A DNA stretch of 64,000 bases from Candidatus Omnitrophota bacterium (GTDB lineage: Bacteria > Omnitrophota > Gorgyraeia > Zapsychrales > Fredricksoniimonadaceae). A program made the translations under genes and the position numbers. The DNA is taken from NCBI GenBank assembly GCA_030650275.1, contig JAUSEK010000023.1, forward strand, positions 107,581 to 171,580, read 5' to 3'. A model generated the notes under the pieces. That model had not been told where the DNA came from, made no database searches, and worked only from the letters and a program-made list of their open reading frames with translations. Positions 1-64,000 of the stretch are shown here, piece after piece (position 1 is the stretch's first letter; each line of letters begins with the position of its first letter).

Positions 1-818
1 ACAACTTTGAGATCCGCAAGCAATTGCTGGAATACGACAATGTCATGAACAAACAGCGCGAGGTGATCTATTCCCTGCGCCGTTCCATCCTGGAAGGCGA
101 GAATTTGAAGGACGTCGTGCTCGACGCTGTGGCCCAGACCGCTGAAGACATGATCGACCAGCATGCGGCTTTGGCCGAGGCCACGGAAAACCCCGTCAAC
201 GTCCTGGCGGCGCAATTGCAGGCCGCCTTTGCGTTGAACATCTATCCGATCAAACATATGTTCGCCGAGTCCTCCACCGCTGAAATTAAGACCGCCGTGG
301 TCGATTTTCTGATGGACGCCTATGAGCTTAAAGAGAAACAATTGACACCCGAAGTCATGCGCCGCATGGAACGCATGGTCCTTCTGCACGTCATTGACAC
401 CCAATGGAAAGACCATTTGCACGCGATGGACCATATCAAGGACGGCATCAGCTTGCGCGCCCTGGGCCAGCGCGATCCGCTGGTTGAATATAAAAAAGAA
501 GGTTTCGCGATGTTCAAGACGCTGTACGGGACCATTAACCACGAGGTCGCCTCCCTGATGTTCAAGCTTGAACCGCCGCAAGGCCAGGAGGAGAGACCGC
601 GCACGGTGTTAAGCCGTTTGCCTCAGCATGCCGTGCATCAGGATTTTTCGGGGTTGGCCGCTGCCGCGGCTGCGCCGCAGGGAAGCATCCCTGAGATGGT
701 GGAAGAGATGCCGTCCGCCCCCGCCCTTGTCCCGCTGCGCGCCGAACACAAGGTCGGCCGCAATGATCCCTGCCCATGCGGCAGCGGAAAAAAATACAAA
801 AAATGCTGCGGACAATGA
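1..818 (+). CDS. secA: Preprotein translocase ATPase SecA, C-terminal fragment (5' end lies outside the window)
   Basis: The translation ends in the characteristic SecA zinc-binding tail ...[20 protein letters not shown], and the upstream region matches the SecA C-terminal domains. The ORF runs off the 5' edge of the window. Confidence 0.85.
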
Positions 819-2287
819 TCCTCATCGTCCTTTCCGCTGTCCTGCTGGTCATTTCCTATCCCCAAATGGACTGGGGACCGCTCGCGTGGGTGGCCCTGGT
901 CCCGTTCTTTTTCGCCATCGACGGTAAAAGCGTCCGTTCTGCCTTCAGCTTGGGTTATGCCTGTGGTTTTCTTTTTTTTGCAGGCACCCTGGGCTGGTTC
1001 ATCTACGTGACGTATCCCGGGGCTTTTTTATTCATTGCCTATCTTTCCTTATATTTTGCCGCGTTCGCCGCCGCGTTCGTTTTTTTCCGCCGTTTAGGCC
1101 TGGTCCCGCGCCTGTTCACGCTGTCCGCCGTGTGGGTCGCGCTTGAATTCATCCGCGCCCACGCCTTGAGCGGTTTCGGGTGGGTGTCCCTGGGTCACTC
1201 GCAGTATAAAAATTATCTGCTGATCCAGATCGCGGACGTGACTGGTGTTTACGGCGTGTCGTTTTTGGTCATGCTGGTCAATCTTTTGGTTTTTGAAAGT
1301 TTGAAATTTGTCCATGACATCCGCCAGCTCCGCCGGGCACAGATCATCGTGACCCTACTGGTATGTTTGGTTTTAGGGTACGGTATCGTGGATACGACGC
1401 ATACGCGCGCCTACGGCCAGGTGAAGGTGGGAGTGGTCCAGCCCAACATTCCCCAGTCGCTCAAATGGGACCCCCGCCTGAAAGGGAGGATCGTTGAGCG
1501 CAACATACAATTGACACGCACATTCGGTGTCCATAAGCCCGAGATCATCATCTGGCCGGAAACATCTTTGCCGGGGATCTTGGGGGAATCGCCGGAGCTT
1601 TTTGAACAGGTCAAAAAAACCGCCCGTGACATGCAGACACCGATCCTGATGGGCACCATCATCCAGGAAGGGGAGGAACAATATTACAATTCAGCCGTTC
1701 TTGTTTCTGCCGACGGAGAAATGACCGGCCGTTATGACAAGGTCCATCTGGTGCCTTTCGGCGAGTATTTGCCGTTGCGGCCCGTGCTCGGGTTTATCAA
1801 CCGTTTCATCGGCATGGGGGACTTTACTTCGGGCGTGGAATATACGCTGTTTTCCGCCGGGCGCGAACAGAAAAAATTTGGCGTGCTCATCTGTTTTGAA
1901 GATACCCTGCCGTATTTGCGCCGGGGCTTCACCAATGCCGGGGCGCAATTTTTGGTCAACATGACCAATGACGCCTGGTTTGAGGACACCAAGGCCCCGT
2001 TTTTGCATTTGCAGGCCGCGGTGTTCGGCGCCGTTGAGAACAAGCGCGCGCTGGTGCGCGCGGCCAACACCGGCGTGAGCGCCTTCATTGATCCTTTTGG
2101 CCGCGTCATCCAGGCCGTTCAAAATGAGCGCGGCAAGAAGGCCTTTGTCATGGGCACGGCCGTGGCTGCCTTGCCGCTGGTCAACCAGCGCACGGTGTAC
2201 ACGAAATATGGGGATGTTTTTGCAATGCTTTGTTTCTTGGGTATACTAGGGGCGATATGGGCAACAAGGACCGCATCAAAAAGATAA
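815..2287 (+). CDS. lnt: Apolipoprotein N-acyltransferase (alternative starts at 776 or 803)
   Basis: The N-terminus has multiple TM helices and the C-terminus is a CN-hydrolase domain with a VVQPNIP...WPE motif, which is the Lnt architecture. The ATG at 815 overlaps the secA stop as ATGA. Confidence 0.8.
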
Positions 2288-3186
2288 AACGGGCCATGGC
2301 CCGTTATACGTTTTATTTCTTTTCAGCATTTTTCCGCCTTTTGCCTTATCCCGTCGTGCGCGCCATGACCAATGCCTTGATCGCCCTCGCGTTCGTGATG
2401 GTCAAGCGCATGCGCAAGCTCTCCAGGGAAAGCCTGACCATCGCTTTCGGCAAGGAGAAAGGCGAGCGGGAGATCGAAGATATTATCCGCACCTGTTTTT
2501 CCAATTTGGGCCGCAGCGCCATTGAAATGCTGTATTTCACGCAAAGACCGCAGATGATCACCGCGAAGCTGGCGTTTGTGCCCGGCGCCCGGGAAAACCT
2601 GGAGGCCGCGCTGGCCGAGGGCAAAGGGGTCATCGCGGTCACGGCCCATTTCGGCAATTTTCCGCTCATGCTTTTGTATCTGGCCCGCATGGGATACAAG
2701 ACCAATGCCATCATCCGTCCGGCGCGCGATGAGGTCATTGAAAAGGTCTTCCAGGACACCCGCACACGTTTGGGCCTGCATACCATTTACAGTTATCCGC
2801 GCCTCGAATGCGTCAAAGAATCCCTGCGCGTTTTGCGCAACAAAGAGATCTTGTGCATTCCTTTGGACCAGAATTTCGGGACCGGCGGGGTGTTCGTTAA
2901 ATTTTTCGGCCAGAAAGCGGCCACAGCCACGGGGCCGGTGGTCTTTGCCGCGCGCACGGGCGCGGTCATTCTGCCCATTTTCATTGCCCGCGACGCGGAC
3001 GACCGGCACAAGATCATGACGGAACCGCATTTCGCGATCGAGGCCAAGGCCACGGATGACGAGACCATCCAATACAATGTGGCCAAGATCACCGGCATCA
3101 TCGAGACCTACATACGCCGCTATCCCCACGAATGGGGATGGATGCACCGGCGCTGGAAAAGTAAACCCAAGGAAGAACAAAAATGA
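2257..3186 (+). CDS. Lipid A biosynthesis late acyltransferase (LpxL/HtrB-family lysophospholipid acyltransferase); start uncertain (2230, 2257 or 2296)
   Basis: About 310 aa with an N-terminal membrane anchor and the conserved LPLAT/HtrB domain signature. It sits downstream of lnt. Confidence 0.65.
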   Translation: MGNKDRIKKIKRAMARYTFYFFSAFFRLLPYPVVRAMTNALIALAFVMVKRMRKLSRESLTIAFGKEKGEREIEDIIRTCFSNLGRSAIEMLYFTQRPQMITAKLAFVPGARENLEAALAEGKGVIAVTAHFGNFPLMLLYLARMGYKTNAIIRPARDEVIEKVFQDTRTRLGLHTIYSYPRLECVKESLRVLRNKEILCIPLDQNFGTGGVFVKFFGQKAATATGPVVFAARTGAVILPIFIARDADDRHKIMTEPHFAIEAKATDDETIQYNVAKITGIIETYIRRYPHEWGWMHRRWKSKPKEEQK

Positions 3187-3353
3187 AAAAAATACTATTG
3201 TCCGGGTTCGGATTTTTGTTGGTCATCGGCGGTATGGCGCTCACCCTGGCGCAATGGGAGATCCTGGCCATGGTCATCAGGGCCTGTGCCGGGCCTGTCC
3301 TGGCCGTTGCCGGCCTTGTCATCCTGTTCGCCGCTTCTTCTCAAAAACAATGA
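3183..3353 (+). CDS. Small hydrophobic protein (56 aa), hypothetical
   Basis: The product MKKILLSGFGFLLVIGGMALTLAQWEILAMVIRACAGPVLAVAGLVILFAASSQKQ is predicted to form two TM helices. Its stop overlaps the next ATG as ATGA. It is below the 60-aa cutoff of the ORF track. Confidence 0.3.
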   Translation: MKKILLSGFGFLLVIGGMALTLAQWEILAMVIRACAGPVLAVAGLVILFAASSQKQ

Positions 3354-4006
3354 AACTCATCATCTTCGACCTCGACGGCACGCTGGTCAATGCCTATCCG
3401 GCCGTGCATGCGAGCATCAATCACACGCTCAGAGCCATGGGATTTTTGCCCCGGTCCGCCGCGGTCATCAAAAGTTCCGTGGGCTGGGGGGACCGGCATT
3501 TGCTGGAGACATTTGTAGGCAAAGCGAAAGGTAAGGCGGCCATTAAAATATACCGCAGGCATCATGCCGTGGCCCTGAAGACCGGCGTTCGGTTTTTGTC
3601 CGGCGCCAAAGCGATTCTAACATTTCTAAAAAGGTCCGGCTATCGGCTGGCCGTGGCCAGCAATCGTCCGACGAAGTTCACGCTCCTGATCCTTAAGATG
3701 CTTGGCGCGCGGGCGTATTTCGACATGGTGTTGTGCGCGGACAAAGTCCAAAGGCCAAAGCCCCATCCGGACATGCTCATTAAGATCATGCGTCTGCTTA
3801 AGGTCAGGAAAGAAGAGACGCTTTATGTCGGGGACATGACCATTGATGTCCTCACGGGCCGCGGGGCCCGCGTGCGCACCGTGGCGGTGGCCACGGGGTC
3901 GAGCACAACAGCGCAATTAAAACGATTGAAACCCTGGCGCGTGATTGATAAGATGAGTTGTCTAAAAACCATCATAGGAGGTTTTCATGAGCAAAAAGAA
4001 ACGTAA
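3350..4006 (+). CDS. HAD-superfamily hydrolase (phosphoglycolate phosphatase-like)
   Basis: The N-terminus MKLIIFDLDGTLV carries HAD motif I (DxDGT), with later motifs present (S/T..N.., K...GD). The 3056..3349 upstream extension in the ORF track is not needed for this call. Confidence 0.75.
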   Translation: MKLIIFDLDGTLVNAYPAVHASINHTLRAMGFLPRSAAVIKSSVGWGDRHLLETFVGKAKGKAAIKIYRRHHAVALKTGVRFLSGAKAILTFLKRSGYRLAVASNRPTKFTLLILKMLGARAYFDMVLCADKVQRPKPHPDMLIKIMRLLKVRKEETLYVGDMTIDVLTGRGARVRTVAVATGSSTTAQLKRLKPWRVIDKMSCLKTIIGGFHEQKET

Positions 4007-4067
4007 GGGCAAACTCAACTGGCGTTCCAAAAAGGCCAACCACGGCACCAAACCCGGCAAGGGCTAA
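3987..4067 (+). CDS. Very small basic protein (26 aa), possibly bTHX-like ribosome-associated
   Basis: A perfect Shine-Dalgarno AGGAGG lies 5 nt upstream of the ATG. The product is MSKKKRKGKLNWRSKKANHGTKPGKG, and its GK(L/I)xWR(S/G)...G(T)xxP pattern resembles Thx/bTHX. It overlaps the 3' end of the HAD gene in another frame. Confidence 0.3.
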   Translation: MSKKKRKGKLNWRSKKANHGTKPGKG

Positions 4068-4118
4068 TTCTTTAAAATTTTTTTAGTCCTCACGCTGTTT
4101 GTGATATAAACTATAAGT

Positions 4119-4517
4119 ATGATCAGTTCCCGGATGCGCTGTTTGCATTGTTTTTTAGCCCTTGTTCTGGTTGTTTCCGCGGCCGGTTGCACGGCCCCTT
4201 TATTGTTTATAGGCGCCGGCGCGGTGGGCGGTTATGCCGTCAGCGGCGACACCTTTGAGGGGATCACGGCCAAAAGCCAGGAGGAGATTTGGGATGCCGC
4301 CTATCGCGTGGCCTCCATCATGGGCACCATTGAAGAAGACAACCGCCGCAGCGGGCAAATGACCGCCCGCATCAACGGCGCCCGCGTGACCATAACGCTG
4401 GTACCGGTCAATTTGACATCTACTACACTGCGCATCAAGGCCCGCAAAGGCATTTTTCCCCGTAGAGGCACCGCCCAAGAGGTTTATGTCAAGATCAACA
4501 CCCAGCTGGAAGAATAG
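4119..4517 (+). CDS. Lipoprotein, hypothetical (DUF3568-like size and shape)
   Basis: It has a signal peptide with the lipobox LVVSAAGC and is 132 aa. Confidence 0.5.
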   Translation: MISSRMRCLHCFLALVLVVSAAGCTAPLLFIGAGAVGGYAVSGDTFEGITAKSQEEIWDAAYRVASIMGTIEEDNRRSGQMTARINGARVTITLVPVNLTSTTLRIKARKGIFPRRGTAQEVYVKINTQLEE

Positions 4518-4535
4518 GCTTTTCGATTTTATTAT

Positions 4536-4563
4536 TTGACAAAGCACAGAAAGCTGTTATATT
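4536..4563 (+). promoter_or_regulatory. Sigma70-type promoter (TTGACA-16-TATATT) upstream of the csp leader
   Basis: An exact -35 hexamer sits at 4536-4541 and a -10-like TATATT at 4558-4563. Confidence 0.45.
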
Positions 4564-4596
4564 ATCCCTTGTATATGAGCAACGGTGATCTTAAGC

Positions 4597-4636
4597 CCGC
4601 AAGGTAGAAGGTGACGTGCCTTGCGGCTTTTTTATT
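4597..4636 (+). terminator. Rho-independent terminator-like hairpin in the csp 5' leader (possible attenuator)
   Basis: CCGCAAGG pairs with CCTTGCGG across a 14-nt loop, followed by CTTTTTTATT. It lies between the promoter and the csp ATG at 4701. Confidence 0.5.
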
Positions 4637-4700
4637 GCCTGCCAGGCGGGATCATACAAAAACGTTGGCTCAAGTTTAATAAAGAGGAGGTATCAAAGAA

Positions 4701-4901
4701 ATGGTTAAAGGTAAAGTAAAGTGGTTCAATGATCAAAAAGGTTTTGGATTCATTACTCCCGAAAACGGCAAAGATGTGTTTGTCCATCACAGCGTCATTC
4801 AGGGTGATGGTTACAGATCGTTAGCTGAAGGCCAGGACGTCGAGTTTGAGATCGTCCAGGGACCTAAAGGCGAGCAAGCCCAGAACGTGGTGAAATTGTA
4901 A
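4701..4901 (+). CDS. cspA: Cold-shock protein (CspA family)
   Basis: The 66-aa product [18 protein letters not shown]...VHHS... carries the canonical CSD RNP1/RNP2 motifs. The Shine-Dalgarno is AAGAGGAGG. Confidence 0.95.
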
Positions 4902-4912
4902 AAAACAACTGG

Positions 4913-4985
4913 TCCCTTTTGGGGCCATGTTTTTTAATAGCCGCAAAAACCCTCCGTGACTTTATTAGTTGCGGAGGGTTTTTCA
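4913..4985. terminator. Two consecutive hairpins with T/A runs forming a bidirectional terminator between convergent csp and MFS genes
   Basis: The first hairpin is GGTCCC-TTTT-GGGGCC followed by TGTTTTTT. The second is AAACCCTCCG paired with CGGAGGGTTT, flanked by AAAAA on one side and TTTTT on the other. Confidence 0.55.
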
Positions 4986-6200
4986 TTTTTCGCGTTCGAG
5001 GGTGCGGGGATTAAAGCGCAGGGCGCGCAATTGGGGAGCTAATGCCGCGGTCAAGCCGACGACGGCCAGCGTCACCAGGCCGCCGGCCGCGACACAGGGA
5101 ATTGTTCCTATCAGCGCCGCCACCATGCCGCTTTCAAAGGCGCCGAGTTCATTCGAAGCGCAGATAAAGACCCAGCTGACCCCCGAGATCCTTCCGCGCA
5201 TGTCATCCGGCGAAAGCAACCGTACCATGGACCGGCGGATGACCATGCTCACCCCGTCAAAGATCCCGCTCAAGGTCAGGGCGGCCATGGACAGCCAGAA
5301 ATTTTTTGAAAAAGCGAAAATGAGGATGCTCACGCCAAATCCCGTCACGGCCAGCAGTAGATTGCGGCCCGCGTTGGTCATGGGCGGATGACGGGCGGCG
5401 ACGAGCATCATCAGCAAAGCCCCCGCGGACGGCGCGGCGTTGAGCAATCCGAACCCCTTGGCCCCGACGTGCAGAATATCATTGGCAAAGATGGGCAAAA
5501 GGGCGATGGCCCCCCCGAACAGCACGGCGAAGAGATCCAGCGCCAGGGCCCCCAAAAGCGGCTGATGGCCGAACACGAAACGCCATCCGATGCGGATACT
5601 TTTCAGCACCGGCTCCTTGTGTTCCGGCATGGTCTGCCGGCGCGGCCCTATCCCCAGCGTGCACAGCCAAGAGAGGATAAAGAATCCTGTGATGAAAACG
5701 TAGGAACCCGCCGCCCCCTTAGCATCAAACACAAAACCGATGATCGCGGGCCCCGCGATGGAACATCCGATCCACGTACTGCCTATCCACGACGAGGCCT
5801 TGACCGTGAGTTCTTGAGGGACCACCTGCGCTTCAAAAGCGCTGTTGGCCGGGTCGGCGAATCCGCGCGCGATACCGGCCAGAAAGATGACGCCGTAAAG
5901 GGGCAAAACCGACGTGTGATGACCTTCCAAAGAAAGCGCGGCCAGCGCCGCGGCGCACAGGCAGGACGCGGCGCGGGTGATGAGAAGTATTTTGCGGCGG
6001 TTGAAATGGTCGGCCACGTGTCCGCCGACGAGGACCAGGGCAATGGCCGGCACGGCTTCCACCAGCCCCAGCCAGCCCAGGGCCATGGCGCTGTGGGTGA
6101 TCTGGTAAATTTGGAAACCGATGACAACGGCCAGCGCCCGGCTGGCCAGTGTGAAGGACCCGACGGAACTGATGAAAAGACGGAGGTCAGGGTTGTTCAT
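4983..6200 (-). CDS. MFS transporter (EntS/enterobactin-exporter-like family)
   Basis: 405 aa with about 12 predicted TM helices and the MFS pattern G..ADR...R..L. Confidence 0.8.
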   Translation of the reverse strand: MNNPDLRLFISSVGSFTLASRALAVVIGFQIYQITHSAMALGWLGLVEAVPAIALVLVGGHVADHFNRRKILLITRAASCLCAAALAALSLEGHHTSVLPLYGVIFLAGIARGFADPANSAFEAQVVPQELTVKASSWIGSTWIGCSIAGPAIIGFVFDAKGAAGSYVFITGFFILSWLCTLGIGPRRQTMPEHKEPVLKSIRIGWRFVFGHQPLLGALALDLFAVLFGGAIALLPIFANDILHVGAKGFGLLNAAPSAGALLMMLVAARHPPMTNAGRNLLLAVTGFGVSILIFAFSKNFWLSMAALTLSGIFDGVSMVIRRSMVRLLSPDDMRGRISGVSWVFICASNELGAFESGMVAALIGTIPCVAAGGLVTLAVVGLTAALAPQLRALRFNPRTLEREK

Positions 6201-6278
6201 GGTTTCAGGGTAATTTTTCCATAAACCCGTGGGCGGTTCAAGGGTTTATGCTAAAATCACTTCATCCATCAAAAGTCG

Positions 6279-6307
6279 TTGATATAGATAATACTTACAG
6301 ATATAAT
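6279..6307 (+). promoter_or_regulatory. Sigma70 promoter TTGATA-17-TATAAT upstream of trxA
   Basis: The hexamers are exact at 6279-6284 and 6302-6307. Confidence 0.5.
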
Positions 6308-6375
6308 AATTTATTATTAAACCGCCTTGGCGCGTGGCGCTTAGGCGTGTTTTGTTTAATATGGAGGGATATTCT

Positions 6376-6696
6376 ATGGGCGCTTTGCATTTGAACGAAA
6401 GCAATTTCAGCCAGGAAGTGGAAAAGTCCACTCTTCCTGTCCTGGTGGATTTTTGGGCCGAGTGGTGCGGGCCATGCAAGGCCATCGGGCCGATCATTGA
6501 ACAATTGTCCGTTGAGCTGCAGGGTAAGATGAAAGTCGCCAAGGTCAACGTGGACGAATGCCCGGACTTGGCGGGGAAGTTCAACATCATGTCCATTCCC
6601 AGCATGCTGATCTTCAAGAACGGCGCGCCCGTGGACCAGATCGTCGGGGCTAGCCCTAAGGACCGGATTTTGGAAAAATTGAATCCGCATTTGTAA
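6376..6696 (+). CDS. trxA: Thioredoxin (alternative start at 6334)
   Basis: It has the WCGPCK active site and is about 106 aa. A GGAGGG Shine-Dalgarno lies upstream of the ATG at 6376. Confidence 0.9.
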   Translation: MGALHLNESNFSQEVEKSTLPVLVDFWAEWCGPCKAIGPIIEQLSVELQGKMKVAKVNVDECPDLAGKFNIMSIPSMLIFKNGAPVDQIVGASPKDRILEKLNPHL

Positions 6697-6706
6697 GGGA
6701 CCGTCT

Positions 6707-7057
6707 ATGTTCATTCAGGTTTTAAAATCAAAGATCGGTCATGCCACGGTCACGGATGCCCAATTGCATTATGAGGGAAGTATCACCATTGATACAGACC
6801 TCATCAAGGCGGCCGGCTTGATCGTCGGCGAGAAAGTGCATGTCCTTAACGAGAACAACGGTACGCGTCTGGAAACCTATGTGATCGCGGGAAAGCCGGG
6901 TTCGGGGGAGGTTTGTCTCAACGGTCCGGCCGCGCTGCACGGCAAGGCCGGCGACAGGGTCATTATTTTGAGTTATGCTTTGGCCGAATCGCAGGAGGCC
7001 AAAAAGATCATGCCGACGATCATTTATCTGGACGGCAAAAATAGAATAAAAAAATAA
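6707..7057 (+). CDS. panD: Aspartate 1-decarboxylase
   Basis: The product MFIQVLKSKIGHATVTDAQLHYEGSITID... matches the conserved PanD N-terminus including the processing-site Ser. It is 116 aa. Confidence 0.9.
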   Translation: MFIQVLKSKIGHATVTDAQLHYEGSITIDTDLIKAAGLIVGEKVHVLNENNGTRLETYVIAGKPGSGEVCLNGPAALHGKAGDRVIILSYALAESQEAKKIMPTIIYLDGKNRIKK

Positions 7058-7067
7058 CAACACCCCT

Positions 7068-7601
7068 ATGGTTGCCGGTATCTTAAAGATCCGATTGTTA
7101 GGTGACCCGTGCCTGCGCCGCAAGTCCAGACCGGTCAAGGAAGTCGGGCCGGTTGAGCGCGTGCTCATCAATGCCCTGTTCGCGACTTTGAAAGAGCATA
7201 AGGGGGTGGGTCTGGCCGCCCCGCAGGTGGGGATCAATGAGCAGATCTTTGTCGTGGATACGGGTAAGGACGCGTTCGCGGTCGTCAACCCCAGGATCTT
7301 AAAAAGCGAAGGCAAGGCCGCGACCGAGGAGGGGTGTTTGAGCATCCCGAATCTGCATGTCAAGGTCAAAAGGGCCAAGGAGCTTGTGGTTGAATTCACC
7401 GACGAACATGACCGGCGCTTCCGGGCTGAAATGTCGGGCCTGACCGCCAGGGTGTTCCAGCATGAACACGACCATCTCAACGGCAAGCTCATCATTGATT
7501 ACCTGCCTCCCGTCAAAAAGGCGCAGGTGCTCAAAGAGATCAAAGACGGTGTTTTCATCGGGAAGACCGGCCATGATGCAGGCAACACAAGAGAGATTTG
7601 A
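7068..7601 (+). CDS. def: Peptide deformylase
   Basis: It carries the GLAAPQVG, EGCLS and QHEHDHLNG motifs. Confidence 0.95.
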   Translation: MVAGILKIRLLGDPCLRRKSRPVKEVGPVERVLINALFATLKEHKGVGLAAPQVGINEQIFVVDTGKDAFAVVNPRILKSEGKAATEEGCLSIPNLHVKVKRAKELVVEFTDEHDRRFRAEMSGLTARVFQHEHDHLNGKLIIDYLPPVKKAQVLKEIKDGVFIGKTGHDAGNTREI

Positions 7602-8484
7602 GTCGGGACTCGTCAAACTCCCGCCATGGTTCAGGCAGGAATTGCCGGACATGGGCAAGGTCCGGGCCATGAAAGAAATGCTGCGCGCCTCGCGTTTGCA
7701 TACGGTGTGCGAAAGCGCGCGCTGCCCCAATATGGGCCAATGCTGGGGCGAGGGCGTGGCCACGTTCATGATCTTAGGGGGCACGTGCACGCGCGCGTGC
7801 CGTTTTTGCGCCGTGCCTGCCGGACGGCCCGAGACCGTGGATGAGCAGGAACCCCGGGGCGTGGCGGATGCGGTCAGGCAATTGGGCCTGCGTTATGTTG
7901 TGCTGACGTCGGTGGCCCGCGATGACCTCAAGGACGAAGGGGCGTTCCAGTTCGTGCGCACCATCGCCGCCATCCGTTGTTTGACCCCGCAGGTCAAGAT
8001 CGAGGTCCTCATTCCTGATTTTTCCGCGAAAGAGGACGCGTTAAAGATATTGAGCGAAGCGGTCCCCGAGGTGGTCAGCCATAATATTGAGACCGTGCGG
8101 CGTTGTTCGCCGCTGTTACGGCCGCAGGCGGACCATGACCGGTCTTTGCGGGTGCTCAAGCGTTTCCGTGAATTGAACCCTGGTGGTTTTGTGAAATCAT
8201 CGTTCATGGTCGGCGCGGGTGAGACCGACGAGGAGATCGTTGTGCTGATGGAGGAATTGCTGGAGGCCGGATGTCAGATATTGACCATCGGCCAATATCT
8301 GGCGCCCACCCGGATGAAACGGCATTTGCCCGTGGCGCGTTTTGGGACGCCTGAACAATTTGAACGCTACCGCGCCATCGGCAGGAACATGGGTTTCAAA
8401 TACGTGATGAGCGGACCGCTGGTGCGCAGTTCCTACATCGCCGAAGAAGGGTATCATGAGTGCATGAAAGCGATGGCGGCATGA
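7575..8484 (+). CDS. lipA: Lipoyl synthase
   Basis: It has the radical-SAM motif CTRACRFC and the N-terminal cluster CESARCPNMGQC. Confidence 0.9.
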
Positions 8485-9452
8485 TCTCTTTTTTGGCCCG
8501 TCTTGGTTTAAGCGTCGTACTTTTGGGGTGGATCTTAAGCCGTATAGATCTGACCAAGACGTGGCAAGCCCTTAAGGGGGCGGACCCCTGGCTCATGTTC
8601 GCGGCGTTTTTGATATTCATCGCCACCAATGTCATCATTTTTTTCCGTTGGAGGGTGTTCATCAGGGCGCTGGACCTTAAATGCAATACTTTTGACGGCG
8701 CGCGCTGGTTTTTGATCGGGCTGTTTTGCAACCTTTTTTTGCCGACTTCCGTCGGTGGGGACGTGGTCAAAGGCATGGGGCTGGCCAAAGCCACCGGCCA
8801 GAACCCCAAGGTGTTCGCCTCCATCGTCCTGGACCGTCTGGCGGGGTTTTCGGGCATCGTGATCACGGCCTGCGTTTCTTTTGCCTTCGGCCGCGCCGTG
8901 GTCCAGGATCCGTCGGTGCTCATGTCCATCGCGGTGATGACGGCGGTGTCCGTGCTTTTAGCCGTGACACTTTTCAGCCGCCGCATTTTTTATTGGGTCG
9001 CCTCCGTGTTCGTATTCTGGCCGCGCCTGAAAAACGCGTTGATGGAATGGCACGATGACATCCTGCTCATGCGCGGCAAACAGCTCCAGGGTCTGGAGAC
9101 CATCGGGCTTTCCATTCTGGCCCAGCTGGTCCTGGCGTTTGAATTTTACGTGACGGCCAAGGCCATGCATCAGGAGATCGCTCTGGTGTATTTCGTGATC
9201 TTTTCGCCGCTGGTGTGCGTGGCCACGTCTTTGCCATCCATCGGGGGATTGGGCGTGCGCGAGGTCGGCTGGGTGTATCTGCTGTCCAAGGTGGGCGTGC
9301 ACCAGGGGGTCGCCGTGGGCCTAAGCCTGCTCAACTTTTTTTTCATGGTCCTCGTCGGGCTTTGCGGGGGGATTTTTTATGTCGCTACATTATCTGGTCG
9401 ACGGCTACAACGTGGTCAAGCAGGCCCCGGCCTTGGCAGACCGGTCGCTTGA
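8481..9452 (+). CDS. Flippase-like/UPF0104 family membrane protein (lysylphosphatidylglycerol-synthase TM-domain-like)
   Basis: It is polytopic, about 320 aa, and has the conserved FRW...LP.S.GGD...G motif of the UPF0104/MprF flippase-like domain. Confidence 0.55.
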   Translation: MISFLARLGLSVVLLGWILSRIDLTKTWQALKGADPWLMFAAFLIFIATNVIIFFRWRVFIRALDLKCNTFDGARWFLIGLFCNLFLPTSVGGDVVKGMGLAKATGQNPKVFASIVLDRLAGFSGIVITACVSFAFGRAVVQDPSVLMSIAVMTAVSVLLAVTLFSRRIFYWVASVFVFWPRLKNALMEWHDDILLMRGKQLQGLETIGLSILAQLVLAFEFYVTAKAMHQEIALVYFVIFSPLVCVATSLPSIGGLGVREVGWVYLLSKVGVHQGVAVGLSLLNFFFMVLVGLCGGIFYVATLSGRRLQRGQAGPGLGRPVA

Positions 9453-9858
9453 GCAAGGCCGCGACGGGCTTTTGCGCTGGATCGATGCCCAACGTCCTCA
9501 AGGCAGTATTAACAACCGCGTGACCGTTGTTTTTGACGGCAGCAGTGAACATTTCGGCGGCGCTTTCGCCGGGACCGCCCAGGTGATCTTTTCCAGGGAC
9601 GAAAGCGCGGACGAATGCATCAAGACCATGGTGGAGAAAAGCGCTGCCAGGTCCAATGTGGTTGTTGTCAGCGATGACAAGGGAATTACGCTGTATGTCC
9701 GTTCTTTGGGGGCCAGGATCATGGGGGTCAAAGAATTTGCCGCGGACCTGTTCGACGCGCCATCCGGGTCATCACCCAAAAAAGGACGCGGCAAATATAT
9801 TTCTTTGGCCCAAGCCCAGCAGATCAATGAGGAATTAAAGAAGATCTGGTTGAAATAA
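9379..9858 (+). CDS. NYN-domain RNase (YacP/Rae1-like)
   Basis: The N-terminus MSLHYLVDGYNVV and the downstream acidic residues are typical of the YacP-like NYN domain. It is 159 aa. Confidence 0.6.
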   Translation: MSLHYLVDGYNVVKQAPALADRSLEQGRDGLLRWIDAQRPQGSINNRVTVVFDGSSEHFGGAFAGTAQVIFSRDESADECIKTMVEKSAARSNVVVVSDDKGITLYVRSLGARIMGVKEFAADLFDAPSGSSPKKGRGKYISLAQAQQINEELKKIWLK

Positions 9859-10631
9859 TGATCACCCGCGTCCTCGACAATGTCCGTTCACGTTTGACCC
9901 ACATGGGCGAAGCCATTTTCTTTCTGGGCGAGATCCTGCGCGTCATCGGCCGGGGCAAGGTGCGTTTCAACGAGGTTTTAAACCAGATGTACGCCCAGGG
10001 CGTGCAGTCCATCGTCATCGTTGTTTTGACGTCTTTTGCCTCCGGCATGGTTTTGGCCCTGCAGGCGAGCATCACCCTGCAGAGGTTCGGGGCCAAGGAA
10101 TTCGTGGCCCGGCTGGTGGCATTGTCTTTGCTGCGCGAATTAAGCCCCGTGTTCACTTCGCTCATTTTTTCCGGCAAGGCGGGGGCCGGTATAACGGCGG
10201 AACTGGGCACCATGAACACCCATGAACAGATCCAGGCCACGCGCGCTTTGGGCGTCAACCCCGTTGAATTCCTGGTGGTGCCGCGGTTTGTGGCCTGCGT
10301 TTTGGTATTGCCGATCCTGGTCGTTATTTCGGAGATCGTGGGGATCTTCGGCGGTTATGTGATCGCCGTCAGCCAGGCTCATGTCCCCGGGGTCTTTTAC
10401 GTGCATGAGACCATGGAAGCGGTGGATTACGTGGATTTCTTCAGCGGGCTCATCAAGGTCTTCTTTTTTTCGGTGATCATCGGATGGATCTGCTGTTACC
10501 AGGGTTTTTATACCAAAGGCGGGGCCATGGGGGTCGGCCAGTTCACGACCAGGGCTGTCGCCTATTCCTATATCGCCGTCATCATTTCCGACGTTGTTTT
10601 GACAAAGATCATCCTGACCATCTGGGGGTAA
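9858..10631 (+). CDS. mlaE: Phospholipid/lipid ABC transporter permease MlaE
   Basis: It carries the conserved MlaE core ...ELSPVFTSLIFSGKAGAGITAELGTM... Confidence 0.85.
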   Translation: MITRVLDNVRSRLTHMGEAIFFLGEILRVIGRGKVRFNEVLNQMYAQGVQSIVIVVLTSFASGMVLALQASITLQRFGAKEFVARLVALSLLRELSPVFTSLIFSGKAGAGITAELGTMNTHEQIQATRALGVNPVEFLVVPRFVACVLVLPILVVISEIVGIFGGYVIAVSQAHVPGVFYVHETMEAVDYVDFFSGLIKVFFFSVIIGWICCYQGFYTKGGAMGVGQFTTRAVAYSYIAVIISDVVLTKIILTIWG

Positions 10632-10635
10632 ATGT

Positions 10636-10974
10636 ATGCGTTTACGTTCGCTGTGCGCTCTGTCTTTATTGAGTGCCGTTTTTGCCGCTGGCTGTGCCAA
10701 TGGGGGTAACAATGACGGGCAATTGCAGAGCTATCTGTACCCTGTCGTTGAGGCGGGGTGGATCCGTAACGGCGAACCCATTGAGTACGGGGAGGAGAGG
10801 TGGTTTTCCGTGAACGACGTCGAGATCCTGATGGATTCCGAGGTCGCTGTGATCGGGGAGTACAAGGGCACGCAGATCTTCGTGGACAAGATCGACACAA
10901 AACCGTATGACCGTCTTTATACCAAGTTCGCCAAGAACAAATTCCGTTATTATGAGCGTTCGCCTAATGATTAA
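10636..10974 (+). CDS. Lipoprotein, hypothetical (inserted between mlaE and mlaF)
   Basis: It has a signal peptide with the lipobox FAAGC and is 112 aa. Confidence 0.45.
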   Translation: MRLRSLCALSLLSAVFAAGCANGGNNDGQLQSYLYPVVEAGWIRNGEPIEYGEERWFSVNDVEILMDSEVAVIGEYKGTQIFVDKIDTKPYDRLYTKFAKNKFRYYERSPND

Positions 10975-11686
10975 AGTTGAAGGCGTTTGCAAGAGCTTTG
11001 CCGGGGAGCGGGTCCTGGAGGATATCACTTTTGATATCGCTTCCGGCGAGATCGTGGTTTTGCTGGGCTCCAGCGGTGTGGGAAAGACGGTTTTGCTCAA
11101 ACATCTGATCGGGCTCATCGCTCCCGACGCAGGGCGCGTCCTGATCGACGGCGTGGACATCACCTCATTGCCCGAGGAAGGGTTACTGCAGGTGCGCAAA
11201 TCCATGGGTTATCTGTTCCAGGAGGGCGCACTGTACGATTTCATGGATGTTTTTGACAATGTCGCTTTTCCTTTAAGGGAGCATACGGTTTTAAGCGGCC
11301 CGGCCATCACGGACAAGGTCCGTGATGTGCTTAAACTGGTGGGCCTGCAGGATGCCGGGGAGAAATTCCCGGCGCAGTTAAGCGGGGGCATGAAAAAACG
11401 GGCGGGATTGGCGCGCGCGATCATTTTGGGGGCCAAGATCCTGCTGTGCGACGAGCCAACCTCTGGCCTGGACCCCATCCGCAGCCGTGATATTTCGGAC
11501 CTGATCCATTCCGTGGCCAAAAAGATCGGTTCCACGACCGTCATCACTTCACATGACATTGATAATTCTTTGCGCATCGCCGACCGTCTTATCCTTTTGA
11601 ACGAAAGCCGGATCGTGGCCGTGGGCACGCCCCAGGCCATGCGCGCCAACCAGGAAGGGTTCGTCCGTGAATTCCTGCGGGTCTAG
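10967..11686 (+). CDS. mlaF: ABC transporter ATP-binding protein MlaF (alternative start at 10952)
   Basis: It has Walker A GSSGVGKT, the signature LSGGMKKR and Walker B LLCDEP. Confidence 0.85.
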   Translation: MIKVEGVCKSFAGERVLEDITFDIASGEIVVLLGSSGVGKTVLLKHLIGLIAPDAGRVLIDGVDITSLPEEGLLQVRKSMGYLFQEGALYDFMDVFDNVAFPLREHTVLSGPAITDKVRDVLKLVGLQDAGEKFPAQLSGGMKKRAGLARAIILGAKILLCDEPTSGLDPIRSRDISDLIHSVAKKIGSTTVITSHDIDNSLRIADRLILLNESRIVAVGTPQAMRANQEGFVREFLRV

Positions 11687-11698
11687 AGAAAGCCGTTA

Positions 11699-12301
11699 AT
11701 GGAGAACATTATGGACAAAAATAGCGTCAAGAAAATAGCGGCGGGACTGTTTTTCGCGGCGGGCCTGGTCCTTGTTGCCATCAGCGTTTTTTTTATCGGC
11801 ATTGACCGTGGCCTGGCCCAGCCGAAATTCAAGGTCATTGTGCTTTTTAACCAGGTGGGCGGCCTGGTGGACGGCGCGCCCATCCGCATCTCCGGGGTCA
11901 ACGTGGGCATCGTCGGGTCCACGGATTTCCTTGATAACCCCATTGAAGGCCGCAGTTTAAAGGTCGTCATGGACATCTTTAAGAAATACGAATCGCAGTT
12001 CCGCAAATGTTCCCGGGTGAGCATCAAGACCGAAGGGGTGCTGGGACAGAAGCTCATTGAGATCAGCGAAGACCGCACCCGCATTGTCTTTGACATGACC
12101 AAGCCTATCATCGGGGAAGATCCCCTGGACGTTGAGGACATGGCCGGGGTCATCACCCACACCGCGGTTTCCCTGCAAAAGACGAGCGAGGACGTCAACC
12201 AGGTCATGAACGAATGGAAATACATTTCCCGCAAGGCCAAGCGGATGATGAACCGTTTTGAGCAGAAATTTATTGAGGGAGACCTGTTCAAAATATTTTA
12301 G
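11699..12301 (+). CDS. mlaD: MCE-domain substrate-binding protein MlaD
   Basis: An N-terminal TM anchor is followed by an MCE domain (VIVLFNQVGGL..GAPIRISGVNVG). Confidence 0.8.
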   Translation: MENIMDKNSVKKIAAGLFFAAGLVLVAISVFFIGIDRGLAQPKFKVIVLFNQVGGLVDGAPIRISGVNVGIVGSTDFLDNPIEGRSLKVVMDIFKKYESQFRKCSRVSIKTEGVLGQKLIEISEDRTRIVFDMTKPIIGEDPLDVEDMAGVITHTAVSLQKTSEDVNQVMNEWKYISRKAKRMMNRFEQKFIEGDLFKIF

Positions 12302-12313
12302 GGAGGGAAAGGC

Positions 12314-12607
12314 ATGTTCGTCCTGGCAAATTTCATGCACGCGCTGGCGGTTCTTGTGAACATCGTCCTGACGGTGTTTTATTGGCTCATCCTTTTTCGG
12401 GCGATCATCAGCTGGGTCAACCCGGACCCGTTCAATCCTATCGTGCAATTCGTGCATCGGGTGACGGAACCGGTCCTTGAGCCCCTGCGCCGGCTTTTGC
12501 CGCCCATGCCCATTGATATTTCCCCGATCCTGGCGTTTTTGGGCGTCATTTTCCTGCGTTCATTTTTGGTCAGGACCCTGCAGGACCTGGCCATGCGTTT
12601 ACAGTAA
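12314..12607 (+). CDS. YggT-family membrane protein
   Basis: 97 aa with the typical YggT motif ...ISWVNPDPFNP... Confidence 0.7.
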   Translation: MFVLANFMHALAVLVNIVLTVFYWLILFRAIISWVNPDPFNPIVQFVHRVTEPVLEPLRRLLPPMPIDISPILAFLGVIFLRSFLVRTLQDLAMRLQ

Positions 12608-12664
12608 TTCTTGCAAAATGAAGGGCTTTCATGTATATAGAGAAGGCATTTTTAAGGAGACGAC

Positions 12665-12961
12665 ATGTTCGATAAGATCAAGCAGATGATGACGTTAAGG
12701 AAACAGGCCGATAAGCTCAAGAAAGAACTGGAACTCGTCATCATCGAGATCAGCGATGTGCGGGGCATCAAGGTCGTTGTCAACGGCGCCCAGATCTTCC
12801 AGTCGGTGGACATTGACGCGGGGCTTTTGAACGCCGGCAATAAGAACCGCCTCCAGATGGACCTTTTACGCAGTATCAACACCGCGGTCAAAAAGTCCCA
12901 GCAGGCGGCCGCCAACAAGATGCGCAATACGCCCGGTTTGAACATACCGGGGTTAACTTAA
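12665..12961 (+). CDS. ybaB: Nucleoid-associated protein YbaB/EbfC
   Basis: 98 aa. The sequence MF.K...MMTLRKQADKLKKELE...VKVVVNGAQ matches the YbaB family. Confidence 0.7.
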   Translation: MFDKIKQMMTLRKQADKLKKELELVIIEISDVRGIKVVVNGAQIFQSVDIDAGLLNAGNKNRLQMDLLRSINTAVKKSQQAAANKMRNTPGLNIPGLT

Positions 12962-12976
12962 AAATCAGGAGGACTC

Positions 12977-13207
12977 ATGCCTTACGATGCCAGTTTAGAC
13001 GCCGCCACATTCAAAGAAGTGATCGATTTTGAGAACACCCGCGTTACGGTCGGGGTTTTTTCCTATAACGGCGCGCCCAAGAAATTGCAGATCACCCGCG
13101 AAAATTTTCTTAACGAAAAATGGAGTTTCACCAAACTCGGCCGTTTGAACAAGGAAGAGGCGCAGGCGGTTCTGCCGATCATGGCCAAAGCCATCGAAGC
13201 GCTCTAG
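12977..13207 (+). CDS. Hypothetical 76-aa protein, possibly a bacterial PC4/YdbC-like ssDNA-binding fold
   Basis: The weak similarity rests on the spacing of the ...KKLQITRE...SFTKLGRLNKEEAQAV... stretch. This is a guess from memory. Confidence 0.3.
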   Translation: MPYDASLDAATFKEVIDFENTRVTVGVFSYNGAPKKLQITRENFLNEKWSFTKLGRLNKEEAQAVLPIMAKAIEAL

Positions 13208-13215
13208 GGAGTTTT

Positions 13216-13695
13216 ATGGCCAACGAAGTTTACTTGACCCGCGAGGGTTTTCATAAACTGCAAAAACAGCTGGAGACCCTCAAGTCCACCGAACGCCGCA
13301 AGATCGCCAAAGCGATCGGCGAGGCGCGCGCGCAGGGCGACATTTCCGAGAACGCCGAATACGACGCGGCCAAGGAAGCGCAGGCCCACAATGAGACCCG
13401 TGTTGCCGATTTGGAGGCAAAACTGGTCAACGTGCGCATCATCGAGAATGAGAAGATCCCTTCCGACAAGGTGTTCATCGGCGCCATCGTGGCGCTGGAG
13501 GATCTGGACAGCGGTGAAAAAATGACCTACATGCTGGTGTCCCCGGAAGAGGCGAGTTACGAGGAAAAAAAGATCTCGGTGTTTTCCCCCATCGGCAAAG
13601 GGCTTTTGGGCCATAAAGCCAAAGAGACCGTGGAGTTAAAAGTCCCGGCCGGGACACTCAAGTATAAAATTTTAAGCATCAAACGTCCTTCTTAA
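13216..13695 (+). CDS. greA: Transcription elongation factor GreA
   Basis: An N-terminal coiled coil with ..GDISENAEYDAAKE.. is followed by a C-terminal FKBP-like domain. It is 159 aa. Confidence 0.9.
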   Translation: MANEVYLTREGFHKLQKQLETLKSTERRKIAKAIGEARAQGDISENAEYDAAKEAQAHNETRVADLEAKLVNVRIIENEKIPSDKVFIGAIVALEDLDSGEKMTYMLVSPEEASYEEKKISVFSPIGKGLLGHKAKETVELKVPAGTLKYKILSIKRPS

Positions 13696-13865
13696 GCGCA
13701 GGTTCCGCCCACAACATTATCAACGGGTAATACAGTAAGATAAATTTGTCATTTTATCGTATATGGTGTATCATAAAAATGATTTTGTTGCCTCCGCATT
13801 CCCCATGCGGTTAACATAAATTCCCCTAATCAGAAGTTGTTGCTTACGCAAAATAAACCATCATC

Positions 13866-13892
13866 TTTGAGGTTTCAAATTGAAACCTCAAG
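13866..13892. repeat. Perfect 13-bp-arm palindrome CTTGAGGTTTCAA-A-TTGAAACCTCAAG
   Basis: Read directly from the sequence. It lies in a 540-bp ORF-free AT-rich spacer. Confidence 0.8.
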
Positions 13893-13907
13893 TTACCGTG
13901 GATTGTC

Positions 13908-13927
13908 ATTCCCGCGCAGGCGGGAAT
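13908..13927. repeat. Inverted repeat ATTCCC-GCGCAGGC-GGGAAT (dRS3-like architecture)
   Basis: Read directly from the sequence. Confidence 0.7.
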
Positions 13928-13952
13928 CCAAAACATTGACCAAAGGAATACT

Positions 13953-14024
13953 ATGCTCAAAACATTGTCCATCGCCGAATGGCCCATCGACGACCGTCTG
14001 CGGGAAGTAGGTAATTTTACGTAA
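13953..14024 (+). pseudogene. radC (UPF0758) N-terminal remnant
   Basis: The 23-codon ORF MLKTLSIAEWPIDDRLREVGNFT* matches the conserved RadC N-terminal motif (..W/LPxDERPRE(K/R)L..) and then terminates. There is no downstream JAB domain. Confidence 0.35.
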
Positions 14025-14233
14025 CAAGGGGGTAAAATGTTGAATTATTACCTACTTAATGGCTTTAAAAATATGTTTGACCCGGTGATTTGACTTATCA
14101 CGGCCGTAATGATAGAGTGGTCATCACATAGTTCTTCCGGTTCCCCGCCGGAAGTGCGGTTCATACAAACTCCCCTGTTGCAAGCGGTCGTGCCTGTTTT
14201 TTTAAGAATTCTTAATTTTCAAGGGGGCGTGCC

Positions 14234-14779
14234 ATGTCTCAAGAACAAAAGAAGGGGATCCTTGTGCCAGTCGAGATCATCCATAGTAAGATCTATTTAA
14301 TTCGAGGACATAAGGTCATGTTTGATAAGGATTTGGCGGAATTGTATAATGTTGAAACAGGACATCTCAATAGGGCGGTCAGCCGGAATATCGACCGTTT
14401 CCCGGAAGATTTTATGTTCCAACTAACAAAGGAAGAGATGGATTCTTTAAGATGCCAATTTGGCATCTTAAAGAGAGGGCAGCACATTAAGTATTTACCC
14501 TTCGTTTTTACTGAGCAGGGGATCGCTATGCTCTCAAGCGTGCTTAAATCCAAAAGAGCTGTCCAGGTGAACATACAAATTATACGGGTTTTTGTGAGAC
14601 TTAAAGAGCTGATACTTTCCCACAAGGACCTGGCCCGCAAGATTGAGGACCTGGAGCGGAAATTCGGCGACCATGATGCCAAAATCATCCACCTGTTCAA
14701 TGAGATTCGCCGGTTGATGGCCACTTCTGAGCCGCTGGATAATTACAAAAGGACAAAGGTAGGTTTTGTGGTGAATTAA
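14234..14779 (+). CDS. ORF6N-domain DNA-binding protein
   Basis: It matches the conserved ORF6N signature IRGHKVMFDKDLAELYNVETGHLNRAVSRNIDRFPEDFMFQLTKEE...LPFVFTEQGIAMLSSVLKS..AVQVNIQIIRVF. Its GC is lower than that of its neighbours. Confidence 0.7.
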   Translation: MSQEQKKGILVPVEIIHSKIYLIRGHKVMFDKDLAELYNVETGHLNRAVSRNIDRFPEDFMFQLTKEEMDSLRCQFGILKRGQHIKYLPFVFTEQGIAMLSSVLKSKRAVQVNIQIIRVFVRLKELILSHKDLARKIEDLERKFGDHDAKIIHLFNEIRRLMATSEPLDNYKRTKVGFVVN

Positions 14780-14788
14780 GAAACGCTT

Positions 14789-14816
14789 TTGCAAGTGGGC
14801 GGGTTTTCTGTATAAT
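14789..14816 (+). promoter_or_regulatory. Promoter TTGCAA-16-TATAAT ending 6 nt before the ATG at 14823 (leaderless transcript predicted)
   Basis: The hexamers sit at 14789-14794 and 14811-16. The start codon A falls at the expected +1 position. Confidence 0.45.
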
Positions 14817-14822
14817 GCACCC

Positions 14823-15836
14823 ATGATTTCTCTCGGCGTCATCGGTTGCGGTCATTGGGGACCCAACCATGTCCGTGTTTTTTCCCAGTTGACGGCCTCG
14901 CGTGTCGTCCGGTGCGCAGACCCCGACGAAAAACGCCTGGCATTCGTCCGCGCGCTTTTTCCCGCTGTTGAAACCACGACGGACTATACGCGGATCCTCA
15001 AAGATCCCGGCGTTGACGCGGTGGTCATTGCCGCGCCCACTGATCTGCATTTTAAATTGACCAGGGAGGCGCTGGAGGCGGGCAAGCATGTCCTTTGCGA
15101 AAAACCCCTGTCGCTTGACCCAGATGAGTGTCTTAAGCTGGGCGATCTGGCCCGCAAGCAGGGCAAGGTCCTGATGGCCGGGCATGTTTTTGTTTTCAAC
15201 CGGGGCATTGTCAAGATGCGCGAGTACATCCAGGGCGGAGAATTAGGGGCATTGCATTACGCCCATAGCGAGCGCACCAATCTGGGCCCGTTCCGTTACG
15301 ACGTCAATGCCTTGTGGGACCTGGCCCCGCACGACATTTCCATTTTCAATTACCTGTTTGACAGTTGTCCGGTGAGCGTTTCGGCCCGCGGGCATAAATG
15401 CCTGGGCAAGGTCCTGGAAGACCTGGCCTTTGCCACCCTTGATTATCCCAATGATGTCATGGTCAATATCCATGTCAGCTGGCTTGACCCCAGGAAGGTG
15501 CGCCAGATCACCATCGTCGGCGCCCAGAAAATGGTGTCCTGGGACGACCTGGACAACGACGGGTCCATCAAACTTTACGACAAGCACGTTGAGAAAACAT
15601 CCGTTTATTACGAGACCTATGGCGAGTTCCAGCTGTTGTCCCGTGAGGGGAACGTCACCATCCCCAAGATCGGTTTCCACGAGCCGCTCAAGGACCAGGC
15701 GCAGTATTTTATCGACTGTGTTGTCAAAAACGTCCCGCCGGTTTTGGCGGATGCCCAAAGGGCTTATGATGTTGTGCGCACCCTGTGCGCCATCCAGGAG
15801 TCCATGGACCGCAAAGGCGAATTGGTCAAACTATGA
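14823..15836 (+). CDS. Gfo/Idh/MocA-family NAD(P)-dependent sugar oxidoreductase (WbpB-like)
   Basis: It has the N-terminal Rossmann fold GVIGCGHWG, the family's C-terminal domain, and a sugar-modification context. Confidence 0.8.
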   Translation: MISLGVIGCGHWGPNHVRVFSQLTASRVVRCADPDEKRLAFVRALFPAVETTTDYTRILKDPGVDAVVIAAPTDLHFKLTREALEAGKHVLCEKPLSLDPDECLKLGDLARKQGKVLMAGHVFVFNRGIVKMREYIQGGELGALHYAHSERTNLGPFRYDVNALWDLAPHDISIFNYLFDSCPVSVSARGHKCLGKVLEDLAFATLDYPNDVMVNIHVSWLDPRKVRQITIVGAQKMVSWDDLDNDGSIKLYDKHVEKTSVYYETYGEFQLLSREGNVTIPKIGFHEPLKDQAQYFIDCVVKNVPPVLADAQRAYDVVRTLCAIQESMDRKGELVKL

Positions 15837-16390
15837 ATTATTTTAAGCACGAAAAAGCATTGGTCCATCCCAAGGCCGTGGTCGGTGAAGGCACACGCGT
15901 TTGGGCCTTTGCCAATATTCTGGAAGGGGCTGTGGTCGGCAGGCAATGCAACATTTGCGACGGTTGTTTTGTTGAAGGAGGCGCCGTCCTCGGCGACCAC
16001 GTGACGCTTAAAAACGGTGTGGCGGTCTTTAACGGGATCACGCTCGGCAACGACGTGTTCGTCGGTGCCCATATGGTGTTCATCAATGACCGTTATCCGC
16101 GTTCCAACCGTGCCGATGCCTGGACGCTGGAAAAGACCCTGGTCAAGAAAGGGGCCGCCCTTGGCGCCAATGCCACCATCATGTGCGGCATCACCATCGG
16201 GGAATACGCGGTGGTGGGCGCGGGGAGTGTTGTGACCAAGGATGTGCCGGCGCACAGCATCGTTGTGGGCAATCCCGCCAAAGCCGCGGGCCACGCCTGC
16301 TGCTGCGGCCGTAAACTTTCTTCTGATCTGCGTTGTTCGTGCGGCCTGAAATATGAAACATCGCATTCTGGTCTGTCCTGTTGCTTATAA
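15833..16390 (+). CDS. Hexapeptide-repeat sugar N-acetyltransferase (WbpD/PglD-like) with a Cys-rich C-terminal tail
   Basis: It has left-handed β-helix hexapeptide repeats. Its start overlaps the upstream stop as ATGA. The C-terminus is ...HACCCGRKLSSDLRCSCGLKYETSHSGLSCCL. Confidence 0.75.
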   Translation: MNYFKHEKALVHPKAVVGEGTRVWAFANILEGAVVGRQCNICDGCFVEGGAVLGDHVTLKNGVAVFNGITLGNDVFVGAHMVFINDRYPRSNRADAWTLEKTLVKKGAALGANATIMCGITIGEYAVVGAGSVVTKDVPAHSIVVGNPAKAAGHACCCGRKLSSDLRCSCGLKYETSHSGLSCCL

Positions 16391-17090
16391 TGAGCGGGTG
16401 AAAATAAAGAACGTCATTGATCGTTTTTTGAAAAGCCGCGCTTTTGGCAAGACGGATTATTGCATCGTGGACGATGGTTCCGATGACGGCACCAGCGAAG
16501 TCATCGCCGGTTTTGCCCCGCAAGGGGTCAGGACGGTCAAACACCCCGGACGCAGCGGGGTGGGGGCGGCCATCCGCACGGCCATCCGTTACGCGCAAAA
16601 TAATCACTACGACGTCCTGGTTATCATGGCCGGCAATGACAAGGACGATCCCGAGGAGATCCCGCTGGTGGCGGGCCCCGTCGTGGAGCAGGGTTTTGAC
16701 GTGGTGCAGGGCTCAAGGTATCTGGGCAAGGCCGGTTCCAGCGGCGACATGCCGTTCTATCGCAAGGTCGCCACGCGTTTGCATCCGTTCATTTTTTCTA
16801 TATTCACCGGACGAAAATTGACGGACACCACCAATGGTTTTCGTGCCATGCGGGTGGCGATCTTTGACGACAAACGGATCAACCTGGACCAGGAATGGCT
16901 CAATAGCTATGAACTGGAACCGTATGTGCTCTATAAAGCCATCACGTTAGGGTACAAATTCAAGGAAGTGCCCGTCACCAAAATTTATCCGCCCAAAAAT
17001 TCAGGCGGCTATACCAAGATGAAGCCCTTTGTCAGTTGGTGGGGCATTTTAAGGCCGCTGTTCTATCTGCGTTTGGGAGTTAAAACATGA
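16353..17090 (+). CDS. Family 2 glycosyltransferase (DPM1/polyprenyl-phosphate sugar transferase-like)
   Basis: It carries the GT-A motifs VDDGSDDGT and DxD, and the QGSRY motif. Confidence 0.8.
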   Translation: MKHRILVCPVAYNERVKIKNVIDRFLKSRAFGKTDYCIVDDGSDDGTSEVIAGFAPQGVRTVKHPGRSGVGAAIRTAIRYAQNNHYDVLVIMAGNDKDDPEEIPLVAGPVVEQGFDVVQGSRYLGKAGSSGDMPFYRKVATRLHPFIFSIFTGRKLTDTTNGFRAMRVAIFDDKRINLDQEWLNSYELEPYVLYKAITLGYKFKEVPVTKIYPPKNSGGYTKMKPFVSWWGILRPLFYLRLGVKT

Positions 17091-17836
17091 GACTTTTCGG
17101 AAAAAACCCCGTCATTGAACGGCTGAAGGCCGATCCCAAGAGCATCCGCCGCGTCCTTCTTGAACTGGGACATCCGGACACCGCGTATGTGCACAAGAAA
17201 TGCCATCAGTGGGGCATTCCGGTCGCGTCGGTACCGCGCAGCAAGATCCAAAAACTGGCGCAGAGTTTGAATACCCAGGGGGTACTCGCCGAAATAGATG
17301 AATTCCCGTATCAGCCCTTTGAAGACATGCTGGATACGGCGTGGGACAAGAAACAGACCCTCGTTTTTTTGGACAATCTGACCGACCCGCAGAATCTGGG
17401 CGGCATCCTGCGCACCTGCGGTTCTCTGGGCGATTTCGCCGTTGTCCTGCCGACGGCGGAGTCCGTCAGCGTGACGGAGACGGTATTGCGGGTGGCCTGC
17501 GGCGGCGAGAATTATTTGTCGGTCGCGCGCGTTTCCAATCTGGCCAATGCCATTGAAAAGGCGAAGAAAAAAGGTTTTTGGATCATCGGTACTGTGGCCA
17601 AAGATGCCAAGAATATCACGGATGTTCAGATGAATTTCCCGGCGGGCCTTGTCCTTGGCTCCGAAGACAAAGGGGTGAGGGACGTCATCCGCAAGAAACT
17701 GGACCTGGAAGTGATGGTCCCCATGAAAAATGAACGCATGTCGCTCAACGTGGCCCACGCGGCCGCCATTTTGTCCTATGAGATCATCCGCCAAAAAAAG
17801 AAACAAAAAGACCGACCCGCACACGGCAACCCTTAA
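17087..17836 (+). CDS. rlmB: 23S rRNA (guanosine-2'-O)-methyltransferase RlmB (SpoU/TrmH family)
   Basis: An N-terminal substrate-binding domain is joined to a SPOUT domain (NLGGILRTCG.., ...MKNERMSLNVAHAAAI). Confidence 0.8.
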   Translation: MRLFGKNPVIERLKADPKSIRRVLLELGHPDTAYVHKKCHQWGIPVASVPRSKIQKLAQSLNTQGVLAEIDEFPYQPFEDMLDTAWDKKQTLVFLDNLTDPQNLGGILRTCGSLGDFAVVLPTAESVSVTETVLRVACGGENYLSVARVSNLANAIEKAKKKGFWIIGTVAKDAKNITDVQMNFPAGLVLGSEDKGVRDVIRKKLDLEVMVPMKNERMSLNVAHAAAILSYEIIRQKKKQKDRPAHGNP

Positions 17837-18389
17837 TTTCTTTGGGGAAGCGGGACTGCTCAAGCGCGTCCACCGCAGCGGCTGGTGGGTGGCAGGCATT
17901 GAGAATCCGGAAACCGTGGCCGAACATTCCTTCCGCTGCGCGGTCATCGCGTATTATATCGCCCATTGCGAGAATGCGGACCCTTTCAAGGCGGTGACCA
18001 TGGCGCTTTTTAATGACATCCACGAGGCGCGCATCAATGACCTGCACAAGATGGGGCATTATTACATTAATTTCCGCGACGCCGAGAAAAAGGCCTTTGC
18101 CGACCAGATCGCGGTCCTGGACCACAGGGTCAGGAAAGCGCTGGCTTCCCTAAGGCTGGCGTATGACGCCCAATCCTGCCGTGAAAGCCTGATCGCGCGC
18201 GACGCCGACATCCTCGAATGCCTTTTGCAGGCCAAGGAGTACGTGGATAACGGCTACCCGGCCGCCCGCACGTTCTTTAAAAGCGCCCCCGGCCATCTCA
18301 AAACAAAGACCGCCCGCGCGCTGTGGAAAAAAGCCCTGCGCTGGGACAGCCACGCGTGGTGGCAGGAAGTTGTCAAGTTCGAACGATGA
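17778..18389 (+). CDS. HD-domain phosphohydrolase (YfbR-like 5'-deoxynucleotidase family); start uncertain
   Basis: The stretch ...VAEHSFRCAVIAYYIA...ALFNDIHEARINDL matches the HD motif and YfbR alignment. The nearest in-frame ATG overlaps the rlmB end. Confidence 0.6.
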   Translation: MRSSAKKRNKKTDPHTATLNFFGEAGLLKRVHRSGWWVAGIENPETVAEHSFRCAVIAYYIAHCENADPFKAVTMALFNDIHEARINDLHKMGHYYINFRDAEKKAFADQIAVLDHRVRKALASLRLAYDAQSCRESLIARDADILECLLQAKEYVDNGYPAARTFFKSAPGHLKTKTARALWKKALRWDSHAWWQEVVKFER

Positions 18390-19135
18390 CCCGATGGCTT
18401 TTGTCCTGTTTTTTGCTGCTGACCGGCTGCGCCACCTACAATACCGCCACCGAGCGCAACGAGATCATTCTCATTTCCACCTCTTCCGAAGTGGCGATGG
18501 CCCACAGCATTCACAGTCAGATCTCTTCTCAAAATAAGATCATCAGTAATACCGACGAGACCAGGCGCCTGGAGCGCATTGGCGGGCGCGTGGCGCGCGT
18601 CAGCGACCGCCAGGATTACCAGTATCATTTCTACCTGATCGACAGCGACGAGATCAACGCCTTCACCGTGCCGGGCGGCAACATCTATTTTTATACGGGG
18701 CTTTTGCGCCGCCTGCCCTCGGACGACCAGGTCGCCTCGGTCCTCGCCCATGAGGTCGGTCATTGCGCGGCCAAACACACCGTCAAGAAATTCCAGGCCG
18801 CTTTGGGTTATAACGTCGCCCGCAATGTGCTGGTCAACATCCTTGCTTTAAGGGCGCCGGGGGTCCAGTCCGTGGCAGGATTGGGCGCGGATGCCGTCAT
18901 GAACCTGGCCAACTCCGCCTACAGCCGACGGGACGAATATGAGGCGGACCGTTTGGGAATTAAATATCTGTATTTGGCCGGTTTTGATTTAAATGGTATG
19001 ATACAGGCATTTGATGTCCTGCAGGAGGCGACCAAGGGCGATCACAGCCCTCTGATCCTCAGATCACATCCTTTTTTAAAGGACCGCATCGTGGCTGTGC
19101 GCAAAGAGATCGAGGCTGTCGGGACAAAATACTGA
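18386..19135 (+). CDS. M48-family Zn metalloprotease lipoprotein
   Basis: It has the lipobox LLLTGC and an HEVGH...E zincin motif (LAHEVGHCAAKH). Confidence 0.8.
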   Translation: MTRWLLSCFLLLTGCATYNTATERNEIILISTSSEVAMAHSIHSQISSQNKIISNTDETRRLERIGGRVARVSDRQDYQYHFYLIDSDEINAFTVPGGNIYFYTGLLRRLPSDDQVASVLAHEVGHCAAKHTVKKFQAALGYNVARNVLVNILALRAPGVQSVAGLGADAVMNLANSAYSRRDEYEADRLGIKYLYLAGFDLNGMIQAFDVLQEATKGDHSPLILRSHPFLKDRIVAVRKEIEAVGTKY

Positions 19136-19164
19136 CGTAGGGGCCGGGTCACCCGGCCCGAAGG

Positions 19165-19461
19165 GTGCTCATGCGGCGCATCGGGATCGCGGCCAGCAAA
19201 ATGGCCAGGGGCAGTTTGCCCAAGTACAATGTTTTCGTCATCATGATCGCTTTTTTGTGTTCTTTGCTTTTGTTCTTTATCTGCGGGCTCTCCATTTTAG
19301 CGGCGCTGTTTTTGGTTTCTTTGGTGTGCCGGCCGTTTTTGTCTCCGGAATTTAACGCTGCGTCACCGGCGATCGTCCGGGTATGTCTGGTCGCCCTGGC
19401 CGTTGTCATCGGGGTCCTCAACGTTTTGGCCGTGATCAAGAACGTAAAAGTCAACAAATAG
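19165..19461 (+). CDS. Small 3-TM membrane protein, hypothetical (possibly the detached membrane anchor of the following sensor kinase)
   Basis: Its 98 aa are strongly hydrophobic and it ends 6 nt before the HK start. The antisense 359-aa ORF over the same region is rejected. Confidence 0.3.
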   Translation: MLMRRIGIAASKMARGSLPKYNVFVIMIAFLCSLLLFFICGLSILAALFLVSLVCRPFLSPEFNAASPAIVRVCLVALAVVIGVLNVLAVIKNVKVNK

Positions 19462-19466
19462 GGATT

Positions 19467-21053
19467 ATGCCTTCTAAAGCCGCACATCTGTCCGCCCAGC
19501 AGCAAATATTCAAGGTTGTCTTTGAACGCTCTCCCGCCGGCATCACCGTCACCGACCAGCACGAGCGCATCACAGCCTGGAATCCCATGGCCGAGAAGAT
19601 GCTCGGCATGGGCCACAAGGACCTTTTGAACAAACCTGTCCAGGACCTCTATACGCCAGACGAGTGGAAACGCATGCGTGACCTGCAGATCCGCAAGCAC
19701 GGGATGCTGGCCGACATCGCCACCAAGGTCATCCGCAAGGACGGGACCATGCTGGACGTCAACACTTCGATCGCTGTGCTCAAGGACAATGACGGCCATG
19801 TCGTGGGCGCCATCGGCATCATGCATGACATGTCCCGCCAGAAGATGGTGGAAGAACAGTTGATGCAGGCCAAACTTGCCGCGGAACAGGCCAATATCGC
19901 CAAGAGTGTATTTTTGGCCAACATGTCCCATGAGGTGCGCACCCCCATGAACGCCATCATCGGTATGCTGGACCTGACATTGGACACCGCGCTCAACGAT
20001 GAGCAAAAGGACAATCTGGAAGTGGCCAAGGATGCCGCGGACAATCTCTTGAGTTTGATCAATGATATTTTGGATCTTTCCCGGGCCGAAGCGGGCAAGG
20101 TCGTCGTCGAAGAAATTGAGATCAATGTGCCGGACATCGTCAAGAACGTCGGCAAGGGGCTTTCGGTGCTGGCGCGCAATAAGAGCATTGACCTGATGTG
20201 GAACGTTGATGCCGGCATCCCGCGGCAATTGGTCGGCGACCCGGTGCGTTTAAGGCAGGTTTTGGTCAATCTGGTCAATAATGCGATCAAATTCACCAAC
20301 AAAGGCCAGGTGCAGGTCAACGCCAAAATGGAGTCCTTAACAGCCAAGGACTGTGTCGTCAAGTTTGAGGTCATAGACCAGGGCATCGGCATCCCTAAAA
20401 AGAATTTGGCCACGATTTTTGACGTGTTCACCGAAGCGCACAACACCACGGCCCGCCGTTATGGAGGCACGGGGCTGGGACTGGCGATCTGCAAAAAGAT
20501 CGTCGAGATGATGCGCGGGGCCATTTGGGTCGAAAGCACCGAGGGCAAGGGGAGCATGTTTTATTTCACCATCATTTTTGGCGTCAACCCCGATCTCATA
20601 TGCCACCCCGTGCATGGTCAGGCGCGCGGGCAGGCGGTTGTCCAGGACAATCTTCCCGATGAGATCAGGCATTTGCGCGTCCTTTTGGCGGAAGATAATG
20701 TGGTCAACCAGCGCATCGCGGTCAAGACGCTGGAAAAATTCGGCTGGTCGGTGCACGTCGCCGGTGACGGCCAGGAGGTTTTGGATATTCTCAACAAACA
20801 GGCCTTCGATGTCATTTTGATGGACGACCAGATGCCTCTGTTGACCGGGGCGGAAGCCACCCAGGTCATACGCCGCGAAGAAAAACAGACGGGACAGCAT
20901 ATTCCCATCATCGCCATGACCGCCAATGCCATGTCCGGCGACCGCGAAAGGTATCTGGCCATCGGCATGGACGGTTATGTGTCCAAGCCCATTGACCGCC
21001 AGGTCCTGTATCAAGAGGTTGTCCATCTCGTGACACAACGTTTGAAAGAATAG
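19467..21053 (+). CDS. Hybrid sensor histidine kinase (PAS–HisKA–HATPase_c–REC)
   Basis: It has a PAS domain, the H-box ANMSHEVRTPMN, the G-boxes GGTGLGLAICK and a C-terminal receiver with D..D...K. Confidence 0.85.
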   Translation: MPSKAAHLSAQQQIFKVVFERSPAGITVTDQHERITAWNPMAEKMLGMGHKDLLNKPVQDLYTPDEWKRMRDLQIRKHGMLADIATKVIRKDGTMLDVNTSIAVLKDNDGHVVGAIGIMHDMSRQKMVEEQLMQAKLAAEQANIAKSVFLANMSHEVRTPMNAIIGMLDLTLDTALNDEQKDNLEVAKDAADNLLSLINDILDLSRAEAGKVVVEEIEINVPDIVKNVGKGLSVLARNKSIDLMWNVDAGIPRQLVGDPVRLRQVLVNLVNNAIKFTNKGQVQVNAKMESLTAKDCVVKFEVIDQGIGIPKKNLATIFDVFTEAHNTTARRYGGTGLGLAICKKIVEMMRGAIWVESTEGKGSMFYFTIIFGVNPDLICHPVHGQARGQAVVQDNLPDEIRHLRVLLAEDNVVNQRIAVKTLEKFGWSVHVAGDGQEVLDILNKQAFDVILMDDQMPLLTGAEATQVIRREEKQTGQHIPIIAMTANAMSGDRERYLAIGMDGYVSKPIDRQVLYQEVVHLVTQRLKE

Positions 21054-21068
21054 AAAGGCCTCAAGTCC

Positions 21069-21422
21069 ATGAGCGATGATGCGATCGACCTGCCGGAAGC
21101 CCTGGAGCGGGTCCAGGATGACAAGGGTTTTCTGGTGGAATTGCTGGATGTTTTTCAGGAGGATTTCTTAAAAAAGCGGGCCGTTCTGGCAGAGGCCCTG
21201 ACAACCAGGGATATCATGAAGGTCATGGAAGTCGCCCATTCCATGAAAGGTTCCTCGGGTAATATTTCAGCCAAAGGCATATACACCATATGCCTGGAGC
21301 TGGAAAAGCTCGCCAAAACCAACAGCACCGACGGTATGCAGGATCTGGCCAGGAACATCGATGTCCAGTTCGCGGGCGTTCAGGCGTTCGCCGCCAAGCT
21401 CAAAAAAGAGTTGGGCGGATGA
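21069..21422 (+). CDS. Hpt phosphotransfer protein
   Basis: It carries the HSMKGSSGNISA motif typical of the Hpt domain and is 117 aa. Confidence 0.75.
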   Translation: MSDDAIDLPEALERVQDDKGFLVELLDVFQEDFLKKRAVLAEALTTRDIMKVMEVAHSMKGSSGNISAKGIYTICLELEKLAKTNSTDGMQDLARNIDVQFAGVQAFAAKLKKELGG

Positions 21423-22831
21423 CCGCCGTCCGTGACCTTTGGCCGGCCTTGTCCCTTGTGGCCGTCGCCTGTGTCCTTTATGCCAATACTGTTGTTCATC
21501 CGTTCGTCCACGATGACCTTGTTTTTATAGTCCAGAATCCCGCCATCAGCCGGCTCGATCATATCGCCGGTATTTTTTTGGACCCTTCCGGCGCGGTCTC
21601 CCACGGCATCAACGCGTATTACCGTCCTGTCCTGGAATTGATCTACCGTCTGGAATACCGGTTTCTCGGGCCTGATCCCAGCGGGTATCACGCGTTCAAT
21701 GTCCTCGTGCACGCGGCCAACGGCGTGCTCATTTTCTTTCTTTTGTCCCGTCTGGGCTTGGGGTCACGCGGCCTGGCCTGGGGGTTGTCCGCGATCTTCC
21801 TCGTCCATCCGGCGCAAAGCGAGTCGGTGGCCTGCGTTGCCGGCATATCCAATCTTGCGTCGGCATTTTTTATTCTGGCATGCCTTTATTTTTACGTGTC
21901 CCGCCGTACTGTTTGGGCCATGGCCGCGTTTGTTCTCGGCCTGTTCACCAAAGAATCCACGGTCATCCTTCCGCTCATGTTGATCGTCGTGGACCGCCTG
22001 TATATCGGTGGATCTGCCGGCCGCACATGGACCCGCGCGGGACCGTTTGCGGCGCTTGCGTGTGTTTTTCTGGTCCTTCGTCAGTATTTGACGGGGACGG
22101 ATCCGGTTTCAGCTGTTTTGGCCTCGCCGGGAGAACTTGCCTTACGCCTCCTGGCCATCCCGCGCACCCTGCTGACTTACGGAAAGATCATTGTCCGGCC
22201 GGATGACCTGCATTATTACCGCAACACCGATATCCTGGCGCCCAATGCCTGGGCTTTCGCGCTCCTGGGGCTGATCATCCTGACGGGGCTGTGGTGGTTC
22301 AGGCGGCTTAATACCGATGACAAAAGAACAGTTATTTTTGGGGCCGGATGGTTCTTGGCGTTCCTGCTTCCTGTCCTCAATGTCGCGCCGCTCATTAATG
22401 AATATTCGTTCATCCTGACCGCCGAGCATTTTTTATACCTTCCCATCGTCGGTGTTTTACTGACCGGCGGCGTTGTCCTGTGCCGTTGGACGGTCCGTCC
22501 GTCCGTGCGCAAGGGCATATTCGCCGTGGTTTTCGCGGCGTGCTTCGTTACCACCGTTGGGCAGAACACCTTCTGGAGAGGGGAGGTCCCGCTGTTTGAG
22601 CGCATGATCCGTTTTGAGCCGCGCTTCGGCCGCGGCCATATTCTTTTGGCCAGGGCGTATGATGCCGACCACCGTTATGATCTGGCCAGGCGTCATTTCC
22701 TGATCGCCCTGGGTATCATGCAGGGTTACGCGGCCAGGGCATCTAACGCGACGGCGAAAAACATTTATCTGGGCTTCATCAGGGATATTCATATGGATTT
22801 GACGCGGCTGGAAAAGATGGGCAAATTGTGA
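21419..22831 (+). CDS. Polytopic membrane protein with C-terminal TPR-like region (TMTC/PMT_2 (DUF2723)-like putative glycosyltransferase)
   Basis: It has about 10 TM helices and then a soluble TPR-like tail. Its start overlaps the Hpt stop as ATGA. Confidence 0.5.
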   Translation: MTAVRDLWPALSLVAVACVLYANTVVHPFVHDDLVFIVQNPAISRLDHIAGIFLDPSGAVSHGINAYYRPVLELIYRLEYRFLGPDPSGYHAFNVLVHAANGVLIFFLLSRLGLGSRGLAWGLSAIFLVHPAQSESVACVAGISNLASAFFILACLYFYVSRRTVWAMAAFVLGLFTKESTVILPLMLIVVDRLYIGGSAGRTWTRAGPFAALACVFLVLRQYLTGTDPVSAVLASPGELALRLLAIPRTLLTYGKIIVRPDDLHYYRNTDILAPNAWAFALLGLIILTGLWWFRRLNTDDKRTVIFGAGWFLAFLLPVLNVAPLINEYSFILTAEHFLYLPIVGVLLTGGVVLCRWTVRPSVRKGIFAVVFAACFVTTVGQNTFWRGEVPLFERMIRFEPRFGRGHILLARAYDADHRYDLARRHFLIALGIMQGYAARASNATAKNIYLGFIRDIHMDLTRLEKMGKL

Positions 22832-22868
22832 TAGTTTAAGGACATTCCGTAAGTTTGGGGGCTCATTT

Positions 22869-23555
22869 ATGTTTTGGATCGTTGTGATCAGTTTTGCTGT
22901 TTTGATCGGCGTCGCGTTGGCGGTCTATGCCATGCCGTCGGACTCTACCAAGGCGTCCAGAAGGAGGGAGAGGCGGCCGGAGCCCGTGCCCCAGGAAAAT
23001 CCTAAGGACAAAGAATGGCAGGCCATTGCCCAGCGCTGGGAAAAACATAATCTCGGCCTGCAGGGCGATATCGAAAAAATGAAGATGGAGCAAAAGAAAT
23101 TCCTGCAGGACATGGAGGACCAGAAAGCTCGCAACCAGGAGCTCGTCGAGAAATTGGCCCTGGAAAAAGGGTGGAGGGAAAAGGAGCAGGGGAACCTGGA
23201 CAAGGCCAAGGCCCATGAGAAGGACCTTAAGGAACAGATCTTCCGCACGGAAGGTGATCTGGAAAAAGAACACACGGCCCGCCTGCGCGCCGAGCGCGAC
23301 CATCAGGAATTAAAGATCAAAACCGATGCCCTTTTGGAAGAAAAACGCCTGTTGTCCACCAAAGCCATGAGTTTGGAAACCACGGTCCAGCAATTGTCTA
23401 AGGAGGCCAGGGAGCTCAAGCGCGACAATGAAAACTTAAGCCGCAAGCGTGAGGATATCCAGTGGGTGGCCAAGTCGGAGTTTGAAGAGGTCAAAAAACT
23501 TTTACTCGCCAAAGAGCAGGAGATCGCCCGGCTGAAAAACGCCCCCGCCGGCTGA
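22869..23555 (+). CDS. Membrane-anchored coiled-coil protein, hypothetical
   Basis: An N-terminal TM helix is followed by about 190 aa rich in E, K and Q, predicted as coiled coil. Confidence 0.45.
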   Translation: MFWIVVISFAVLIGVALAVYAMPSDSTKASRRRERRPEPVPQENPKDKEWQAIAQRWEKHNLGLQGDIEKMKMEQKKFLQDMEDQKARNQELVEKLALEKGWREKEQGNLDKAKAHEKDLKEQIFRTEGDLEKEHTARLRAERDHQELKIKTDALLEEKRLLSTKAMSLETTVQQLSKEARELKRDNENLSRKREDIQWVAKSEFEEVKKLLLAKEQEIARLKNAPAG

Positions 23556-23560
23556 CCATT

Positions 23561-24727
23561 ATGCTTTTTTCCCGACGTACGGACTGGCCATTAGTCCCCA
23601 ATGAACTTGCAGACATCTTGCAGAATATGCGCGCGCAAGGTCAGGACATTTTGGATCTGACCGAGTCCAATCCGACCCGGTGCGGTTTCAATTATTCCCC
23701 GTCGATATTATCCGCGTTCAATGTTCCGGACAATTTGACCTATGACCCGGCCTCCCAGGGGGTTCCCAAGGCCCGGCAGGCGGTGGCCGGATATTACGCG
23801 GCCAAGGGTTTGTCCGTCAACGTGGATGATATTGTTCTCACCTCCAGCACGTCCGAGGCGTATGCGTTCCTTTTGCGGCTTTTGTTGAACCCCGGGGAGA
23901 AAGCCCTTGTCCCGCGGCCCAGTTATCCGTTATTCCAGTTTTTGCTGGAGCTCAATGATGTTGCCTATACCCAGTATCCTTTGGTCTACGATGGGGCGTG
24001 GCGTCTGGACCAACAGGCCCTTGAAGACGCGGTGGATGAGAAAACCCGCGCTGTCATTCTGGTCAATCCCAATAATCCGACGGGGTCCTATGTCCAAAAG
24101 GATGAACTGGATTTTTTGAACGGCCTGTGCCTGCGGCATTCCCTGTCTTTGATCTCCGACGAGGTTTTTATGGATTATGGGTGGGGGCCGCGGGCCGGCG
24201 TGACCTTGATGGGAAACGCGCGGGTGCCGACCTTTGTGCTGGGCGGATTGTCCAAGACATTGGGGCTGCCGCAGATGAAAATGTCCTGGCTGGCCATGTC
24301 CGGTCCACGGGACACCATCGCCACGGCCATGGGGCGTCTGGAGATCATCGCGGACACGTTTTTGTCCGTCAATACGCCCGTGCAGAATGCCGCGCCCGTC
24401 TGGCTGGCTGATGCCGGCGGCGTCCGGGACCAGGTGCTACGCAGAGTGAAAGACAACTGGTTCTGGCTTAATGCTCACGTTCCCGCCGGTGTCAAGGTAT
24501 TGTCCGCCCAGGGCGGCTGGTATGCGGTGCTGGCCATTGAGGGCCTTACGGACGAGGAGGCCTTTGTCACCGGACTGCTCAAGGACGAACGCGTTCTGGC
24601 GCATCCCGGGTATTTTTTTGATTTTGAGGCCTCGGGATACGTTGTTGTGTCGCTTTTACCAACTGCGGAAATTTTTTGCCAGGCCGCCGGCCGTCTGTTA
24701 AGATATGTCCATGAACAAAAGACCTGA
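23561..24727 (+). CDS. PLP-dependent aminotransferase, class I/II (AlaA/AlaC-like)
   Basis: It has the fold-type I motifs ...NPNNPTG... and ...SKT.G..G.R.G... Confidence 0.85.
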   Translation: MLFSRRTDWPLVPNELADILQNMRAQGQDILDLTESNPTRCGFNYSPSILSAFNVPDNLTYDPASQGVPKARQAVAGYYAAKGLSVNVDDIVLTSSTSEAYAFLLRLLLNPGEKALVPRPSYPLFQFLLELNDVAYTQYPLVYDGAWRLDQQALEDAVDEKTRAVILVNPNNPTGSYVQKDELDFLNGLCLRHSLSLISDEVFMDYGWGPRAGVTLMGNARVPTFVLGGLSKTLGLPQMKMSWLAMSGPRDTIATAMGRLEIIADTFLSVNTPVQNAAPVWLADAGGVRDQVLRRVKDNWFWLNAHVPAGVKVLSAQGGWYAVLAIEGLTDEEAFVTGLLKDERVLAHPGYFFDFEASGYVVVSLLPTAEIFCQAAGRLLRYVHEQKT

Positions 24728-25184
24728 CTGGGACGAATATTTCATGAAACTGGCGATGCTCGCTTCCGAGCGCGCCACATGCCCGCGCATGCATTGCGGA
24801 TGCGTCCTGGTCAAGGCCAAGAACGTCATTGCCACCGGGTATAACGGGTCCATCCCCGGGGACGAACATTGCGACGACGCGGGGTGTCTGCTCGTGGATG
24901 ACCATTGCGTGCGCACCGTGCATGCCGAAATGAACGCGCTGATCCAGGCGGCCAGGCGCGGCCATGCCGTTGAGGGAGCCGGCGCCTACATCACCAACAT
25001 GCCTTGCACCACCTGCGCCAAGGCCTTGATCACCGCCGGCGTCAAGCGCGTCGTGGTTTTTTCCGATTACCATAAGACCATGGCCACGGAATTTTTTGCC
25101 AAGGCCGGGGTCATCATTGACCGCGTTCCCATGCCGGACAAAATGATCGATTATGACCTTAAAAATTATTCTTCCGCACGCTAG
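24711..25184 (+). CDS. dCMP deaminase (ComEB-like)
   Basis: It has the N-terminal WDEYFM motif and the zinc ligands HAEMNA...PCTTCA. Confidence 0.85.
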   Translation: MNKRPDWDEYFMKLAMLASERATCPRMHCGCVLVKAKNVIATGYNGSIPGDEHCDDAGCLLVDDHCVRTVHAEMNALIQAARRGHAVEGAGAYITNMPCTTCAKALITAGVKRVVVFSDYHKTMATEFFAKAGVIIDRVPMPDKMIDYDLKNYSSAR

Positions 25185-25193
25185 GAGACAGAT

Positions 25194-25583
25194 ATGGCCA
25201 TCAAAGTCCTGATCGCCGACGACGAAGAAGCCATCCTTGGGATCATGGCTAATAAAGTGGCCGCGCAGGATTACGCGGTCGTGACCGCCCGCGACGGCCA
25301 GGAAGCGTGGGACAAGATCGTTTCCGAAAGCCCCGACGTGATCATCCTCGACATCGTCATGCCCAAAATGGACGGTTGGTCCGTCTTGCATAAACTGCGC
25401 TCTGAGCCCCCGTCGAAGAAATGGCAGCCCGTCATCATCGTTTCCGCTCTGGGGGAAATGGACCATGTGCAAAAAGGGCTGGATCTGGAAGCCGACCATT
25501 ATTTGACCAAACCCTGCCGTATCGAGGATGTTCTCAAAGGCATACGTCTGATGGTATCGTTGATCCCGGCGAGAAACGTTTAG
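25194..25583 (+). CDS. Single-domain response regulator (CheY-like)
   Basis: The REC-domain motifs DDE...D...K are present. It is 129 aa. Confidence 0.85.
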   Translation: MAIKVLIADDEEAILGIMANKVAAQDYAVVTARDGQEAWDKIVSESPDVIILDIVMPKMDGWSVLHKLRSEPPSKKWQPVIIVSALGEMDHVQKGLDLEADHYLTKPCRIEDVLKGIRLMVSLIPARNV

Positions 25584-25636
25584 CCACGGCCCCAAGCCAT
25601 GACAAATTTTGTCCCGATCGTTTGTATTGTATTGCT

Positions 25637-26830
25637 ATGAACATTTTAACGACACACGGCACGGCGATCCTTGATGGTCAGCGGCCCGTTATGCTTAAGG
25701 GCGTGAATTTCGGGGGATGGCTGATGATGGAAGCGTATTTCACGCATGCCCCGAATTTTGCCGAGAAGGTTTTTAAGGAACATTTTTCAAAAGTCCGCGG
25801 GGACAAAACCCTTGCGCAACTGGAACGGTCATTTCGCGCGAATTTCATCACCGAGGCAGACATGAAAACCGTGGCCGGCTTAGGCATGAATTGCGTGCGC
25901 CTGCCGTTCAATGGCCGTTTGCTTGAGCGAAAGCCTTATCAGGTTGATCCCGCGGGTTTTCATTATCTTGACGATGCCGTGCGCTGGGCCAGGAAATACG
26001 GCGTGCGCTTGATCCTGGATCTGCACGCGGCGCCGGGATCGCAGAATCACGACTGGCATTCGGACAGTTTGGGTAAAGCCGGGTTATGGACGTCCAACAG
26101 AAACCAAAAACGCGTGTGTGCTTTATGGGAAGCGGTGGCGGACCGTTATAAGGACGAAGGCGCGGTGGCCGGCTATGACCTGCTCAATGAGGCGGTTGTG
26201 CAGGACAATGGTCTTTTGAACCGTTTTTATAAAAGCGTCATCAAAACCATCCGTTCGGTGGACCGCAGGCACATTTTGTTCATTGAAGGCAATCGCTGGG
26301 CGCAGGACATCGACATGTTGGAGGATTTTTCCGACGACAATTGGGCTTACAGCGTCCATTTTTATGAGCCCGTGGAATTCACGTTCCATCTCAACCATTT
26401 CCTGAAATACCCGTTGATATCCAGGGCCGGAAGATGGGACGCGGGGGTGATGCGCCGCCGGATGAAGGCGTATTTGACCCAAGCGCGCTCCAGGCAAAGG
26501 CCGGTGTATGTCGGCGAGTTCGGGGTCAATGCCCGCGAAGGCGTTTACGGCGAGGACATTTATCTGCGCGACCTTTTGAAGGTGTTCAATGACTGCGGTT
26601 TCCACTGGACGTACTGGACCTATAAAGCGGTCAAAAATTATATGTTTCCCGACGGTATTTACAGTTACAGGCCTAATACTCCGTGGGTCAATCGCCAGGG
26701 GCCCAAGAGCGGCTGGGACACGTGGGCGGCCTTGTGGCCCAAGCATCAAAAGGACATGATCGCGTCCTGGCGGACAAAGACCTTCACGCCCAACGCGCGC
26801 GTCCTGGCCGAATTAAAAAAGGCCATTTGA
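25637..26830 (+). CDS. Glycoside hydrolase family 5
   Basis: It has a (β/α)8 fold with the catalytic NE (LLNEAV) and GEFG (VGEFGV) motifs. It lacks a signal peptide. Confidence 0.7.
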   Translation: MNILTTHGTAILDGQRPVMLKGVNFGGWLMMEAYFTHAPNFAEKVFKEHFSKVRGDKTLAQLERSFRANFITEADMKTVAGLGMNCVRLPFNGRLLERKPYQVDPAGFHYLDDAVRWARKYGVRLILDLHAAPGSQNHDWHSDSLGKAGLWTSNRNQKRVCALWEAVADRYKDEGAVAGYDLLNEAVVQDNGLLNRFYKSVIKTIRSVDRRHILFIEGNRWAQDIDMLEDFSDDNWAYSVHFYEPVEFTFHLNHFLKYPLISRAGRWDAGVMRRRMKAYLTQARSRQRPVYVGEFGVNAREGVYGEDIYLRDLLKVFNDCGFHWTYWTYKAVKNYMFPDGIYSYRPNTPWVNRQGPKSGWDTWAALWPKHQKDMIASWRTKTFTPNARVLAELKKAI

Positions 26831-26833
26831 ATT

Positions 26834-27628
26834 ATGGGGACACAATACTTAATTTCCAGCACACAGAACGGCCTGATCAAAGAGACCGCGGCATTGCGCG
26901 AGCATAAGGCGCGCCAGGAAACAGGCCTGACGCTCATTGATGGTCAAAGAGAGTTGGAGCGGGCTTTGCAGGCAGGCATCAAGTTGGTGCGGGTATTTTT
27001 TTGTCCCAAACTGATCCAGGGCAAGCTGAACCTCAAGTCCCTTAAAAGCGAAGGGACCGAATGCGTTGAGGTCACGGACCATATTTTCGCAAAATTGGCG
27101 TATGGTCAAAGGGTGGAGGGCGTCATCGGCGTGGCCCGCGTGCCTTCTCAAGCATTGAACGGCCTGAAATTATCCGAAAACCCTTTGATCGTGGTTGTTG
27201 AATCCGTTGAGAAACCCGGTAATTTGGGCGCCATCCTGCGCACCTGCGACGGTGCCGGCGTGGACGCTTTGCTCATCGGCGATGCCAAGACCGACCTTTA
27301 CAATCCTAATGTCATCCGCGCCAGCGTCGGCACCATATTCACCGTTGCTGCGGCCGTTGACACGAATGAAAACATCAGGGCTTTCTTAAAGACCAAGGGC
27401 GTTAAAACGCTCGGCACCTTTCCCGACGCCAAGGATGTTTATACCAAGGCGGACCTGAAAGGGCCTTTGGCTGTTGTTTTGGGCACGGAAGATGAAGGCC
27501 TAAGCCCTTTTTGGCAAAGGCATTGCGACAGGAAGGCCCATATCCCCATGGCCGGCCAGGCCGACTCACTGAATGTCTCCGTCACCGCCGCTATTGTCGT
27601 TTATGAGGCCTTAAGGCAGAGGGCTTAA
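26834..27628 (+). CDS. TrmH/SpoU-family RNA 2'-O-methyltransferase
   Basis: It carries the SPOUT motifs NLGAILRTCDGAG and ...SLNVSVTAAI. Confidence 0.8.
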   Translation: MGTQYLISSTQNGLIKETAALREHKARQETGLTLIDGQRELERALQAGIKLVRVFFCPKLIQGKLNLKSLKSEGTECVEVTDHIFAKLAYGQRVEGVIGVARVPSQALNGLKLSENPLIVVVESVEKPGNLGAILRTCDGAGVDALLIGDAKTDLYNPNVIRASVGTIFTVAAAVDTNENIRAFLKTKGVKTLGTFPDAKDVYTKADLKGPLAVVLGTEDEGLSPFWQRHCDRKAHIPMAGQADSLNVSVTAAIVVYEALRQRA

Positions 27629-28323
27629 TGCGCCTGCAGGTGTTTTTATCCCATAATGGTGTTTGTTCCCGCCGGGACGCGATGGTCCTTGTCCAGTCGG
27701 GCCGCGTGAAGGTCAACGGCCTCATCGTGCGCGAGCCGTCGTTCGCGGTTGAGGCCGGTGATGATATCATGGCCGACGGCCAAAAGGTCGAGTCCAAACA
27801 ATATTCCTATGTCATGCTCAACAAGCCCGCCGGCTATGTCACCAGCAAGGAAGATCCGCACGCGGACAAAACCATCATGGACCTGCTTCCCAAAGAATTG
27901 CATCATCTTGTTCCTGTCGGCCGTCTGGACAAGGAGAGCGAAGGCCTGCTGTTATTGACCAATGACGGCAACCTGGCCCATCGCCTGACGCATCCGAAAT
28001 TCCACGTGGATAAAACCTATACGGTGCGCGTCGGGGGCGAACTGGCCAGGGAAAAAAAGATGCGCCTGGAACACGGGGTGGTCATCGAGGGCGAAAAAAC
28101 AGCCCCTTGCTGTATCCGCGACGTACAGTATAATGGCACGGATACGGAATTCCGGATGATGATCCACGAGGGCCGCAAACGCCAGATCCGGCTCATGCTC
28201 AAAGCCGTGGGCAGTCATGTTCATTACTTAAAACGCGTTGCCGTCGGAGATCTGAAGCTGGGAGACCTCAAGACCGGCGCCTGGAGATATTTGGACCCCA
28301 AGGAAGTGAAGATCCTGCGATGA
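27628..28323 (+). CDS. rRNA pseudouridine synthase (RsuA/RluB family)
   Basis: An S4 domain is followed by the catalytic motif VGRLDKESEGLLLLTNDG. Confidence 0.8.
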   Translation: MRLQVFLSHNGVCSRRDAMVLVQSGRVKVNGLIVREPSFAVEAGDDIMADGQKVESKQYSYVMLNKPAGYVTSKEDPHADKTIMDLLPKELHHLVPVGRLDKESEGLLLLTNDGNLAHRLTHPKFHVDKTYTVRVGGELAREKKMRLEHGVVIEGEKTAPCCIRDVQYNGTDTEFRMMIHEGRKRQIRLMLKAVGSHVHYLKRVAVGDLKLGDLKTGAWRYLDPKEVKILR

Positions 28324-30263
28324 TCACCGTCAGCAATTTATCCAAGAATTTTGATGAGCGCATGCTCCTGCAGGATGTGTCTCTGGGCATTTTTCCCAAT
28401 GAGCGCATCGGCCTGACCGGCCCCAACGGGGCGGGCAAAAGCACGTTGTTTGCCATCATCCTCGGACAAATGGAACCCACGTCGGGTTCGGTGCAGGTCC
28501 AGAAAAACTTGAAGATCGGTCATATGGCGCAGGAAACGAAATACGCCTCCGACCGCACGGTCATGGATGAAATGACGTCCGGCGATGCACAGATCCGTGA
28601 ACTTCTGCATGAAAAACACCGCCTGGAAGAAGAACATAAGGCCGACAGTTCCCGTTACGGCGATATTTTGGAGGTCCTGGAGAAAAAGGGCATTTATGAA
28701 ATGGAACATAAGGCCGAAAAAGTCCTGACCGGGCTTGGCTTCAAACAGGAGGATTTCCATAAGCCCATTGCCCATTTGTCAGGCGGCTGGCAGATGCGCA
28801 CCCAGTTGGCCAAACTGCTGACCACCCGTTACGACCTGCTTTTGCTCGACGAGCCGACCAATTACCTTGACCTGGAGGCCACGCTGTGGCTCAAAGGATA
28901 TTTGTCCAAATACGACGGGACGTTCATCATCATTTCGCACGACAAGATCTTCCTCAACGATGTCACCAATTACACCATCATTCTGGAAGACGGAAAAATG
29001 ACCAAGGTCAAGGGCAATTACGAACTGTATGAAGAGGAAAAGATCACGCGCCTGCGCACCCTGGAAAAACAAAGCAAGGTCATTGAAAAGAAACGCGAAC
29101 AGCTGGAACGTTTCACCGAGCGTTTTCACGCCCAGCCCAATCGTGCCTCTGCCGTGCGCAACAAACGTAAAATGCTCGACCGGATGGAAGAGATCCGCAT
29201 CCCGCAGGAAAAACACAGCATCCGCGATTTTCAGTTTCCCCCGACAATAGAAAGCGGTCATACGGTCCTGACCATGAGCAAGGTCGCGAAATCCTACGGG
29301 GACAAACAGGTCTACAAGGACCTTGACCTTGAGATCACCAAGGGCCAGAGAATATGCCTGGTCGGCCCCAATGGTGCCGGCAAAAGCACGCTGCTCAAAA
29401 TGCTCGCCGGGGTCCTGCCGTTCGATTCCGGCACGCGCAAACTCGGGCATCAGGTGTCTTTGGGATATTTTTCCCAAACGCGTCTGGATGTTTTGAACCC
29501 GGCGCGCACGGCGCTGGAGGAATTGTTGTCCGCGTCCACGGCCTCGGTGCCCATGACGCAGGCGCGCACCCTTTTGGGTGTTTTTAATTTCCGCGGGGAC
29601 GACGTGTTCAAACACGTGCGGATCCTCTCCGGAGGGGAAAAAAGCCGGCTCATCCTGGCCAAACTTCTGGTCAATCCGCCCAATTTCATTTTGCTCGACG
29701 AGCCCACGACCCACCTGGACATCGACGGGGTGGAAGCCCTGACGAGTTGTTTCAGGAAATACACGGGCACGCTGTGTTTTATCAGCCACGATCTTTTTTT
29801 CGTCAAAGAGATCGCCGACCATATCATGGACGTCAATAACGGGACGCTGAAAATGTATCCCGGCGGCCTTGATTATTATCTGGACAAGAAAGCCGGCCGC
29901 GACGCGCAGGAAAGACAAAAAGCAGGGCAGGAGAGGGCCGCTGCCAAACAGAAAAGATCCGCTCCGCCGGGAAATAACGGCCATGCCGCGTCTTCTCAAA
30001 TCAGGTCTGCCCAACAACGTCATCGGCAGGCCTTAAAGCGTCTGGAAGATATCAAGACAGAGGCCAAGAATTTTGAAAATGAGCGCAAACAGCTGGAGAC
30101 CGAAAGTTACGTCAAGTCACGCGTTCTTTCTGATGCGTTCGGCCGGGACCCGGTCCTGATCAAGGAATACGGCCGGCGGCTCAAGGAGATCCAGCAACGC
30201 ATGCGGGAGATCGTCGTGACCCTGGACAAACTGCAGGAAGAGAAGATAAGGATCACCAAATGA
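28320..30263 (+). CDS. ABC-F family ATPase (Uup/EttA-like translation factor)
   Basis: It has two complete ABC cassettes (GPNGAGKST twice, LSGG motifs), no TM domain and a C-terminal coiled coil. Confidence 0.85.
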   Translation: MITVSNLSKNFDERMLLQDVSLGIFPNERIGLTGPNGAGKSTLFAIILGQMEPTSGSVQVQKNLKIGHMAQETKYASDRTVMDEMTSGDAQIRELLHEKHRLEEEHKADSSRYGDILEVLEKKGIYEMEHKAEKVLTGLGFKQEDFHKPIAHLSGGWQMRTQLAKLLTTRYDLLLLDEPTNYLDLEATLWLKGYLSKYDGTFIIISHDKIFLNDVTNYTIILEDGKMTKVKGNYELYEEEKITRLRTLEKQSKVIEKKREQLERFTERFHAQPNRASAVRNKRKMLDRMEEIRIPQEKHSIRDFQFPPTIESGHTVLTMSKVAKSYGDKQVYKDLDLEITKGQRICLVGPNGAGKSTLLKMLAGVLPFDSGTRKLGHQVSLGYFSQTRLDVLNPARTALEELLSASTASVPMTQARTLLGVFNFRGDDVFKHVRILSGGEKSRLILAKLLVNPPNFILLDEPTTHLDIDGVEALTSCFRKYTGTLCFISHDLFFVKEIADHIMDVNNGTLKMYPGGLDYYLDKKAGRDAQERQKAGQERAAAKQKRSAPPGNNGHAASSQIRSAQQRHRQALKRLEDIKTEAKNFENERKQLETESYVKSRVLSDAFGRDPVLIKEYGRRLKEIQQRMREIVVTLDKLQEEKIRITK

Positions 30264-30634
30264 TAGCACCACTATTGCTGGTCCTTTTTTTCAGCGGGTG
30301 CGTGCAGGTGCAGATGCTGCCCCATCTCGACGAGGCGCTGACCCTTCGGTCATTCAGCGCGCAAAAGGACGAACAGCATCAATATGTCCGTGACGCGGAT
30401 GCCCGGTTTGACAAACTTTTGGCCGCGGTGCAAAGCGGGGACATCAAGAAGTACAACACAAAAAAAGATATTGTGAGGGCTTTCGGAGAGCCGGTCCTGA
30501 CCAAGGACATTGTCATCGATGGGCTGCCTTCGACATATGGCCTGTATCGTCATGCCATTGGATCCAAAGCTAAACAGAAAGTGTATCTGTATTTTAATGC
30601 CCAGGGGCAGTTGACCTATTGGGAGTCTATATGA
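30260..30634 (+). CDS. Lipoprotein, hypothetical
   Basis: It has a signal peptide with the lipobox FFSGC and is 124 aa. Confidence 0.45.
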   Translation: MIAPLLLVLFFSGCVQVQMLPHLDEALTLRSFSAQKDEQHQYVRDADARFDKLLAAVQSGDIKKYNTKKDIVRAFGEPVLTKDIVIDGLPSTYGLYRHAIGSKAKQKVYLYFNAQGQLTYWESI

Positions 30635-30679
30635 TGACAAAGGCTATTTAGTAAGATTTGTATCATTGGAGGAATGGTC

Positions 30680-32029
30680 ATGAGCGCTAAGTTTGAAAAG
30701 TTAAATATTTTCTTCGATAGAATAAAAACTATTGGATTTTTTCAAAGAATATTCCAGTGGCGTCAGATTAGCAATTTAAGTCATGATGCTTATCGAGAAT
30801 TTAAGGAGCTGGAGAGATTGTTTGAGGATACGACCACAAGGATCAACGAATTAAATAAATCAACAGAACTTTCGAGTGTTGAAAATGATCGTCTTAAGTC
30901 AGAGAAAATAAAATTAGAGAATTTGTTGAAGTCTGGGGTAGAGAAATTGGAGGATACTAAGGGAGAGGTTTCCGATTTAAAGGCTTCGATTGCTTCGAAA
31001 GACGAAAAAATAAGTTCGTTAACGGAACAAATTAAAAAAGAGGCGATTGAATTAGCCGTATTGAAAGAAAAAACAAGCCTGCTTGAACAAGAAATGCAGA
31101 AAATTAAGCAAGAAAATACAAAATATGAACAGACCGAGGCTGGCCGGTTGGCTAAACATGGTAATGAGATGGCAACAATTATAACCATCAGAGATCAAAT
31201 CCAAAGCGACAGAAAGAAAGAGATAGAGGAACATCAGGCAAATGAGATTGCTCGTATAGAAGCGATGAAGGAAACCTGGAGCAAACATCAGGAAAAGGTC
31301 AAGAATACTATCAAATCAATATGTCAAAAACATGCCATAGAGTATTTGGATCAAGTTCCTTTTAAGGGAAGCCCTGATAACACAGTTAAGATTTGTGATG
31401 AATTTGTTATTTTTGATGCCAAAAGTCCTTCTTCGGATGATTTGGGAAATTTTCCGGTCTATATCAAAGCTCAGACTGAGGCGGTGAAGAAGTATATAAA
31501 AGAGGAAAATGTGCGCAAAGATATTTTTCTTGTAGTTCCTTCGAATACCGTCGATGTTATTGAACAGTTCAGCTATAACATGGCTGACTACAACGTTTAT
31601 ATAATCACTATCAATGTGCTCGAGCCGCTTATGTTGCTTGTTAAGAAGCTCGAAGATTATGAATTTGTTAATCAATTAAGCCCAGAAGAGCGGGAAGATA
31701 TTTGTAGAATCATTGGTAAGTTTGCTTACATGACAAAAAGAAGAATACAAATCGATCATTTTTTTACCCGACAATTTCTTGAAATACTTGCTAAATGTGA
31801 AGCTGGTCTTCCAGGAGAGATACTTGACAGGGTGGCTGCATTCGAACAATCTGAGAAATTGAATCCTCCTCAAGAGAAGCGTGCAAAACAGATTCTCATC
31901 AAAGATTTAGAAAAGGATGATCAGAAAATTCAGAAAGAGGCCGAAGCAAAGAGTGTTGTGTTTCCTTTATCATTGTCGCGCAATATCAAGAACATTCCGC
32001 TCTATGAAGGGGAAGAATCGGTCTCGTAA
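30680..32029 (+). CDS. RmuC-family DNA recombination protein-like (AT-rich, probably horizontally acquired)
   Basis: An N-terminal ~200-aa coiled coil is followed by a C-terminal region matching RmuC motifs (DEFVIFDAKSP, KKYIKE, DIFLVVPSNTV, NVYIITINVLEPLMLL). A GGAGGA Shine-Dalgarno lies 8 nt upstream. Local GC is about 35% against about 58% for its neighbours. Confidence 0.5.
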   Translation: MSAKFEKLNIFFDRIKTIGFFQRIFQWRQISNLSHDAYREFKELERLFEDTTTRINELNKSTELSSVENDRLKSEKIKLENLLKSGVEKLEDTKGEVSDLKASIASKDEKISSLTEQIKKEAIELAVLKEKTSLLEQEMQKIKQENTKYEQTEAGRLAKHGNEMATIITIRDQIQSDRKKEIEEHQANEIARIEAMKETWSKHQEKVKNTIKSICQKHAIEYLDQVPFKGSPDNTVKICDEFVIFDAKSPSSDDLGNFPVYIKAQTEAVKKYIKEENVRKDIFLVVPSNTVDVIEQFSYNMADYNVYIITINVLEPLMLLVKKLEDYEFVNQLSPEEREDICRIIGKFAYMTKRRIQIDHFFTRQFLEILAKCEAGLPGEILDRVAAFEQSEKLNPPQEKRAKQILIKDLEKDDQKIQKEAEAKSVVFPLSLSRNIKNIPLYEGEESVS

Positions 32030-32048
32030 GAATAAGATATTATGTTTT

Positions 32049-32735
32049 ATGATAATTTTTAAAGATCCTTCCGTGATTGCTTTCACCAGCGACGCGTCCG
32101 TTGATTTCACCACACAGGATTTTGACGCGTCTTTGGCCCCGGCCCAAAGCGCCTACCTTAAAACGCATACCGGTATTGACATCCCGCGGGTTTTTTGGCG
32201 CAAACAGGTCCACGGGGATGATGTCCTCATCGCCGGAAAAGAGGCCTGCGCCAGGGGCTGTCCTGACGCGGACGCTTTCATCACCGACCGCAAGAACGTG
32301 CCGATCGCCATCCGCACGGCGGATTGCGTGCCGGTCTTTATTTATGATCCCCTCAAACAGGTCATCGGCCTGGCCCATGCCGGATGGAAGGGGACGCGTC
32401 AGCGCATCGCGGCTAAAACCGTCCAGGAAATGCAAGACAAATTCACCTGCCGATGCTATGATTTAAAAGTTGCTTTAGGTCCGGCCATCCGTTCGTGCTG
32501 TTATGAAGCGGGGCCGGAATTTAAGGTGTATTTCCCGGACGATACTGTTGAACGCGGTGGAAAAGTTTACGTGGATATCGTCGCGGCCAACCGCCGCCAG
32601 TTGGTGGAAGCGGGGATTGACGACGGCAATATTTTCGATGGCGGCGCGTGCACCTGCTGCAATAAAGATTATTTTTCGTTTCGCAGGGACGGTAAAAAAG
32701 CCGGACGCATGATCTCTTTGATGATGTTGTTGTAA
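32049..32735 (+). CDS. pgeF: PgeF/YfiH (DUF152) purine-nucleoside/peptidoglycan-editing factor
   Basis: It has the conserved motifs ...TADCVPVF..D....IGLAHAGWKG and ...C.CCY. Confidence 0.75.
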   Translation: MIIFKDPSVIAFTSDASVDFTTQDFDASLAPAQSAYLKTHTGIDIPRVFWRKQVHGDDVLIAGKEACARGCPDADAFITDRKNVPIAIRTADCVPVFIYDPLKQVIGLAHAGWKGTRQRIAAKTVQEMQDKFTCRCYDLKVALGPAIRSCCYEAGPEFKVYFPDDTVERGGKVYVDIVAANRRQLVEAGIDDGNIFDGGACTCCNKDYFSFRRDGKKAGRMISLMMLL

Positions 32736-32741
32736 AAATAT

Positions 32742-33533
32742 ATGTATATCGTCGTTTTGGTCACAGCCAAGGATGCAAAAGAAGCGCACAAGATCGCCAA
32801 CGGTCTTTTGCAGGACAAGTTGGTCGCCTGCGCCAATATCGTTGCGGGCGTGCGGTCTTTGTTTTGGTGGCGGGCACAAGTGGATTCATCCAAAGAAGCA
32901 TTGCTTATCCTCAAAACAAAGAAGGCCTTGTTCAAAAAAGTCGTCGCCAAAGTCAAGGTGCTGCACAGTTATGAGGTCCCGGAGATCATCGCTTTGCCCA
33001 TTGTTGCAGGCAGCAGCGATTATTTAAAATGGATCAAAACGTTGGTCTCCATCATATTTGTCGGGATGGTCCTGTCCGCGCCTTCTTTAGCGCCGGCCAT
33101 GAGCAATATGCCGGAGGGGACTTCAGAAATATCTTTGGTGGGCAAGGCCGCTTATGACGTGACCCTGCCGACGGCTTTGGGTGAGCAGAAGTCGCTGTCG
33201 CAGGCGCGGGAAGGCAAGAAAGCGGTGCTGTTCTTCTGGGCCACCTGGTGTCCTCATTGCCGCGATGAGATCACGCGCATGAACAAGAACCTCGATGCCA
33301 TCACCGCCAAGGGGATCAAGGTCGTTTTGGTGTCCATCGGGGAAACGAAAGAGGATGTGGCGGCTTATTTAAAGCGCAATGCCGTTGTGCTGGACAGTTT
33401 CTTGGATGAGGACAATGCTTTGCAGGGACCGTATGATCTGGTCGGCGTTCCGACGCTGGTCTTCGTGGATGAAAAGGGCGTTATCCGCGAGGTGCGCCAC
33501 GATTTTCCCGATGATTACGAGAAATTTTTTTAG
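32742..33533 (+). CDS. CutA1 divalent-cation tolerance domain fused via a TM segment to a TlpA/ResA-like thioredoxin-fold domain
   Basis: Residues 1-~105 match CutA (...VACANI..G..S.YWW...LKT...EVPEIIALPI..G...YLKWI). A hydrophobic segment follows, then a thioredoxin domain with the WCPHC active site. Confidence 0.7.
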   Translation: MYIVVLVTAKDAKEAHKIANGLLQDKLVACANIVAGVRSLFWWRAQVDSSKEALLILKTKKALFKKVVAKVKVLHSYEVPEIIALPIVAGSSDYLKWIKTLVSIIFVGMVLSAPSLAPAMSNMPEGTSEISLVGKAAYDVTLPTALGEQKSLSQAREGKKAVLFFWATWCPHCRDEITRMNKNLDAITAKGIKVVLVSIGETKEDVAAYLKRNAVVLDSFLDEDNALQGPYDLVGVPTLVFVDEKGVIREVRHDFPDDYEKFF

Positions 33534-35002
33534 CGGCGGATCTTGTCTTTGACGTTGCTCTGCAGTTTTGCTTCCAGTTTTAACCTGGTCACAAAAGCCG
33601 TCAGGATCTGGCTGCGTTTGCGCGCGCTGAGCATTTGCCGGTAATTGTCTTTCTCGCCTTCAAAATCTTCGTCTTTGACTTTCACGACACTGCTCAAATA
33701 AGCGATGGCCGGCCCTTGGGGCGTTGCCACCGTGTCCGTCAGCCGGTTATTTTCCTCCAACTTTAAACTCGCTTCTTGCAATTGCGCGGCAAATCCCAAA
33801 GCCGGGTTATATTCCCCGTGGCTGAATTCCGGCGTTTGCCGGACATCCAAGTTCAGCGCCTGGCAGGATGTCTTGAAATCTTTTCCCGTCGCGACGCTTT
33901 CCTTGATCGATCTTAGAACTTCCTCGGCTTTGGCCTGCGCTTTTGCATACGCTTTTTGTGCGATCACGGTTTTTTGTACCGCTTCTTTGATCACTGCCAG
34001 GTCAGGGACGGCTGAATCCTTATGTTCTTTGACCCTGGCGATCTGCCATCCGTCGGGCATTTCCAAAAGCGGGGTGGTGGCGCCCGCCTTCATGGCAAAA
34101 AGTTTTTCCACCAGGTCCGGCGACCAGGCGAAGGTCAGCAGGGGCTGGTCCTTGGTGAATGGTCCGCTTTCCTTTGCCTCGTAACCGGCTTGTTTGGCCG
34201 CGGCCACAAAGTCCGCGGACGGCGTTAACGCTTTGGCAAAGGCCTGCGCTTCTTTTTTGTCCGGCAGGGCAATGATGACGTATTGCACGTTCACCGTGGC
34301 CGGCGCGCGCAAGGTCTCCGCATTCCGGTCATAATATTCTTTAATTTCTTTTTCCGACGCCTCGAGCCCGGCGCTAAAGTCCGCGGGGTTGATGATGACA
34401 TAATCCAATCTGATCTTTTCATTGCGCCTGGCATATTCCTGTTTGACCTCATCATCAGCAATGACCATGGGTCCGGTAACGCCGTCGAGCATTTTTTTGA
34501 TCATCAATCTGTTGCGCATGCCTTCCTCGAAGTCATGGGGTTTACGGCCGAAGGCGCCGGGATTGCGGACAAGTTCCTCATACAGATAGCGGTCGAACCT
34601 ACCTTCCCGTTGAAAGAAGGGAAAGGCCGCGATCAAGGCCGCCACTTCTGCGTCGCTGACCTTGATGCCGCGTTTTTTGGCTTCCCGCGACAGGATGAGG
34701 CGGTCCCAGGCCTCGTTTTCCAAATCCAGCCTGTCGCCTAATTTGGAGAGTTGATCGCCGTAGAGGATGAGCGCCTGGTCGCGGCTGTCCATGTAGGCGC
34801 GTTCGAAATCCCGCAAAGAAACGCTTTGGCCGTAAATTTTTCCGGCGCTGTTGGTGCTGTCCCAGCCCGAAGCCGCGCCGAAGACCCCGAAAGACAGGAC
34901 AATGATGACCGTGATGAACCACAGCACTTTTTTGGACACGCCCTTGTGGCGCAGGATGCTAAGCATATCGGTGATTATAGACGATGGCCTAAATTTTGAC
35001 AA
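33530..35002 (-). CDS. PpiD/SurA-like periplasmic chaperone with N-terminal TM anchor
   Basis: It has a TM helix, a SurA-N-like domain and a degenerate parvulin-like domain. Its stop overlaps the stop of the convergent CutA–TlpA gene by 4 nt. Confidence 0.6.
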   Translation of the reverse strand: MSKFRPSSIITDMLSILRHKGVSKKVLWFITVIIVLSFGVFGAASGWDSTNSAGKIYGQSVSLRDFERAYMDSRDQALILYGDQLSKLGDRLDLENEAWDRLILSREAKKRGIKVSDAEVAALIAAFPFFQREGRFDRYLYEELVRNPGAFGRKPHDFEEGMRNRLMIKKMLDGVTGPMVIADDEVKQEYARRNEKIRLDYVIINPADFSAGLEASEKEIKEYYDRNAETLRAPATVNVQYVIIALPDKKEAQAFAKALTPSADFVAAAKQAGYEAKESGPFTKDQPLLTFAWSPDLVEKLFAMKAGATTPLLEMPDGWQIARVKEHKDSAVPDLAVIKEAVQKTVIAQKAYAKAQAKAEEVLRSIKESVATGKDFKTSCQALNLDVRQTPEFSHGEYNPALGFAAQLQEASLKLEENNRLTDTVATPQGPAIAYLSSVVKVKDEDFEGEKDNYRQMLSARKRSQILTAFVTRLKLEAKLQSNVKDKIRR

Positions 35003-35106
35003 GAATTAAGACGGAAAACGCTTTCCCAATAAGCCGGTCTTGGGCTTGTTTTTTTGTGTTTTATAGTAAATACTTATACATGAACCCTAATAGATATATC
35101 TAACAT

Positions 35107-38097
35107 ATGAACCCCTTGTTCCGCCAGATCATTTGCTCTATTTTGACCGTTACGTTTGCGTTAACAGCGGTCCCGCCTCTGCACGCCCAAGAGATTTACC
35201 TGCCCCAACCCGGCGTCCGCATTGGCCTAAGCCCCCAATTCAACCCCGCCGTCCTCAAAGGCCTCAAGGTCCATCCCGACAATCCGTTTCGGTTTGATTT
35301 CATATTGGATACCGGTGACGTAGAGACGCAGCATGCTGCGTCTCTACAAAACGAATCAATGAAATTGATCAAATATTTCCTCGCCTCTTTAACCATCCCC
35401 GAACAAGACCTCTGGGTCAACCTGTCTCCTTATGAGAAGGATAGAATTGTTCCTCAATCCTTTGGTCAAACCGAGATGGGACGTGACCTATTAGCCCAGG
35501 ATTATCTGCTCAAGCAGATCACCGCATCACTAATCTACCCAGAGGATGAATTCGGCAAGATCTTCTGGAAGAGGGTCTATGAAGAAGCCAACAAGAGATT
35601 TGGAACAACCAACATCCCGGTCAATACCTTCAACAAGGTCTGGATCGTGCCAGAGAAGGCCGTAGTCTATGAGAACGCGCAAGCAGGCACGGCGTATGTG
35701 GTAGAAAGCCGATTGAAGGTGATGTTGGAAGAGGATTATCTTGCCTTGGCCAACAACCAACCGCCTACCAGGGGACATGTTCCGCAGAACGTGTCCCCAA
35801 GCACCCTGCCAACCTATCAACCATTGAATCCGAAAGCATCCCAGGGAAATCCCCTTAACGCCTCACCAGAGATTAACGCATTAGGTTCTCAAATAGTCAG
35901 AGAGATTGTCATTCCCGCATTAACCAAAGAAATCAACGAAAACAAGAACTTTGCCCAACTAAGACAGGTCTACAACTCCCTTATCTTGGCCACCTGGTAC
36001 AAGAAGAAGATCAAGGACAGCATTCTCTCTCAAGTGTATGCAGATAAGAATAAGATTTCAGGCCTAACGCCAACCAGGGGACATGTTGCTGGCACCGCTA
36101 GTGCCAGTAACGTGTCCCCAAGCACGTTGCCAACCAACCCAGCATTGAATGCGAAAGCACCCCAGGGAAACCCGCCCAACGATGTCGAAGCCATCTACCA
36201 GCAATACCTCACCGCCTTCAAGAAAGGGGTCTACAACTACATCAAAGAAGAGCAGGACCCTGTGACCCGACAGATGATTCCAAGGAAGTATTTTTCGGGT
36301 GGCGTGAAATTCGGTGATGTGGCGATGGTGACTACAAAGGATGCGGCCATGCTTCCGCAGGTGGCTTCCGATCACTCCGCTATTGTTCAGACAAATTTAA
36401 ATCCAGCTGGCCGGGCGATGGCGGCTATACAGGATTGGGAAAGAGTGCGTGCTCGGGCAAAAATTTCTTTCTTCGTCAAAACATTTTTTATTATGGGAGG
36501 GACGGTTATCGGTGCAAGTGCGTTTAAGCATTACAGTCAGAACGTATACGCGGTTCTCGCAATGGGGATGTTGTACGGCTTCACAACCTTCCGTTTTGTT
36601 ATGGACGACTACTTAATAGGAAAAAGTGAACGTGCTGGGGACTATATTACGATTTCAAGGCAACCGAAGGAAAGGGACTCTTTGGGTATTCATGTCGTCC
36701 TAAATTTAAAGGGGCTGGCCGGACAACAGGAGAACGCATATACACTTATCGCGGAAGATGTGGTTAAGGTTGTTTATGAGCTTGTTGCGAACTGGAAACA
36801 AGAGGGTGGGCTTAAAGAAGTAAAATATATTACAGGAGATTCCCCGTTGCTTGTTCAGGAGAGGAGGGGTATGGGAGCAAGGTTTATGCCTAGCATAAAG
36901 CGTCTGCTCAATAAGATCGGCGTGGGGGATGAGGATATTGAAGTGCACAAACGTCAAAGAACAGATAAAAGGCAGTTTATGTTGTGGAAGATATTGTATC
37001 CGCGTGTATGGATGATAAATAATAAAACATATAGTGGCAGATTCAGGATGAATGTTTCCACGCCCGAGGCTCAGCAGGCCTTGCTTGAAAAATTGAGACC
37101 TGTTTATGATGCGTTGAACGGCGTTGATCCTAATGATCCGGAAAAGATGGCCAAGAAAAGGCGAATTTTGTTCGGCGGGAGTTTGGCGCGGGATGAAGAA
37201 GCCCAAGTGGACGATGCCACAGCCTCCGTGCAGGCCGGGCCGGACGCGGCGATGTCAAGGTCACAACAGTCAGAAAATATTAAAAGCATTGCTGATTGGA
37301 TTGATGCTCTCAAGAAAGACAATTATGTTTTGTTCCACCAAACAATGGATGATTCAGCTGAAAGAATATTACAGAGTTATTTTAAAACCAGCCCTCAAAT
37401 TAATGGGATTGCCGCAGTATATACTCGAGAAATTTTGATGGGAAATCTTCAATGGATGTCTATGTCTGCGGGAGAATTTCAGAGACGTCGTTTGGAACAG
37501 GACGGTCCCCTCGGACAAATTCACAAAGGTGCAAATGCGATAGTTGTTCTTGTTTTTCCAAAAAAAGAATTCGGAGGCGTAGATCGTTTTATCCGACTTT
37601 TCGAAGTCTTTGAGATGATTGATGAAAAAATAGGCGGCGATTGGCTTCAAGAAACAGGAGGTATGGGTGTCCCCAATAAATATGTAGCTGGATATATCCA
37701 TCCCACTGATCAATCCATTGATGTGTATATAAATCCAAATAGCGTTGTTAAACCTTTATCTGATGAGCATTGGGGATTGTTAGGCGTTGGAAATGAAAAT
37801 TTGATTGTTTTAAGGGATCAGGCGATAAAAAGTGTTATGAGCAAACAATCCGGCCCTGGAGGTATTGACTTTAAATCCGACAAGGTGGACAGCGCTTTTG
37901 AAATAAAAAGAGAGCCGGAACAAATGGGGACACGTAACGAGTACATGTCCCCATTTGTCGACCCGGTCATGCTGGAGCAATTACAAAACGCCCCGGGGTT
38001 CGTGCCGGTGATCATCAACATCCAGCCCATGACGGATTTGCGGATGTTTTTGGGGCTTCAAGAAAATAAGCCGGAAAAAGAGGAGGCTGTGTTATAA
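35107..38097 (+). CDS. Large secreted protein (996 aa), paralog A: conserved N-terminal domain + variable middle + C-terminal GGIDFKSDKVDSAF...PGFVPVIIN module
   Basis: It has a Sec signal peptide (…ALTAVPPLHAQE). It is a paralog of the 55409..60343 product and contains an internal tandem repeat. Confidence 0.7.
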   Translation: MNPLFRQIICSILTVTFALTAVPPLHAQEIYLPQPGVRIGLSPQFNPAVLKGLKVHPDNPFRFDFILDTGDVETQHAASLQNESMKLIKYFLASLTIPEQDLWVNLSPYEKDRIVPQSFGQTEMGRDLLAQDYLLKQITASLIYPEDEFGKIFWKRVYEEANKRFGTTNIPVNTFNKVWIVPEKAVVYENAQAGTAYVVESRLKVMLEEDYLALANNQPPTRGHVPQNVSPSTLPTYQPLNPKASQGNPLNASPEINALGSQIVREIVIPALTKEINENKNFAQLRQVYNSLILATWYKKKIKDSILSQVYADKNKISGLTPTRGHVAGTASASNVSPSTLPTNPALNAKAPQGNPPNDVEAIYQQYLTAFKKGVYNYIKEEQDPVTRQMIPRKYFSGGVKFGDVAMVTTKDAAMLPQVASDHSAIVQTNLNPAGRAMAAIQDWERVRARAKISFFVKTFFIMGGTVIGASAFKHYSQNVYAVLAMGMLYGFTTFRFVMDDYLIGKSERAGDYITISRQPKERDSLGIHVVLNLKGLAGQQENAYTLIAEDVVKVVYELVANWKQEGGLKEVKYITGDSPLLVQERRGMGARFMPSIKRLLNKIGVGDEDIEVHKRQRTDKRQFMLWKILYPRVWMINNKTYSGRFRMNVSTPEAQQALLEKLRPVYDALNGVDPNDPEKMAKKRRILFGGSLARDEEAQVDDATASVQAGPDAAMSRSQQSENIKSIADWIDALKKDNYVLFHQTMDDSAERILQSYFKTSPQINGIAAVYTREILMGNLQWMSMSAGEFQRRRLEQDGPLGQIHKGANAIVVLVFPKKEFGGVDRFIRLFEVFEMIDEKIGGDWLQETGGMGVPNKYVAGYIHPTDQSIDVYINPNSVVKPLSDEHWGLLGVGNENLIVLRDQAIKSVMSKQSGPGGIDFKSDKVDSAFEIKREPEQMGTRNEYMSPFVDPVMLEQLQNAPGFVPVIINIQPMTDLRMFLGLQENKPEKEEAVL

Positions 38098-38098
38098 T
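38090..38098 (+). promoter_or_regulatory. Extended -10 promoter (TGtTATAAT) 8 nt upstream of the nucleotidyltransferase ATG
   Basis: Read directly from the sequence. It predicts a near-leaderless transcript. Confidence 0.35.
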
Positions 38099-38106
38099 TC
38101 TTAAAT

Positions 38107-38652
38107 ATGGATTTCGAGGCGGTTTTTAAAATAATCCTGGGACAATTTGGCAAATATAACGTCCGTTTCGCGATCATAGGGGGTTTTGCCCTGCACGCGG
38201 CGGGTTTTACCAGGGCCACCAAAGACATTGATTTCCTGCTGCATCATGAAGACAAGGCGAAAGTCAAGGCAGTCCTTGCCTCTTTGGGGTATGAAGCCAT
38301 TCATGAAAGCGAGGACGCCGCGAATTTCTTGAATCGATTGTCCGAGTTGGGACAGATCGATTTTATCATAGCCCGTCGTAAATATGCGTTGGCGATGCTC
38401 GAACGCGCCAAGCCGTATGAGATCATTAAAGGGCATACGGTCAATGTCATTGTGCCGGAAGACATTATTGGTTTGAAGATCCAGGCCTTGCACAATGATC
38501 CCGCGCGGTATGCGCAGGACATGGCGGACATTCAATGGCTGATCAAAAATCACCGGGAACAGCTGAATGTGGGACTTTTACGGGAGTATTTTGATCTATT
38601 CAACTGTGCTGATCAATTGGAAAGAATTTTAAACGAGACCGACCATGCTTAG
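38107..38652 (+). CDS. Polβ-superfamily nucleotidyltransferase (AbiEii- / ANT(2'')-like minimal NTase)
   Basis: It has the GG-x9-R.T.DIDFL motif (FAIIGGFALHAAGFTRATKDIDFLL) and is 181 aa. Confidence 0.5.
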   Translation: MDFEAVFKIILGQFGKYNVRFAIIGGFALHAAGFTRATKDIDFLLHHEDKAKVKAVLASLGYEAIHESEDAANFLNRLSELGQIDFIIARRKYALAMLERAKPYEIIKGHTVNVIVPEDIIGLKIQALHNDPARYAQDMADIQWLIKNHREQLNVGLLREYFDLFNCADQLERILNETDHA

Positions 38653-38848
38653 CGACGAAGAAAAAAGAGAAATGCTGGAAGACGCCCGAAGCGAGTCCCG
38701 CCGCAAGGCATTTGCCCGGGCGAGAACACAGGTCTTCAGTCAGCCGATGACCTGGGAACAGTATTTTCGTTTTTTGCGCGGCGTTGTGAATCTTTTTCCT
38801 CAAAAAGAGTCCTTTAAAAAGATCGAGGGAAGTGCGTTTAAGCTCTAA
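38645..38848 (+). CDS. Small 67-aa protein overlapping the NTase gene by 8 nt (putative partner protein)
   Basis: The two ORFs overlap and appear translationally coupled. I recognise no family for it. Confidence 0.3.
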   Translation: MLSDEEKREMLEDARSESRRKAFARARTQVFSQPMTWEQYFRFLRGVVNLFPQKESFKKIEGSAFKL

Positions 38849-38867
38849 ATCAGCGTATCTATTCGCT

Positions 38868-38895
38868 TTACATTTAAAAACCGTCTCGTTATAAT
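38868..38895 (+). promoter_or_regulatory. Promoter TTACAT-16-TATAAT with -10 ending 9 nt before the hisG ATG
   Basis: Read directly from the sequence. The predicted leader is very short. Confidence 0.45.
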
Positions 38896-38904
38896 ACGCT
38901 CCTT

Positions 38905-39780
38905 ATGAAAAAGTTAAAATTAGGTCTCCCCAAAGGCAGTTTGCAGGACGCCACCGTCGCGCTGTTCGCCAAAGCCGGCTTTAAGGTGACGGTGTCCACG
39001 CGCTCCTATTTCCCCCGCATCGACGATGCCGAGATCGAGCCCGTGCTGTTGCGCGCCCAGGAAATGTCCCGCTACGTCGAGGATGAGACGCTGGATTGCG
39101 GCATCACCGGCAATGACTGGATCTTGGAGAACAACTCCGATGTGACGCGCCTTTCCGAACTTCTCTACGCCAAACAGACCACCAATAAGGTGCGCTGGGT
39201 CTTGGCCGTGCCCGAGGACTCAAAGATCAAGACTATCAAAGATCTGGAAGGTAAAAAGATCGCCACGGAAGTGGTCAATGTCACCAAACAGTATCTGGCC
39301 AAACATAAGGTCAAGGCCGACGTGGAATTTTCCTGGGGCGCCACCGAAGCCAAGGTGGCCACGGGCCTGGTGGATGCCATTGTGGAGTTGACCGAGACCG
39401 GCTCGTCGCTGCGCGCCAATAAACTGCGCATTGTTGACACCCTTTGCGAGTCCACGACCCAGTTCATTGCGAATAAAAAAGCCGCCCAGGACCCCTGGAA
39501 GAAAAAGAAAATGGAGCAGGTCATCATGCTTTTGCAGGGGGCCCTGGCCGCCAATAATATGGTGGGCCTGAAGATGAATTTGCGCAAAAAGGACCTCGAC
39601 AAGGTATTGAAGATCCTGACCTCTTTGCGCAACCCTACGATCTCACATCTGGCCGCGGACAACTGGCTGGCTTTGGAAACAGTGATCGACGAGGGGACCG
39701 TGCGTTCCATTATTCCCCAGCTCAAAGAAGTGGGCGCTGAGGGCATCATCGAGTATTCTTTGAATAAGCTGATCTACTAA
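38905..39780 (+). CDS. hisG: ATP phosphoribosyltransferase (long form)
   Basis: 291 aa with the conserved HisG N-terminus ([10 protein letters not shown]) and C-terminal regulatory domain. Confidence 0.9.
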
Positions 39781-39792
39781 AAAAGGAAAAGT

Positions 39793-39894
39793 ATGCCTTG
39801 CGGAAGAAAAAGAAAACGCATCAAGATCCGCACGCACAAGCGCAAGAAATTGCGTAAGTCGCTGCGTCATTTGAAAAAGCGCGCCACCCGTTAA
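39793..39894 (+). CDS. 33-aa highly basic protein, possibly ribosomal protein bS22-like
   Basis: The product is MPCGRKRKRIKIRTHKRKKLRKSLRHLKKRATR. A Shine-Dalgarno AAGGAAAAG precedes it. Its length and its KRKR..KHRK.L.R pattern resemble mycobacterial/Bacteroidetes bS22. Confidence 0.3.
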   Translation: MPCGRKRKRIKIRTHKRKKLRKSLRHLKKRATR

Positions 39895-39916
39895 GGCGAA
39901 GCGGGGGGAGGTCCGT

Positions 39917-40924
39917 ATGAAACGCTTATGCACGCGTTGGGCGGTTGTTTTGGCTGTCCTGATGCTGGGTTATTTCAGCGCGGGGAAATTTGTTTTCTCC
40001 GCTGCCGGCCCCGTCGTTGACGCCCGTTCCAAGGCGCTGGCCCATTACATCATGGGCATTTCCAATGACCTCAACGGCATGGCCGCCGAGTCCGTTAAAG
40101 AGTACGAAAAAAGCGTTGCTCTCAACGGCCAGGAGCCCTTGCCCCATCTGCGCCTGGCCGCCTATTACGCGCGCCTTGGCCTTCTGGACAAGGCCGTGGC
40201 CCAGCTGAAAACCGTTGTCCGCCTCGACCCCAAAGAGCCCCAGGCCCATTATCTTTTGGCCATGGTGTATTCCTCACAGAACAAGTTTGACCTTGCCGCA
40301 ACCGAATACGAACTGATCCTCAAATCAGCGTCAGCGGACAATCCCGAAAATACCGAGATCTACCTGTATCTGGCCCAACTGTATTCTTCCGAGCGCAAAT
40401 TTGACGAAGCCATTGCCCAGTTCAATAAGATCTTGGAAGTCCAGCCGGACAATGCTTCCGTTTGCTATCTTTTGGGGTCCATCTATGCGGAAACCGGCGA
40501 CAGGGCCAAGGCCAAAGACGCGTTCAAGAAAGTGCTGGCCCTTCAGCCTGATCACGACGGAGCATTGAATTCGCTGGGGTATATTTATGCCGAAGATGGC
40601 GTGAATCTCGACGATGCTTTAAAGATGGCGCGCCGGGCCGTGGATCTTGATCCTTCCAACGGCGCTTATTATGATACGCTCGGCTGGGTGCTGTACAAAA
40701 AAGGGATGAATGCCCAGGCGCTCATGGCTTTGCAAAAAGCAGAGGCCTATATCCAGGACCCGGTGCTTTATGATCACATGGGCGATGTGTATAAAGCCGT
40801 GAAGGAATTCACCCTGGCCCGCAAATTTTGGCACAGATCTCTGGACATGAAACCCGGCCAGGCGGAGGTTTCCCGCAAACTCGGAGAACTCGAGAAAGTC
40901 CACGCCTTTAACGGAACTCCCTAG
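39917..40924 (+). CDS. Secreted tetratricopeptide-repeat protein
   Basis: It has a signal peptide and about 8 TPR units. Confidence 0.7.
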   Translation: MKRLCTRWAVVLAVLMLGYFSAGKFVFSAAGPVVDARSKALAHYIMGISNDLNGMAAESVKEYEKSVALNGQEPLPHLRLAAYYARLGLLDKAVAQLKTVVRLDPKEPQAHYLLAMVYSSQNKFDLAATEYELILKSASADNPENTEIYLYLAQLYSSERKFDEAIAQFNKILEVQPDNASVCYLLGSIYAETGDRAKAKDAFKKVLALQPDHDGALNSLGYIYAEDGVNLDDALKMARRAVDLDPSNGAYYDTLGWVLYKKGMNAQALMALQKAEAYIQDPVLYDHMGDVYKAVKEFTLARKFWHRSLDMKPGQAEVSRKLGELEKVHAFNGTP

Positions 40925-41796
40925 TGCCTTCCATCACGCTTTTTGCACCTGCAAAATTGAATCTTGTTCTGGACGTTTTGGGCAAACGCCCCGACGGTTT
41001 CCATGAACTGCGCACGGTGTTCGAGCGCGTCGGCCTGTGCGATACCATCACATTGACGGCCAATCCCCATGGTCCTATCCGCGTGATTTGCGGCCACCCC
41101 CACGTTCCCAAAGGCCCCAGAAATCTGGCCTTCCGGGCCGCCCGGCAAATACAGCAGGAATATGGCGTCCGCCAGGGGGTGGACATCCGGATCGTCAAGC
41201 GCATTCCCGTGGCCGCGGGCTTGGCCGGCGGGTCCAGCGATGCCGCGGCTGTTTTGATGGGGGTAAACCGTTTGTGGCGGTTGGGTTTAAGTCAAAAAGA
41301 TTTGGTCCGGCACGCCGCCCGCCTGGGCAGCGACGTGGCTTTTTTTATCTACGATACGCCCTTTGCCTTGGGCACGGGGCGGGGGGAGAAGATCAGGCCT
41401 TTAAAATTGGGGGTTAAATTGTGGCATGTGCTTGTCACGCCTAAGGTTAAAATGTATACCAAGGATGTTTTCGCCTGCCTCGCCCGGAAGGCCAAGAGTT
41501 TAAAGTTGACAAAAAAAAAGGATAATGTTAATATTTGTCTTCCTTATTTAAGGAAGAACGATTTTCAGGGCCTTGGGACGGCTTTGTCCAACGACCTTGA
41601 GCTTTCCATTTTGTCTTTAAAGCCGGATCTGATCCGCTTAAAAAAGAAATTGTCCGACGCCGGGGCTGCCGGTGTCTGTTTCTCTGGCAGCGGTCCGTCT
41701 GTTTTCGCCCTGGCGTCCGGCCGGGCGCAGGCCGAGTCGATCAAAGACGGGTTCGATAAGCGTTTCACGCAGGTTTTCGTCGTACCGACGCTGTGA
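40924..41796 (+). CDS. ispE: 4-diphosphocytidyl-2-C-methyl-D-erythritol kinase
   Basis: It has the GHMP kinase motif PVAAGLAGGSSDAAAV and the IspE N-terminus APAKLNL.L.V. Confidence 0.85.
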   Translation: MPSITLFAPAKLNLVLDVLGKRPDGFHELRTVFERVGLCDTITLTANPHGPIRVICGHPHVPKGPRNLAFRAARQIQQEYGVRQGVDIRIVKRIPVAAGLAGGSSDAAAVLMGVNRLWRLGLSQKDLVRHAARLGSDVAFFIYDTPFALGTGRGEKIRPLKLGVKLWHVLVTPKVKMYTKDVFACLARKAKSLKLTKKKDNVNICLPYLRKNDFQGLGTALSNDLELSILSLKPDLIRLKKKLSDAGAAGVCFSGSGPSVFALASGRAQAESIKDGFDKRFTQVFVVPTL

Positions 41797-41824
41797 TCGG
41801 GCGCGCCGGTTGTCAAGGATCGAC

Positions 41825-41898
41825 TGCCCGGTGGTGTAATGGTAGCACCCGAGAATTTGGATCTCGTTGTCCAGGTTCGAATCCTGGCTGGGCAACCA
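41825..41898 (+). tRNA. tRNA-Gln (anticodon UUG), CCA encoded
   Basis: I folded the cloverleaf by hand. The acceptor stem TGCCCGG pairs with CTGGGCA, the D-arm is GTGT..GCAC and the T-arm is CCAGG-TTCGAAT-CCTGG. The anticodon stem CGAGA pairs with TCTCG, the anticodon loop is ATTTGGA, and the gene ends in ACCA. Confidence 0.85.
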
Positions 41899-41911
41899 CG
41901 TTTGCATATTT

Positions 41912-43150
41912 ATGACTGACGTTCGCGCGATCATTTTAGCCGCCGGAAAAGGGACCCGGATGAAGTCCGAGATCCCCAAGGTTTTGCATCCCGTTGCCGG
42001 CCGTCCGGTCATCGCTTACGTTCTGGACATTGTCCGTTCTTTGAAAACTTTTGTTGTCGTCGGGCACGGGGCCCAAAATGTCCGGGCCGCTTTAGGGGAC
42101 GGACTGACCTATGTTGCGCAGGATCGGCTTTTGGGAACGGCGGATGCCCTGCGCCGCGTGGCGCCGCTCTTGAAAGGGTTTCGCGGGCACGTGCTTGTCT
42201 TGTGCGGGGACACGCCGCTTTTGGAAAAACAGACGGTGCAGCGTTTGCTGGCCCAACACCGTCGCAGTCGGGCCGATGCCACGGTCCTGACCGCCCATAT
42301 CCATGATCCGCGCGGATATGGTCGCATCCTCCGCGATGCCGGCGGCCGTATTAGTGCTATCCGTGAACAAAAAGACGCCAGCCCCCGGGAAGCGCGGATC
42401 ACAGAGATCAACGTCGGGGCATATTGTTTTCAGGCGCAAAAGATTTTTGATGTGTTGAGGCGGGTCAAATGGAATGCCCGCAAAAAAGAATTTTATCTGA
42501 CGGACGTCATCGAGGTTTTATTAGCGCGGGGCGGCCGCGTGGGAACGGTCCTGGCCGGGGATGCTTCATTGGCCTTCGGGATCAACACGCGCGTGGACCT
42601 GGCCCGGGCCGAAAGGGTCATCCGGATGCGCATTTTGAGCAAACTGATGCTGGGGGGCGTGACCATCGTGGATCCGGCAACCACCTATGTGGAAACCGGT
42701 GTCAAGATCGGACGGGACACGGTGATCTATCCGTGCACCGTCATTGACCGGGATGTCGTCGTCGGGAAGAATTGCCGCGTGGGACCTTTTGCCCATTTGC
42801 GGCCCGGCACGCGCGTGGGTGACCACGTTGAGATCGGTAATTTCACGGAAGTGTCGCGCAGCCGTGTGGGCAAAAACGTGTTCATAAAACATTTTTCTTT
42901 TTTGGGTGATGCGGTCCTGGGGGCCAATGTCAATATCGGTGCTGGAACGGTGACGGCGAATTTTGACGGCAGGACCAAGAACAGGACAACAATATCCGAT
43001 GGTGCCTTTATCGGCTCGGGCGCTGTTTTGGTGGCGCCGGTCAGCGTCGGCAAGAAAGCCGTTGTGGGCGCCGGTTCGGTCGTGACAAAGGGTAAGAATA
43101 TTCCGGCCGGGGCTGTGGCGTTCGGTGTCCCGGCCAAGATCGTACGGTAG
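41912..43150 (+). CDS. glmU: Bifunctional UDP-GlcNAc pyrophosphorylase / GlcN-1-P N-acetyltransferase
   Basis: It has the N-terminal NTP-transferase motif ILAAGKGTRM and a C-terminal hexapeptide-repeat domain. Confidence 0.9.
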   Translation: MTDVRAIILAAGKGTRMKSEIPKVLHPVAGRPVIAYVLDIVRSLKTFVVVGHGAQNVRAALGDGLTYVAQDRLLGTADALRRVAPLLKGFRGHVLVLCGDTPLLEKQTVQRLLAQHRRSRADATVLTAHIHDPRGYGRILRDAGGRISAIREQKDASPREARITEINVGAYCFQAQKIFDVLRRVKWNARKKEFYLTDVIEVLLARGGRVGTVLAGDASLAFGINTRVDLARAERVIRMRILSKLMLGGVTIVDPATTYVETGVKIGRDTVIYPCTVIDRDVVVGKNCRVGPFAHLRPGTRVGDHVEIGNFTEVSRSRVGKNVFIKHFSFLGDAVLGANVNIGAGTVTANFDGRTKNRTTISDGAFIGSGAVLVAPVSVGKKAVVGAGSVVTKGKNIPAGAVAFGVPAKIVR

Positions 43151-43185
43151 GGGTACGGCATGCCGTGCCCGTATAGAGGAGATGT

Positions 43186-44142
43186 ATGGCTCAATTAGCG
43201 GTGTTAGGCGGTAATGCCAATCCGGCATTGACGGCGGAGATCTGCGGGATCTTGAAGATCACGCAAACGAAGGTGCTGGTGGACCGTTTCTCCGAGGGCG
43301 AGATCCGCGTGCAGATCAAGGAGAACATCCGCGGCAGGGACGTTTTTATCGTCCAGCCGACATGCCAGCCGGTCAACGACAATATCATGGAATTGCTGAT
43401 CCTCATCGACGCGGCCCGCAGGGCTTCCGCCGACAGGATCACCGCGGTGCTGCCGTATTACGGTTACGCCCGCCAGGACCGCAAGGACCAGCCGCGCGTG
43501 CCGATCACGGCAAAGCTGGTGGCGAACATCATTGTCGCGGCCGGCGCCAACCGCGTGCTGACCATGGACCTGCATGCCAGCCAGCTGCAGGGATTCTTTG
43601 ATATTCCCGTCGACCATTTGTATGCCATTGACGTTCTTTCCAATTATTTCAAGGACAAAAATTTGTACGGACCGGACATTGTTGTTGTTTCTCCCGATGT
43701 TGGGGGCTTAAAAATGGCCCGGGCCTACGCGAAACGCCTGCACGCGGGTCTGGCCATCGTGGACAAGCGCCGCATGAGCCCGGATAAGACCGAAGTCATG
43801 CACATCCTCGGTGAGGTGAGCGGCAAGAACGTGGTCCTGGTCGATGATATTCTGGCCACGGCCAGCTCGATCATTGAAGGGGTGACGGCATTGAAGGCCA
43901 ACGGGGCCAAATCCATTTACGCGGCGGTCAGTCATGGCGTGTTGTCCGGCCCGGCGAAACAGCGCATCCGCGACTGCCAGGACTTGAAGGAAGTGGTCAT
44001 TACCAATACGATCCCCCTGGCGGACGCGGGGAGCAATCCCAAGATCAAACAGCTTTCCGTAGCGCCCTTATTGGCGGAAGCCATCGCGCGCACCCATAAC
44101 GGGGAATCTATCAGCAGTTTATTTGAAGAGATCCGTAACTAG
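43186..44142 (+). CDS. prs: Ribose-phosphate pyrophosphokinase
   Basis: It has the PRPP synthetase motifs, including the DLHA and PRPP-binding loops. Confidence 0.95.
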   Translation: MAQLAVLGGNANPALTAEICGILKITQTKVLVDRFSEGEIRVQIKENIRGRDVFIVQPTCQPVNDNIMELLILIDAARRASADRITAVLPYYGYARQDRKDQPRVPITAKLVANIIVAAGANRVLTMDLHASQLQGFFDIPVDHLYAIDVLSNYFKDKNLYGPDIVVVSPDVGGLKMARAYAKRLHAGLAIVDKRRMSPDKTEVMHILGEVSGKNVVLVDDILATASSIIEGVTALKANGAKSIYAAVSHGVLSGPAKQRIRDCQDLKEVVITNTIPLADAGSNPKIKQLSVAPLLAEAIARTHNGESISSLFEEIRN

Positions 44143-44160
44143 AAAAGGCAGGGTCATCCC

Positions 44161-44877
44161 ATGGAAGAAATTCAATTCGACGTCCAATTAAGAAAAGAAG
44201 CGGGATCAGCCAATGCCCGCCGCGTCCGCCGCGCGGAGCTTATCCCGGCGGTGGTTTATGGGGGCGGTTTGAAACCCACCATGATCCAGGCCGACCGCAA
44301 GGCCTATAACCGCATCCATCGCCAGCATATGGGGGAGAGCCTCATCTATCACCTCAATGTGGCCGAAGGCGACAAGAAGGTCGCGGATTTTCCGGCCATC
44401 ATCAAAGATATTCAGAGGCACCCCGTCAGTGAAGAGGTCATCCACATCGATTTTAACCGCATTTCCCTGGACAAAGAGATCGAGGTCAATATCAAGGTCA
44501 TCACCAAGGGCGAAGCCATCGGCATCAAGCGCGACGGCGGCACCCTGGACCACACCTTATGGGAACTGGACGTCATCTGTTTACCGACCAATATCCCGCA
44601 TCATTTTGAAGTGGACATCACGAATTTGGGCATTCACGACGCCATTCACGTGCGCGATGTGGTCCTGCCGGCGGGCGTGCGCACCAAACATGACCTTGAC
44701 GCGGTGGTCGTGTCGGTGGTCGGTTCCACCAAGGAAACGGTGGCCGCGCCCACGGAAGAAGAGGCCGCCGCTACAGAGCCCGAGGTTTTGAAAGAAAAGA
44801 AGAAGGAAGAAGGCGAAGAGCCGGCCGCTGCCAAGAAGGAAGACAAAGAGAAAGAAAAAGACAAAGAGAAGAAGTGA
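44161..44877 (+). CDS. rplY: Ribosomal protein bL25 / general stress protein Ctc with E/K-rich C-terminal tail
   Basis: It has an L25 N-terminal β-barrel and a Ctc-type C-domain. The last ~40 aa are low complexity (KEKKKEEGEE...EKEKDKEKK). Confidence 0.85.
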   Translation: MEEIQFDVQLRKEAGSANARRVRRAELIPAVVYGGGLKPTMIQADRKAYNRIHRQHMGESLIYHLNVAEGDKKVADFPAIIKDIQRHPVSEEVIHIDFNRISLDKEIEVNIKVITKGEAIGIKRDGGTLDHTLWELDVICLPTNIPHHFEVDITNLGIHDAIHVRDVVLPAGVRTKHDLDAVVVSVVGSTKETVAAPTEEEAAATEPEVLKEKKKEEGEEPAAAKKEDKEKEKDKEKK

Positions 44878-44882
44878 TCTAA

Positions 44883-45455
44883 ATGCGGCTCATCGTCGGC
44901 CTCGGCAACCCGGAACCCCGTTACGTCCATACGCGGCACAATTTGGGATTTTTGTGCGTCCAGGCCCTGGCCGAAGGGCAGGGCGGTCGCTGGCGCAAGG
45001 CCTCTTTTGCGCAGGCCCTGACCAGCCGTATCGTGCTCGACGGTATTGAATGTTCTTTGATCTTGCCGCTGACCTACATGAACAATTCAGGGGTAGCGGT
45101 CAAACAGGCGGCCGCCAAAAGCGGCGTTGAACCCGGCGACATCATCGTCGTGTATGACGACATGGATCTGGATTTCGGGGACATGCGTTTGCGCGCCGCG
45201 GGAAGCGCCGGCGGACATAACGGGATCAAATCCGTTATTGAACATCTGGGGTCCAAAGATTTTGCCCGCCTGCGTTTGGGCGTGGGCAACCCTAAGCCCG
45301 GCGTCGATCCCGCGGACCATGTGCTGTCAGATCTCACTCCGGCTGAGTTAAAAAAACTCCCGGACCTTATCAACAATGCCCTTTCCTGCCTTCACATCTG
45401 GGGGACCGAAGGGGTCGAAAAAGCCATGAATGAGTTCAACAAAAGGAAGGTTTAA
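44883..45455 (+). CDS. pth: Peptidyl-tRNA hydrolase
   Basis: It has the motif MRLIVGLGNPEP.Y..TRHN.GF. Confidence 0.9.
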   Translation: MRLIVGLGNPEPRYVHTRHNLGFLCVQALAEGQGGRWRKASFAQALTSRIVLDGIECSLILPLTYMNNSGVAVKQAAAKSGVEPGDIIVVYDDMDLDFGDMRLRAAGSAGGHNGIKSVIEHLGSKDFARLRLGVGNPKPGVDPADHVLSDLTPAELKKLPDLINNALSCLHIWGTEGVEKAMNEFNKRKV

Positions 45456-45754
45456 TGAATAAGTACGAATTGGTTTACATCGTGGACGCCCACGCGCCGC
45501 AGGCCGCCAGGGACGAGATCAGCAAACAGGTCACTGAGGCGGCTTCAAAATCCGACGTGAAGGTCATCAATTCCCAGGTCTGGCTGGAACGCCACCGGAT
45601 GAGTTTTCCCATCAAAAAAGTGTGGGAAGGGACGTATTACCTTTTGAACATCGAGGCCCCGATGGCCGCCGTCAACAAGATGCAGGCGTTCTTGCGGCTC
45701 AATGAGCAGATCTTGCGTTTCCTGGCCATCCGCCAGGAGAACAAAAGCGCGTAA
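45455..45754 (+). CDS. rpsF: 30S ribosomal protein S6
   Basis: It has the S6 fold motif YE.VYIV, is 99 aa, and sits in the conserved rpsF-ssb-rpsR-rplI order. Confidence 0.85.
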   Translation: MNKYELVYIVDAHAPQAARDEISKQVTEAASKSDVKVINSQVWLERHRMSFPIKKVWEGTYYLLNIEAPMAAVNKMQAFLRLNEQILRFLAIRQENKSA

Positions 45755-45774
45755 CATATAACGAAAGGCTGTCT

Positions 45775-46239
45775 ATGGCGAGTTTGAACAAAGTCCTTCT
45801 GATAGGCAATCTCACGAAAGACCCGGAATTGCGCTACACCCCCAACGGCACGGCCGTGACCAATCTGCGTTTGGCCGTTAACCGCAAGTTCAAGGACCGC
45901 ACCGGCGAACTGAAAGAAGACACGTGTTTTATCACGGTGACCGCCTGGGACAAACAGGCTGAGATCTGCAATCAGTATCTGCAGAAGGGCCGGGCGGTTT
46001 TTGTCGAGGGCATTTTGCAGTCCCGCTCCTGGGAGACCAGTGACAAGCAAAAGCGCAGCACCATTGACGTGCGCGCGGAGCGCATCCAGTTTTTAAGCGG
46101 CGCGCCCAAGTCGGCGGAAGGGGCCGCTGTCCCGCCTATCGGCGGGACCGGCGGGGTCAACCCCGCGATCGGCGGGGCTAAAGACACCAATGAACAGGAC
46201 GAGGTCATCTCGCCTGAAGATATCGCATGGGAGGAATGA
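45775..46239 (+). CDS. ssb: Single-stranded DNA-binding protein
   Basis: It has an OB-fold with [19 protein letters not shown], a Gly-rich linker and an acidic tail. Confidence 0.9.
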
Positions 46240-46244
46240 TCATC

Positions 46245-46547
46245 ATGGAAAACAGAAGGTTCGGTGGTAAGAAATTATCCAGGGAAGACCGCAATAAGAA
46301 GAAGTTCCGCCGGGACGGGGACGGTCCCCGGCGCATGGGAAGGATCCAGCGTTTCACCATCCCCAAGGGCACGGACATCAATTATAAGAACATCGCATTT
46401 TTGCAGAAATGTCTGACCGAGCGCGGCAAGATCCTTTCGCGCCGGCTCACCAGCGCCGACGCCGGCCAGCAGCGGCTTTTGAGCACGGCGGTCAAGCGCG
46501 CCCGCCTTCTGGGGCTTTTACCCGTCGGATCGACAAAAAGAAAGTGA
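46245..46547 (+). CDS. rpsR: 30S ribosomal protein S18
   Basis: It has the motif ...[25 protein letters not shown]...[10 protein letters not shown]. Confidence 0.85.
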
Positions 46548-46552
46548 AACCA

Positions 46553-46996
46553 ATGAATATCATATTGACGCAGGACATGAAAGATCTGGGGCATATCGGC
46601 GACGTCGTCAGGGTCAAGGACGGCTACGCCCGCAATTATTTATTGCCCCGCCAGATGGCCATGGCGGCGACCGCCTCCAACATCAAACGCATGGAAAAAG
46701 AAAAAGCCGGCCGTCAGGCCGTTTATGAACAGCAGAAAGTCCAGGCCCAGGCCAAAGCCGCCGTAGTCGCCAAGATCTCTTTGACCGTTGCCGTCGAGGT
46801 CAATGACCAGGAAAAAATGTACGGCGCCGTGCCGGAAACAGAGATCCTCAAGGCCCTGGCAGCGGAAGGCCAGAAGGTGGACAAGAAAGACCTTGTCATC
46901 GAAAAGCCCGTTGAAGAATTAGGTATCTTTGAGATCGGCGTGAAACTCCACCCGGAAGTGATCGCGAAAGTCCGTTTATGGGTAACGAAGAAATAA
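46553..46996 (+). CDS. rplI: 50S ribosomal protein L9
   Basis: Its N-terminus is MNIILTQDMKDLGHIGDVVRVKDGYARNYLLPR. Confidence 0.85.
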   Translation: MNIILTQDMKDLGHIGDVVRVKDGYARNYLLPRQMAMAATASNIKRMEKEKAGRQAVYEQQKVQAQAKAAVVAKISLTVAVEVNDQEKMYGAVPETEILKALAAEGQKVDKKDLVIEKPVEELGIFEIGVKLHPEVIAKVRLWVTKK

Positions 46997-48315
46997 GGGT
47001 CCCCCCGCAGAACATCGACGCTGAAAAAGCCCTGCTGGGGGCCATGATGATCGATGAAGAAGCGATCGGGACCGCCATCGAGCATCTCGACAGCTTTTAT
47101 TTTTATGAGACCCGCCACCAGAAGGTCTTTGACGCGGTGCGCGACCTGTACGCCCAGCGCAAGAACGTGGACATCATCACGCTCTCCGATTTTCTCACCG
47201 GCAAGGGGATCCTGGAAGCCGTCGGGGGCCTCTCCTATCTGACCGAACTGGCGGATTTCGTGCCCACCTCCGCCAATGCCCGTTATTACGTGGACATTGT
47301 CAAGGAAAAGGGCATCCAGCGGCGGCTCATCAAGAATTCCACCGAGATCATTTCCAAAAGTTACGGCACCGACGTCAATGTGGACGAATTGGTGGATGCC
47401 GCGGAACAGCTCATCTTCGAGATCGCCACCGCCAAGCAAAGACAGCAGGCGGTCCACGTCAAAGACATCATCAAGACCGCCATTGAGACCATTGACCAGC
47501 TCTACCAGCACAAACAGGCCATCACCGGGGTGGCCACCGGATTCATTGATTTTGACCGCATGACCTCTGGTTTGCAGAAATCCGACCTCATCATCATCGC
47601 CGGCCGTCCATCCATGGGAAAAAGCGCCCTGGCGGGTTCCATCTGCGAGTATGCCGCCATTCACGGCAACGTTCCGGTCGCGATCTTTTCTTTGGAAATG
47701 TCCAAGGAACAGCTGGTCCAGCGCATGCTGTGTTCCCAGGCGCAGGTGGACGCGCACAAGGTGCGCACGGGGTTTTTGTCCCCGTCGGAATGGCCGCTGT
47801 TGACCAAGGCCGCGGGCAAACTGTCCAACGTCCCCATTTTTATTGATGATACCCCGGCGATCTCGGCTTTGGAATTGCGGGCCAAGGCCAGGCGGCTGAA
47901 GACCTCCCATAATATCGGGCTCATTGTCGTGGACTATCTGCAATTGATGGAGGCCTCGGCCAGGACCGAAAGCCGCCAGCAGGAAATTTCAGAGATCTCC
48001 CGGTCGCTCAAGGCGCTGGCCCGTGAATTGAACACGCCCTTGATCGCCATCAGCCAGTTGTCGCGCGCGGTGGAAAGCCGGCAGGACCACAGGCCCCAGC
48101 TGTCGGACCTGCGCGAATCCGGGGCCATTGAGCAGGACGCGGACGTGGTGGTGCTCCTCATGCGGGAGGAACAATATAACCCCACCCCGGAAAATCAGGG
48201 CATCGCGGAAGCCATCATCGCCAAACAGCGCAACGGCCCGACAGGGTCCCTCAAGTTGAAATTTTTCAAGGAATTCGTTAAATTTGCCAATTTGGAAACC
48301 GTCCACCATCAATAA
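46978..48315 (+). CDS. dnaB: Replicative DNA helicase DnaB (no intein)
   Basis: It starts with the N-terminal PPQNIDAEKALLG motif and has Walker A GRPSMGKSA plus the H1–H4 motifs. It is 445 aa. Confidence 0.95.
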   Translation: MGNEEIRVPPQNIDAEKALLGAMMIDEEAIGTAIEHLDSFYFYETRHQKVFDAVRDLYAQRKNVDIITLSDFLTGKGILEAVGGLSYLTELADFVPTSANARYYVDIVKEKGIQRRLIKNSTEIISKSYGTDVNVDELVDAAEQLIFEIATAKQRQQAVHVKDIIKTAIETIDQLYQHKQAITGVATGFIDFDRMTSGLQKSDLIIIAGRPSMGKSALAGSICEYAAIHGNVPVAIFSLEMSKEQLVQRMLCSQAQVDAHKVRTGFLSPSEWPLLTKAAGKLSNVPIFIDDTPAISALELRAKARRLKTSHNIGLIVVDYLQLMEASARTESRQQEISEISRSLKALARELNTPLIAISQLSRAVESRQDHRPQLSDLRESGAIEQDADVVVLLMREEQYNPTPENQGIAEAIIAKQRNGPTGSLKLKFFKEFVKFANLETVHHQ

Positions 48316-48329
48316 AAACCTTTTGCCCA

Positions 48330-48358
48330 TTGACACGGCCAACCCCAAACTCTATAAT
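48330..48358 (+). promoter_or_regulatory. Exact consensus sigma70 promoter TTGACA-17-TATAAT; the bamA ATG begins 7 nt after the -10 hexamer (leaderless transcript predicted)
   Basis: Read directly from the sequence as cat TTGACA cggccaaccccaaactc TATAAT caaaacc ATG. Confidence 0.55.
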
Positions 48359-48365
48359 CAAAACC

Positions 48366-50711
48366 ATGCGTAAAAAGACCCTTTTTATTTTTGTTTGCGC
48401 CTTCACTTTTTGTTTTTTCGCCGGCGCCAATATCCTTTGGGCCCAAGAAGTTACGGACCAGCAGCAGGCAGCAGCTCCCGCAGCCCCCGTCAAGATCGTC
48501 AAGGCCATTGATATCCGCGGCAACAAGTCCATCGGGATCGCCCAGGTCCTGGCGAAGATCAAAATACGCGTGGGACAGGAATACCTGGAGAACGTGGTCA
48601 GCGATGACCTCAAGCGACTGTATAATACCGGCCATTTCGCCGACGTGCAGATCGAGCATGAGGATCACGAGGGCGGGTATAAAGTCATTGTGCTTTTGAA
48701 AGAAAAGCCCATTGTTGAAGAGATCACCTTTTCCAAATTGCGCCATTTCAATACGCGCCATTTGGAAAGCAAAATGAAGACCAAGAAAGACAGGTTCCTG
48801 GACAATAAGACGGTCAAGGATGATGTCAATACCATTGAGGACCTTTATAAGAAGAAAGGCCTCACCCAGGTCAACGTGGACGTTGAGACATTTGTGGATG
48901 AGACCACCAACAAGGCCAGTTTGCATTTCATCATCCGCGAGGGCTGGCGCGTCAAGATCAAACGCATCGGTGTGTACGGCAACACCGCCTATCCGGACAA
49001 ACGCATCATCAAGGTCATGAAGTCCCGCCCGGCATGGCTGTTCAACTCCGGGTTCCTGAAAGAGGAGGTCTTAGAGGAAGACATGACCCGCATCCAGTCT
49101 TTTTATGAGCAAAACGGTTACATCGACGCCAAGGCCGGCCATAAGATCGAAGGGCTGTATAAGGGCCTGGTCAACGTTGTCATCACCATTGAGGAAGGCA
49201 AGCGTTATTACGTCGGCGATGTGGTCTTCAGCGGTAATGCCGCCGCCTCCGAATACGAGATCAAGAGCAATATCAAGAACATGCGCGAGGGCAATGTGTT
49301 CAGCCGCGAGAAATTGGATGAGGACATCGGCAAGATCCGCGATTCTTATTTTGACCGCGGTTACATTTCCGCCAACGTGCAGGAGTCCACGTCGTTCAAT
49401 ACGGATACGGGCAAGGTGGACATCAGGATGGATATTAAGGAAGGCAATTTAGCGTATATCGACAAGATCAAGATCCAGGGCAACACCCAGACCCGCGACA
49501 TCGTCATCCGCCGGGAACTGCGCATGTATCCCGGCGACCAGTTCGACGGAAAGAAGCTGCGCAAGTCCAAGGACCGCCTCAAAGACCTGGGGTATTTTGA
49601 GGACGTGGGCTACGACATTGAAGACACCGACAAACCGGACCAGAAGGACTTGATCGTGCAGGTCAAGGAAGCCAAGACCGGCAGTTTCTCTTTCGGCGGC
49701 GGTTACAGTACGGTGGACCGGATCGTCGGGTTCATCGAGATCGAGCAGAAGAATTTTGACATTTCCAAATGGCCAACGTTTACCGGCGGCGGCCAGGACC
49801 TGCGCGTGCGCGCGGAAGCTGGCTCCACCCGCCACAACATTGTGTTGAGTTTTACGGAGCCGTGGCTTTTCGATTATCCGGTTTCCGGGGGCTTTGACGT
49901 TTTTGCCACCCAGCAGAAACGCGACAGCACCACCGGTTACGCCTACGATGAAACACGTACCGGCGGCGATCTGCGTTTGGGCAAAAGGTTCGATGATCAT
50001 TTCTCGATCGGGTCGACCTACCGGCTGGAACAGATCAAGATCAATAATTTGGACAGCGGCGTTTCCGCGGACCTGTCTGCCGAAGAGGGTACCAACGTGG
50101 TCAGCGCTCTCGGGTTTTCCACCACCCACGATCACCGCGACAGCACGTTAAGCCCCACGCAAGGATGGGTCATCCAGAACAATGCCGATTTTGCCGGCAG
50201 TTTCCTCGGGGGAGACAAGGATTTCTACCGTTTGCAGACATCGGGCAGTTATTATGTCCCGTTCAAGTTCGATGAATTGATCACGGTCCTGCAGATGAGC
50301 GCCAGGACCGGCCTGGTCAAGCCCTATGGCGATTCGGACAAGGTCCCTATTTTTGAGCGGTATTTCGCCGGCGGCGCGCGTTCCATCCGCGGTTACAATG
50401 AACGCCGGGTGGGGCCTTTGGACCCCGGCAGCAATGATTCCATCGGCGGTGAAGCCATGTTCGTCGGTAATGTCGAATACACGGTGCCCATTGTCGAGAT
50501 CCTCAAGGCCGCGGTATTTTTTGATACCGGTAATGTCTGGAGCGATACGAAGGATTACGGTTCGGGCCTCAAAAGCGGCACCGGCTTAGGGCTGCGGGTC
50601 AAGACCCCCATCGGCCCCATCAACCTGGATTATGGTATTCCTTTGAACGATGAGCCCGGCGAAAGCAAGAGAAGCGGCAAGTTCTATTTCAGCGTCAGCC
50701 GTGGTTTTTAA
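48366..50711 (+). CDS. bamA: Outer membrane protein assembly factor BamA
   Basis: A signal peptide is followed by POTRA repeats and a C-terminal Omp85 β-barrel ending ...FYFSVSRGF. Confidence 0.9.
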   Translation: MRKKTLFIFVCAFTFCFFAGANILWAQEVTDQQQAAAPAAPVKIVKAIDIRGNKSIGIAQVLAKIKIRVGQEYLENVVSDDLKRLYNTGHFADVQIEHEDHEGGYKVIVLLKEKPIVEEITFSKLRHFNTRHLESKMKTKKDRFLDNKTVKDDVNTIEDLYKKKGLTQVNVDVETFVDETTNKASLHFIIREGWRVKIKRIGVYGNTAYPDKRIIKVMKSRPAWLFNSGFLKEEVLEEDMTRIQSFYEQNGYIDAKAGHKIEGLYKGLVNVVITIEEGKRYYVGDVVFSGNAAASEYEIKSNIKNMREGNVFSREKLDEDIGKIRDSYFDRGYISANVQESTSFNTDTGKVDIRMDIKEGNLAYIDKIKIQGNTQTRDIVIRRELRMYPGDQFDGKKLRKSKDRLKDLGYFEDVGYDIEDTDKPDQKDLIVQVKEAKTGSFSFGGGYSTVDRIVGFIEIEQKNFDISKWPTFTGGGQDLRVRAEAGSTRHNIVLSFTEPWLFDYPVSGGFDVFATQQKRDSTTGYAYDETRTGGDLRLGKRFDDHFSIGSTYRLEQIKINNLDSGVSADLSAEEGTNVVSALGFSTTHDHRDSTLSPTQGWVIQNNADFAGSFLGGDKDFYRLQTSGSYYVPFKFDELITVLQMSARTGLVKPYGDSDKVPIFERYFAGGARSIRGYNERRVGPLDPGSNDSIGGEAMFVGNVEYTVPIVEILKAAVFFDTGNVWSDTKDYGSGLKSGTGLGLRVKTPIGPINLDYGIPLNDEPGESKRSGKFYFSVSRGF

Positions 50712-50755
50712 CGGGTCGTCCCGCCGCATTTTTTAAACAACAACAGGAGGGGTGT

Positions 50756-51268
50756 ATGAAAGCGGTCAAATGTTTTATTCTAACGGTGGTGTTCGCTCTG
50801 ACAATGGGGCTTTCAGCCCATGCCAAGGAGATGAAATACGCGTTCGTTGATCTAAGCCGCGTCTTCGATAATTATCAGAAGACCAAGGATTCCGACGCTG
50901 TCCTGCAGAAAGACAGCCAGGCATTCCAGAAGGAACGTGACAAGATGGTTGAGAAGGTCCGCGATGCCCAGGGCAAACTGGCCCTTTTGAAAGAATCTGA
51001 AAAGCAGAAAACGCAGGCCGACATCGATAAACAACAGGCCGACCTCATTGAATTCAATAAGCAAAAAATGACGGAATTGGCCAAACAGCGCGATGAGAAA
51101 GTCCGCGAGATCCTGCTGGAGATCGAAAAGAACGTCAGCGCAATGGCCAAGAAGGAAGGCTATGATATGATCTTCAACGACCGCGTTCTGGTCTATGGGG
51201 ACCAGAGCATGAACCTCACCGAGAAGGTCCTGAAAGGCCTTAACGACAGTTATCCCGGAAAGAAATAA
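50756..51268 (+). CDS. skp: Periplasmic chaperone Skp (OmpH)
   Basis: It has a signal peptide and a 170-aa coiled-coil OmpH domain. It sits in the bamA-skp-lpxD context. Confidence 0.8.
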   Translation: MKAVKCFILTVVFALTMGLSAHAKEMKYAFVDLSRVFDNYQKTKDSDAVLQKDSQAFQKERDKMVEKVRDAQGKLALLKESEKQKTQADIDKQQADLIEFNKQKMTELAKQRDEKVREILLEIEKNVSAMAKKEGYDMIFNDRVLVYGDQSMNLTEKVLKGLNDSYPGKK

Positions 51269-51277
51269 CCAAAGCCC

Positions 51278-52312
51278 ATGTCCCATTCCGTTGCCGATAT
51301 CGCGCGTTGGGTCGGCGGCGAGATCACCGGCGATGGGAAAGCCCTGATCACCGGATGCGCCGGCATCGAAGAGGCGCAAAAAAGTGATATCACTTTTTTG
51401 GCCGACCGGAAATACGCGTCTTCGGCCAAGGCCACCCGGGCGGGTGCCATCATTGTTCCCCGGCAGGTTGTTTTGCCGGGGAAAACTTTTATACGGGTGG
51501 ATAACCCGTCGCTGGCTTTCATTGAAGTGATGCGCCGGCTTTTGCCAGATCCTTCCCGCCATTTTCCTAAAGGCATACATCCAACGGCCGTCGTCGCCAA
51601 AGATGCTGTATTGGGCAAAGGCGTCGCCCTCGGCCCTTATACGGTCGTGGAAAGCGGCGCGTCTTTGGGTGAAGGGACGGTCGTGCACGGCCATTGTTAT
51701 GTCGGGCCCGGGACTTCCGTCGGGAAAAATTGCCTTTTGTATCCCGGGGTCATCCTGCGCGAGCATATCACGGTCGGTGCCCGGGTCATCATCCAGCCCG
51801 GGGCTGTCATCGGTTCCGACGGGTATGGCTTTGTGACTGTGGAGGGCAAACACGTCAAATTGCCGCAGGTGGGCACGGTTGTCATCGGGGATGATGTCGA
51901 GATCGGCTCCAACGTCACCATTGACCGCGCGCGTTTTGACAAGACCGTCATCGGTGAGGGGACCAAGATCGACAATCTTGTCCAGATCGCGCACAACGTC
52001 ATCATCGGCAAACATTGTTTGATCGTGGCCCAGGCCGGTGTTTCGGGCAGCACGCGCATCGGCGATCATGTCATTTTGGCGGGCCAGGCCGGTATCGTCG
52101 GGCATTTGACCATCGGCGACGGCGCCGTTGTCACGGCCCAGTCCGGGGTCAGCAAGGACATCAAGGCGGGCGAACAGGTGTTCGGGTCGCCGGCGCAGCC
52201 CATCAAAGACGCGTTTCGGGCCCGTGCCCATATCCAGCGGCTGGACCATTATGCGAAGACCATTAAAGACCTGAAGAAAAGGATCGAGGACCTGGAAAAG
52301 AAGGTCCGTTGA
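51278..52312 (+). CDS. lpxD: UDP-3-O-acylglucosamine N-acyltransferase
   Basis: It has an N-terminal LpxD domain and hexapeptide repeats. Confidence 0.9.
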   Translation: MSHSVADIARWVGGEITGDGKALITGCAGIEEAQKSDITFLADRKYASSAKATRAGAIIVPRQVVLPGKTFIRVDNPSLAFIEVMRRLLPDPSRHFPKGIHPTAVVAKDAVLGKGVALGPYTVVESGASLGEGTVVHGHCYVGPGTSVGKNCLLYPGVILREHITVGARVIIQPGAVIGSDGYGFVTVEGKHVKLPQVGTVVIGDDVEIGSNVTIDRARFDKTVIGEGTKIDNLVQIAHNVIIGKHCLIVAQAGVSGSTRIGDHVILAGQAGIVGHLTIGDGAVVTAQSGVSKDIKAGEQVFGSPAQPIKDAFRARAHIQRLDHYAKTIKDLKKRIEDLEKKVR

Positions 52313-52313
52313 T

Positions 52314-53645
52314 ATGAACCAACACACCATCCAATCACCGGTCACCTTGTCCGGCACGGGGTTGCATACGGGGCAGAAGGTGACGTGCACCTTAAAACCC
52401 GCCGTGGCCGGGGAAGGCGTGCGTTTCGTGCGCATTGACCTGCCCGGGCAGCCGGTCATCAAGGTTTGTCCGTCATCGGCTGTCATGGACGCCGGGGTCA
52501 CGCGCTGCACCATTGTGCAGGCCGACAGTGCCAGGGTATCGACCGTTGAACATTTATTGGCCGCTTTGGGCGGGCTGTCCGTGGACAATGTCACCATCGC
52601 GATCGACGGGCCCGAAGTGCCGGGTCTGGACGGCAGCAGTCTGGATTTCGCGGCGGCCATTAAGAAGGCGGGGATCGTTGAACTGAAAAGCGCCCCCCAA
52701 GATATTTTTGAGATCAGGGAACCGATCATCGTCACCCATAAGAACGCGTTTTTGGCCATCGTGCCCGCGCCGGAATTCAGCGTATCCTATACGCTGGATT
52801 ACGACCACCCGGCTTTGCGTTCCCAGTTTTTCACCTTGTCCGTTGATCCCAAGACCTTTGAACGCGCATTGGCAGGTGCCCGCACATTTTGTCTGCAAGA
52901 GGAAGCGCAAGAGATCCGGGCCAAGGGGCTGGGCAAAGGCGCCGACCGCCACAATACCCTGGTCATGGGCAGGGACGGACCCCTGGACAATTCATTGCGT
53001 TTTCCCGACGAGTGCGCCCGGCACAAGGTTTTGGATATTGTCGGGGACCTGTTTTTGCTGGGATACGGCGTGCGCGGGGCCGTGGTCGCGACCAAGAGCG
53101 GCCATGCCTTGAACCGCGAACTCGTCAAAAAGATCGACGCCCAGCGCAAGAAATATGCCGCGACCGCTTTTGTTCCCGCCTCTCTGCCGTCGGGCGGGCG
53201 TGTTTTTACCATTGACCAGATCCAGAAGATCCTGCCGCACCGTTACCCGTTCTTGCTGGTGGACCGCGTCATTGAGGTCGAACAGGGCAAGCGCGGGATA
53301 GGCGTCAAGAACGTCACCATCAACGACGGGTTCTTCCAGGGGCATTTTCCGGCCAAGCCGGTGATGCCGGGCGTTTTGATGGTGGAAGCCATGGCGCAGA
53401 CCGCCGGGGTCGTGGTTTTGACAAGTGGGCTGCACAGTGGTAAAGTAGCGCTATTCATGGCCATTGAAGCGGTCAAGTTCCGCAAGGTGGTTTCTCCGGG
53501 CGACCAGCTGCTGATGGAAGTTGAGATCATCCGCGACCGCGACCGCACCGCGAGCGTCAAGGGCACGGGCAGGGTGGACGGGGAGATCGTTGTTGAGGCC
53601 GAAATGCTTTTTTCGTACACGGACGCGTCCTACCTTTACGCGTGA
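52314..53645 (+). CDS. lpxC-fabZ: Fused UDP-3-O-acyl-GlcNAc deacetylase / 3-hydroxyacyl-ACP dehydratase
   Basis: The N-terminal ~280 aa are LpxC (TLSGTGLHTG..., HKVLD..GDL) and the C-terminal ~145 aa are the FabZ hot-dog domain (LPHRYPFLLVDRV...GHFP..PVMPGVL). Confidence 0.85.
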   Translation: MNQHTIQSPVTLSGTGLHTGQKVTCTLKPAVAGEGVRFVRIDLPGQPVIKVCPSSAVMDAGVTRCTIVQADSARVSTVEHLLAALGGLSVDNVTIAIDGPEVPGLDGSSLDFAAAIKKAGIVELKSAPQDIFEIREPIIVTHKNAFLAIVPAPEFSVSYTLDYDHPALRSQFFTLSVDPKTFERALAGARTFCLQEEAQEIRAKGLGKGADRHNTLVMGRDGPLDNSLRFPDECARHKVLDIVGDLFLLGYGVRGAVVATKSGHALNRELVKKIDAQRKKYAATAFVPASLPSGGRVFTIDQIQKILPHRYPFLLVDRVIEVEQGKRGIGVKNVTINDGFFQGHFPAKPVMPGVLMVEAMAQTAGVVVLTSGLHSGKVALFMAIEAVKFRKVVSPGDQLLMEVEIIRDRDRTASVKGTGRVDGEIVVEAEMLFSYTDASYLYA

Positions 53646-53650
53646 TCGTT

Positions 53651-54427
53651 ATGTCTTTCATTCATCCAACCGCCATCATTGCTTCTGAGGCCCGTCTGGG
53701 CAAGGACGTGAGCGTCGGGCCTTATACGGTCATTGAAGGCCCTGTCACCATCGGGGATGGGACCGTCATCGGCGCCCATTGCGTTGTCGAAGGTCACACG
53801 ACCTTAGGGGAAAAATGCGAGCTGTATACGGCCGCGGTCATCGGCAGCCGTCCGCAGGACAAAAAACACAACAGCAAAGACCAGGTGACCCTTAAGATCG
53901 GCAACAATAACATTTTTCGTGAATACGTCACCGCCAATCCCGGCACCGTCGAGGGCGGGGGCACGACGTCCATCGGCAATAACAATTTATTCATGGCCTG
54001 TTCCCACGTGGCCCATGACTGCCATATCGGCGATGACTGTGTCCTGGCCAATTATGTCGGCCTCTCCGGCCATGTGACCATTGAGGACCGCGCGCTCATC
54101 GGCGGCCTTTCCGGCGTGCATCAATTCGCCCGCGTCGGTTACATGTCCATCATCGGGGGGTGCTCCAAGGTGAACCAGGACGTGCCGCCTTATTCCATGG
54201 TGGACGGCAATCCCGCGACCTTAAGGGGTTTGAACGCCATCGGGATCAAGCGCGCCGGCATCCCTTCGGATACGGCTTTGGCTTTGCGCCGGGCTTTTAA
54301 AATTCTTTTTAATTCAGGGCTGGCCAGGGGCAATGCCCTCACACAGGTTGAACAACAGATGGGGAGCATTCCGGAAATTCAACGTTTGCTGGAATTCATT
54401 AAAAATTCTAAACGCGGGATCTCATGA
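53651..54427 (+). CDS. lpxA: Acyl-ACP–UDP-GlcNAc O-acyltransferase
   Basis: IHPTAII is followed by hexapeptide repeats and the LpxA C-terminal helical domain. Confidence 0.9.
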   Translation: MSFIHPTAIIASEARLGKDVSVGPYTVIEGPVTIGDGTVIGAHCVVEGHTTLGEKCELYTAAVIGSRPQDKKHNSKDQVTLKIGNNNIFREYVTANPGTVEGGGTTSIGNNNLFMACSHVAHDCHIGDDCVLANYVGLSGHVTIEDRALIGGLSGVHQFARVGYMSIIGGCSKVNQDVPPYSMVDGNPATLRGLNAIGIKRAGIPSDTALALRRAFKILFNSGLARGNALTQVEQQMGSIPEIQRLLEFIKNSKRGIS

Positions 54428-54468
54428 AAACCATAGGATTGATCGCGGGGCGCTGGTCGGCCGAATAA
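54424..54468 (+). other. 14-codon upstream ORF MKTIGLIAGRWSAE that mimics the LpxI N-terminus, with its stop codon inside a perfect hairpin
   Basis: Its ATG overlaps the lpxA stop (ATGA) and it is in frame with lpxI. The hairpin GGTCGGCC-GAATAA-GGCCGACC lies at 54454-54475. Confidence 0.25.
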
Positions 54469-54528
54469 GGCCGACCGTTTAGCGCGCCGGCGAGACAGTG
54501 AGCCGGCCGGGCAGCACAAGGAGGCGGC

Positions 54529-55341
54529 GTGTTGGCTAATAAAACTATCGGCCTTATAGCTGGGAACAGGCAGTTCCCTTTTTTATTTGCCCGGGCCGCC
54601 AAAGACCAGGGTTACAAGGTCGTGGCCGCGGGGGTTTGGGGGGACACCTCCCCGCTATTGGCCGCGTTCGCCGACGATTTCCGGTATTTTTACGTCGGAC
54701 AGATGAAAAAGATGATCGCGTATTTTAAGGACAAGGGGGTCACGCAGGTCATCATGGCCGGACAGGTCAACCCCGATCATCTTTTCGATCCCCGTCTTGC
54801 CCTTGACGAAGAATTCGCTTCCCTGGAGGGATCCCTCAAAGACCGCAAGGCCGACACCATTTTTTCCGCCGTTGCCGGCAGATTGGGCGAACACGGCATG
54901 GCCTTGCTGGATTCAACATTCCTGCTCAAGAAATACCTGGCCCCCAAAGGCACATTGACCCACCGCGGTCCGACGCTGGCGGAACTGGCGGACATGGAAT
55001 TCGGCTTCACCATCGCCAAACTCATGGGCGGCATCGACGTCGGGCAGACGGTCGTGGTCAAGGAAAAGGCCATTGTCGCCATCGAGGCCATGGAAGGCAC
55101 GGACAATGCCATCGCACGCGGCGGCGCCATCGCGCGCGGCGGGGCCGTGGTGGTCAAGACCGCCAAACCCGCCCAGGACAACCGTTTTGATGTTCCTGTT
55201 GTGGGCCCGCAGACCATCCGCGTCATGGCCCGCGTCAAAGCCGCCTGCTTGAGCATTGAAGCCGGTAAGACCCTTCTCATTGACCGCGAAGCAACCGTCC
55301 GTCTGGCCGACCGTCACGGGATCTGCATCGTCGCTGCCTAG
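54529..55341 (+). CDS. lpxI: UDP-2,3-diacylglucosamine hydrolase LpxI (DUF1009 family), GTG start
   Basis: An AAGGAGG Shine-Dalgarno lies 4 nt upstream. It has the conserved N-terminus ...IGLIAGNRQFP... and the Lpx cluster context. Confidence 0.7.
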   Translation: MLANKTIGLIAGNRQFPFLFARAAKDQGYKVVAAGVWGDTSPLLAAFADDFRYFYVGQMKKMIAYFKDKGVTQVIMAGQVNPDHLFDPRLALDEEFASLEGSLKDRKADTIFSAVAGRLGEHGMALLDSTFLLKKYLAPKGTLTHRGPTLAELADMEFGFTIAKLMGGIDVGQTVVVKEKAIVAIEAMEGTDNAIARGGAIARGGAVVVKTAKPAQDNRFDVPVVGPQTIRVMARVKAACLSIEAGKTLLIDREATVRLADRHGICIVAA

Positions 55342-55408
55342 AAAACGCTTTCCCGAAAACCCCTCCAGGGCTTGTTTTAGGTGTATTTATATTCCATACT
55401 TGTAGTAT

Positions 55409-58400
55409 ATGAAATACCCCGTATTCCGTCGTTTAACCTGCGCTTTGGTCATTATTACCTTTACGGCAACGATGACCCCAGCTTTGCACGCACAGGAAAT
55501 TTCGCTTCCTCAGCCCGGCGTCCGCGTATCCTTAAGCCCCGCCTTTAACCCCCCAGTCCTCAAAGGCCTCAAGGTCCATTCCGATAATCCGTTTCGTTTT
55601 GATTTTATCCTTGATCAAGGTGATTCCCTCCCCCTTGTGGGGAGGGCCAGGGAGGGGGACAAACAAGAACAACTCAAACAAGAAGCCAACAAACTCATCA
55701 AATACTTCCTCGCCTCTCTGACCGTGCCAGAGAAAGACCTCTGGGTCAACCTCTCTCCCTATGAGAAAGACCGTATCGTCCCCACATCTTTCGGTCAAAC
55801 CGAGATGGGAAGGGATCTTCTGGCCCAGGACTATCTGCTTAAGCAAATAACCGCATCTCTGATCTATCCAGAGGATGAATTGGGTAAGACCTTCTGGAAC
55901 AGGATCTACCAAGAAGCATCCAGGAGATACCATACAACCAACATCCCGGTCAATACATTCAACAAGGTATGGATCGTACCCGAGAAAGCCGTAGTGTACG
56001 AGAACGCGCAGGCGGGAACGGCTTACGTTGTCGAATCCAGATTGAAGGTGATGCTAGAAGAAGATTATTTGGCATTATCCAAAAATACCGTAGGGGCGCA
56101 ATTTATTGCGCCCGATAAGGGTTCGATGAATCGAACCCCTACGGATGTTAATTCGTTGGGTTCCCAGATTATCCGTGAGATCGTCATCCCCGCCTTAACC
56201 AAGGAAATCAACGAAGGAAAGAACTTCGCCCAACTCCGTCAGGTCTACAATTCTCTGATCCTTGCCACCTGGTACAAGAAGAAGATCAAGGATAGTATTC
56301 TCAATAAAGTTTATTCCGATAGGAATAAAGTTTTAGGCATTGGTTACGATACGCCAACCAGGGGACATGTTGCTGGCACCGCCAGTGCCAGTAACGTGTC
56401 CCCAAGCACGCTGCCAAGCGACCCAGGGTTGAATGCGAAAGCACCCCAGGGAAACCCGCCCAACGATGTCGAAGCCATCTACCAGCAATACCTCACCGCC
56501 TTCAAGAAAGGCGTCTACAACTACATCAAAGAAGAACAAGATCCCATCACCCAACAGATTATCCCGAGGAAATATTTTTCGGGTGGTGTTAAATGGGGCA
56601 TGGCAATGCTTCAAACAACAACAGATCAGGCCATGCTCCCGCAAGTAGTTTCCGATCATGCCGCTATTGTTCAGACAAATTTAAATCCAGCCGACCGTGC
56701 GATATTCAGTAATATCACCAGTAGGGCTGATTCAGCAGCTGCTAGCCGAAGAATTCTATCGTTTAATCAAGCTAAAATGGCATTTGCCGACTTCTTGCTA
56801 GGCAGAGATGGAAAAAGCAAACAAATTGTTGATTTGCCAAGACTAGTGGATAGCCTCAATGCAATGAATAAACCTACAAGAGAAAAATTCCTAGAGTGGA
56901 CTGTGAATATGGATGATAATTGGTATCAGTATGGTTTATCCAATCATAGTAAAGCTAAATATCGTTCGCTGGCATTATTGTTAATGGAAATGGAAAGCCA
57001 TAACCGAAATGCTCCGGCTATGAAACTTTGGAATTTTCTTTCCCAACGGTTTGGAGCGTCTCGTTTTCACACAGAACAATGGGTATCTTGGCAACCTGCA
57101 ATTGACCAAAATCTGTTAAAGGATGTATTACGCATTGCGAAACGATATGGGCTGCGCGCTCATGGGACATTGAATTTTAACATGTTCGGGATCAATAAAT
57201 ATTCTGCTCTCAACGGTTTCTTTCAGAATGAATGGGGAATGCTTAATATCATGATCGATGGGAATCTGTCTCGGGGAAGCATTGGCCCTTTAGCGCCTGT
57301 TGAAGATGAAGGGAATCCGAATGTCGCGGCAGCATTATATGGCCCTTTTTATATTATTGTTGATAAACGTCAAGATGAAGTGCTGCCTGAGAGGCGTTTG
57401 AATGAGCATGACAGAGTTTCTCGAAAGGATCAGTTGATTTATCTTGTCCCAAGCGAAAAAGAAGTACTTTTTTTCAGTGAAGGTATTCGTGAAGCTTTGC
57501 ATTTGGGCCTCATTGATCAGGGAATCGCTGACGAGGTATTATCAAAACTTATGACGTATGGACAGTTCGTGATTAATCAAGCCGCATTGGCTAATCTTGA
57601 AACTCCCGGTGGCATCGACTTCAAATCTGATAAAGTGGACAGCGCCCAATTAAGCCAAGACCGGGCGATGATGACCAGACGAAATTTTCTGTCTTCGTCG
57701 GTTGCGGCAGGTATTGGACTGGTATTACCAAATGCCACCCTTGGGCAATCACTCGCAGGCTTTGGCAGGACGCCTATACCTGATAAACCAGATCAGGTCC
57801 AAGTACGATCTATTACAGGTTTTGAAACCCATGGCAATCGATACAATCTCACTTTTGAGGGGTTTAATCATAATCAGGGCGTAATAAAATCGGCGGGGCG
57901 GCAAGCGCGGGAAGTGGGTCATTTTAATTTCTTTATTTATCCCAATGGGGGATCGATACTAAGGATTGTCGGAGAATTCCCGGGGATCAATGAATCCGCG
58001 CACTTCTTTTCAGTTAACCGGGATCGGGATAAGATCAATTATATAGGCTCCACCGATAACTCTGCAGCGTTAGGGGATATTGCTTTAAACGAAGGGTTAT
58101 GGGTGCTTCTCGGTGAGTATTTAACGACAGGTTCTTTGCCTTCGGAATTTGACCAACAATTTAATATTTTATTTCCTCGTTGGGCGCCACTGAATTCTTT
58201 GACCGATCGATCGCCGTTTAATTTCTCAACAGGGCTCGTTAATGTTTTATCTCCGCGTTTTGTTCCTCCGGATGATAAAACGCTTTTGCTCGTCGGGCAG
58301 CAGCGAGACATCATTGAGGGTTATGTTCGCGCTGTTGGAGTGCCCGGTGGGTTTATGTCCTATACATCCATTAAACATTTGGAGGGATTAACCACGTTGG

Positions 58401-60343
58401 ATGATTACGGCGGCGGAATTCAAGATGCGCAGGACCTGGTTGATCTGTATCCGAATACCGTCTTACAACTTGGTTTGTACATGGTGGATGAATTGAATAA
58501 TGTAAATAGCGGTATATACGATGCGAATATTCGAAAGTTGGGGGAGTGGATCAAGCAAACAAGGCGTCCGGTGTATTTGCGCATTGGCTATGAATTTGAT
58601 TTGCCCGACAATAAGTATAAGCCGCAAGAATATATAAAGGCCTATCAAAAGATCGTCGACATATTGAGACAGCAAAAGGTAACGAATGTATCGTTTGTAT
58701 GGCATTCTGCAGTTTATCCGAGCCAAGAAAAATCTGCGCAGGACTGGTATCCGGGGGATGAATATGTTGATTGGGTCGCGATGACCCGTATGGATCCTTC
58801 ACAAGATTTACAAGGGACTCGGTTAGCTCAGTGGGCCAGAGGGCACAACAAACCTTTTATGATCGCGGAGGCATCTCCGATGGGTCGGAAGACTACGGAG
58901 GAAAAGAAAGTATGGTTCGACACTCTTTTGCCATTTATCAGACAAAACAATATCAAGGCCCTTGGGTATATCAACAGTAATTGGGATGCATTGGGTTTAT
59001 TTTGGGATAGGGGCTGGGGGGACCAGCAAGTGCAGAATGATCCGGCAATTCGTCAATTGTGGATGGACAGAGTCATCCAGGATGGTTCTTATTTGCAATC
59101 GTCAGCAGATCTATTCAGGCAATACCTCAATTTTAACCCAAGCCTTGACCGGGCGATGGCGGCCGCAGATCAGGCTGGGCCGGACGCGGCGATGAAGGTG
59201 ACGCGGCGTACTCTTTTGAGAGGCGCGGGCGCTACGGTGGCGGTGAGGGTATTGGAGGGGGCGTTTGGCAGCCTTGCACTGCAGGCAAGCGGGAACACCA
59301 ACGCTCCCGACAAGAATAGTGTTCTGGCGATGTCTTGGGATATCCTTGATAAGACGGCACTTCGGATGAATTTACCGAAAGCATTGCTTGAGAACATCAA
59401 GGCCGCGCTTCTGGAAGAGGCCACTAAAATATACTCAGAATACAAAGACACGCTTCCTCCAAGAGTACGCTCGATCCTCGGGGATGATTTTAGAAAGCCG
59501 GTTCCTTTTTACGCGCGGTGGCTTGTCAGCAGGTTTATCAAGAATGAGATCGAGCCAAGGATAAAATATCTCAGTAAATACACCGCCTTTCTTGACCCGG
59601 ATGAAGTGGGTATCTTAGATTCTGAGCCGGATTTGGTGAAATATTTCGTTAAAAGAACCGTGAGGTTATACGCTGAAAGAGGTCCGGATTGGATGACCGA
59701 GGAAGAAGCGGCTAAAAGCGTGATCGGTCTGTTTGCTTACTTGATCAAAGAAAGTAATGGCAAGTTTCCTCTTTCGCAGGAGGAAATTGGCAATTATTAT
59801 TATTTATTAAAGAGGGATAAACTCAATACCCTTACAGATTTCGATTTAAAGAATGTAAGGTTGGTGGAGGGTTATCGCGAAAGATTAAAGAAATATTACC
59901 GGATAAAATTTGCTCCGAATGAATTGCGTTGGGATATACAAAGTCAGAGAGGGGAAAGAGAGATTGTTCGGGTGGAATATCTACCGACCCATGATAATGT
60001 GCAAGTTATTGGATATGGTCTTGAAGAGTATAGTAAAATGGATCGTCGAGTGATCGCACTTTTGAGGTTGCGTGTTTATTTATCGGAGAAAAACGGGGGC
60101 GACCATCCGCAGACATCCACAGGCGGTATTGATTTCAATGCCGACAAGGTGGACAGCGCTTTTGCGGTGAAAAATAGCGGCGGCGCGATCAAATTTAACA
60201 TCGACCCCGCCATGCTCCAGCAATTACAGGATTCCCCCGGTTTCGTGCCCGTGATCATCAACGTCAGTCCGCTCAAAGACCTGCCTGCATTTTTGGGATC
60301 AAACGACCCTGTTCCAGTGTCTTCCAAAGCCGCTGCCCTTTAG
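55409..60343 (+). CDS. Large mosaic secreted protein (1644 aa), paralog B: paralog-A-like N-terminal unit + Tat-signal/GH26-like unit + Tat-signal/unknown unit with C-terminal GGIDFNADKVDSAF...PGFVPVIIN module
   Basis: It has a Sec signal peptide and a ~440-aa N-terminal domain homologous to 35107..38097. Internal twin-arginine signal-like segments start at 57668 (MMTRRNFLSS...) and 59204 (MKVTRRTLLRGAGATVAV...). GH26-like motifs (VYLRIGYEFD, WYPGDEYVDWV) are present. Confidence 0.65.
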   Translation: MKYPVFRRLTCALVIITFTATMTPALHAQEISLPQPGVRVSLSPAFNPPVLKGLKVHSDNPFRFDFILDQGDSLPLVGRAREGDKQEQLKQEANKLIKYFLASLTVPEKDLWVNLSPYEKDRIVPTSFGQTEMGRDLLAQDYLLKQITASLIYPEDELGKTFWNRIYQEASRRYHTTNIPVNTFNKVWIVPEKAVVYENAQAGTAYVVESRLKVMLEEDYLALSKNTVGAQFIAPDKGSMNRTPTDVNSLGSQIIREIVIPALTKEINEGKNFAQLRQVYNSLILATWYKKKIKDSILNKVYSDRNKVLGIGYDTPTRGHVAGTASASNVSPSTLPSDPGLNAKAPQGNPPNDVEAIYQQYLTAFKKGVYNYIKEEQDPITQQIIPRKYFSGGVKWGMAMLQTTTDQAMLPQVVSDHAAIVQTNLNPADRAIFSNITSRADSAAASRRILSFNQAKMAFADFLLGRDGKSKQIVDLPRLVDSLNAMNKPTREKFLEWTVNMDDNWYQYGLSNHSKAKYRSLALLLMEMESHNRNAPAMKLWNFLSQRFGASRFHTEQWVSWQPAIDQNLLKDVLRIAKRYGLRAHGTLNFNMFGINKYSALNGFFQNEWGMLNIMIDGNLSRGSIGPLAPVEDEGNPNVAAALYGPFYIIVDKRQDEVLPERRLNEHDRVSRKDQLIYLVPSEKEVLFFSEGIREALHLGLIDQGIADEVLSKLMTYGQFVINQAALANLETPGGIDFKSDKVDSAQLSQDRAMMTRRNFLSSSVAAGIGLVLPNATLGQSLAGFGRTPIPDKPDQVQVRSITGFETHGNRYNLTFEGFNHNQGVIKSAGRQAREVGHFNFFIYPNGGSILRIVGEFPGINESAHFFSVNRDRDKINYIGSTDNSAALGDIALNEGLWVLLGEYLTTGSLPSEFDQQFNILFPRWAPLNSLTDRSPFNFSTGLVNVLSPRFVPPDDKTLLLVGQQRDIIEGYVRAVGVPGGFMSYTSIKHLEGLTTLDDYGGGIQDAQDLVDLYPNTVLQLGLYMVDELNNVNSGIYDANIRKLGEWIKQTRRPVYLRIGYEFDLPDNKYKPQEYIKAYQKIVDILRQQKVTNVSFVWHSAVYPSQEKSAQDWYPGDEYVDWVAMTRMDPSQDLQGTRLAQWARGHNKPFMIAEASPMGRKTTEEKKVWFDTLLPFIRQNNIKALGYINSNWDALGLFWDRGWGDQQVQNDPAIRQLWMDRVIQDGSYLQSSADLFRQYLNFNPSLDRAMAAADQAGPDAAMKVTRRTLLRGAGATVAVRVLEGAFGSLALQASGNTNAPDKNSVLAMSWDILDKTALRMNLPKALLENIKAALLEEATKIYSEYKDTLPPRVRSILGDDFRKPVPFYARWLVSRFIKNEIEPRIKYLSKYTAFLDPDEVGILDSEPDLVKYFVKRTVRLYAERGPDWMTEEEAAKSVIGLFAYLIKESNGKFPLSQEEIGNYYYLLKRDKLNTLTDFDLKNVRLVEGYRERLKKYYRIKFAPNELRWDIQSQRGEREIVRVEYLPTHDNVQVIGYGLEEYSKMDRRVIALLRLRVYLSEKNGGDHPQTSTGGIDFNADKVDSAFAVKNSGGAIKFNIDPAMLQQLQDSPGFVPVIINVSPLKDLPAFLGSNDPVPVSSKAAAL

Positions 60344-60511
60344 GTGAGAAATTAATACCTAATCCACATTTGGATTTACTAAACGAAATTCTACTTGCAC
60401 ATAGACAGGCAGGCGAAATTTATAGATTTAAGGTTTTTCTTGCGTCATTTCAATGCGCGTGGTATCTTTAATTGTACAATTGTATATTATTAATGGACGG
60501 CAGGAGGGGTC

Positions 60512-60910
60512 ATGCGTTCGATCGTCGTTGATACTTCGGTTGTTTTGGCCGTTGCTTTGGGGGAACCAGAGAAGTTGAAGCTGGTTCGGATGACCAAAGG
60601 CGTTGCTTTATTGACCCCTGCTTCAATGAAATGGGAAATAGGTAACGCGCTTTCTGTTATGTTTAAGAAGAAACGGATCACGCTCAATGAAGCAAAGAAA
60701 GTTTGGGGCATTTGTATGGATATTCCGCTGCAATATGTGGATGTCGACCCTGTCAGGTCCCTTGAAATAGCTTTTGAGGGTGATCTGTATGCCTATGACG
60801 CGTATATGATCGCGTGCTGCCTTGAACGCAAGGCGCCATTATTAACGTTGGATCAGGTTTTATCGAAAAAGGCCGGGCTTTTTAACGTGTCCATGGAGGT
60901 TGTCATATGA
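60512..60910 (+). CDS. vapC: PIN-domain ribonuclease toxin (VapC-like)
   Basis: It starts MRSIVVDTSVV... with the conserved acidic residues of the PIN fold. It is 132 aa. Confidence 0.7.
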   Translation: MRSIVVDTSVVLAVALGEPEKLKLVRMTKGVALLTPASMKWEIGNALSVMFKKKRITLNEAKKVWGICMDIPLQYVDVDPVRSLEIAFEGDLYAYDAYMIACCLERKAPLLTLDQVLSKKAGLFNVSMEVVI

Positions 60911-61128
60911 AAATTTTTACCTATTCTCAATTTCGTCAAAAACTTGCCACCATTCTTGACTTAGCGCGCAGGGAAGGGCGGGTCATGATCAAACGCAAGG
61001 ATGGCTCCTTGTTTAATTTGTCCCCCGCAAGGCGCAACAACGGATCGCCTCTGGATGTGCGTTCGCTTAAAACAAAAGTCACGACCGTTGATATTATCAA
61101 CAGTGTCCGTGAAAGCCGTCAGCAGTAA
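60907..61128 (+). CDS. Phd/YefM-like antitoxin, encoded downstream of the toxin (reversed order)
   Basis: 73 aa. Its start overlaps the PIN stop as ATGA. The N-terminus MKIFTYSQFRQKLATILD... is typical of Phd/YefM. Confidence 0.45.
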   Translation: MKIFTYSQFRQKLATILDLARREGRVMIKRKDGSLFNLSPARRNNGSPLDVRSLKTKVTTVDIINSVRESRQQ

Positions 61129-61163
61129 CCCCTGAAAATCTCTCCTTTGCGCTGAAAACCCCT

Positions 61164-61192
61164 TTGACACTCCCGTTGTATTTCTATATAAT
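61164..61192 (+). promoter_or_regulatory. Exact consensus promoter TTGACA-17-TATAAT upstream of lysS
   Basis: Read directly from the sequence. Confidence 0.5.
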
Positions 61193-61239
61193 AAAATATC
61201 TTAGAACATAGTTACTTATAAATAATTTAAGATGGAAAG

Positions 61240-62682
61240 ATGGTTTTTATGGCGGCTGACGAGACGAGGATCAATAAACTTAAAACATTGCGGCAAAAGG
61301 GGTTAGACCCCTATGGCCAGCGTTTCATACGCTCCCACGCGGTGGCGGATATCCTTAAGGATTTTAAAGAAGGCCTGAAGGTGATCACGGCCGGGCGCAT
61401 TACAGCCCACCGCGATCAGGGCAAGGTCCATTTCATGGACCTGACCGACCAAAGCGGAAAAATACAACTGTTTGTTAAGGCGGACAATCTTAGCCTCGAA
61501 GCCGCGGAATTGTTAAAAGCCCTGGACATCGGCGACATCATCGGCGTTCAAGGGGAAACATTCACAACCAAGACCGGCCAGAACAGCATCCGCGTTTTGA
61601 AGTATGACGTGCTGGCCAAGTCCTTGCGGAGTTTGCCGGAAAAATGGCATGGCTTGAAGGACGTGGACATCCGCTACCGCCAGCGTTATGTGGACCTGAT
61701 CGCCAACCCCGAAGTGCGCGACGTGTTCATCAAACGCAGCCGTATCGTGTCCTTGATCCGCAGCTTTCTCGACGGGCGGGGATTTCTGGAAGTGGAAACG
61801 CCGATCTTGCAGCCCATGGCCGGGGGGGCCCGCGGCAAGCCGTTCAAGTCCAGGCACAATACTTTGGACATGGATGTTTATCTTCGCATCGCGCCCGAAC
61901 TGTATCTCAAGCGTTTGCTGGTGGGCGGCATGGAAAAAGTGTACGAGATGAACCGCAATTTCCGCAATGAAGGCATTTCAACGCGGCATAATCCGGAATT
62001 CACCATGCTGGAGGTGTATCAGGCCTACGGGAATTTTGAGGACATGATGACATTGACCGAGGAGATGATCGCTTCCATCGTGAAGACGCTCAATGGTTCG
62101 TACAAGATCAAATATCAGGGGCAGGACATTGATTTCACGCCGCCGTGGCCGCGCCGTTCTTTCGCCCAGGTGGTCAAGGAGCGTTTTGACATCAACCCCC
62201 AGGACAGCGCCCAGGTCATGCTGGACAAGGTCAGGGCCAAACGTGGGGGGCATGCGAAGGTGGACCGTTTGACCCGCTCGGCGGTCATGAAGATCGTGGA
62301 AGAGGTCCTCGACGAGAAAGCTACGCCCAACCCGGTCTTTATGCTGGATTATTTTACGTTCCTCTCGCCCTTGGCCAAGGCCAAGCCGGATGACCCGGCC
62401 GTGGCCCAGCGTTTTGAATTTTTCATCGCGGGGCTTGAAGTGGGCAACGCCTATTCCGAGCTCAATGACCCGCAGGAACAGCGCCGTCGCCTGGAGGCGG
62501 ACCTGGACGACGATGAAACAGGCAACCGCGTCATTGACGAGGATTTTGTTACGGCCCTGGAATACGGCATGCCGCCCGCGGGCGGCCTGGGGGTCGGCAT
62601 TGACCGGCTCGTCATGATCTTGACGGATTCTCCGTCGATCCGTGATGTGATCTTGTTCCCATTGTTGAAACCGGAGCAATAA
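61240..62682 (+). CDS. lysS: Lysine–tRNA ligase (class II; alternative start at 61249)
   Basis: It has an N-terminal OB anticodon-binding domain and class II motifs 1-3 (…FRNEGIS..HNPEFT.LE.Y…, …GGLGVGIDRLVM…). Confidence 0.95.
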   Translation: MVFMAADETRINKLKTLRQKGLDPYGQRFIRSHAVADILKDFKEGLKVITAGRITAHRDQGKVHFMDLTDQSGKIQLFVKADNLSLEAAELLKALDIGDIIGVQGETFTTKTGQNSIRVLKYDVLAKSLRSLPEKWHGLKDVDIRYRQRYVDLIANPEVRDVFIKRSRIVSLIRSFLDGRGFLEVETPILQPMAGGARGKPFKSRHNTLDMDVYLRIAPELYLKRLLVGGMEKVYEMNRNFRNEGISTRHNPEFTMLEVYQAYGNFEDMMTLTEEMIASIVKTLNGSYKIKYQGQDIDFTPPWPRRSFAQVVKERFDINPQDSAQVMLDKVRAKRGGHAKVDRLTRSAVMKIVEEVLDEKATPNPVFMLDYFTFLSPLAKAKPDDPAVAQRFEFFIAGLEVGNAYSELNDPQEQRRRLEADLDDDETGNRVIDEDFVTALEYGMPPAGGLGVGIDRLVMILTDSPSIRDVILFPLLKPEQ

Positions 62683-62685
62683 TTT

Positions 62686-63882
62686 ATGGGATTCGCGAGC
62701 TGGATGGCCTACAGGTATTTGACGGCCAGGAAGGACAAATTCCTTTCGGTCATCAATGGTGTCGCCATTGCCGGCATCGCCATCGGCGTGGCGGCGCTGA
62801 TCGTCGTCATCGGGGTCATGAGCGGTTTTGATCATGAACTGCGCGAAAAGATCATCGGCGCCAATGCCCACGTTCTGGTGGAGCGCGAAACCGGCCTTGA
62901 ACAATATGCGGCCCTGCAGGACAAACTGAAAGTTTTGCCCGGGGTCATGGCCGCCACACCGTACATCCACGGCAATGTATTTCTGGAAAGCGGCCGCAAG
63001 GCCGCGAGTTTGATCCTGCGCGGGGTGGAACCCAAAAGTGAGGGCTCCGTGACCAAGATCGACCAATATCTGGCCCAGGGGGCCATCAAAGACCTGAAGC
63101 CCGATGAAGCCGTCATCGGCAGTCAAATAGCGTCGTTTTATGGTTTGCGCGTCGGAGATGATATGACCATCATCGCCCCGGCGTCCGGCATGGCCGGTGC
63201 CCCGTGGCGGTATCATTTTAAGGTGGCCGGCACTTTCACGTCGGGCATGTATGACTACGACATGAACCTGGTGCTGGTGGATCTGCGCAAAGCCCAGGAG
63301 ATCTTCCATACCGGGCCGGATACGGTGACCGGGATCGGGCTGAAGTTGCGCGATCCGCAAGCCGCCGGGGCCCTCAAGAAGAACATTTATGATCTGGCGG
63401 GATTCAGTTTTTCCGTGCGCACGTGGATGGAGAGCAATTCTAATTTCTTCGCGGCGCTGCAATTAGAGAAATTCGCGATGTTCATCATCCTCATCCTCAT
63501 CGTCCTGGTGGCATCGTTCAATATCATCAGCACCCTGATCGTGACCGTAACGGGCAAGGTCAGGGACATCGGCATCCTCAAGGCCATCGGCGCCTCTAAA
63601 GGCACGGTGGGCCGTTTGTTCATGTGGCAGGGATTGGCCGTGGGGATGCTGGGCACGTTTTGGGGTTTTACCGGCGGGGTGGGCTTGAGTTTGCTCTTGA
63701 AGAAATACCAGTTCATCCGCCTGCCACAGGACATTTATTACATTGACCATTTGCCGGTTTTAGTGCAGGCCTCCGACGTAGCGGTCATTGTCGCCGCGGC
63801 GATGCTGATCACTTATGCGGCCACAGTTTATCCGGCGATGAAGGCGGCTGATCTGGAGCCGGTGGAGGCCTTACGGTATTGA
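62686..63882 (+). CDS. lolC: Lipoprotein-releasing system permease LolC/LolE
   Basis: It has MacB-like periplasmic and FtsX domains with four TM helices. Confidence 0.85.
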   Translation: MGFASWMAYRYLTARKDKFLSVINGVAIAGIAIGVAALIVVIGVMSGFDHELREKIIGANAHVLVERETGLEQYAALQDKLKVLPGVMAATPYIHGNVFLESGRKAASLILRGVEPKSEGSVTKIDQYLAQGAIKDLKPDEAVIGSQIASFYGLRVGDDMTIIAPASGMAGAPWRYHFKVAGTFTSGMYDYDMNLVLVDLRKAQEIFHTGPDTVTGIGLKLRDPQAAGALKKNIYDLAGFSFSVRTWMESNSNFFAALQLEKFAMFIILILIVLVASFNIISTLIVTVTGKVRDIGILKAIGASKGTVGRLFMWQGLAVGMLGTFWGFTGGVGLSLLLKKYQFIRLPQDIYYIDHLPVLVQASDVAVIVAAAMLITYAATVYPAMKAADLEPVEALRY

Positions 63883-63883
63883 T

Positions 63884-64000
63884 ATGCTGATCACCGCCCA
63901 TGACATTGACAAGTCCTACGGGCAGGGAAGCCAGACCCTGCGCGTTTTAAGCGATGTTGAATTTTCCGTTGAGGCAGGGGAAATGGTGGTCGTTGTCGGC
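63884..64000 (+). CDS. lolD: Lipoprotein-releasing system ATP-binding protein LolD (5' fragment; 3' end lies outside the window)
   Basis: MLITAHDIDKSYGQG...GEMVVVVG is the start of an ABC Walker A region and sits directly after lolC. Confidence 0.75.
   Translation, partial: MLITAHDIDKSYGQGSQTLRVLSDVEFSVEAGEMVVVVG

Follow-up and report, generated by a model that had tools for sequence, protein, structure and literature searches.

In the window, that is, the whole stretch of 64,000 nucleotides from a Candidatus Omnitrophota bacterium that was analysed, two large genes on the plus strand are each followed by a cassette of two small genes. Paralog A (35107..38097, 996 aa), which provides the context of cassette 1 and lies outside that module, is built of a signal peptide, a conserved N-terminal domain of about 430 aa, a mosaic middle and a conserved C-terminal domain. 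The coding region of the latter (37933..38097, plus strand) was delineated from alignments of the large-gene family (..IDPxMLEQLQNAPGFVPVIINIQPMTDLRxFLG..). Paralog A matched no Pfam family, and its GC3 is 0.51 versus 0.65-0.75 in the flanking core genes. Paralog B (55409..60343, plus strand, 1644 aa), the context of cassette 2, carries a GH26-like segment as well as TAT-like signals in its interior. The two proteins are 73% identical along the N-terminal 447 aa and 47% identical along the C-terminal 81 aa, and by these alignments their paralogy is genuine. An earlier note on this DNA had described them as giant paralogs: the paralogy holds, whereas at 1.0-1.6 kaa they are merely large by Omnitrophota standards. 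All the open reading frames that it had placed here were confirmed, with both cassettes directly behind the paralogs.

The first gene of cassette 1 (38107..38652, plus strand) begins 9 nt past the stop codon of paralog A and encodes a 181-aa protein containing the motif GG-x9-R.T.DIDFL (GGFALHAAGFTRATKDIDFL). Its match to Pfam AbiEii (PF08843) covers residues 16-164 with 39.9 bits (cut-off 22.5, E 5.9e-10), and NTP_transf_5 and DUF2204 likewise score over their cut-offs. DUF1814 proteins are defined by four motifs, of which I and II read hG[G/S]x9-15DhD with an Arg within motif II (PMC3985639); all four are found in the window protein and are invariant across 25 relatives. Motifs I and II correspond to I-G25-G26-x13-D40-I-D42 together with R36 (G25, G26, R36, D40 and D42 invariant), and motif III, a Lys between hydrophobic residues in a KLxAaxxR-like setting, to G-L-K124-I-Q-A-L...R134 (K124, Q126 and R134 invariant). 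Motif IV, the +DxxD pentad, corresponds to the invariant D138-M-A-D141, preceded by Q in the window protein, as in MenT1 (QDRSD), and by R in several relatives (RDMAD, RDLAD); T38 and D85 are further key residues. On these profile and motif matches the protein is a polβ-type nucleotidyltransferase (NTase) of the DUF1814 superfamily, AbiEii/ANT-like as had been proposed.

The best solved relative of the NTase in a PDB profile search was MenT1 (8an4, E 1.4e-7). An AF2 model (pLDDT 86.5) also gave MenT1 as top Foldseek match (8an5_A, E 2.6e-10, TM 0.75/0.71), and neither search grouped the NTase with housekeeping enzymes, a clustering that the earlier note had listed as counting against it. T38 (R-A-T-K-D-I-D) aligns with T39 of MenT1 (R-F-T-R-D-V-D), which is the MenT1 phosphoacceptor (PMC11375011), and a Ser or Thr occupies this position in all 25 relatives. 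Second-tier Foldseek matches were ANT(2'')-Ia, LnuA and TM1012 (E 1e-6 to 4e-5). Together with a borderline match to Pfam Aminoglyc_resit (PF10706; 21.1 bits, cut-off 21), confined to the N-terminal half, they would suit an ANT(2'')/Lnu-type enzyme that nucleotidylates small molecules such as an antibiotic or a metabolite, the downstream ORF being incidental. We regard this as most improbable, as the NTase scores 12.8 bits with the NCBIfam ANT(2'')-Ia model (NF000064, cut-off 350), a result that also gives no support to the resistance-type adenylyltransferase envisaged earlier. Moreover, MenT1 is the better match in both sequence and fold, the C-terminal motifs III and IV are invariant in the NTase, and the tightly coupled, co-evolving partner described below is not known as a feature of resistance enzymes.

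This partner, a putative antitoxin of 67 aa, is encoded by the second gene of cassette 1 (38645..38848, plus strand), which overlaps the NTase gene by 8 nt (ATGCTTAG). Its conservation with the NTase, on which the earlier note had made its case depend, was observed across several phyla: at 71 of 80 related loci, a homologous ORF of 60-80 aa starts before the NTase gene ends, with an overlap of 4-11 nt. The family is under purifying selection (dN/dS 0.13-0.29), the pairwise identities of NTase and partner co-vary (r=0.76; Mantel, 0/2000 permutations), and 301 representatives were collected, nearly all of them stand-alone proteins of 60-75 aa. Judged by these comparisons, the 67-aa ORF is a genuine gene. 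An antisense ORF of the same length (38600..38803, minus strand) was rejected: conservation at the protein level is confined to the plus frame, the antisense frame being open in just 25/60 relatives.

None of 66 partner members matched a Pfam family, a PDB search at E<=10 with a profile of these 66 sequences retrieved no chain of MenA1, and Foldseek with the partner model returned nothing better than E 3.9. The model, of moderate confidence (pLDDT 72.9, built from 7 sequences), predicts a helix at residues 4-31, a second at 37-50 and a disordered tail of 17 residues; this variable tail is followed by a nearly invariant K/R-L/I end (K-L in the window copy). By sequence and model, no relationship of the partner family to either MenA1 or AbiEi could be detected.

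In MNT-HEPN systems the NTase is the antitoxin. Roles reversed in this manner, or a non-toxic regulatory or modification pair whose NTase nucleotidylates the C-terminal tail of the partner or another cellular target, would offer a different account of cassette 1, which we consider unlikely. Its appeal lies in the nearly invariant partner end, whereas the C-terminus of MenA1 is dispensable (PMC10435456), in the NTase-first order, reminiscent of an enzyme whose substrate or modulator is encoded next, and in the fact that DUF1814 proteins are not all toxins or linked to an antitoxin (PMC7450476, PMC3985639). However, the partner (67 aa; Pfam on 66 members) has no HEPN domain with an Rx4-6H motif, and neither a Pfam match nor a membrane segment as expected of a toxin; the proteins nearest to the NTase in sequence and in fold are proven toxins; and a patchy, multi-copy spread in variable contexts, with co-location with bona fide toxin-antitoxin pairs, fits a selfish module better. 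As to the type of system, on which the earlier note did not decide, the evidence points to a MenT1-like putative toxin with a new small partner.

Behind paralog B, an AT-rich spacer of 168 nt (60344..60511, GC 0.357) leads to cassette 2, in which a 132-aa PIN toxin of the VapC family (60512..60910, plus strand) is followed on its 3' side, with a 4-nt overlap, by a 73-aa Phd/YefM-like antitoxin (60907..61128, plus strand). The PIN ORF scores 40.1 bits with Pfam PF01850 (cut-off 23.6), its acidic quartet D7, E42, D96 and D114 is invariant in 14 sequences, and its homologs bear the name VapC. The Phd-like ORF matches PF02604 over residues 1-34 only, with 25.7 bits versus a cut-off of 29.8, and the partners of homologous PINs at six loci (L164-L169) are unmarked or weak PF02604 matches. 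The PIN-then-Phd order is kept in all six. On these matches the second pair is probably a type II VapC(PIN)-Phd pair with the toxin first, in agreement with its initial description.

Promoter-like sites border both cassettes. An extended -10-like box, TGTTATAAT (38090..38098, plus strand), includes the paralog A stop codon and sits 8 nt ahead of the ATG that starts the NTase, a leaderless-type spacing; all closest relatives keep TGnTATAAT-N7-8-ATG in front of their NTase, and this box would probably serve as the cassette 1 promoter. Its GTTATAAT recurs at 38888..38895, within a hisG promoter-like site (TTTACA-17-TATAAT, 38867..38895, plus strand) that forms the right edge of the inserted segment. 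On the left, the boundary of the cassette 1 indel falls just after ..FLGL of the large-gene C-terminal domain. Downstream of PIN-Phd, a lysS promoter-like site (TTGACA-17-TATAAT, 61164..61192, plus strand) has 12/12 matches.

Synteny showed that both cassettes are indels, variably present among relatives and not fixed core genes, a status that the earlier note had also set against its own reading. At two loci with a 95-96% identical hisG (L085 and L086), the large gene is followed by 23 nt and hisG without the NTase pair, and the same junction likewise lacks cassette 1 in L004; in L165 and L166, PIN-Phd is kept and about 4.85 kb of paralog B is absent. A relative was found in 514 species genomes of many phyla, amid unrelated neighbours, and about 70 of 80 NTase-family loci have unrelated upstream genes; compared among the 80 loci, the upstream genes show no relation to one another. 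One MAG contains two copies (L008 and L022), and an NTase of 82% identity sits with its pair behind a FabV-like gene in L172/L173. A GC3 of 0.51-0.57 versus 0.65-0.75 for core genes was also counted as mobile-element behaviour. As no member of the family turned up on sequenced plasmids and hardly any in viral contigs, we infer mobility only from the patchy distribution and the indels.

The compositionally atypical, variable DNA that holds cassette 1, the Pfam AbiEii match and weak matches to PADLOC AbiEii models could also speak for abortive infection or phage defence of the AbiE kind, in which defence would be primary over addiction or stress response. This we find quite improbable. The PADLOC matches are partial (E 4.9e-4 to 5.4e-3), the NTase being about 100 aa shorter than the matched models and aligning with fragments of them, no AbiEi/COG5340 wHTH gene lies upstream, and the window holds no other defence genes near cassette 1. 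Canonical AbiE is not supported, because the AbiEi partner is absent. A defence role overlaps with the reading of cassette 1 as a toxin-antitoxin pair, because AbiE itself acts by a toxin-antitoxin mechanism (PMC3985639).

Other toxin-antitoxin families occupy the same slot behind further members of the large family, namely HicBA (L099 and L148), BrnT/CopG (L131), YoeB/YefM (L151) and Phd/PIN (L158). Small pairs were counted directly behind large-family members in 10/56 cases versus 10/213 elsewhere in the same loci (OR 4.4, p=0.0024), this being a size-based proxy with crude ORF calls on loci that are not phylogenetically independent. By this proxy, the slot behind the large-gene family is enriched in toxin-antitoxin-type pairs. 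No other pair of this type was found among the ~65 ORFs of the window (ORF list and inspection; Pfam on selected ORFs), and with the same arrangement recurring in relatives, the presence of cassettes behind both paralogs is a pattern beyond chance.

The NTase pair follows a large-family gene at 7-26 nt in the window and in L171, L081-84, L001, L002 and L003/L129, and at about 125 nt in L038, with downstream genes that differ among these loci. The large-gene stop lies inside the TGnTATAAT box, and the junction GGCTGTGTTATAAT is common to the window and L001. On another view, the cassettes would have a function linked to that of the large proteins, for example as a modifier, a chaperone or an immunity-like pair, or would be addiction modules under selection for stabilising the large genes. 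Some weight is left to such a functional link because the pair directly follows a large-family gene via a conserved junction in at least six genomes; its probability is nevertheless very low. It is contradicted by the unrelated upstream genes of most NTase loci and the pair behind the FabV-like gene, by orthologous large genes without a cassette, by the unrelated toxin-antitoxin families in the same slot, and by PIN-Phd staying where the body of paralog B is deleted. In addition, even strains with 98% identical NTases differ in the mosaic make-up of their large genes. The earlier note had offered two explanations for the shared position. An integration hot-spot at the 3' ends agrees with the synteny and with the other families in the slot, whereas addiction modules that stabilise these loci do not, since the large genes are still mosaic and even deleted beside a retained cassette.

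Taken together, these results lead us to favour, with a probability of roughly 0.6, the view that the two pairs are toxin-antitoxin-type cassettes, each self-contained and horizontally mobile, at a permissive 3' slot, cassette 1 being MenT1-like and cassette 2 VapC-Phd. They lie where a large mosaic gene ends, in the short stretch that separates it from the promoter of the following core gene. In cassette 1, a two-gene module (38107..38848), the NTase would be the growth-inhibiting part and, by analogy with MenT1/3/4, may attach nucleotides to the 3' acceptor ends of tRNAs, which would prevent their charging. The 67-aa helical protein, translationally coupled to it, would neutralise it by binding over its active site, by inducing the auto-phosphorylation of T38, the equivalent of MenT1 T39, or by both routes. 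The toxin-first order is the reverse of MenAT and AbiE. The shared position would reflect a permissive, recombination-prone site without functional tie to the large proteins, where the conserved 3' coding region of the large family adjoins the insertion point and the toxin-antitoxin families that fill the slot differ from genome to genome.

More tentatively, and with low probability, this 3' region (..PGFVPVIINIQPMTDLRxFLG..) might function as a portable arm of homology, or landing pad, and the MenT1-like pair might in that case belong to a widespread toxin-first NTase toxin-antitoxin family in which the small partner controls the toxin via a new interface. If the landing-pad reading is true, the secreted proteins would exchange their mosaic bodies, between paralogs and between strains, by recombination that also carries downstream DNA along, so that toxin-antitoxin cassettes accumulate and spread there.

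Among known systems, cassette 1 was likened to MenAT1 of Mycobacterium tuberculosis (MenT1/Rv0078A and MenA1/Rv0078B), with which it shares overlapping genes, a short DUF1814 NTase (181 vs 196 aa, TM 0.75), the R-x-T-[KR]-D-h-D active-site loop with its phosphoacceptor Thr, the QDxxD motif IV and a partner of similar size (67 vs 68 aa) without DNA-binding domain. MenA1 has a helix of 32 aa, then a shorter one, with 17 residues left unresolved (PMC10435456), and the partner is predicted to have the same succession of long helix, shorter helix and ~17-residue disordered C-terminus as observed there; at the level of the model, this likeness of shape is generic among small helical proteins. Differences reside in an NTase identity of only 16-18%, in a partner without sequence or fold match and with a conserved C-terminal K-L, in the toxin-first order, the MenA1 gene being upstream of its toxin, and in the distribution of the family, which occurs in Omnitrophota, Elusimicrobiota, Melainabacteria and others but not in actinobacteria. 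To our knowledge, every characterised DUF1814 system has a gene order opposite to that of cassette 1. With AbiE (AbiEi-AbiEii, type IV), cassette 1 has in common the NTase superfamily (PF08843, motifs I-IV) and the bicistronic arrangement. Unlike AbiE, it has the 996-aa paralog A upstream in place of an AbiEi/COG5340 wHTH antitoxin, a shorter NTase with weak, partial PADLOC matches, and a tiny partner downstream. ANT(2'')-Ia, LnuA and TM1012 resemble the NTase in their minimal polβ NTase fold and similar size, whereas the NTase fails the curated ANT(2'')-Ia model; we know of no co-evolving, translationally coupled small partner described for ANT(2'')-Ia/LnuA-type enzymes. Finally, cassette 2 shares the PIN D-E-D-D quartet, a small Phd-like partner and the 4-nt overlap with VapBC systems that have Phd/YefM-type antitoxins; its Phd match, in contrast to Phd/YefM, is limited to the N-terminal 34 residues and lies under the Pfam cut-off, and in the window as in L164-L169 the PIN gene precedes the Phd gene, unlike the antitoxin-before-toxin order of canonical vapBC.

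The ORFs and junctions of the earlier note, which had described a small gene pair behind each of two large paralogs, were all located in the window where that note had placed them. Paralog A ends at 38097 and is followed by a nucleotidyltransferase (NTase) ORF of 181 aa (38107..38652), which overlaps by 8 nt a 67-aa ORF (38645..38848), the two forming cassette 1. Paralog B ends at 60343 and precedes a 168-nt spacer (GC 0.357) and cassette 2, composed of a 132-aa PIN ORF (60512..60910) and a 73-aa Phd-like ORF (60907..61128) with a 4-nt overlap. A predicted hisG promoter (TTTACA-17-TATAAT, 38867..38895) lies downstream of cassette 1 and a predicted lysS promoter (TTGACA-17-TATAAT, 61164..61192) downstream of cassette 2. 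No further toxin-antitoxin-type pair was found among the approximately 65 ORFs of the window, using the ORF list, sequence inspection and Pfam searches of selected ORFs. All named relatives of the window genes belong to Candidatus Omnitrophota. Both cassettes (GC3 0.51-0.57) and both large genes (0.48-0.51) fall well short of the GC3 of the flanking core genes (0.65-0.75).

The NTase belongs to an established superfamily. It scored above the Pfam cut-offs for AbiEii (39.9 vs 22.5 bits), NTP_transf_5 and DUF2204, and some of its relatives already carry the NCBI name 'AbiEii/AbiGii toxin family'. It has all four DUF1814 motifs in the definition of Dy et al. (PMC3985639), without variation across 25 relatives; their residues are I-G25-G26-x13-D40-I-D42 and R36, K124 between hydrophobic residues, and D138-x-x-D141. 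The best solved relative by family profile was M. tuberculosis MenT1 (8an4, E 1.4e-7), and MenT1 was also the top fold match (8an5_A, E 2.6e-10, TM 0.75) of an AlphaFold model with a pLDDT of 86.5, ahead of ANT(2'')-Ia, LnuA and TM1012. In the profile alignment, T38 (R-A-T-K-D-I-D) aligns with MenT1 T39 (R-F-T-R-D-V-D), which is auto-phosphorylated on MenA1 binding (PMC11375011). A resistance-enzyme role failed its test, as did membership of the pair in canonical AbiE; the NTase reached 12.8 bits with the curated ANT(2'')-Ia model, for which the cut-off is 350. A literature search on DUF2204 and NTP_transf_5 returned nothing on the NTase family.

The 67-aa ORF is a real gene, encoding a dedicated partner of the NTase. 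Among the best 80 loci, 71 have an ORF of 60-80 aa starting 4-11 nt before the NTase stop, and these overlapping ORFs are mutually homologous, with the consensus MLSxxEKxEMLxDAxSxxRRxxFR...S(F/L)DxYxxFL...KL. In the sense frame, dN/dS is 0.13-0.29, and the pairwise identities of NTase and partner are correlated (r=0.76, Mantel 0/2000). When 1.84 billion representatives were searched with a profile, 301 members were recovered, practically all stand-alone proteins of 60-75 aa. The top match of this search, P0247, a database protein of 1347 aa with 13 matching stretches, was rejected as a fusion and corresponds to a junk tandem-repeat translation. No Pfam match was obtained with 66 members, nor any relative in PADLOC or NCBIfam, and the profile search of the PDB gave chance EF-hand-like matches only (E>=0.02). 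The partner model, built from 7 sequences (pLDDT 72.9), consists of helix 4-31, helix 37-50 and a disordered tail, and had no significant Foldseek match. Its general shape resembles that of MenA1 (68 aa, PMC10435456); in a helical protein this small, the likeness counts as analogy only and does not indicate homology. An antisense ORF, also of 67 aa (38600..38803, minus strand), was considered as a gene and rejected, not being conserved as a protein; its frame remains open in just 25 of 60 loci. Length-based gene callers could mis-call it over the partner gene.

In cassette 2, the PIN protein scored above the Pfam cut-off, has homologs named VapC and contains the invariant residues D7, E42, D96 and D114. 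The similarity of the 73-aa protein to Phd/YefM is confined to its N-terminal 34 residues and scores below the cut-off; the partners of homologous PINs do have matches to the Phd/YefM domain, weak in some cases. PIN precedes Phd in the six related loci examined, which makes the toxin-first order characteristic of this subfamily. In one database protein of 205 aa, P0187, PIN and PhdYeFM Pfam domains occur in a single chain, either because the annotation reads through or because the toxin-first pair has truly fused.

Paralogs A and B are true paralogs: their first 447 aa are 73% identical and their last 81 aa 47%. Members of this family are laid out as a signal peptide, a conserved N-domain of about 430 aa, for which there was no Pfam match, a mosaic middle (GH26-like in paralog B, PP2C in L081, one of the numbered loci with relatives) and a conserved C-terminal domain of about 55 aa. 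Inside paralog B there is also a GGIDFKSDKVDSA motif with TAT-like signals after it, and QAGPDAAM is found repeatedly as a linker. From this layout, the large genes look like fused or shuffled modules or a processed polyprotein. Their composition is mosaic, to the point that strains whose NTases are 98% identical differ in it. The published 'giant genes' exceed 10 kaa and are a different class; a literature search on toxin-antitoxin modules beside Omnitrophota giant genes gave nothing on the present family.

Recognising this family by its C-terminal ..GGID..PGFVPVI..P..L..FLG domain, we found the NTase pair 7-26 nt behind a large-family gene in the window, L171, L081-84, L001, L002 and L003/L129, and about 125 nt behind one in L038, the downstream genes differing among these loci. 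The NTases of L171 and L081-84 are 98% and 82% identical to the window copy, respectively. A direct functional tie to the large proteins is unlikely, though less firmly so in the closest clade. The association is not obligatory, since it is lacking in L172/L173, where an 82%-identical NTase lies 3 nt behind a FabV-like gene, and in about 70 other loci.

Cassette 1 is an indel. In the orthologous loci L085 and L086 (hisG 95-96% and TPR protein 89-90% identical, with a SurA-like neighbour, 87%, visible only in L085), the large gene (1634 or 1554 aa) is followed after 23 nt by hisG, with no cassette; the L004 junction is similar. The window, L084, L085 and L086 are collinear up to ..DLRMFLGL. Beyond this point the window and L084 have a common, cassette-linked tail (QENKPEKEEAVL vs QENQDDQQASVL) and the tail of L085 and L086 overlaps the hisG -35 box, so that the left boundary of the indel falls inside the conserved 3' coding region. 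For cassette 2, L165 and L166, from two independent metagenomes and with a 94% identical PIN, lack about 4.85 kb of paralog B and keep the cassette (compared with window 55341..60344). There (L165:1281-1444, L166:1-196), 8 nt separate the stop of LpxI from the terminal ~156 nt of paralog B, after which come the spacer and PIN-Phd and, in L165, the longer contig, lysS. The boundary lies exactly at the start of the region coding for the C-terminal domain, and this state may represent either a ~4.85-kb deletion or an ancestral empty state. One idea, drawn from a few junction alignments, is that the conserved 3' region may serve as a recombination arm.

Relatives of the NTase occur in at least 514 species-level genomes, from Omnitrophota, Elusimicrobiota, Melainabacteria, Saganbacteria, Desulfobacterota, Clostridia and one archaeal MAG. 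The neighbours of the pair vary across most loci, and two diverged NTase copies are present in one MAG (L008, L022). Plasmid and viral searches gave no sign of the family on mobile replicons. In L004 the pair is located 1.8 kb upstream of a large gene, not behind it, and its stop touches the start codon of a 228-aa ORF that is metallophosphoesterase-like by eye (L004:1203-1889). NTase genes of the closest clade have TGnTATAAT-N7-8 ahead of their ATG; this is an extended -10-like box with leaderless-type spacing, and in the window (38090..38098) it contains the stop codon of paralog A. The GTTATAAT direct repeat was examined as a target-site duplication; two -10-type boxes, that of the cassette and that of hisG, fit it better, given that TGnTATAAT is also seen before NTases that have other surroundings. 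The window has six copies of TATAAT-N6-10-ATG (14811, 31600, 34979 on the minus strand, 38093, 38890 and 48353) against 1.15 expected, with at least three sites at listed ORF starts (those of the NTase, hisG and the ORF at 14823), which suggests that leaderless-type promoters may be frequent in this genome.

To inspect the slot directly behind other large-family members, metagenomes were scanned with the C-terminal domain (4-sequence alignment). Pfam-confirmed pairs were recovered there, namely HicB-HicA (L099, L148), BrnT-CopG (L131), YoeB-YefM (L151) and Phd-PIN (L158), along with the NTase pair in L084 and L129. In L098 (4522-5219) and L125 (5121-5756, minus strand), the slot holds a retropepsin-like aspartyl protease (Asp_protease_2) with a small ORF of ~82-86 aa, the match being above the Pfam cut-off in L125 (E 1.9e-10) and weak, below it, in L098 (E 0.0059, 17.7 vs 24.3 bits); this combination may be another two-gene module of the same slot. 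In L130 (5275-6134), where only the C-terminal remnant of a large-family gene is left, the two overlapping ORFs behind it (154 and 133 aa) had no Pfam match, and ordinary genes are also numerous in the slot. Using two adjacent small same-strand ORFs from mechanical ORF calls as a crude proxy, which includes at least one false positive (L089), such pairs lay behind the large gene in 10 of 56 distinct loci vs 10 of 213 other slots of the same loci (odds ratio 4.4, Fisher p=0.0024, for loci that are not phylogenetically independent). This enrichment of small ORF pairs behind large genes is suggestive rather than rigorous.

Taken together, the data are best read as two mobile toxin-antitoxin-type cassettes, each of which would have settled in the gap that separates a hypervariable large gene from the strong predicted promoter of the core gene downstream. 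The earlier note had offered, as one of two options, addiction modules stabilising these loci; this option is not supported, since the large genes are variable and can even be missing where the neighbouring cassette is kept. As mobile cassettes, the pairs would provide a concrete example of toxin-antitoxin modules collecting at the 3' end of hypervariable modular secreted-protein genes in uncultivated Omnitrophota. No major concept is changed, the components being recognisable members of known superfamilies. The MenT/AbiEii superfamily gains a sizeable unannotated branch (at least 514 species genomes, 301 partner representatives), in which the downstream partner is unannotated and the toxin-first NTase architecture undescribed in the literature searched. 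Judged by homology or analogy, a MenAT1-like mechanism is the most probable one for the NTase pair: tRNA 3' ends would be extended by the NTase, and the small helical partner would block its active site or induce phosphorylation of T38. In contrast to MenAT1, the gene order is reversed and the small partner is unrelated. This branch offers a natural test of the generality of antitoxin-induced auto-phosphorylation.

Follow-up and report, generated by a model that had tools for sequence, protein, structure and literature searches.

Short peptides mark the boundary between the constant and the variable parts of polymorphic toxins, VENN in CdiA and PxxxxDPxGL in Rhs. The CTD cargo of T9SS, a Bacteroidota system, consists of a Sec leader, a variable middle and a conserved C-terminal domain of 70-100 aa, with no shared N-terminal domain. 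Polymorphic toxins (Rhs, CdiA, MafB) join a constant trafficking part to modules that are swapped by recombination (Zhang et al. 2012, PMC3482391). In the MARTX toxins (Vibrio RtxA) unrelated effector domains form a central array between conserved ends. Through recombination this array varies in make-up from strain to strain, and it is cut between the domains at short recognition sites; these toxins have glycine-rich repeats and an InsP6-activated internal cysteine protease that cleaves after Leu, leave by type I secretion and carry no N-terminal Sec leader (PMC4453568, PMC6315884, PMC5218395).

Omnitrophota are uncultured, ultra-small and probably host-dependent, and their long multi-domain proteins are an open puzzle. 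The giant proteins of the phylum span 10,000-147,000 aa and contain C39 or S8 peptidase domains as well as numerous transmembrane helices, and their genes have a Rotamase_2 PPIase gene nearby (bioRxiv 10.1101/2023.11.21.568195; 10.64898/2026.06.07.730766). Published work on long Omnitrophota proteins asks whether they are cleaved, without giving cleavage points (bioRxiv 10.1101/2023.11.21.568195).

Here we analysed ORF B and its paralog A in a 64,000-nt stretch of an Omnitrophota contig (the window; JAUSEK010000023.1, positions 107,581 to 171,580, forward strand). Our data, all of which come from MAG sequences, show that ORF B is intact and belongs to a large protein family confined to Omnitrophota, and that recombination exchanges cassettes between paralogs, between loci and between genomes. 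The family is apparently undescribed so far, and a literature search that included its motif strings found no description of it.

Layout of ORF B and its junctions

The features of both ORFs are collected in Table 1. The present label of the 1644-aa product (MDO8675787.1), 'glycosyl hydrolase', fits about one fifth of the protein.

Table 1. Features of ORF B and paralog A in window coordinates
Feature	Position (nt)	Strand	Remarks
ORF B	55409-60343	+	1644 aa
Upstream region, promoter-like, no Shine-Dalgarno	55341-55408	+	Kept in paralog A (35014-35106); repeat family D15, pairwise alignment
Sec-type N-terminal leader, aa 1-28, ...PALHA/QE	55409-55492	+	Read from sequence; same leader type in all aligned members
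N-module, aa 1-393, ending PRKYFSGG; family-defining domain	55409-56587	+	
N-module tail with first D-x-A-M (DQAM, aa 406-409) and degenerate DRAI (aa 429-432)	56588-56704	+	
Cassette B1, aa 433-732, no leader, GC3 0.36, function unassigned	56705-57604	+	
Relic of C-module start, PGGIDFKSDKVDSA, aa 733-746	57605-57646	+	Repeat family D6; B vs A BLAST 698-759 / 888-944
Junction 1 linker QLSQDRAM with D-x-A-M, aa 747-754	57647-57670	+	
Tat-like leader 1, MTRRNFLSSSVAAGIGLVLPNATLGQS, aa 755-781	57671-57751	+	Pfam TAT_signal; RR kept in homologous cassettes of P0243, P0244, L052
Domain B2N, aa 782-949, beta-rich, function unassigned	57752-58255	+	
GH26-type glycoside hydrolase domain, aa 950-1244	58256-59140	+	Pfam GH26 and homologues
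Double linker SLDRAM-AAADQAGPDAAM, two D-x-A-M motifs (junction 2)	59141-59194	+	Repeat family D12
Tat-like leader 2, M KVTRRTLLRGAGATVAVRVLEGAFGSLALQASG, aa 1262-1295	59192-59293	+	Pfam TAT_signal, sub-threshold
Cassette B3, aa 1296-1565, orphan	59294-60103	+	
C-module, lead-in from aa 1566; module proper GGIDFNADKVDSAF…IKFNIDPAMLQQLQDSPGFVPVIINVSP…FLG, aa 1572-1644	60104-60340	+	
Paralog A	35107-38097	+	996 aa
Paralog A N-module, ending NLNPAGRAM	35107-36420	+	
Paralog A cassette A1, two hydrophobic helices, ending QAGPDAAM	36421-37254	+	
Paralog A cassette A2, GC3 0.30	37255-37851	+	
Paralog A C-module	37852-38094	+	

An initial annotation had placed internal twin-arginine leaders, a GH26-type domain and repeated junction strings in ORF B, and all of these are present where it put them. 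At junction 1 (nt 57605-57751) PGGIDFKSDKVDSA (733-746) is followed by QLSQDRAM (747-754) and MTRRNFLSSSVAAGIGLVLPNATLGQS (755-781); at junction 2 (nt 59141-59293) the order is LNFNP, SLDRAM (1245-1250), AAADQAGPDAAM (1251-1262) and KVTRRTLLRGAGATVAVRVLEGAFGSLALQASG, the second half of the double linker being common to paralog A at 37222-37254. The motif positions along ORF B are DQAM 406, DRAM 751, DRAM 1247, DAAM 1259 and DPAM 1599. The relic PGGIDFKSDKVDSA is identical as a peptide to the C-module start of paralog A and differs from it at synonymous sites, and an internal GGID is also present in family locus L028. The string GACCGGGCGATG occurs at 57659 and 59147, with a one-mismatch copy in paralog A at 36409 (three matches vs 0.52 expected; 2 of 100 shuffles reach three, which is marginal taken alone), and GGGCCGGACGCGGCGATG is found exactly at 37237 and 59177 (0.00 expected). 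Self-comparison of ORF B and of paralog A found no internal repeats.

The GH26-like domain proved to be real. The Pfam model (PF02156) reaches 23.4 bits (cut-off 20.2) over aa 1070-1125 only, and aa ~950-1244 align at 45-51% identity (lowest E 3e-95) with stand-alone Omnitrophota GH26 proteins of ~320 aa, which themselves carry PF02156, supply the full-length match to the domain and have Sec leaders. The RIGYEFD and MIAE(A/S) motifs are conserved in all aligned copies, and so is the Glu within each of RIGYEFD and MIAEAS, a putative catalytic pair of the (beta/alpha)8 clan GH-A fold. Where the stand-alone proteins end (…LGYxP and stop), the embedded copy runs on into SLDRAM, which bears out the earlier view of the ORF as a chain of gene-sized units. 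A stand-alone donor gene of Tat+B2N+GH26 type was found neither among 1.84 billion representative proteins nor in a metagenome scan, the latter giving only ordinary ~320-aa GH26 genes. In the set of representatives B2N is confined to ORF B, P0243 (53%) and P0244 (48%), a fragment. The leader+GH26 cassette flanked by D-x-A-M recurs in L052, with a GH26 copy 38% identical to that of ORF B, and in P0243/P0283. Tat-like leader, beta-rich domain and GH26 are one cassette, which travels whole, with the RR leader retained.

The C-terminal half of B1 is found again in ~40 other proteins of 170-5800 aa, with 58% identity to one 1535-aa protein, and a Pfam scan of B1 gave no match. For B3 there was no homologue at E<=1e-3 in a word-indexed search of 5.8 billion proteins and no match in 80 family loci.

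Constant ends and exchanged cassettes in an Omnitrophota family

ORF B and paralog A belong to an Omnitrophota-specific family whose members consist of a Sec-type leader, an N-module of ~390 aa, one to many unrelated cassettes and a C-module of ~75 aa, over a length of 438 aa (without cargo) to 3165 aa. Homologues of the N-module number 1618 proteins, with more than 595 genome matches, and single MAGs carry several (at least 7-8) paralogs. In ORF B the N-module signature (WVNLSPYE…MGRDLLA…KYFSGG) stands behind the Sec-type leader, and aa 1-393 share 50-80% identity with the 1618 proteins and with 88 ORFs from genome loci. The C-module signature (GGID(F/L)…IKFxxDPAM…LQNAPGFxPVIINIxP), within ~75 aa of the stop, is present at aa 1572-1644, and the C-module of ORF B has 47% identity to that of paralog A and 68% to that of P0243; in nearly all complete family ORFs it lies ~60 aa from the stop. 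Within the family, ORFs with several cassettes, 660-3165 aa long and nearly all ending in the C-module, are the norm, and the GH26 cassette has been found in other members, hence ORF B is not the peculiarity that it had seemed.

Neither module matched Pfam, NCBIfam, PADLOC or PHROGs, a profile search of the constant modules against PDB sequences gave low-complexity noise only, and no known sequence or fold relative of the N-module was found. Pfam and NCBIfam detected no protease domain in the constant modules, and the 80 loci have no conserved neighbour gene (protease or secretion system). The N- and C-module as one split domain was not supported, since the C-module was modelled with low confidence.

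The cargo repertoire of the family is hypervariable and differs between close relatives at the same chromosomal slot. The slot between SurA and HisG holds paralog A (996 aa) here and, in a close relative with a 96% identical HisG, the 1630-aa GH26-bearing P0243 gene; the slot between LpxI and LysRS is occupied, in one MAG or another, by genes of 1644, 2978, 1172 and 1331 aa. ORF B matches P0243 in the N-module (80%), in cassette 2 (58% over 522 aa) and in the C-module (68%), but not in cassettes 1 and 3. Cargo is common to only 8 of 3828 ORF pairs, and then at different positions, and the GC3 of the cassettes is a mosaic of 0.30-0.50 vs 0.68-0.75 in neighbour genes. Cassette exchange by recombination thus gives a hypervariable middle between constant ends.

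Cargo domains include protein kinases, GNAT, APH, SNF2 helicase, methyltransferases, NUDIX and adenylate-kinase-like domains. These enzymes need cytoplasmic cofactors, yet they are placed behind a Sec leader. Most cargo is not recognisable as toxin. The initial proposal of fused secreted-protein genes does not extend to B1, which has no leader, or to most family cassettes, which carry cytoplasmic-type enzymes.

The D-x-A-M motif and the internal leaders

At the cassette boundaries there is a short peptide motif, [D/N]-x-A-M. D-x-A-M was counted 165 times vs 10.3±3.3 in shuffles, with a density per 1000 aa of 1.48 in family ORFs vs 0.11 in non-family ORFs of the same loci. Within the window it is limited to A and B, and seven non-family proteins of 4,000-5,800 aa have 0-2 copies each (0-0.4 per 1000 aa). 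The Pfam domains found in L052, L072, L045 and L042 fall between D-x-A-M motifs, not across them. [DN]xAM follows within 90 aa of KYFSGG in 60 of 78 family ORFs. Just ahead of the C-module it is present in only 29 of 56 ORFs, and the ~1960 aa of cargo in L007 have it at their two ends only; D-x-A-M is thus not obligatory between domains, a point against processing of the chain.

The first residue of the motif is enriched 15.5-fold for D, 4.9-fold for N and 1.5-fold for E, the Met (43-fold over background) is not replaceable by L, I or V, and the flanks are small residues. Synonymous positions in the motif codons vary at background frequency. This variation and the D > N >> E enrichment imply a peptide motif rather than recombination micro-homology, and on the same grounds a DNA-level recombination site at the junctions was rejected. 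The repeats described earlier as junction micro-homologies do exist, but they encode [D/N]-x-A-M.

Both internal leaders have an S/T-R-R-x-F-L-K-like motif, a moderately hydrophobic h-region and an A-x-A-like site (TRRNFL, SSSVAAGIGLVLP and ATLGQS in leader 1; TRRTLL, GAGATVAV… and ALQASG in leader 2). Pfam TAT_signal gave 22.6 bits for leader 1 in context, and 18.5 (leader 1) and 17.8 (leader 2) for the leaders scanned alone, vs a gathering score of 22.7, and no NCBIfam TAT model matched. Hence the description as a 'textbook Tat signal' was overstated and the leaders are better called Tat-like. No TatA or TatC was found in the ~25 window ORFs scanned with Pfam, which lie mostly outside 1-30 kb and 50.7-52.3 kb.

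An RR motif lies 2-26 residues past the Met of D-x-A-M in ORF B (twice), P0243, P0244, L052, L010 and L009, the last having the same linker and leader (…PSDAAMVTRRKLLRG…) as leader 2 with unrelated sequence downstream. L073 has RR 13 residues past a Met (…DAGM), L005 has RR without such a preceding Met, and in L033 and L060 Sec-like leaders directly follow D-x-A-M. A leader seldom follows the motif (~9 of 130), and hydrophobic leaders are not generally enriched there (10.8% vs 10.6% at random cargo positions). All four diverged GH26 or B2N cassette copies (38-58% identity) keep RR and h-region; relatives with the same contiguous architecture but no recognisable Tat motif, a possibility raised at the outset, are therefore not what was found, as the architecture recurs with its RR leaders kept.

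The leaders begin at aa 755 and 1262 of the 1644-aa ORF, not at the protein N-terminus, and would be N-terminal only through cleavage or internal initiation. Sec export of the whole chain would leave a freed Tat leader on the wrong side of the producer membrane; this, the leader scores below the Pfam threshold and the lack of a protease domain in the constant modules and of a conserved neighbour gene speak against processing.

Possible processing of the chain and known systems

As a whole the data are best explained, with a likelihood that we put a little above even, by a family of shuffled cassettes in which D-x-A-M motifs are processing sites and the N- and C-modules serve the delivery of a payload. 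D-x-A-M would be the recognition or processing site at which the chain is cut into cassettes, the cut placing the Met, followed within 2-26 residues by a Tat- or Sec-like leader, at a new functional N-terminus. The constant modules would form the export or delivery part and the cassettes the variable enzyme payload, in a layout that may be likened to the MARTX effector array. A more speculative extension, which we consider unlikely, is that the family serves to deliver enzyme arrays into the prey or host cells of these nanobacteria, which are putatively predatory or parasitic. On this view the N- and C-modules would take the chain from the producer into the target, where D-x-A-M would be cut. 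Kinases, GNAT, SNF2 helicase and methyltransferases could work in the target cytoplasm, and leader-bearing cassettes such as the GH26 unit of ORF B could be re-exported by target translocases and attack the envelope from within.

The product could instead be an uncut multi-domain envelope protein, Sec-exported whole as a periplasmic or surface string of enzymes between N- and C-terminal anchoring or sorting domains. D-x-A-M would serve as a linker in the structure or would bind a chaperone or an export factor, and the Tat-like leaders would be relics inherited from captured genes, or segments of these that associate weakly with membranes. We hold this to be doubtful. The Sec leader, variable middle and ~75-aa C-terminal domain resemble C-terminal-sorting cargo, the GH26 relatives are secreted enzymes, some long cargo stretches lack the motif, leaders after it are rare and no protease was found with Pfam or NCBIfam. 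However, kinases, GNAT, SNF2 helicase and methyltransferases need ATP, acetyl-CoA, SAM or DNA and would be idle outside the cytoplasm, the RR leaders are kept in four diverged cassette copies where relics should decay, and so strictly conserved a Met is odd for a mere linker.

Quite improbable is an operon within one reading frame, in which each D-x-A-M Met is an internal start, the leaders are N-terminal and the read-through product is secondary. There is an ATG at every boundary, followed by A in 50% as at many true starts, and the annotated starts of A and B lack a Shine-Dalgarno themselves, so that its absence internally is not telling. Yet no purine-rich stretch was found upstream of the ATG, 88 ORFs have no stop or spacer between cassettes (one in-frame stop lies off a boundary), and the constraint 5' of the ATG tracks amino-acid chemistry (D > N > S, and no enrichment of E though GAR and GAY share GA), implying a peptide signal rather than an RNA signal. 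Natural split versions were limited to that one in-frame stop and one ORF with frame-shifted tandem repeats, neither of which is informative.

A recent accidental fusion, lost stop codon or assembly chimera confined to this contig is scarcely credible, for although the paralogous ends are 72-92% identical in DNA, which could in principle mislead an assembler, and ORF B itself was seen on one contig only, the junctions fall in unique sequence outside the long repeats, the leader+B2N+GH26 cassette lies between D-x-A-M motifs in L052 and in the 1630/1631-aa P0243/P0283 gene found on five contigs (0-1 nt differences; filed under five different sample or assembly accessions at ENA, JGI and NCBI), and the relic of the C-module start differs from that of paralog A at synonymous sites only, which shows selection over time. 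Recombination did shape ORF B, as the initial annotation supposed, given the GC3 mosaic and the partial sharing with P0243; a recent accident did not, the cassette architecture being family-wide. We conclude that the cassettes have long been shuffled, and that neither a recent accident nor an artefact is the cause.

The family offers abundant multi-paralog proteins with constant modules that have no known relative, and a sharply defined four-residue boundary motif that is mutable, searchable and proteomics-ready. Its internal Tat- and Sec-like leaders make sense only in a chain that is broken up into parts. If processing is true, the family would represent a new bacterial way of packaging and diversifying enzyme payloads and a handle on Omnitrophota-host interaction, and if delivery into other cells is also true, D-x-A-M would be the first candidate for a cleavage code in the multi-domain proteins of Omnitrophota. 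Should processing fail, there is still a clean example of in-frame cassette shuffling.

The closest analogues are MARTX and polymorphic toxins. The likeness to MARTX lies in constant ends and a central enzyme array that varies by recombination, with cleavage in the family only inferred, whereas the Sec-type leader and the D-x-A-M motif set the family apart. The MARTX glycine-rich A/B/C repeats had no Pfam or NCBIfam match in the N- or C-module, and Peptidase_C80 no Pfam match in B, A and the 19 further members or cargo regions examined. With polymorphic toxins the family shares a boundary peptide, many paralogs and variable parts of foreign base composition. Theirs is a variable C-terminal tip with an immunity gene, in contrast to a constant C-terminus and several middle cassettes here; no immunity-like gene was found after members, the downstream genes being AbiEii-type, a PIN-type toxin gene plus a 73-aa ORF, or the housekeeping genes HisG or LysRS.

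In its Sec leader, its variable middle and a conserved C-terminal domain of ~75 aa the family recalls T9SS CTD cargo, although its members share an N-terminal domain and T9SS cargo does not, and no T9SS CTD model of NCBIfam or Pfam matched the C-module. With the giant Omnitrophota proteins the family has in common the phylum and unrelated enzyme domains (methyltransferase, HATPase, HAD, GNAT-like) behind leaders, and a PPIase gene (Rotamase_2) adjoins paralog A, as near the giant genes; the family differs in its size of 0.4-3.2 kaa and in having N- and C-modules of its own.

The constant ends of the family and their variable middle

Comparison of ORF B, the window's 1644-aa ORF with cassettes B1, B2 and B3, with its 996-aa paralog A found the N-terminal ~430 residues to be 73% identical and the C-terminal ~75 residues 47% identical. 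Otherwise the two have in common only a short linker (ASVQAGPDAAM / AADQAGPDAAM) and 14 residues of C-module sequence lying inside ORF B. At E<=1e-5, 1618 homologs of the N-module were retrieved, and those that are named come almost all from Candidatus Omnitrophica/Omnitrophota MAGs; a scan of one genome per species gave more than 595 matching stretches, with at least seven in single MAGs. Across the 80 loci fetched, ORFs with the N-module span 660-3165 aa, and nearly all complete ones carry a C-module ~60 aa ahead of the stop (consensus GGIDF/L…IKFxxDPAM…LQNAPGFxPVIINIxP…FLG). One 438-aa database member joins the N-module straight to the C-module with zero cargo. The family architecture is a leader, an N-module (…PRKYFSGG), a variable middle and a C-module, and ORF B with its three cassettes is unremarkable for it. 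Neither a description of the family nor the motif strings were found in the literature search.

Cargo that can be named comprises protein kinases, GNAT acetyltransferases, APH-type kinases, an SNF2 helicase with Helicase_C, methyltransferases, NUDIX, adenylate-kinase-like and glycosyltransferase domains, and GH26. Most of these enzymes require cytoplasmic cofactors, yet they are placed behind a Sec-type leader.

Positions of features in the window
Feature	Nucleotides	Strand	Residues	Sequence or detail
ORF B	55409-60343	+	1644 aa	
Junction 1 of ORF B	57605-57751		aa 733-781	PGGIDFKSDKVDSA-QLSQDRAM-MTRRNFLSSSVAAGIGLVLPNATLGQS
Junction 2 of ORF B	59126-59293		aa 1240-1295	…LNFNP-SLDRAM-AAADQAGPDAAM-KVTRRTLLRGAGATVAVRVLEGAFGSLALQASG
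Repeated string GACCGGGCGATG	57659, 59147, 36409			copy at 36409 (paralog A) has one mismatch
Repeated string GGGCCGGACGCGGCGATG	37237, 59177			exact copies
Paralog A	35107-38097		996 aa	cassettes A1 + A2
Helices of cassette A1	36421-36600		aa 439-500	…ISFFVKTFFIMGGTVIGASAF…VYAVLAMGMLYGFTTFRFV…
N-module insert, paralog A	35757-35860, 36063-36181			inverted repeat GGGGACATGTTGCTGGCAC / GTGCCAGTAACGTGTCCCC
N-module insert, ORF B	56347-56465			inverted repeat as in paralog A
Conserved upstream stretch	35014-35106, 55341-55408			GAAAACGCTTTCCC…GGGCTTGTTTT…TTTATA…ATACTT
Coiled-coil ORF	30674-32029		451 aa	GC 0.37, GC3 0.37
SurA_N + Rotamase_2 PPIase gene	33530-35002	-		
AbiEii-type gene	38107-38652			PF08843
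PIN-domain toxin gene	60512-60910			with next ORF, 60512-61128
ORF overlapping the PIN gene	60907-61128		73 aa	

The N-module also holds an in-frame insert of ~105 nt, twice in A and once in B, which encodes P(T/A)RGHV…NVSPSTLP…LN(A/P)KAPQGNP. It occupies different surface loops of the N-module, and three different loop positions in L030, L054, L055 and L057; with an inverted repeat of 12-19 nt in each copy, it resembles a small mobile element of palindromic type, tolerated in frame. Upstream, ~70 nt conserved between the paralogs contain no Shine-Dalgarno sequence and are probably a shared promoter or leader duplicated along with the gene. Directly after GRAM, cassette A1 encodes two strongly hydrophobic helices with a weak NCBIfam match to CrcB, so that an exported protein would contain a cassette that spans the membrane.

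Three IMG/VR contigs classed as viral (L161, L162, L163) carry family members whose N-modules are 49-51% identical to that of ORF B; set beside the matches in genomes, they may be Omnitrophota contigs that were misclassified, or regions next to a prophage. The cargo of one family gene (L024:9800-12600) repeats a ~50-aa unit (…EEELRLKETEGGLKLSEKFQMIVAGYQVSLGKAEGLNTFKETIK…) many times in tandem, the copies running on in all three frames with the C-module in another frame, reflecting either assembly collapse or slippage-prone repeats. A single in-frame stop (L017:4689-4691) splits another member; beyond it the same frame stays open for ~790 aa and ends in a normal C-module, which may reflect read-through, a pseudogene or an error of sequencing.

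The D-x-A-M motif

The internal Tat-like leaders, the GH26 unit and the repeated junction strings of the initial annotation were all confirmed at sequence level. The match count of GACCGGGCGATG was equalled in 2 of 100 shuffles, and no exact repeat of GGGCCGGACGCGGCGATG is expected. Micro-homology as such did not hold up: the repeated nucleotides encode Asp-x-Ala-Met, and the longer identical A/B runs reflect the common linker.

This motif occurs 165 times in 88 family ORFs against 10.3±3.3 in composition-preserving shuffles, at a density of 1.48 per 1000 aa compared with 0.11 in the other ORFs of the same loci (133,624 aa). Within the window it is confined to ORFs A and B; it is frequent in additional family members and nearly absent from seven unrelated proteins of 4,000-5,800 aa (0-2 copies each, 0-0.4 per 1000 aa). 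The Asp codons are used at background frequency and all four Ala codons occur, with GCG and GCC somewhat above background; no purine-rich stretch was found upstream. Enrichment by first residue (D 15.5x, N 4.9x, S 2.2x, E 1.5x) tracks chemistry, not codons. The Met is not exchangeable for Leu, Ile or Val, and the flanking residues are small.

The motif lies no more than 90 aa past KYFSGG in 60 of 78 ORFs and no more than 45 aa ahead of the C-module in 29 of 56. In the members checked (L052, L072, L045 and L042), Pfam domains fall between motifs and none across one, as with GH26 | DRAM | GNAT | DEAM in L052, APH in L072 and UPF0489 in L045. From its enrichment, density, codon usage and placement relative to domains, D-x-A-M is therefore a peptide-level boundary signal of the family. 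It is not obligatory between domains, L007 having it only at the ends of a cargo of ~1960 aa.

The leader-bearing GH26 cassette and its exchange

The GH26 unit of ORF B, recorded at NCBI as MDO8675787.1 ('glycosyl hydrolase', on a contig of 325 kb), passes the Pfam GH26 threshold along part of its length. Residues ~950-1244 align at 45-51% identity with hundreds of Omnitrophota proteins of ~320 aa bearing PF02156 and ordinary Sec-type leaders, and the unit is genuine. Those stand-alone proteins stop (…LGYxP-stop) exactly where embedded copies go on with (SL)D(R/A)AM. Of the proposed Tat signals, what stands is a pair of Tat-like RR leaders, just under, or under, the Pfam cut-off of 22.7 bits: the score is 22.6 bits in context, and the two leaders scanned alone reach 18.5 and 17.8 bits.

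The cassette of RR leader, ~170-aa beta-rich domain (B2N) and GH26 is also present in P0243, a 1630-aa family member, at 58% identity over 522 aa. The N- and C-modules of P0243 are 80% and 68% identical to those of ORF B, and its cassettes 1 and 3 are unrelated to B1 and B3. Sought among relatives, the Tat-GH26 unit was found embedded in P0243 and in L052 (DHAM…GWSRRKFIRTAALAAGALG, a 38% identical GH26, NFDPDRAM and a GNAT cassette), and the fragment P0244 has leader and B2N (DAAM-TDQAM-ISPWRKDIRRHLNNLLLAG, then B2N). Among 1.84 billion representative proteins the unit was not recovered as a stand-alone gene, and a metagenome scan gave ordinary stand-alone GH26 genes only. The same set of representatives has B2N in no protein other than these family members, and a word-indexed search of 5.8 billion proteins (E<=1e-3) detected no homolog of B3.

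Tat- or Sec-like cassette leaders start soon after a Met, mostly 2-26 residues past that of D-x-A-M. RR leaders follow the motif closely in L010 (DRAM-SSDMGRRQFLSKLG) and L009 (PSDAAM-VTRRKLLRG), the latter with linker and leader as in B3 and unrelated sequence downstream; Sec-like leaders stand immediately behind it in L033 and L060. In L073 the Met (…DAGM-SPEERLFNRNATRRQFLTGLV) is without the motif's Ala, and in L005 the leader has no Met just ahead. Leaders behind the motif are the exception, hydrophobic segments being no more frequent there (10.8%) than elsewhere in cargo (10.6%). The RR leader is conserved across cassette copies only 38-58% identical, and Tat-like leader plus GH26 is a mobile cassette.

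The P0243/P0283 gene lies on five contigs, each with a sample or assembly accession of its own (ENA, JGI, NCBI). It has a 4893-nt and a 4896-nt version, and contigs of the same version differ at 0-1 nucleotides. Its neighbours are, in order, Cu-oxidase_4, CutA1, AhpC, a divergent SurA-like PPIase, the gene itself, HisG, TPR and GHMP kinase. Paralog A has these neighbours in the window (HisG 96%, PPIase 84% identical), so its slot is filled in this close relative by a 1630-aa gene bearing the GH26 cassette, which the window's genome has at another locus, in ORF B. In other MAGs the ORF B slot, LpxI-[gene]-LysRS, is occupied by family members 2978, 1172 and 1331 aa long, whose cargo is unrelated. 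Only 8 of 3828 family ORF pairs have cargo in common, and there at different positions. GC3 is 0.68-0.75 in neighbouring housekeeping genes, 0.56-0.61 in the constant modules and 0.30-0.50 in cassettes, adjacent cassettes being unlike. The 14-aa C-module relic in ORF B matches paralog A in peptide and differs at synonymous sites, which is consistent with an old scar of recombination that selection has maintained; a comparable internal GGID is present in L028. Of the fusion first proposed, the joining of gene-like units shaped by recombination stands and its recency does not, the cassette system being family-wide and long-standing.

Several neighbouring genes were also observed. Paralog A and HisG are separated by an AbiEii-type nucleotidyltransferase toxin gene, which is an insertion in the window because the close relative (L164-L168) has HisG directly after the family gene. 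A PIN-domain toxin gene between ORF B and LysRS overlaps a 73-aa ORF, likely forming a toxin-antitoxin pair; in L069 no more than ~130 nt separate the family gene from LysRS. A toxin-type gene therefore lies directly downstream of both A and B. The divergent PPIase gene adjoining paralog A is kept in the relative, and a Rotamase_2 PPIase has been reported near giant Omnitrophota genes (bioRxiv 10.1101/2023.11.21.568195). The coiled-coil ORF, low in GC for a 55% GC genome, has no solid Pfam match; the corresponding position in the relative (L167) has a 348-aa ORF carrying an RmuC domain.

Putative processing and comparison with known systems

Collectively our data establish the family, its constant ends, a boundary peptide motif, cassette exchange and retention of the RR leader. 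The simplest reading is that the chain would be taken apart at D-x-A-M, in the producer cytoplasm, the periplasm or another cell, each cut cassette becoming a separate protein that begins with the Met region. The constant ends, which every paralog has irrespective of its cargo, would form the export or delivery part. We slightly favour this combined statement; its architectural part is close to certain, and processing, predicted from the motif, has about an even chance. Against processing, neither a protease nor a conserved partner gene was found in the family loci, and the motif's absence between the cargo domains of L007 also counts against it.

An exported multi-enzyme scaffold that stays unprocessed, with relic leaders, appears unlikely: cofactor-dependent cargo, the invariant Met and the conservation of RR leaders weigh against it. 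More doubtful still is translation that starts internally, at the ATG of the motif, since the residues upstream of the ATG are constrained at the amino-acid level. That ORF B is a recent accident or assembly chimera, the artefact against which the initial annotation had cautioned, is scarcely credible given the same cassette in P0243/P0283 on five contigs under five accessions and in distant family members.

As far as libraries and literature were searched, novelty lies in the constant modules and in the motif; the overall kind, modular and recombining payload proteins, is already known. For a phylum with unexplained multi-domain proteins, the value lies in the conserved internal leaders and in a candidate processing code of four residues that can be tested. 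For giant Omnitrophota proteins the question of cleavage has also been raised, with no cleavage points known (bioRxiv 10.1101/2023.11.21.568195). Parts that define MARTX and polymorphic toxins (repeats, C80 protease, type I secretion, immunity genes) are absent from the family, although its logic would be close to that of polymorphic toxins (PMC3482391). In MARTX toxins the ends are constant, the central array of effectors recombines and the chain is cut between effectors (PMC4453568, PMC6315884, PMC5218395), and the processing logic suggested here by sequence would be alike.
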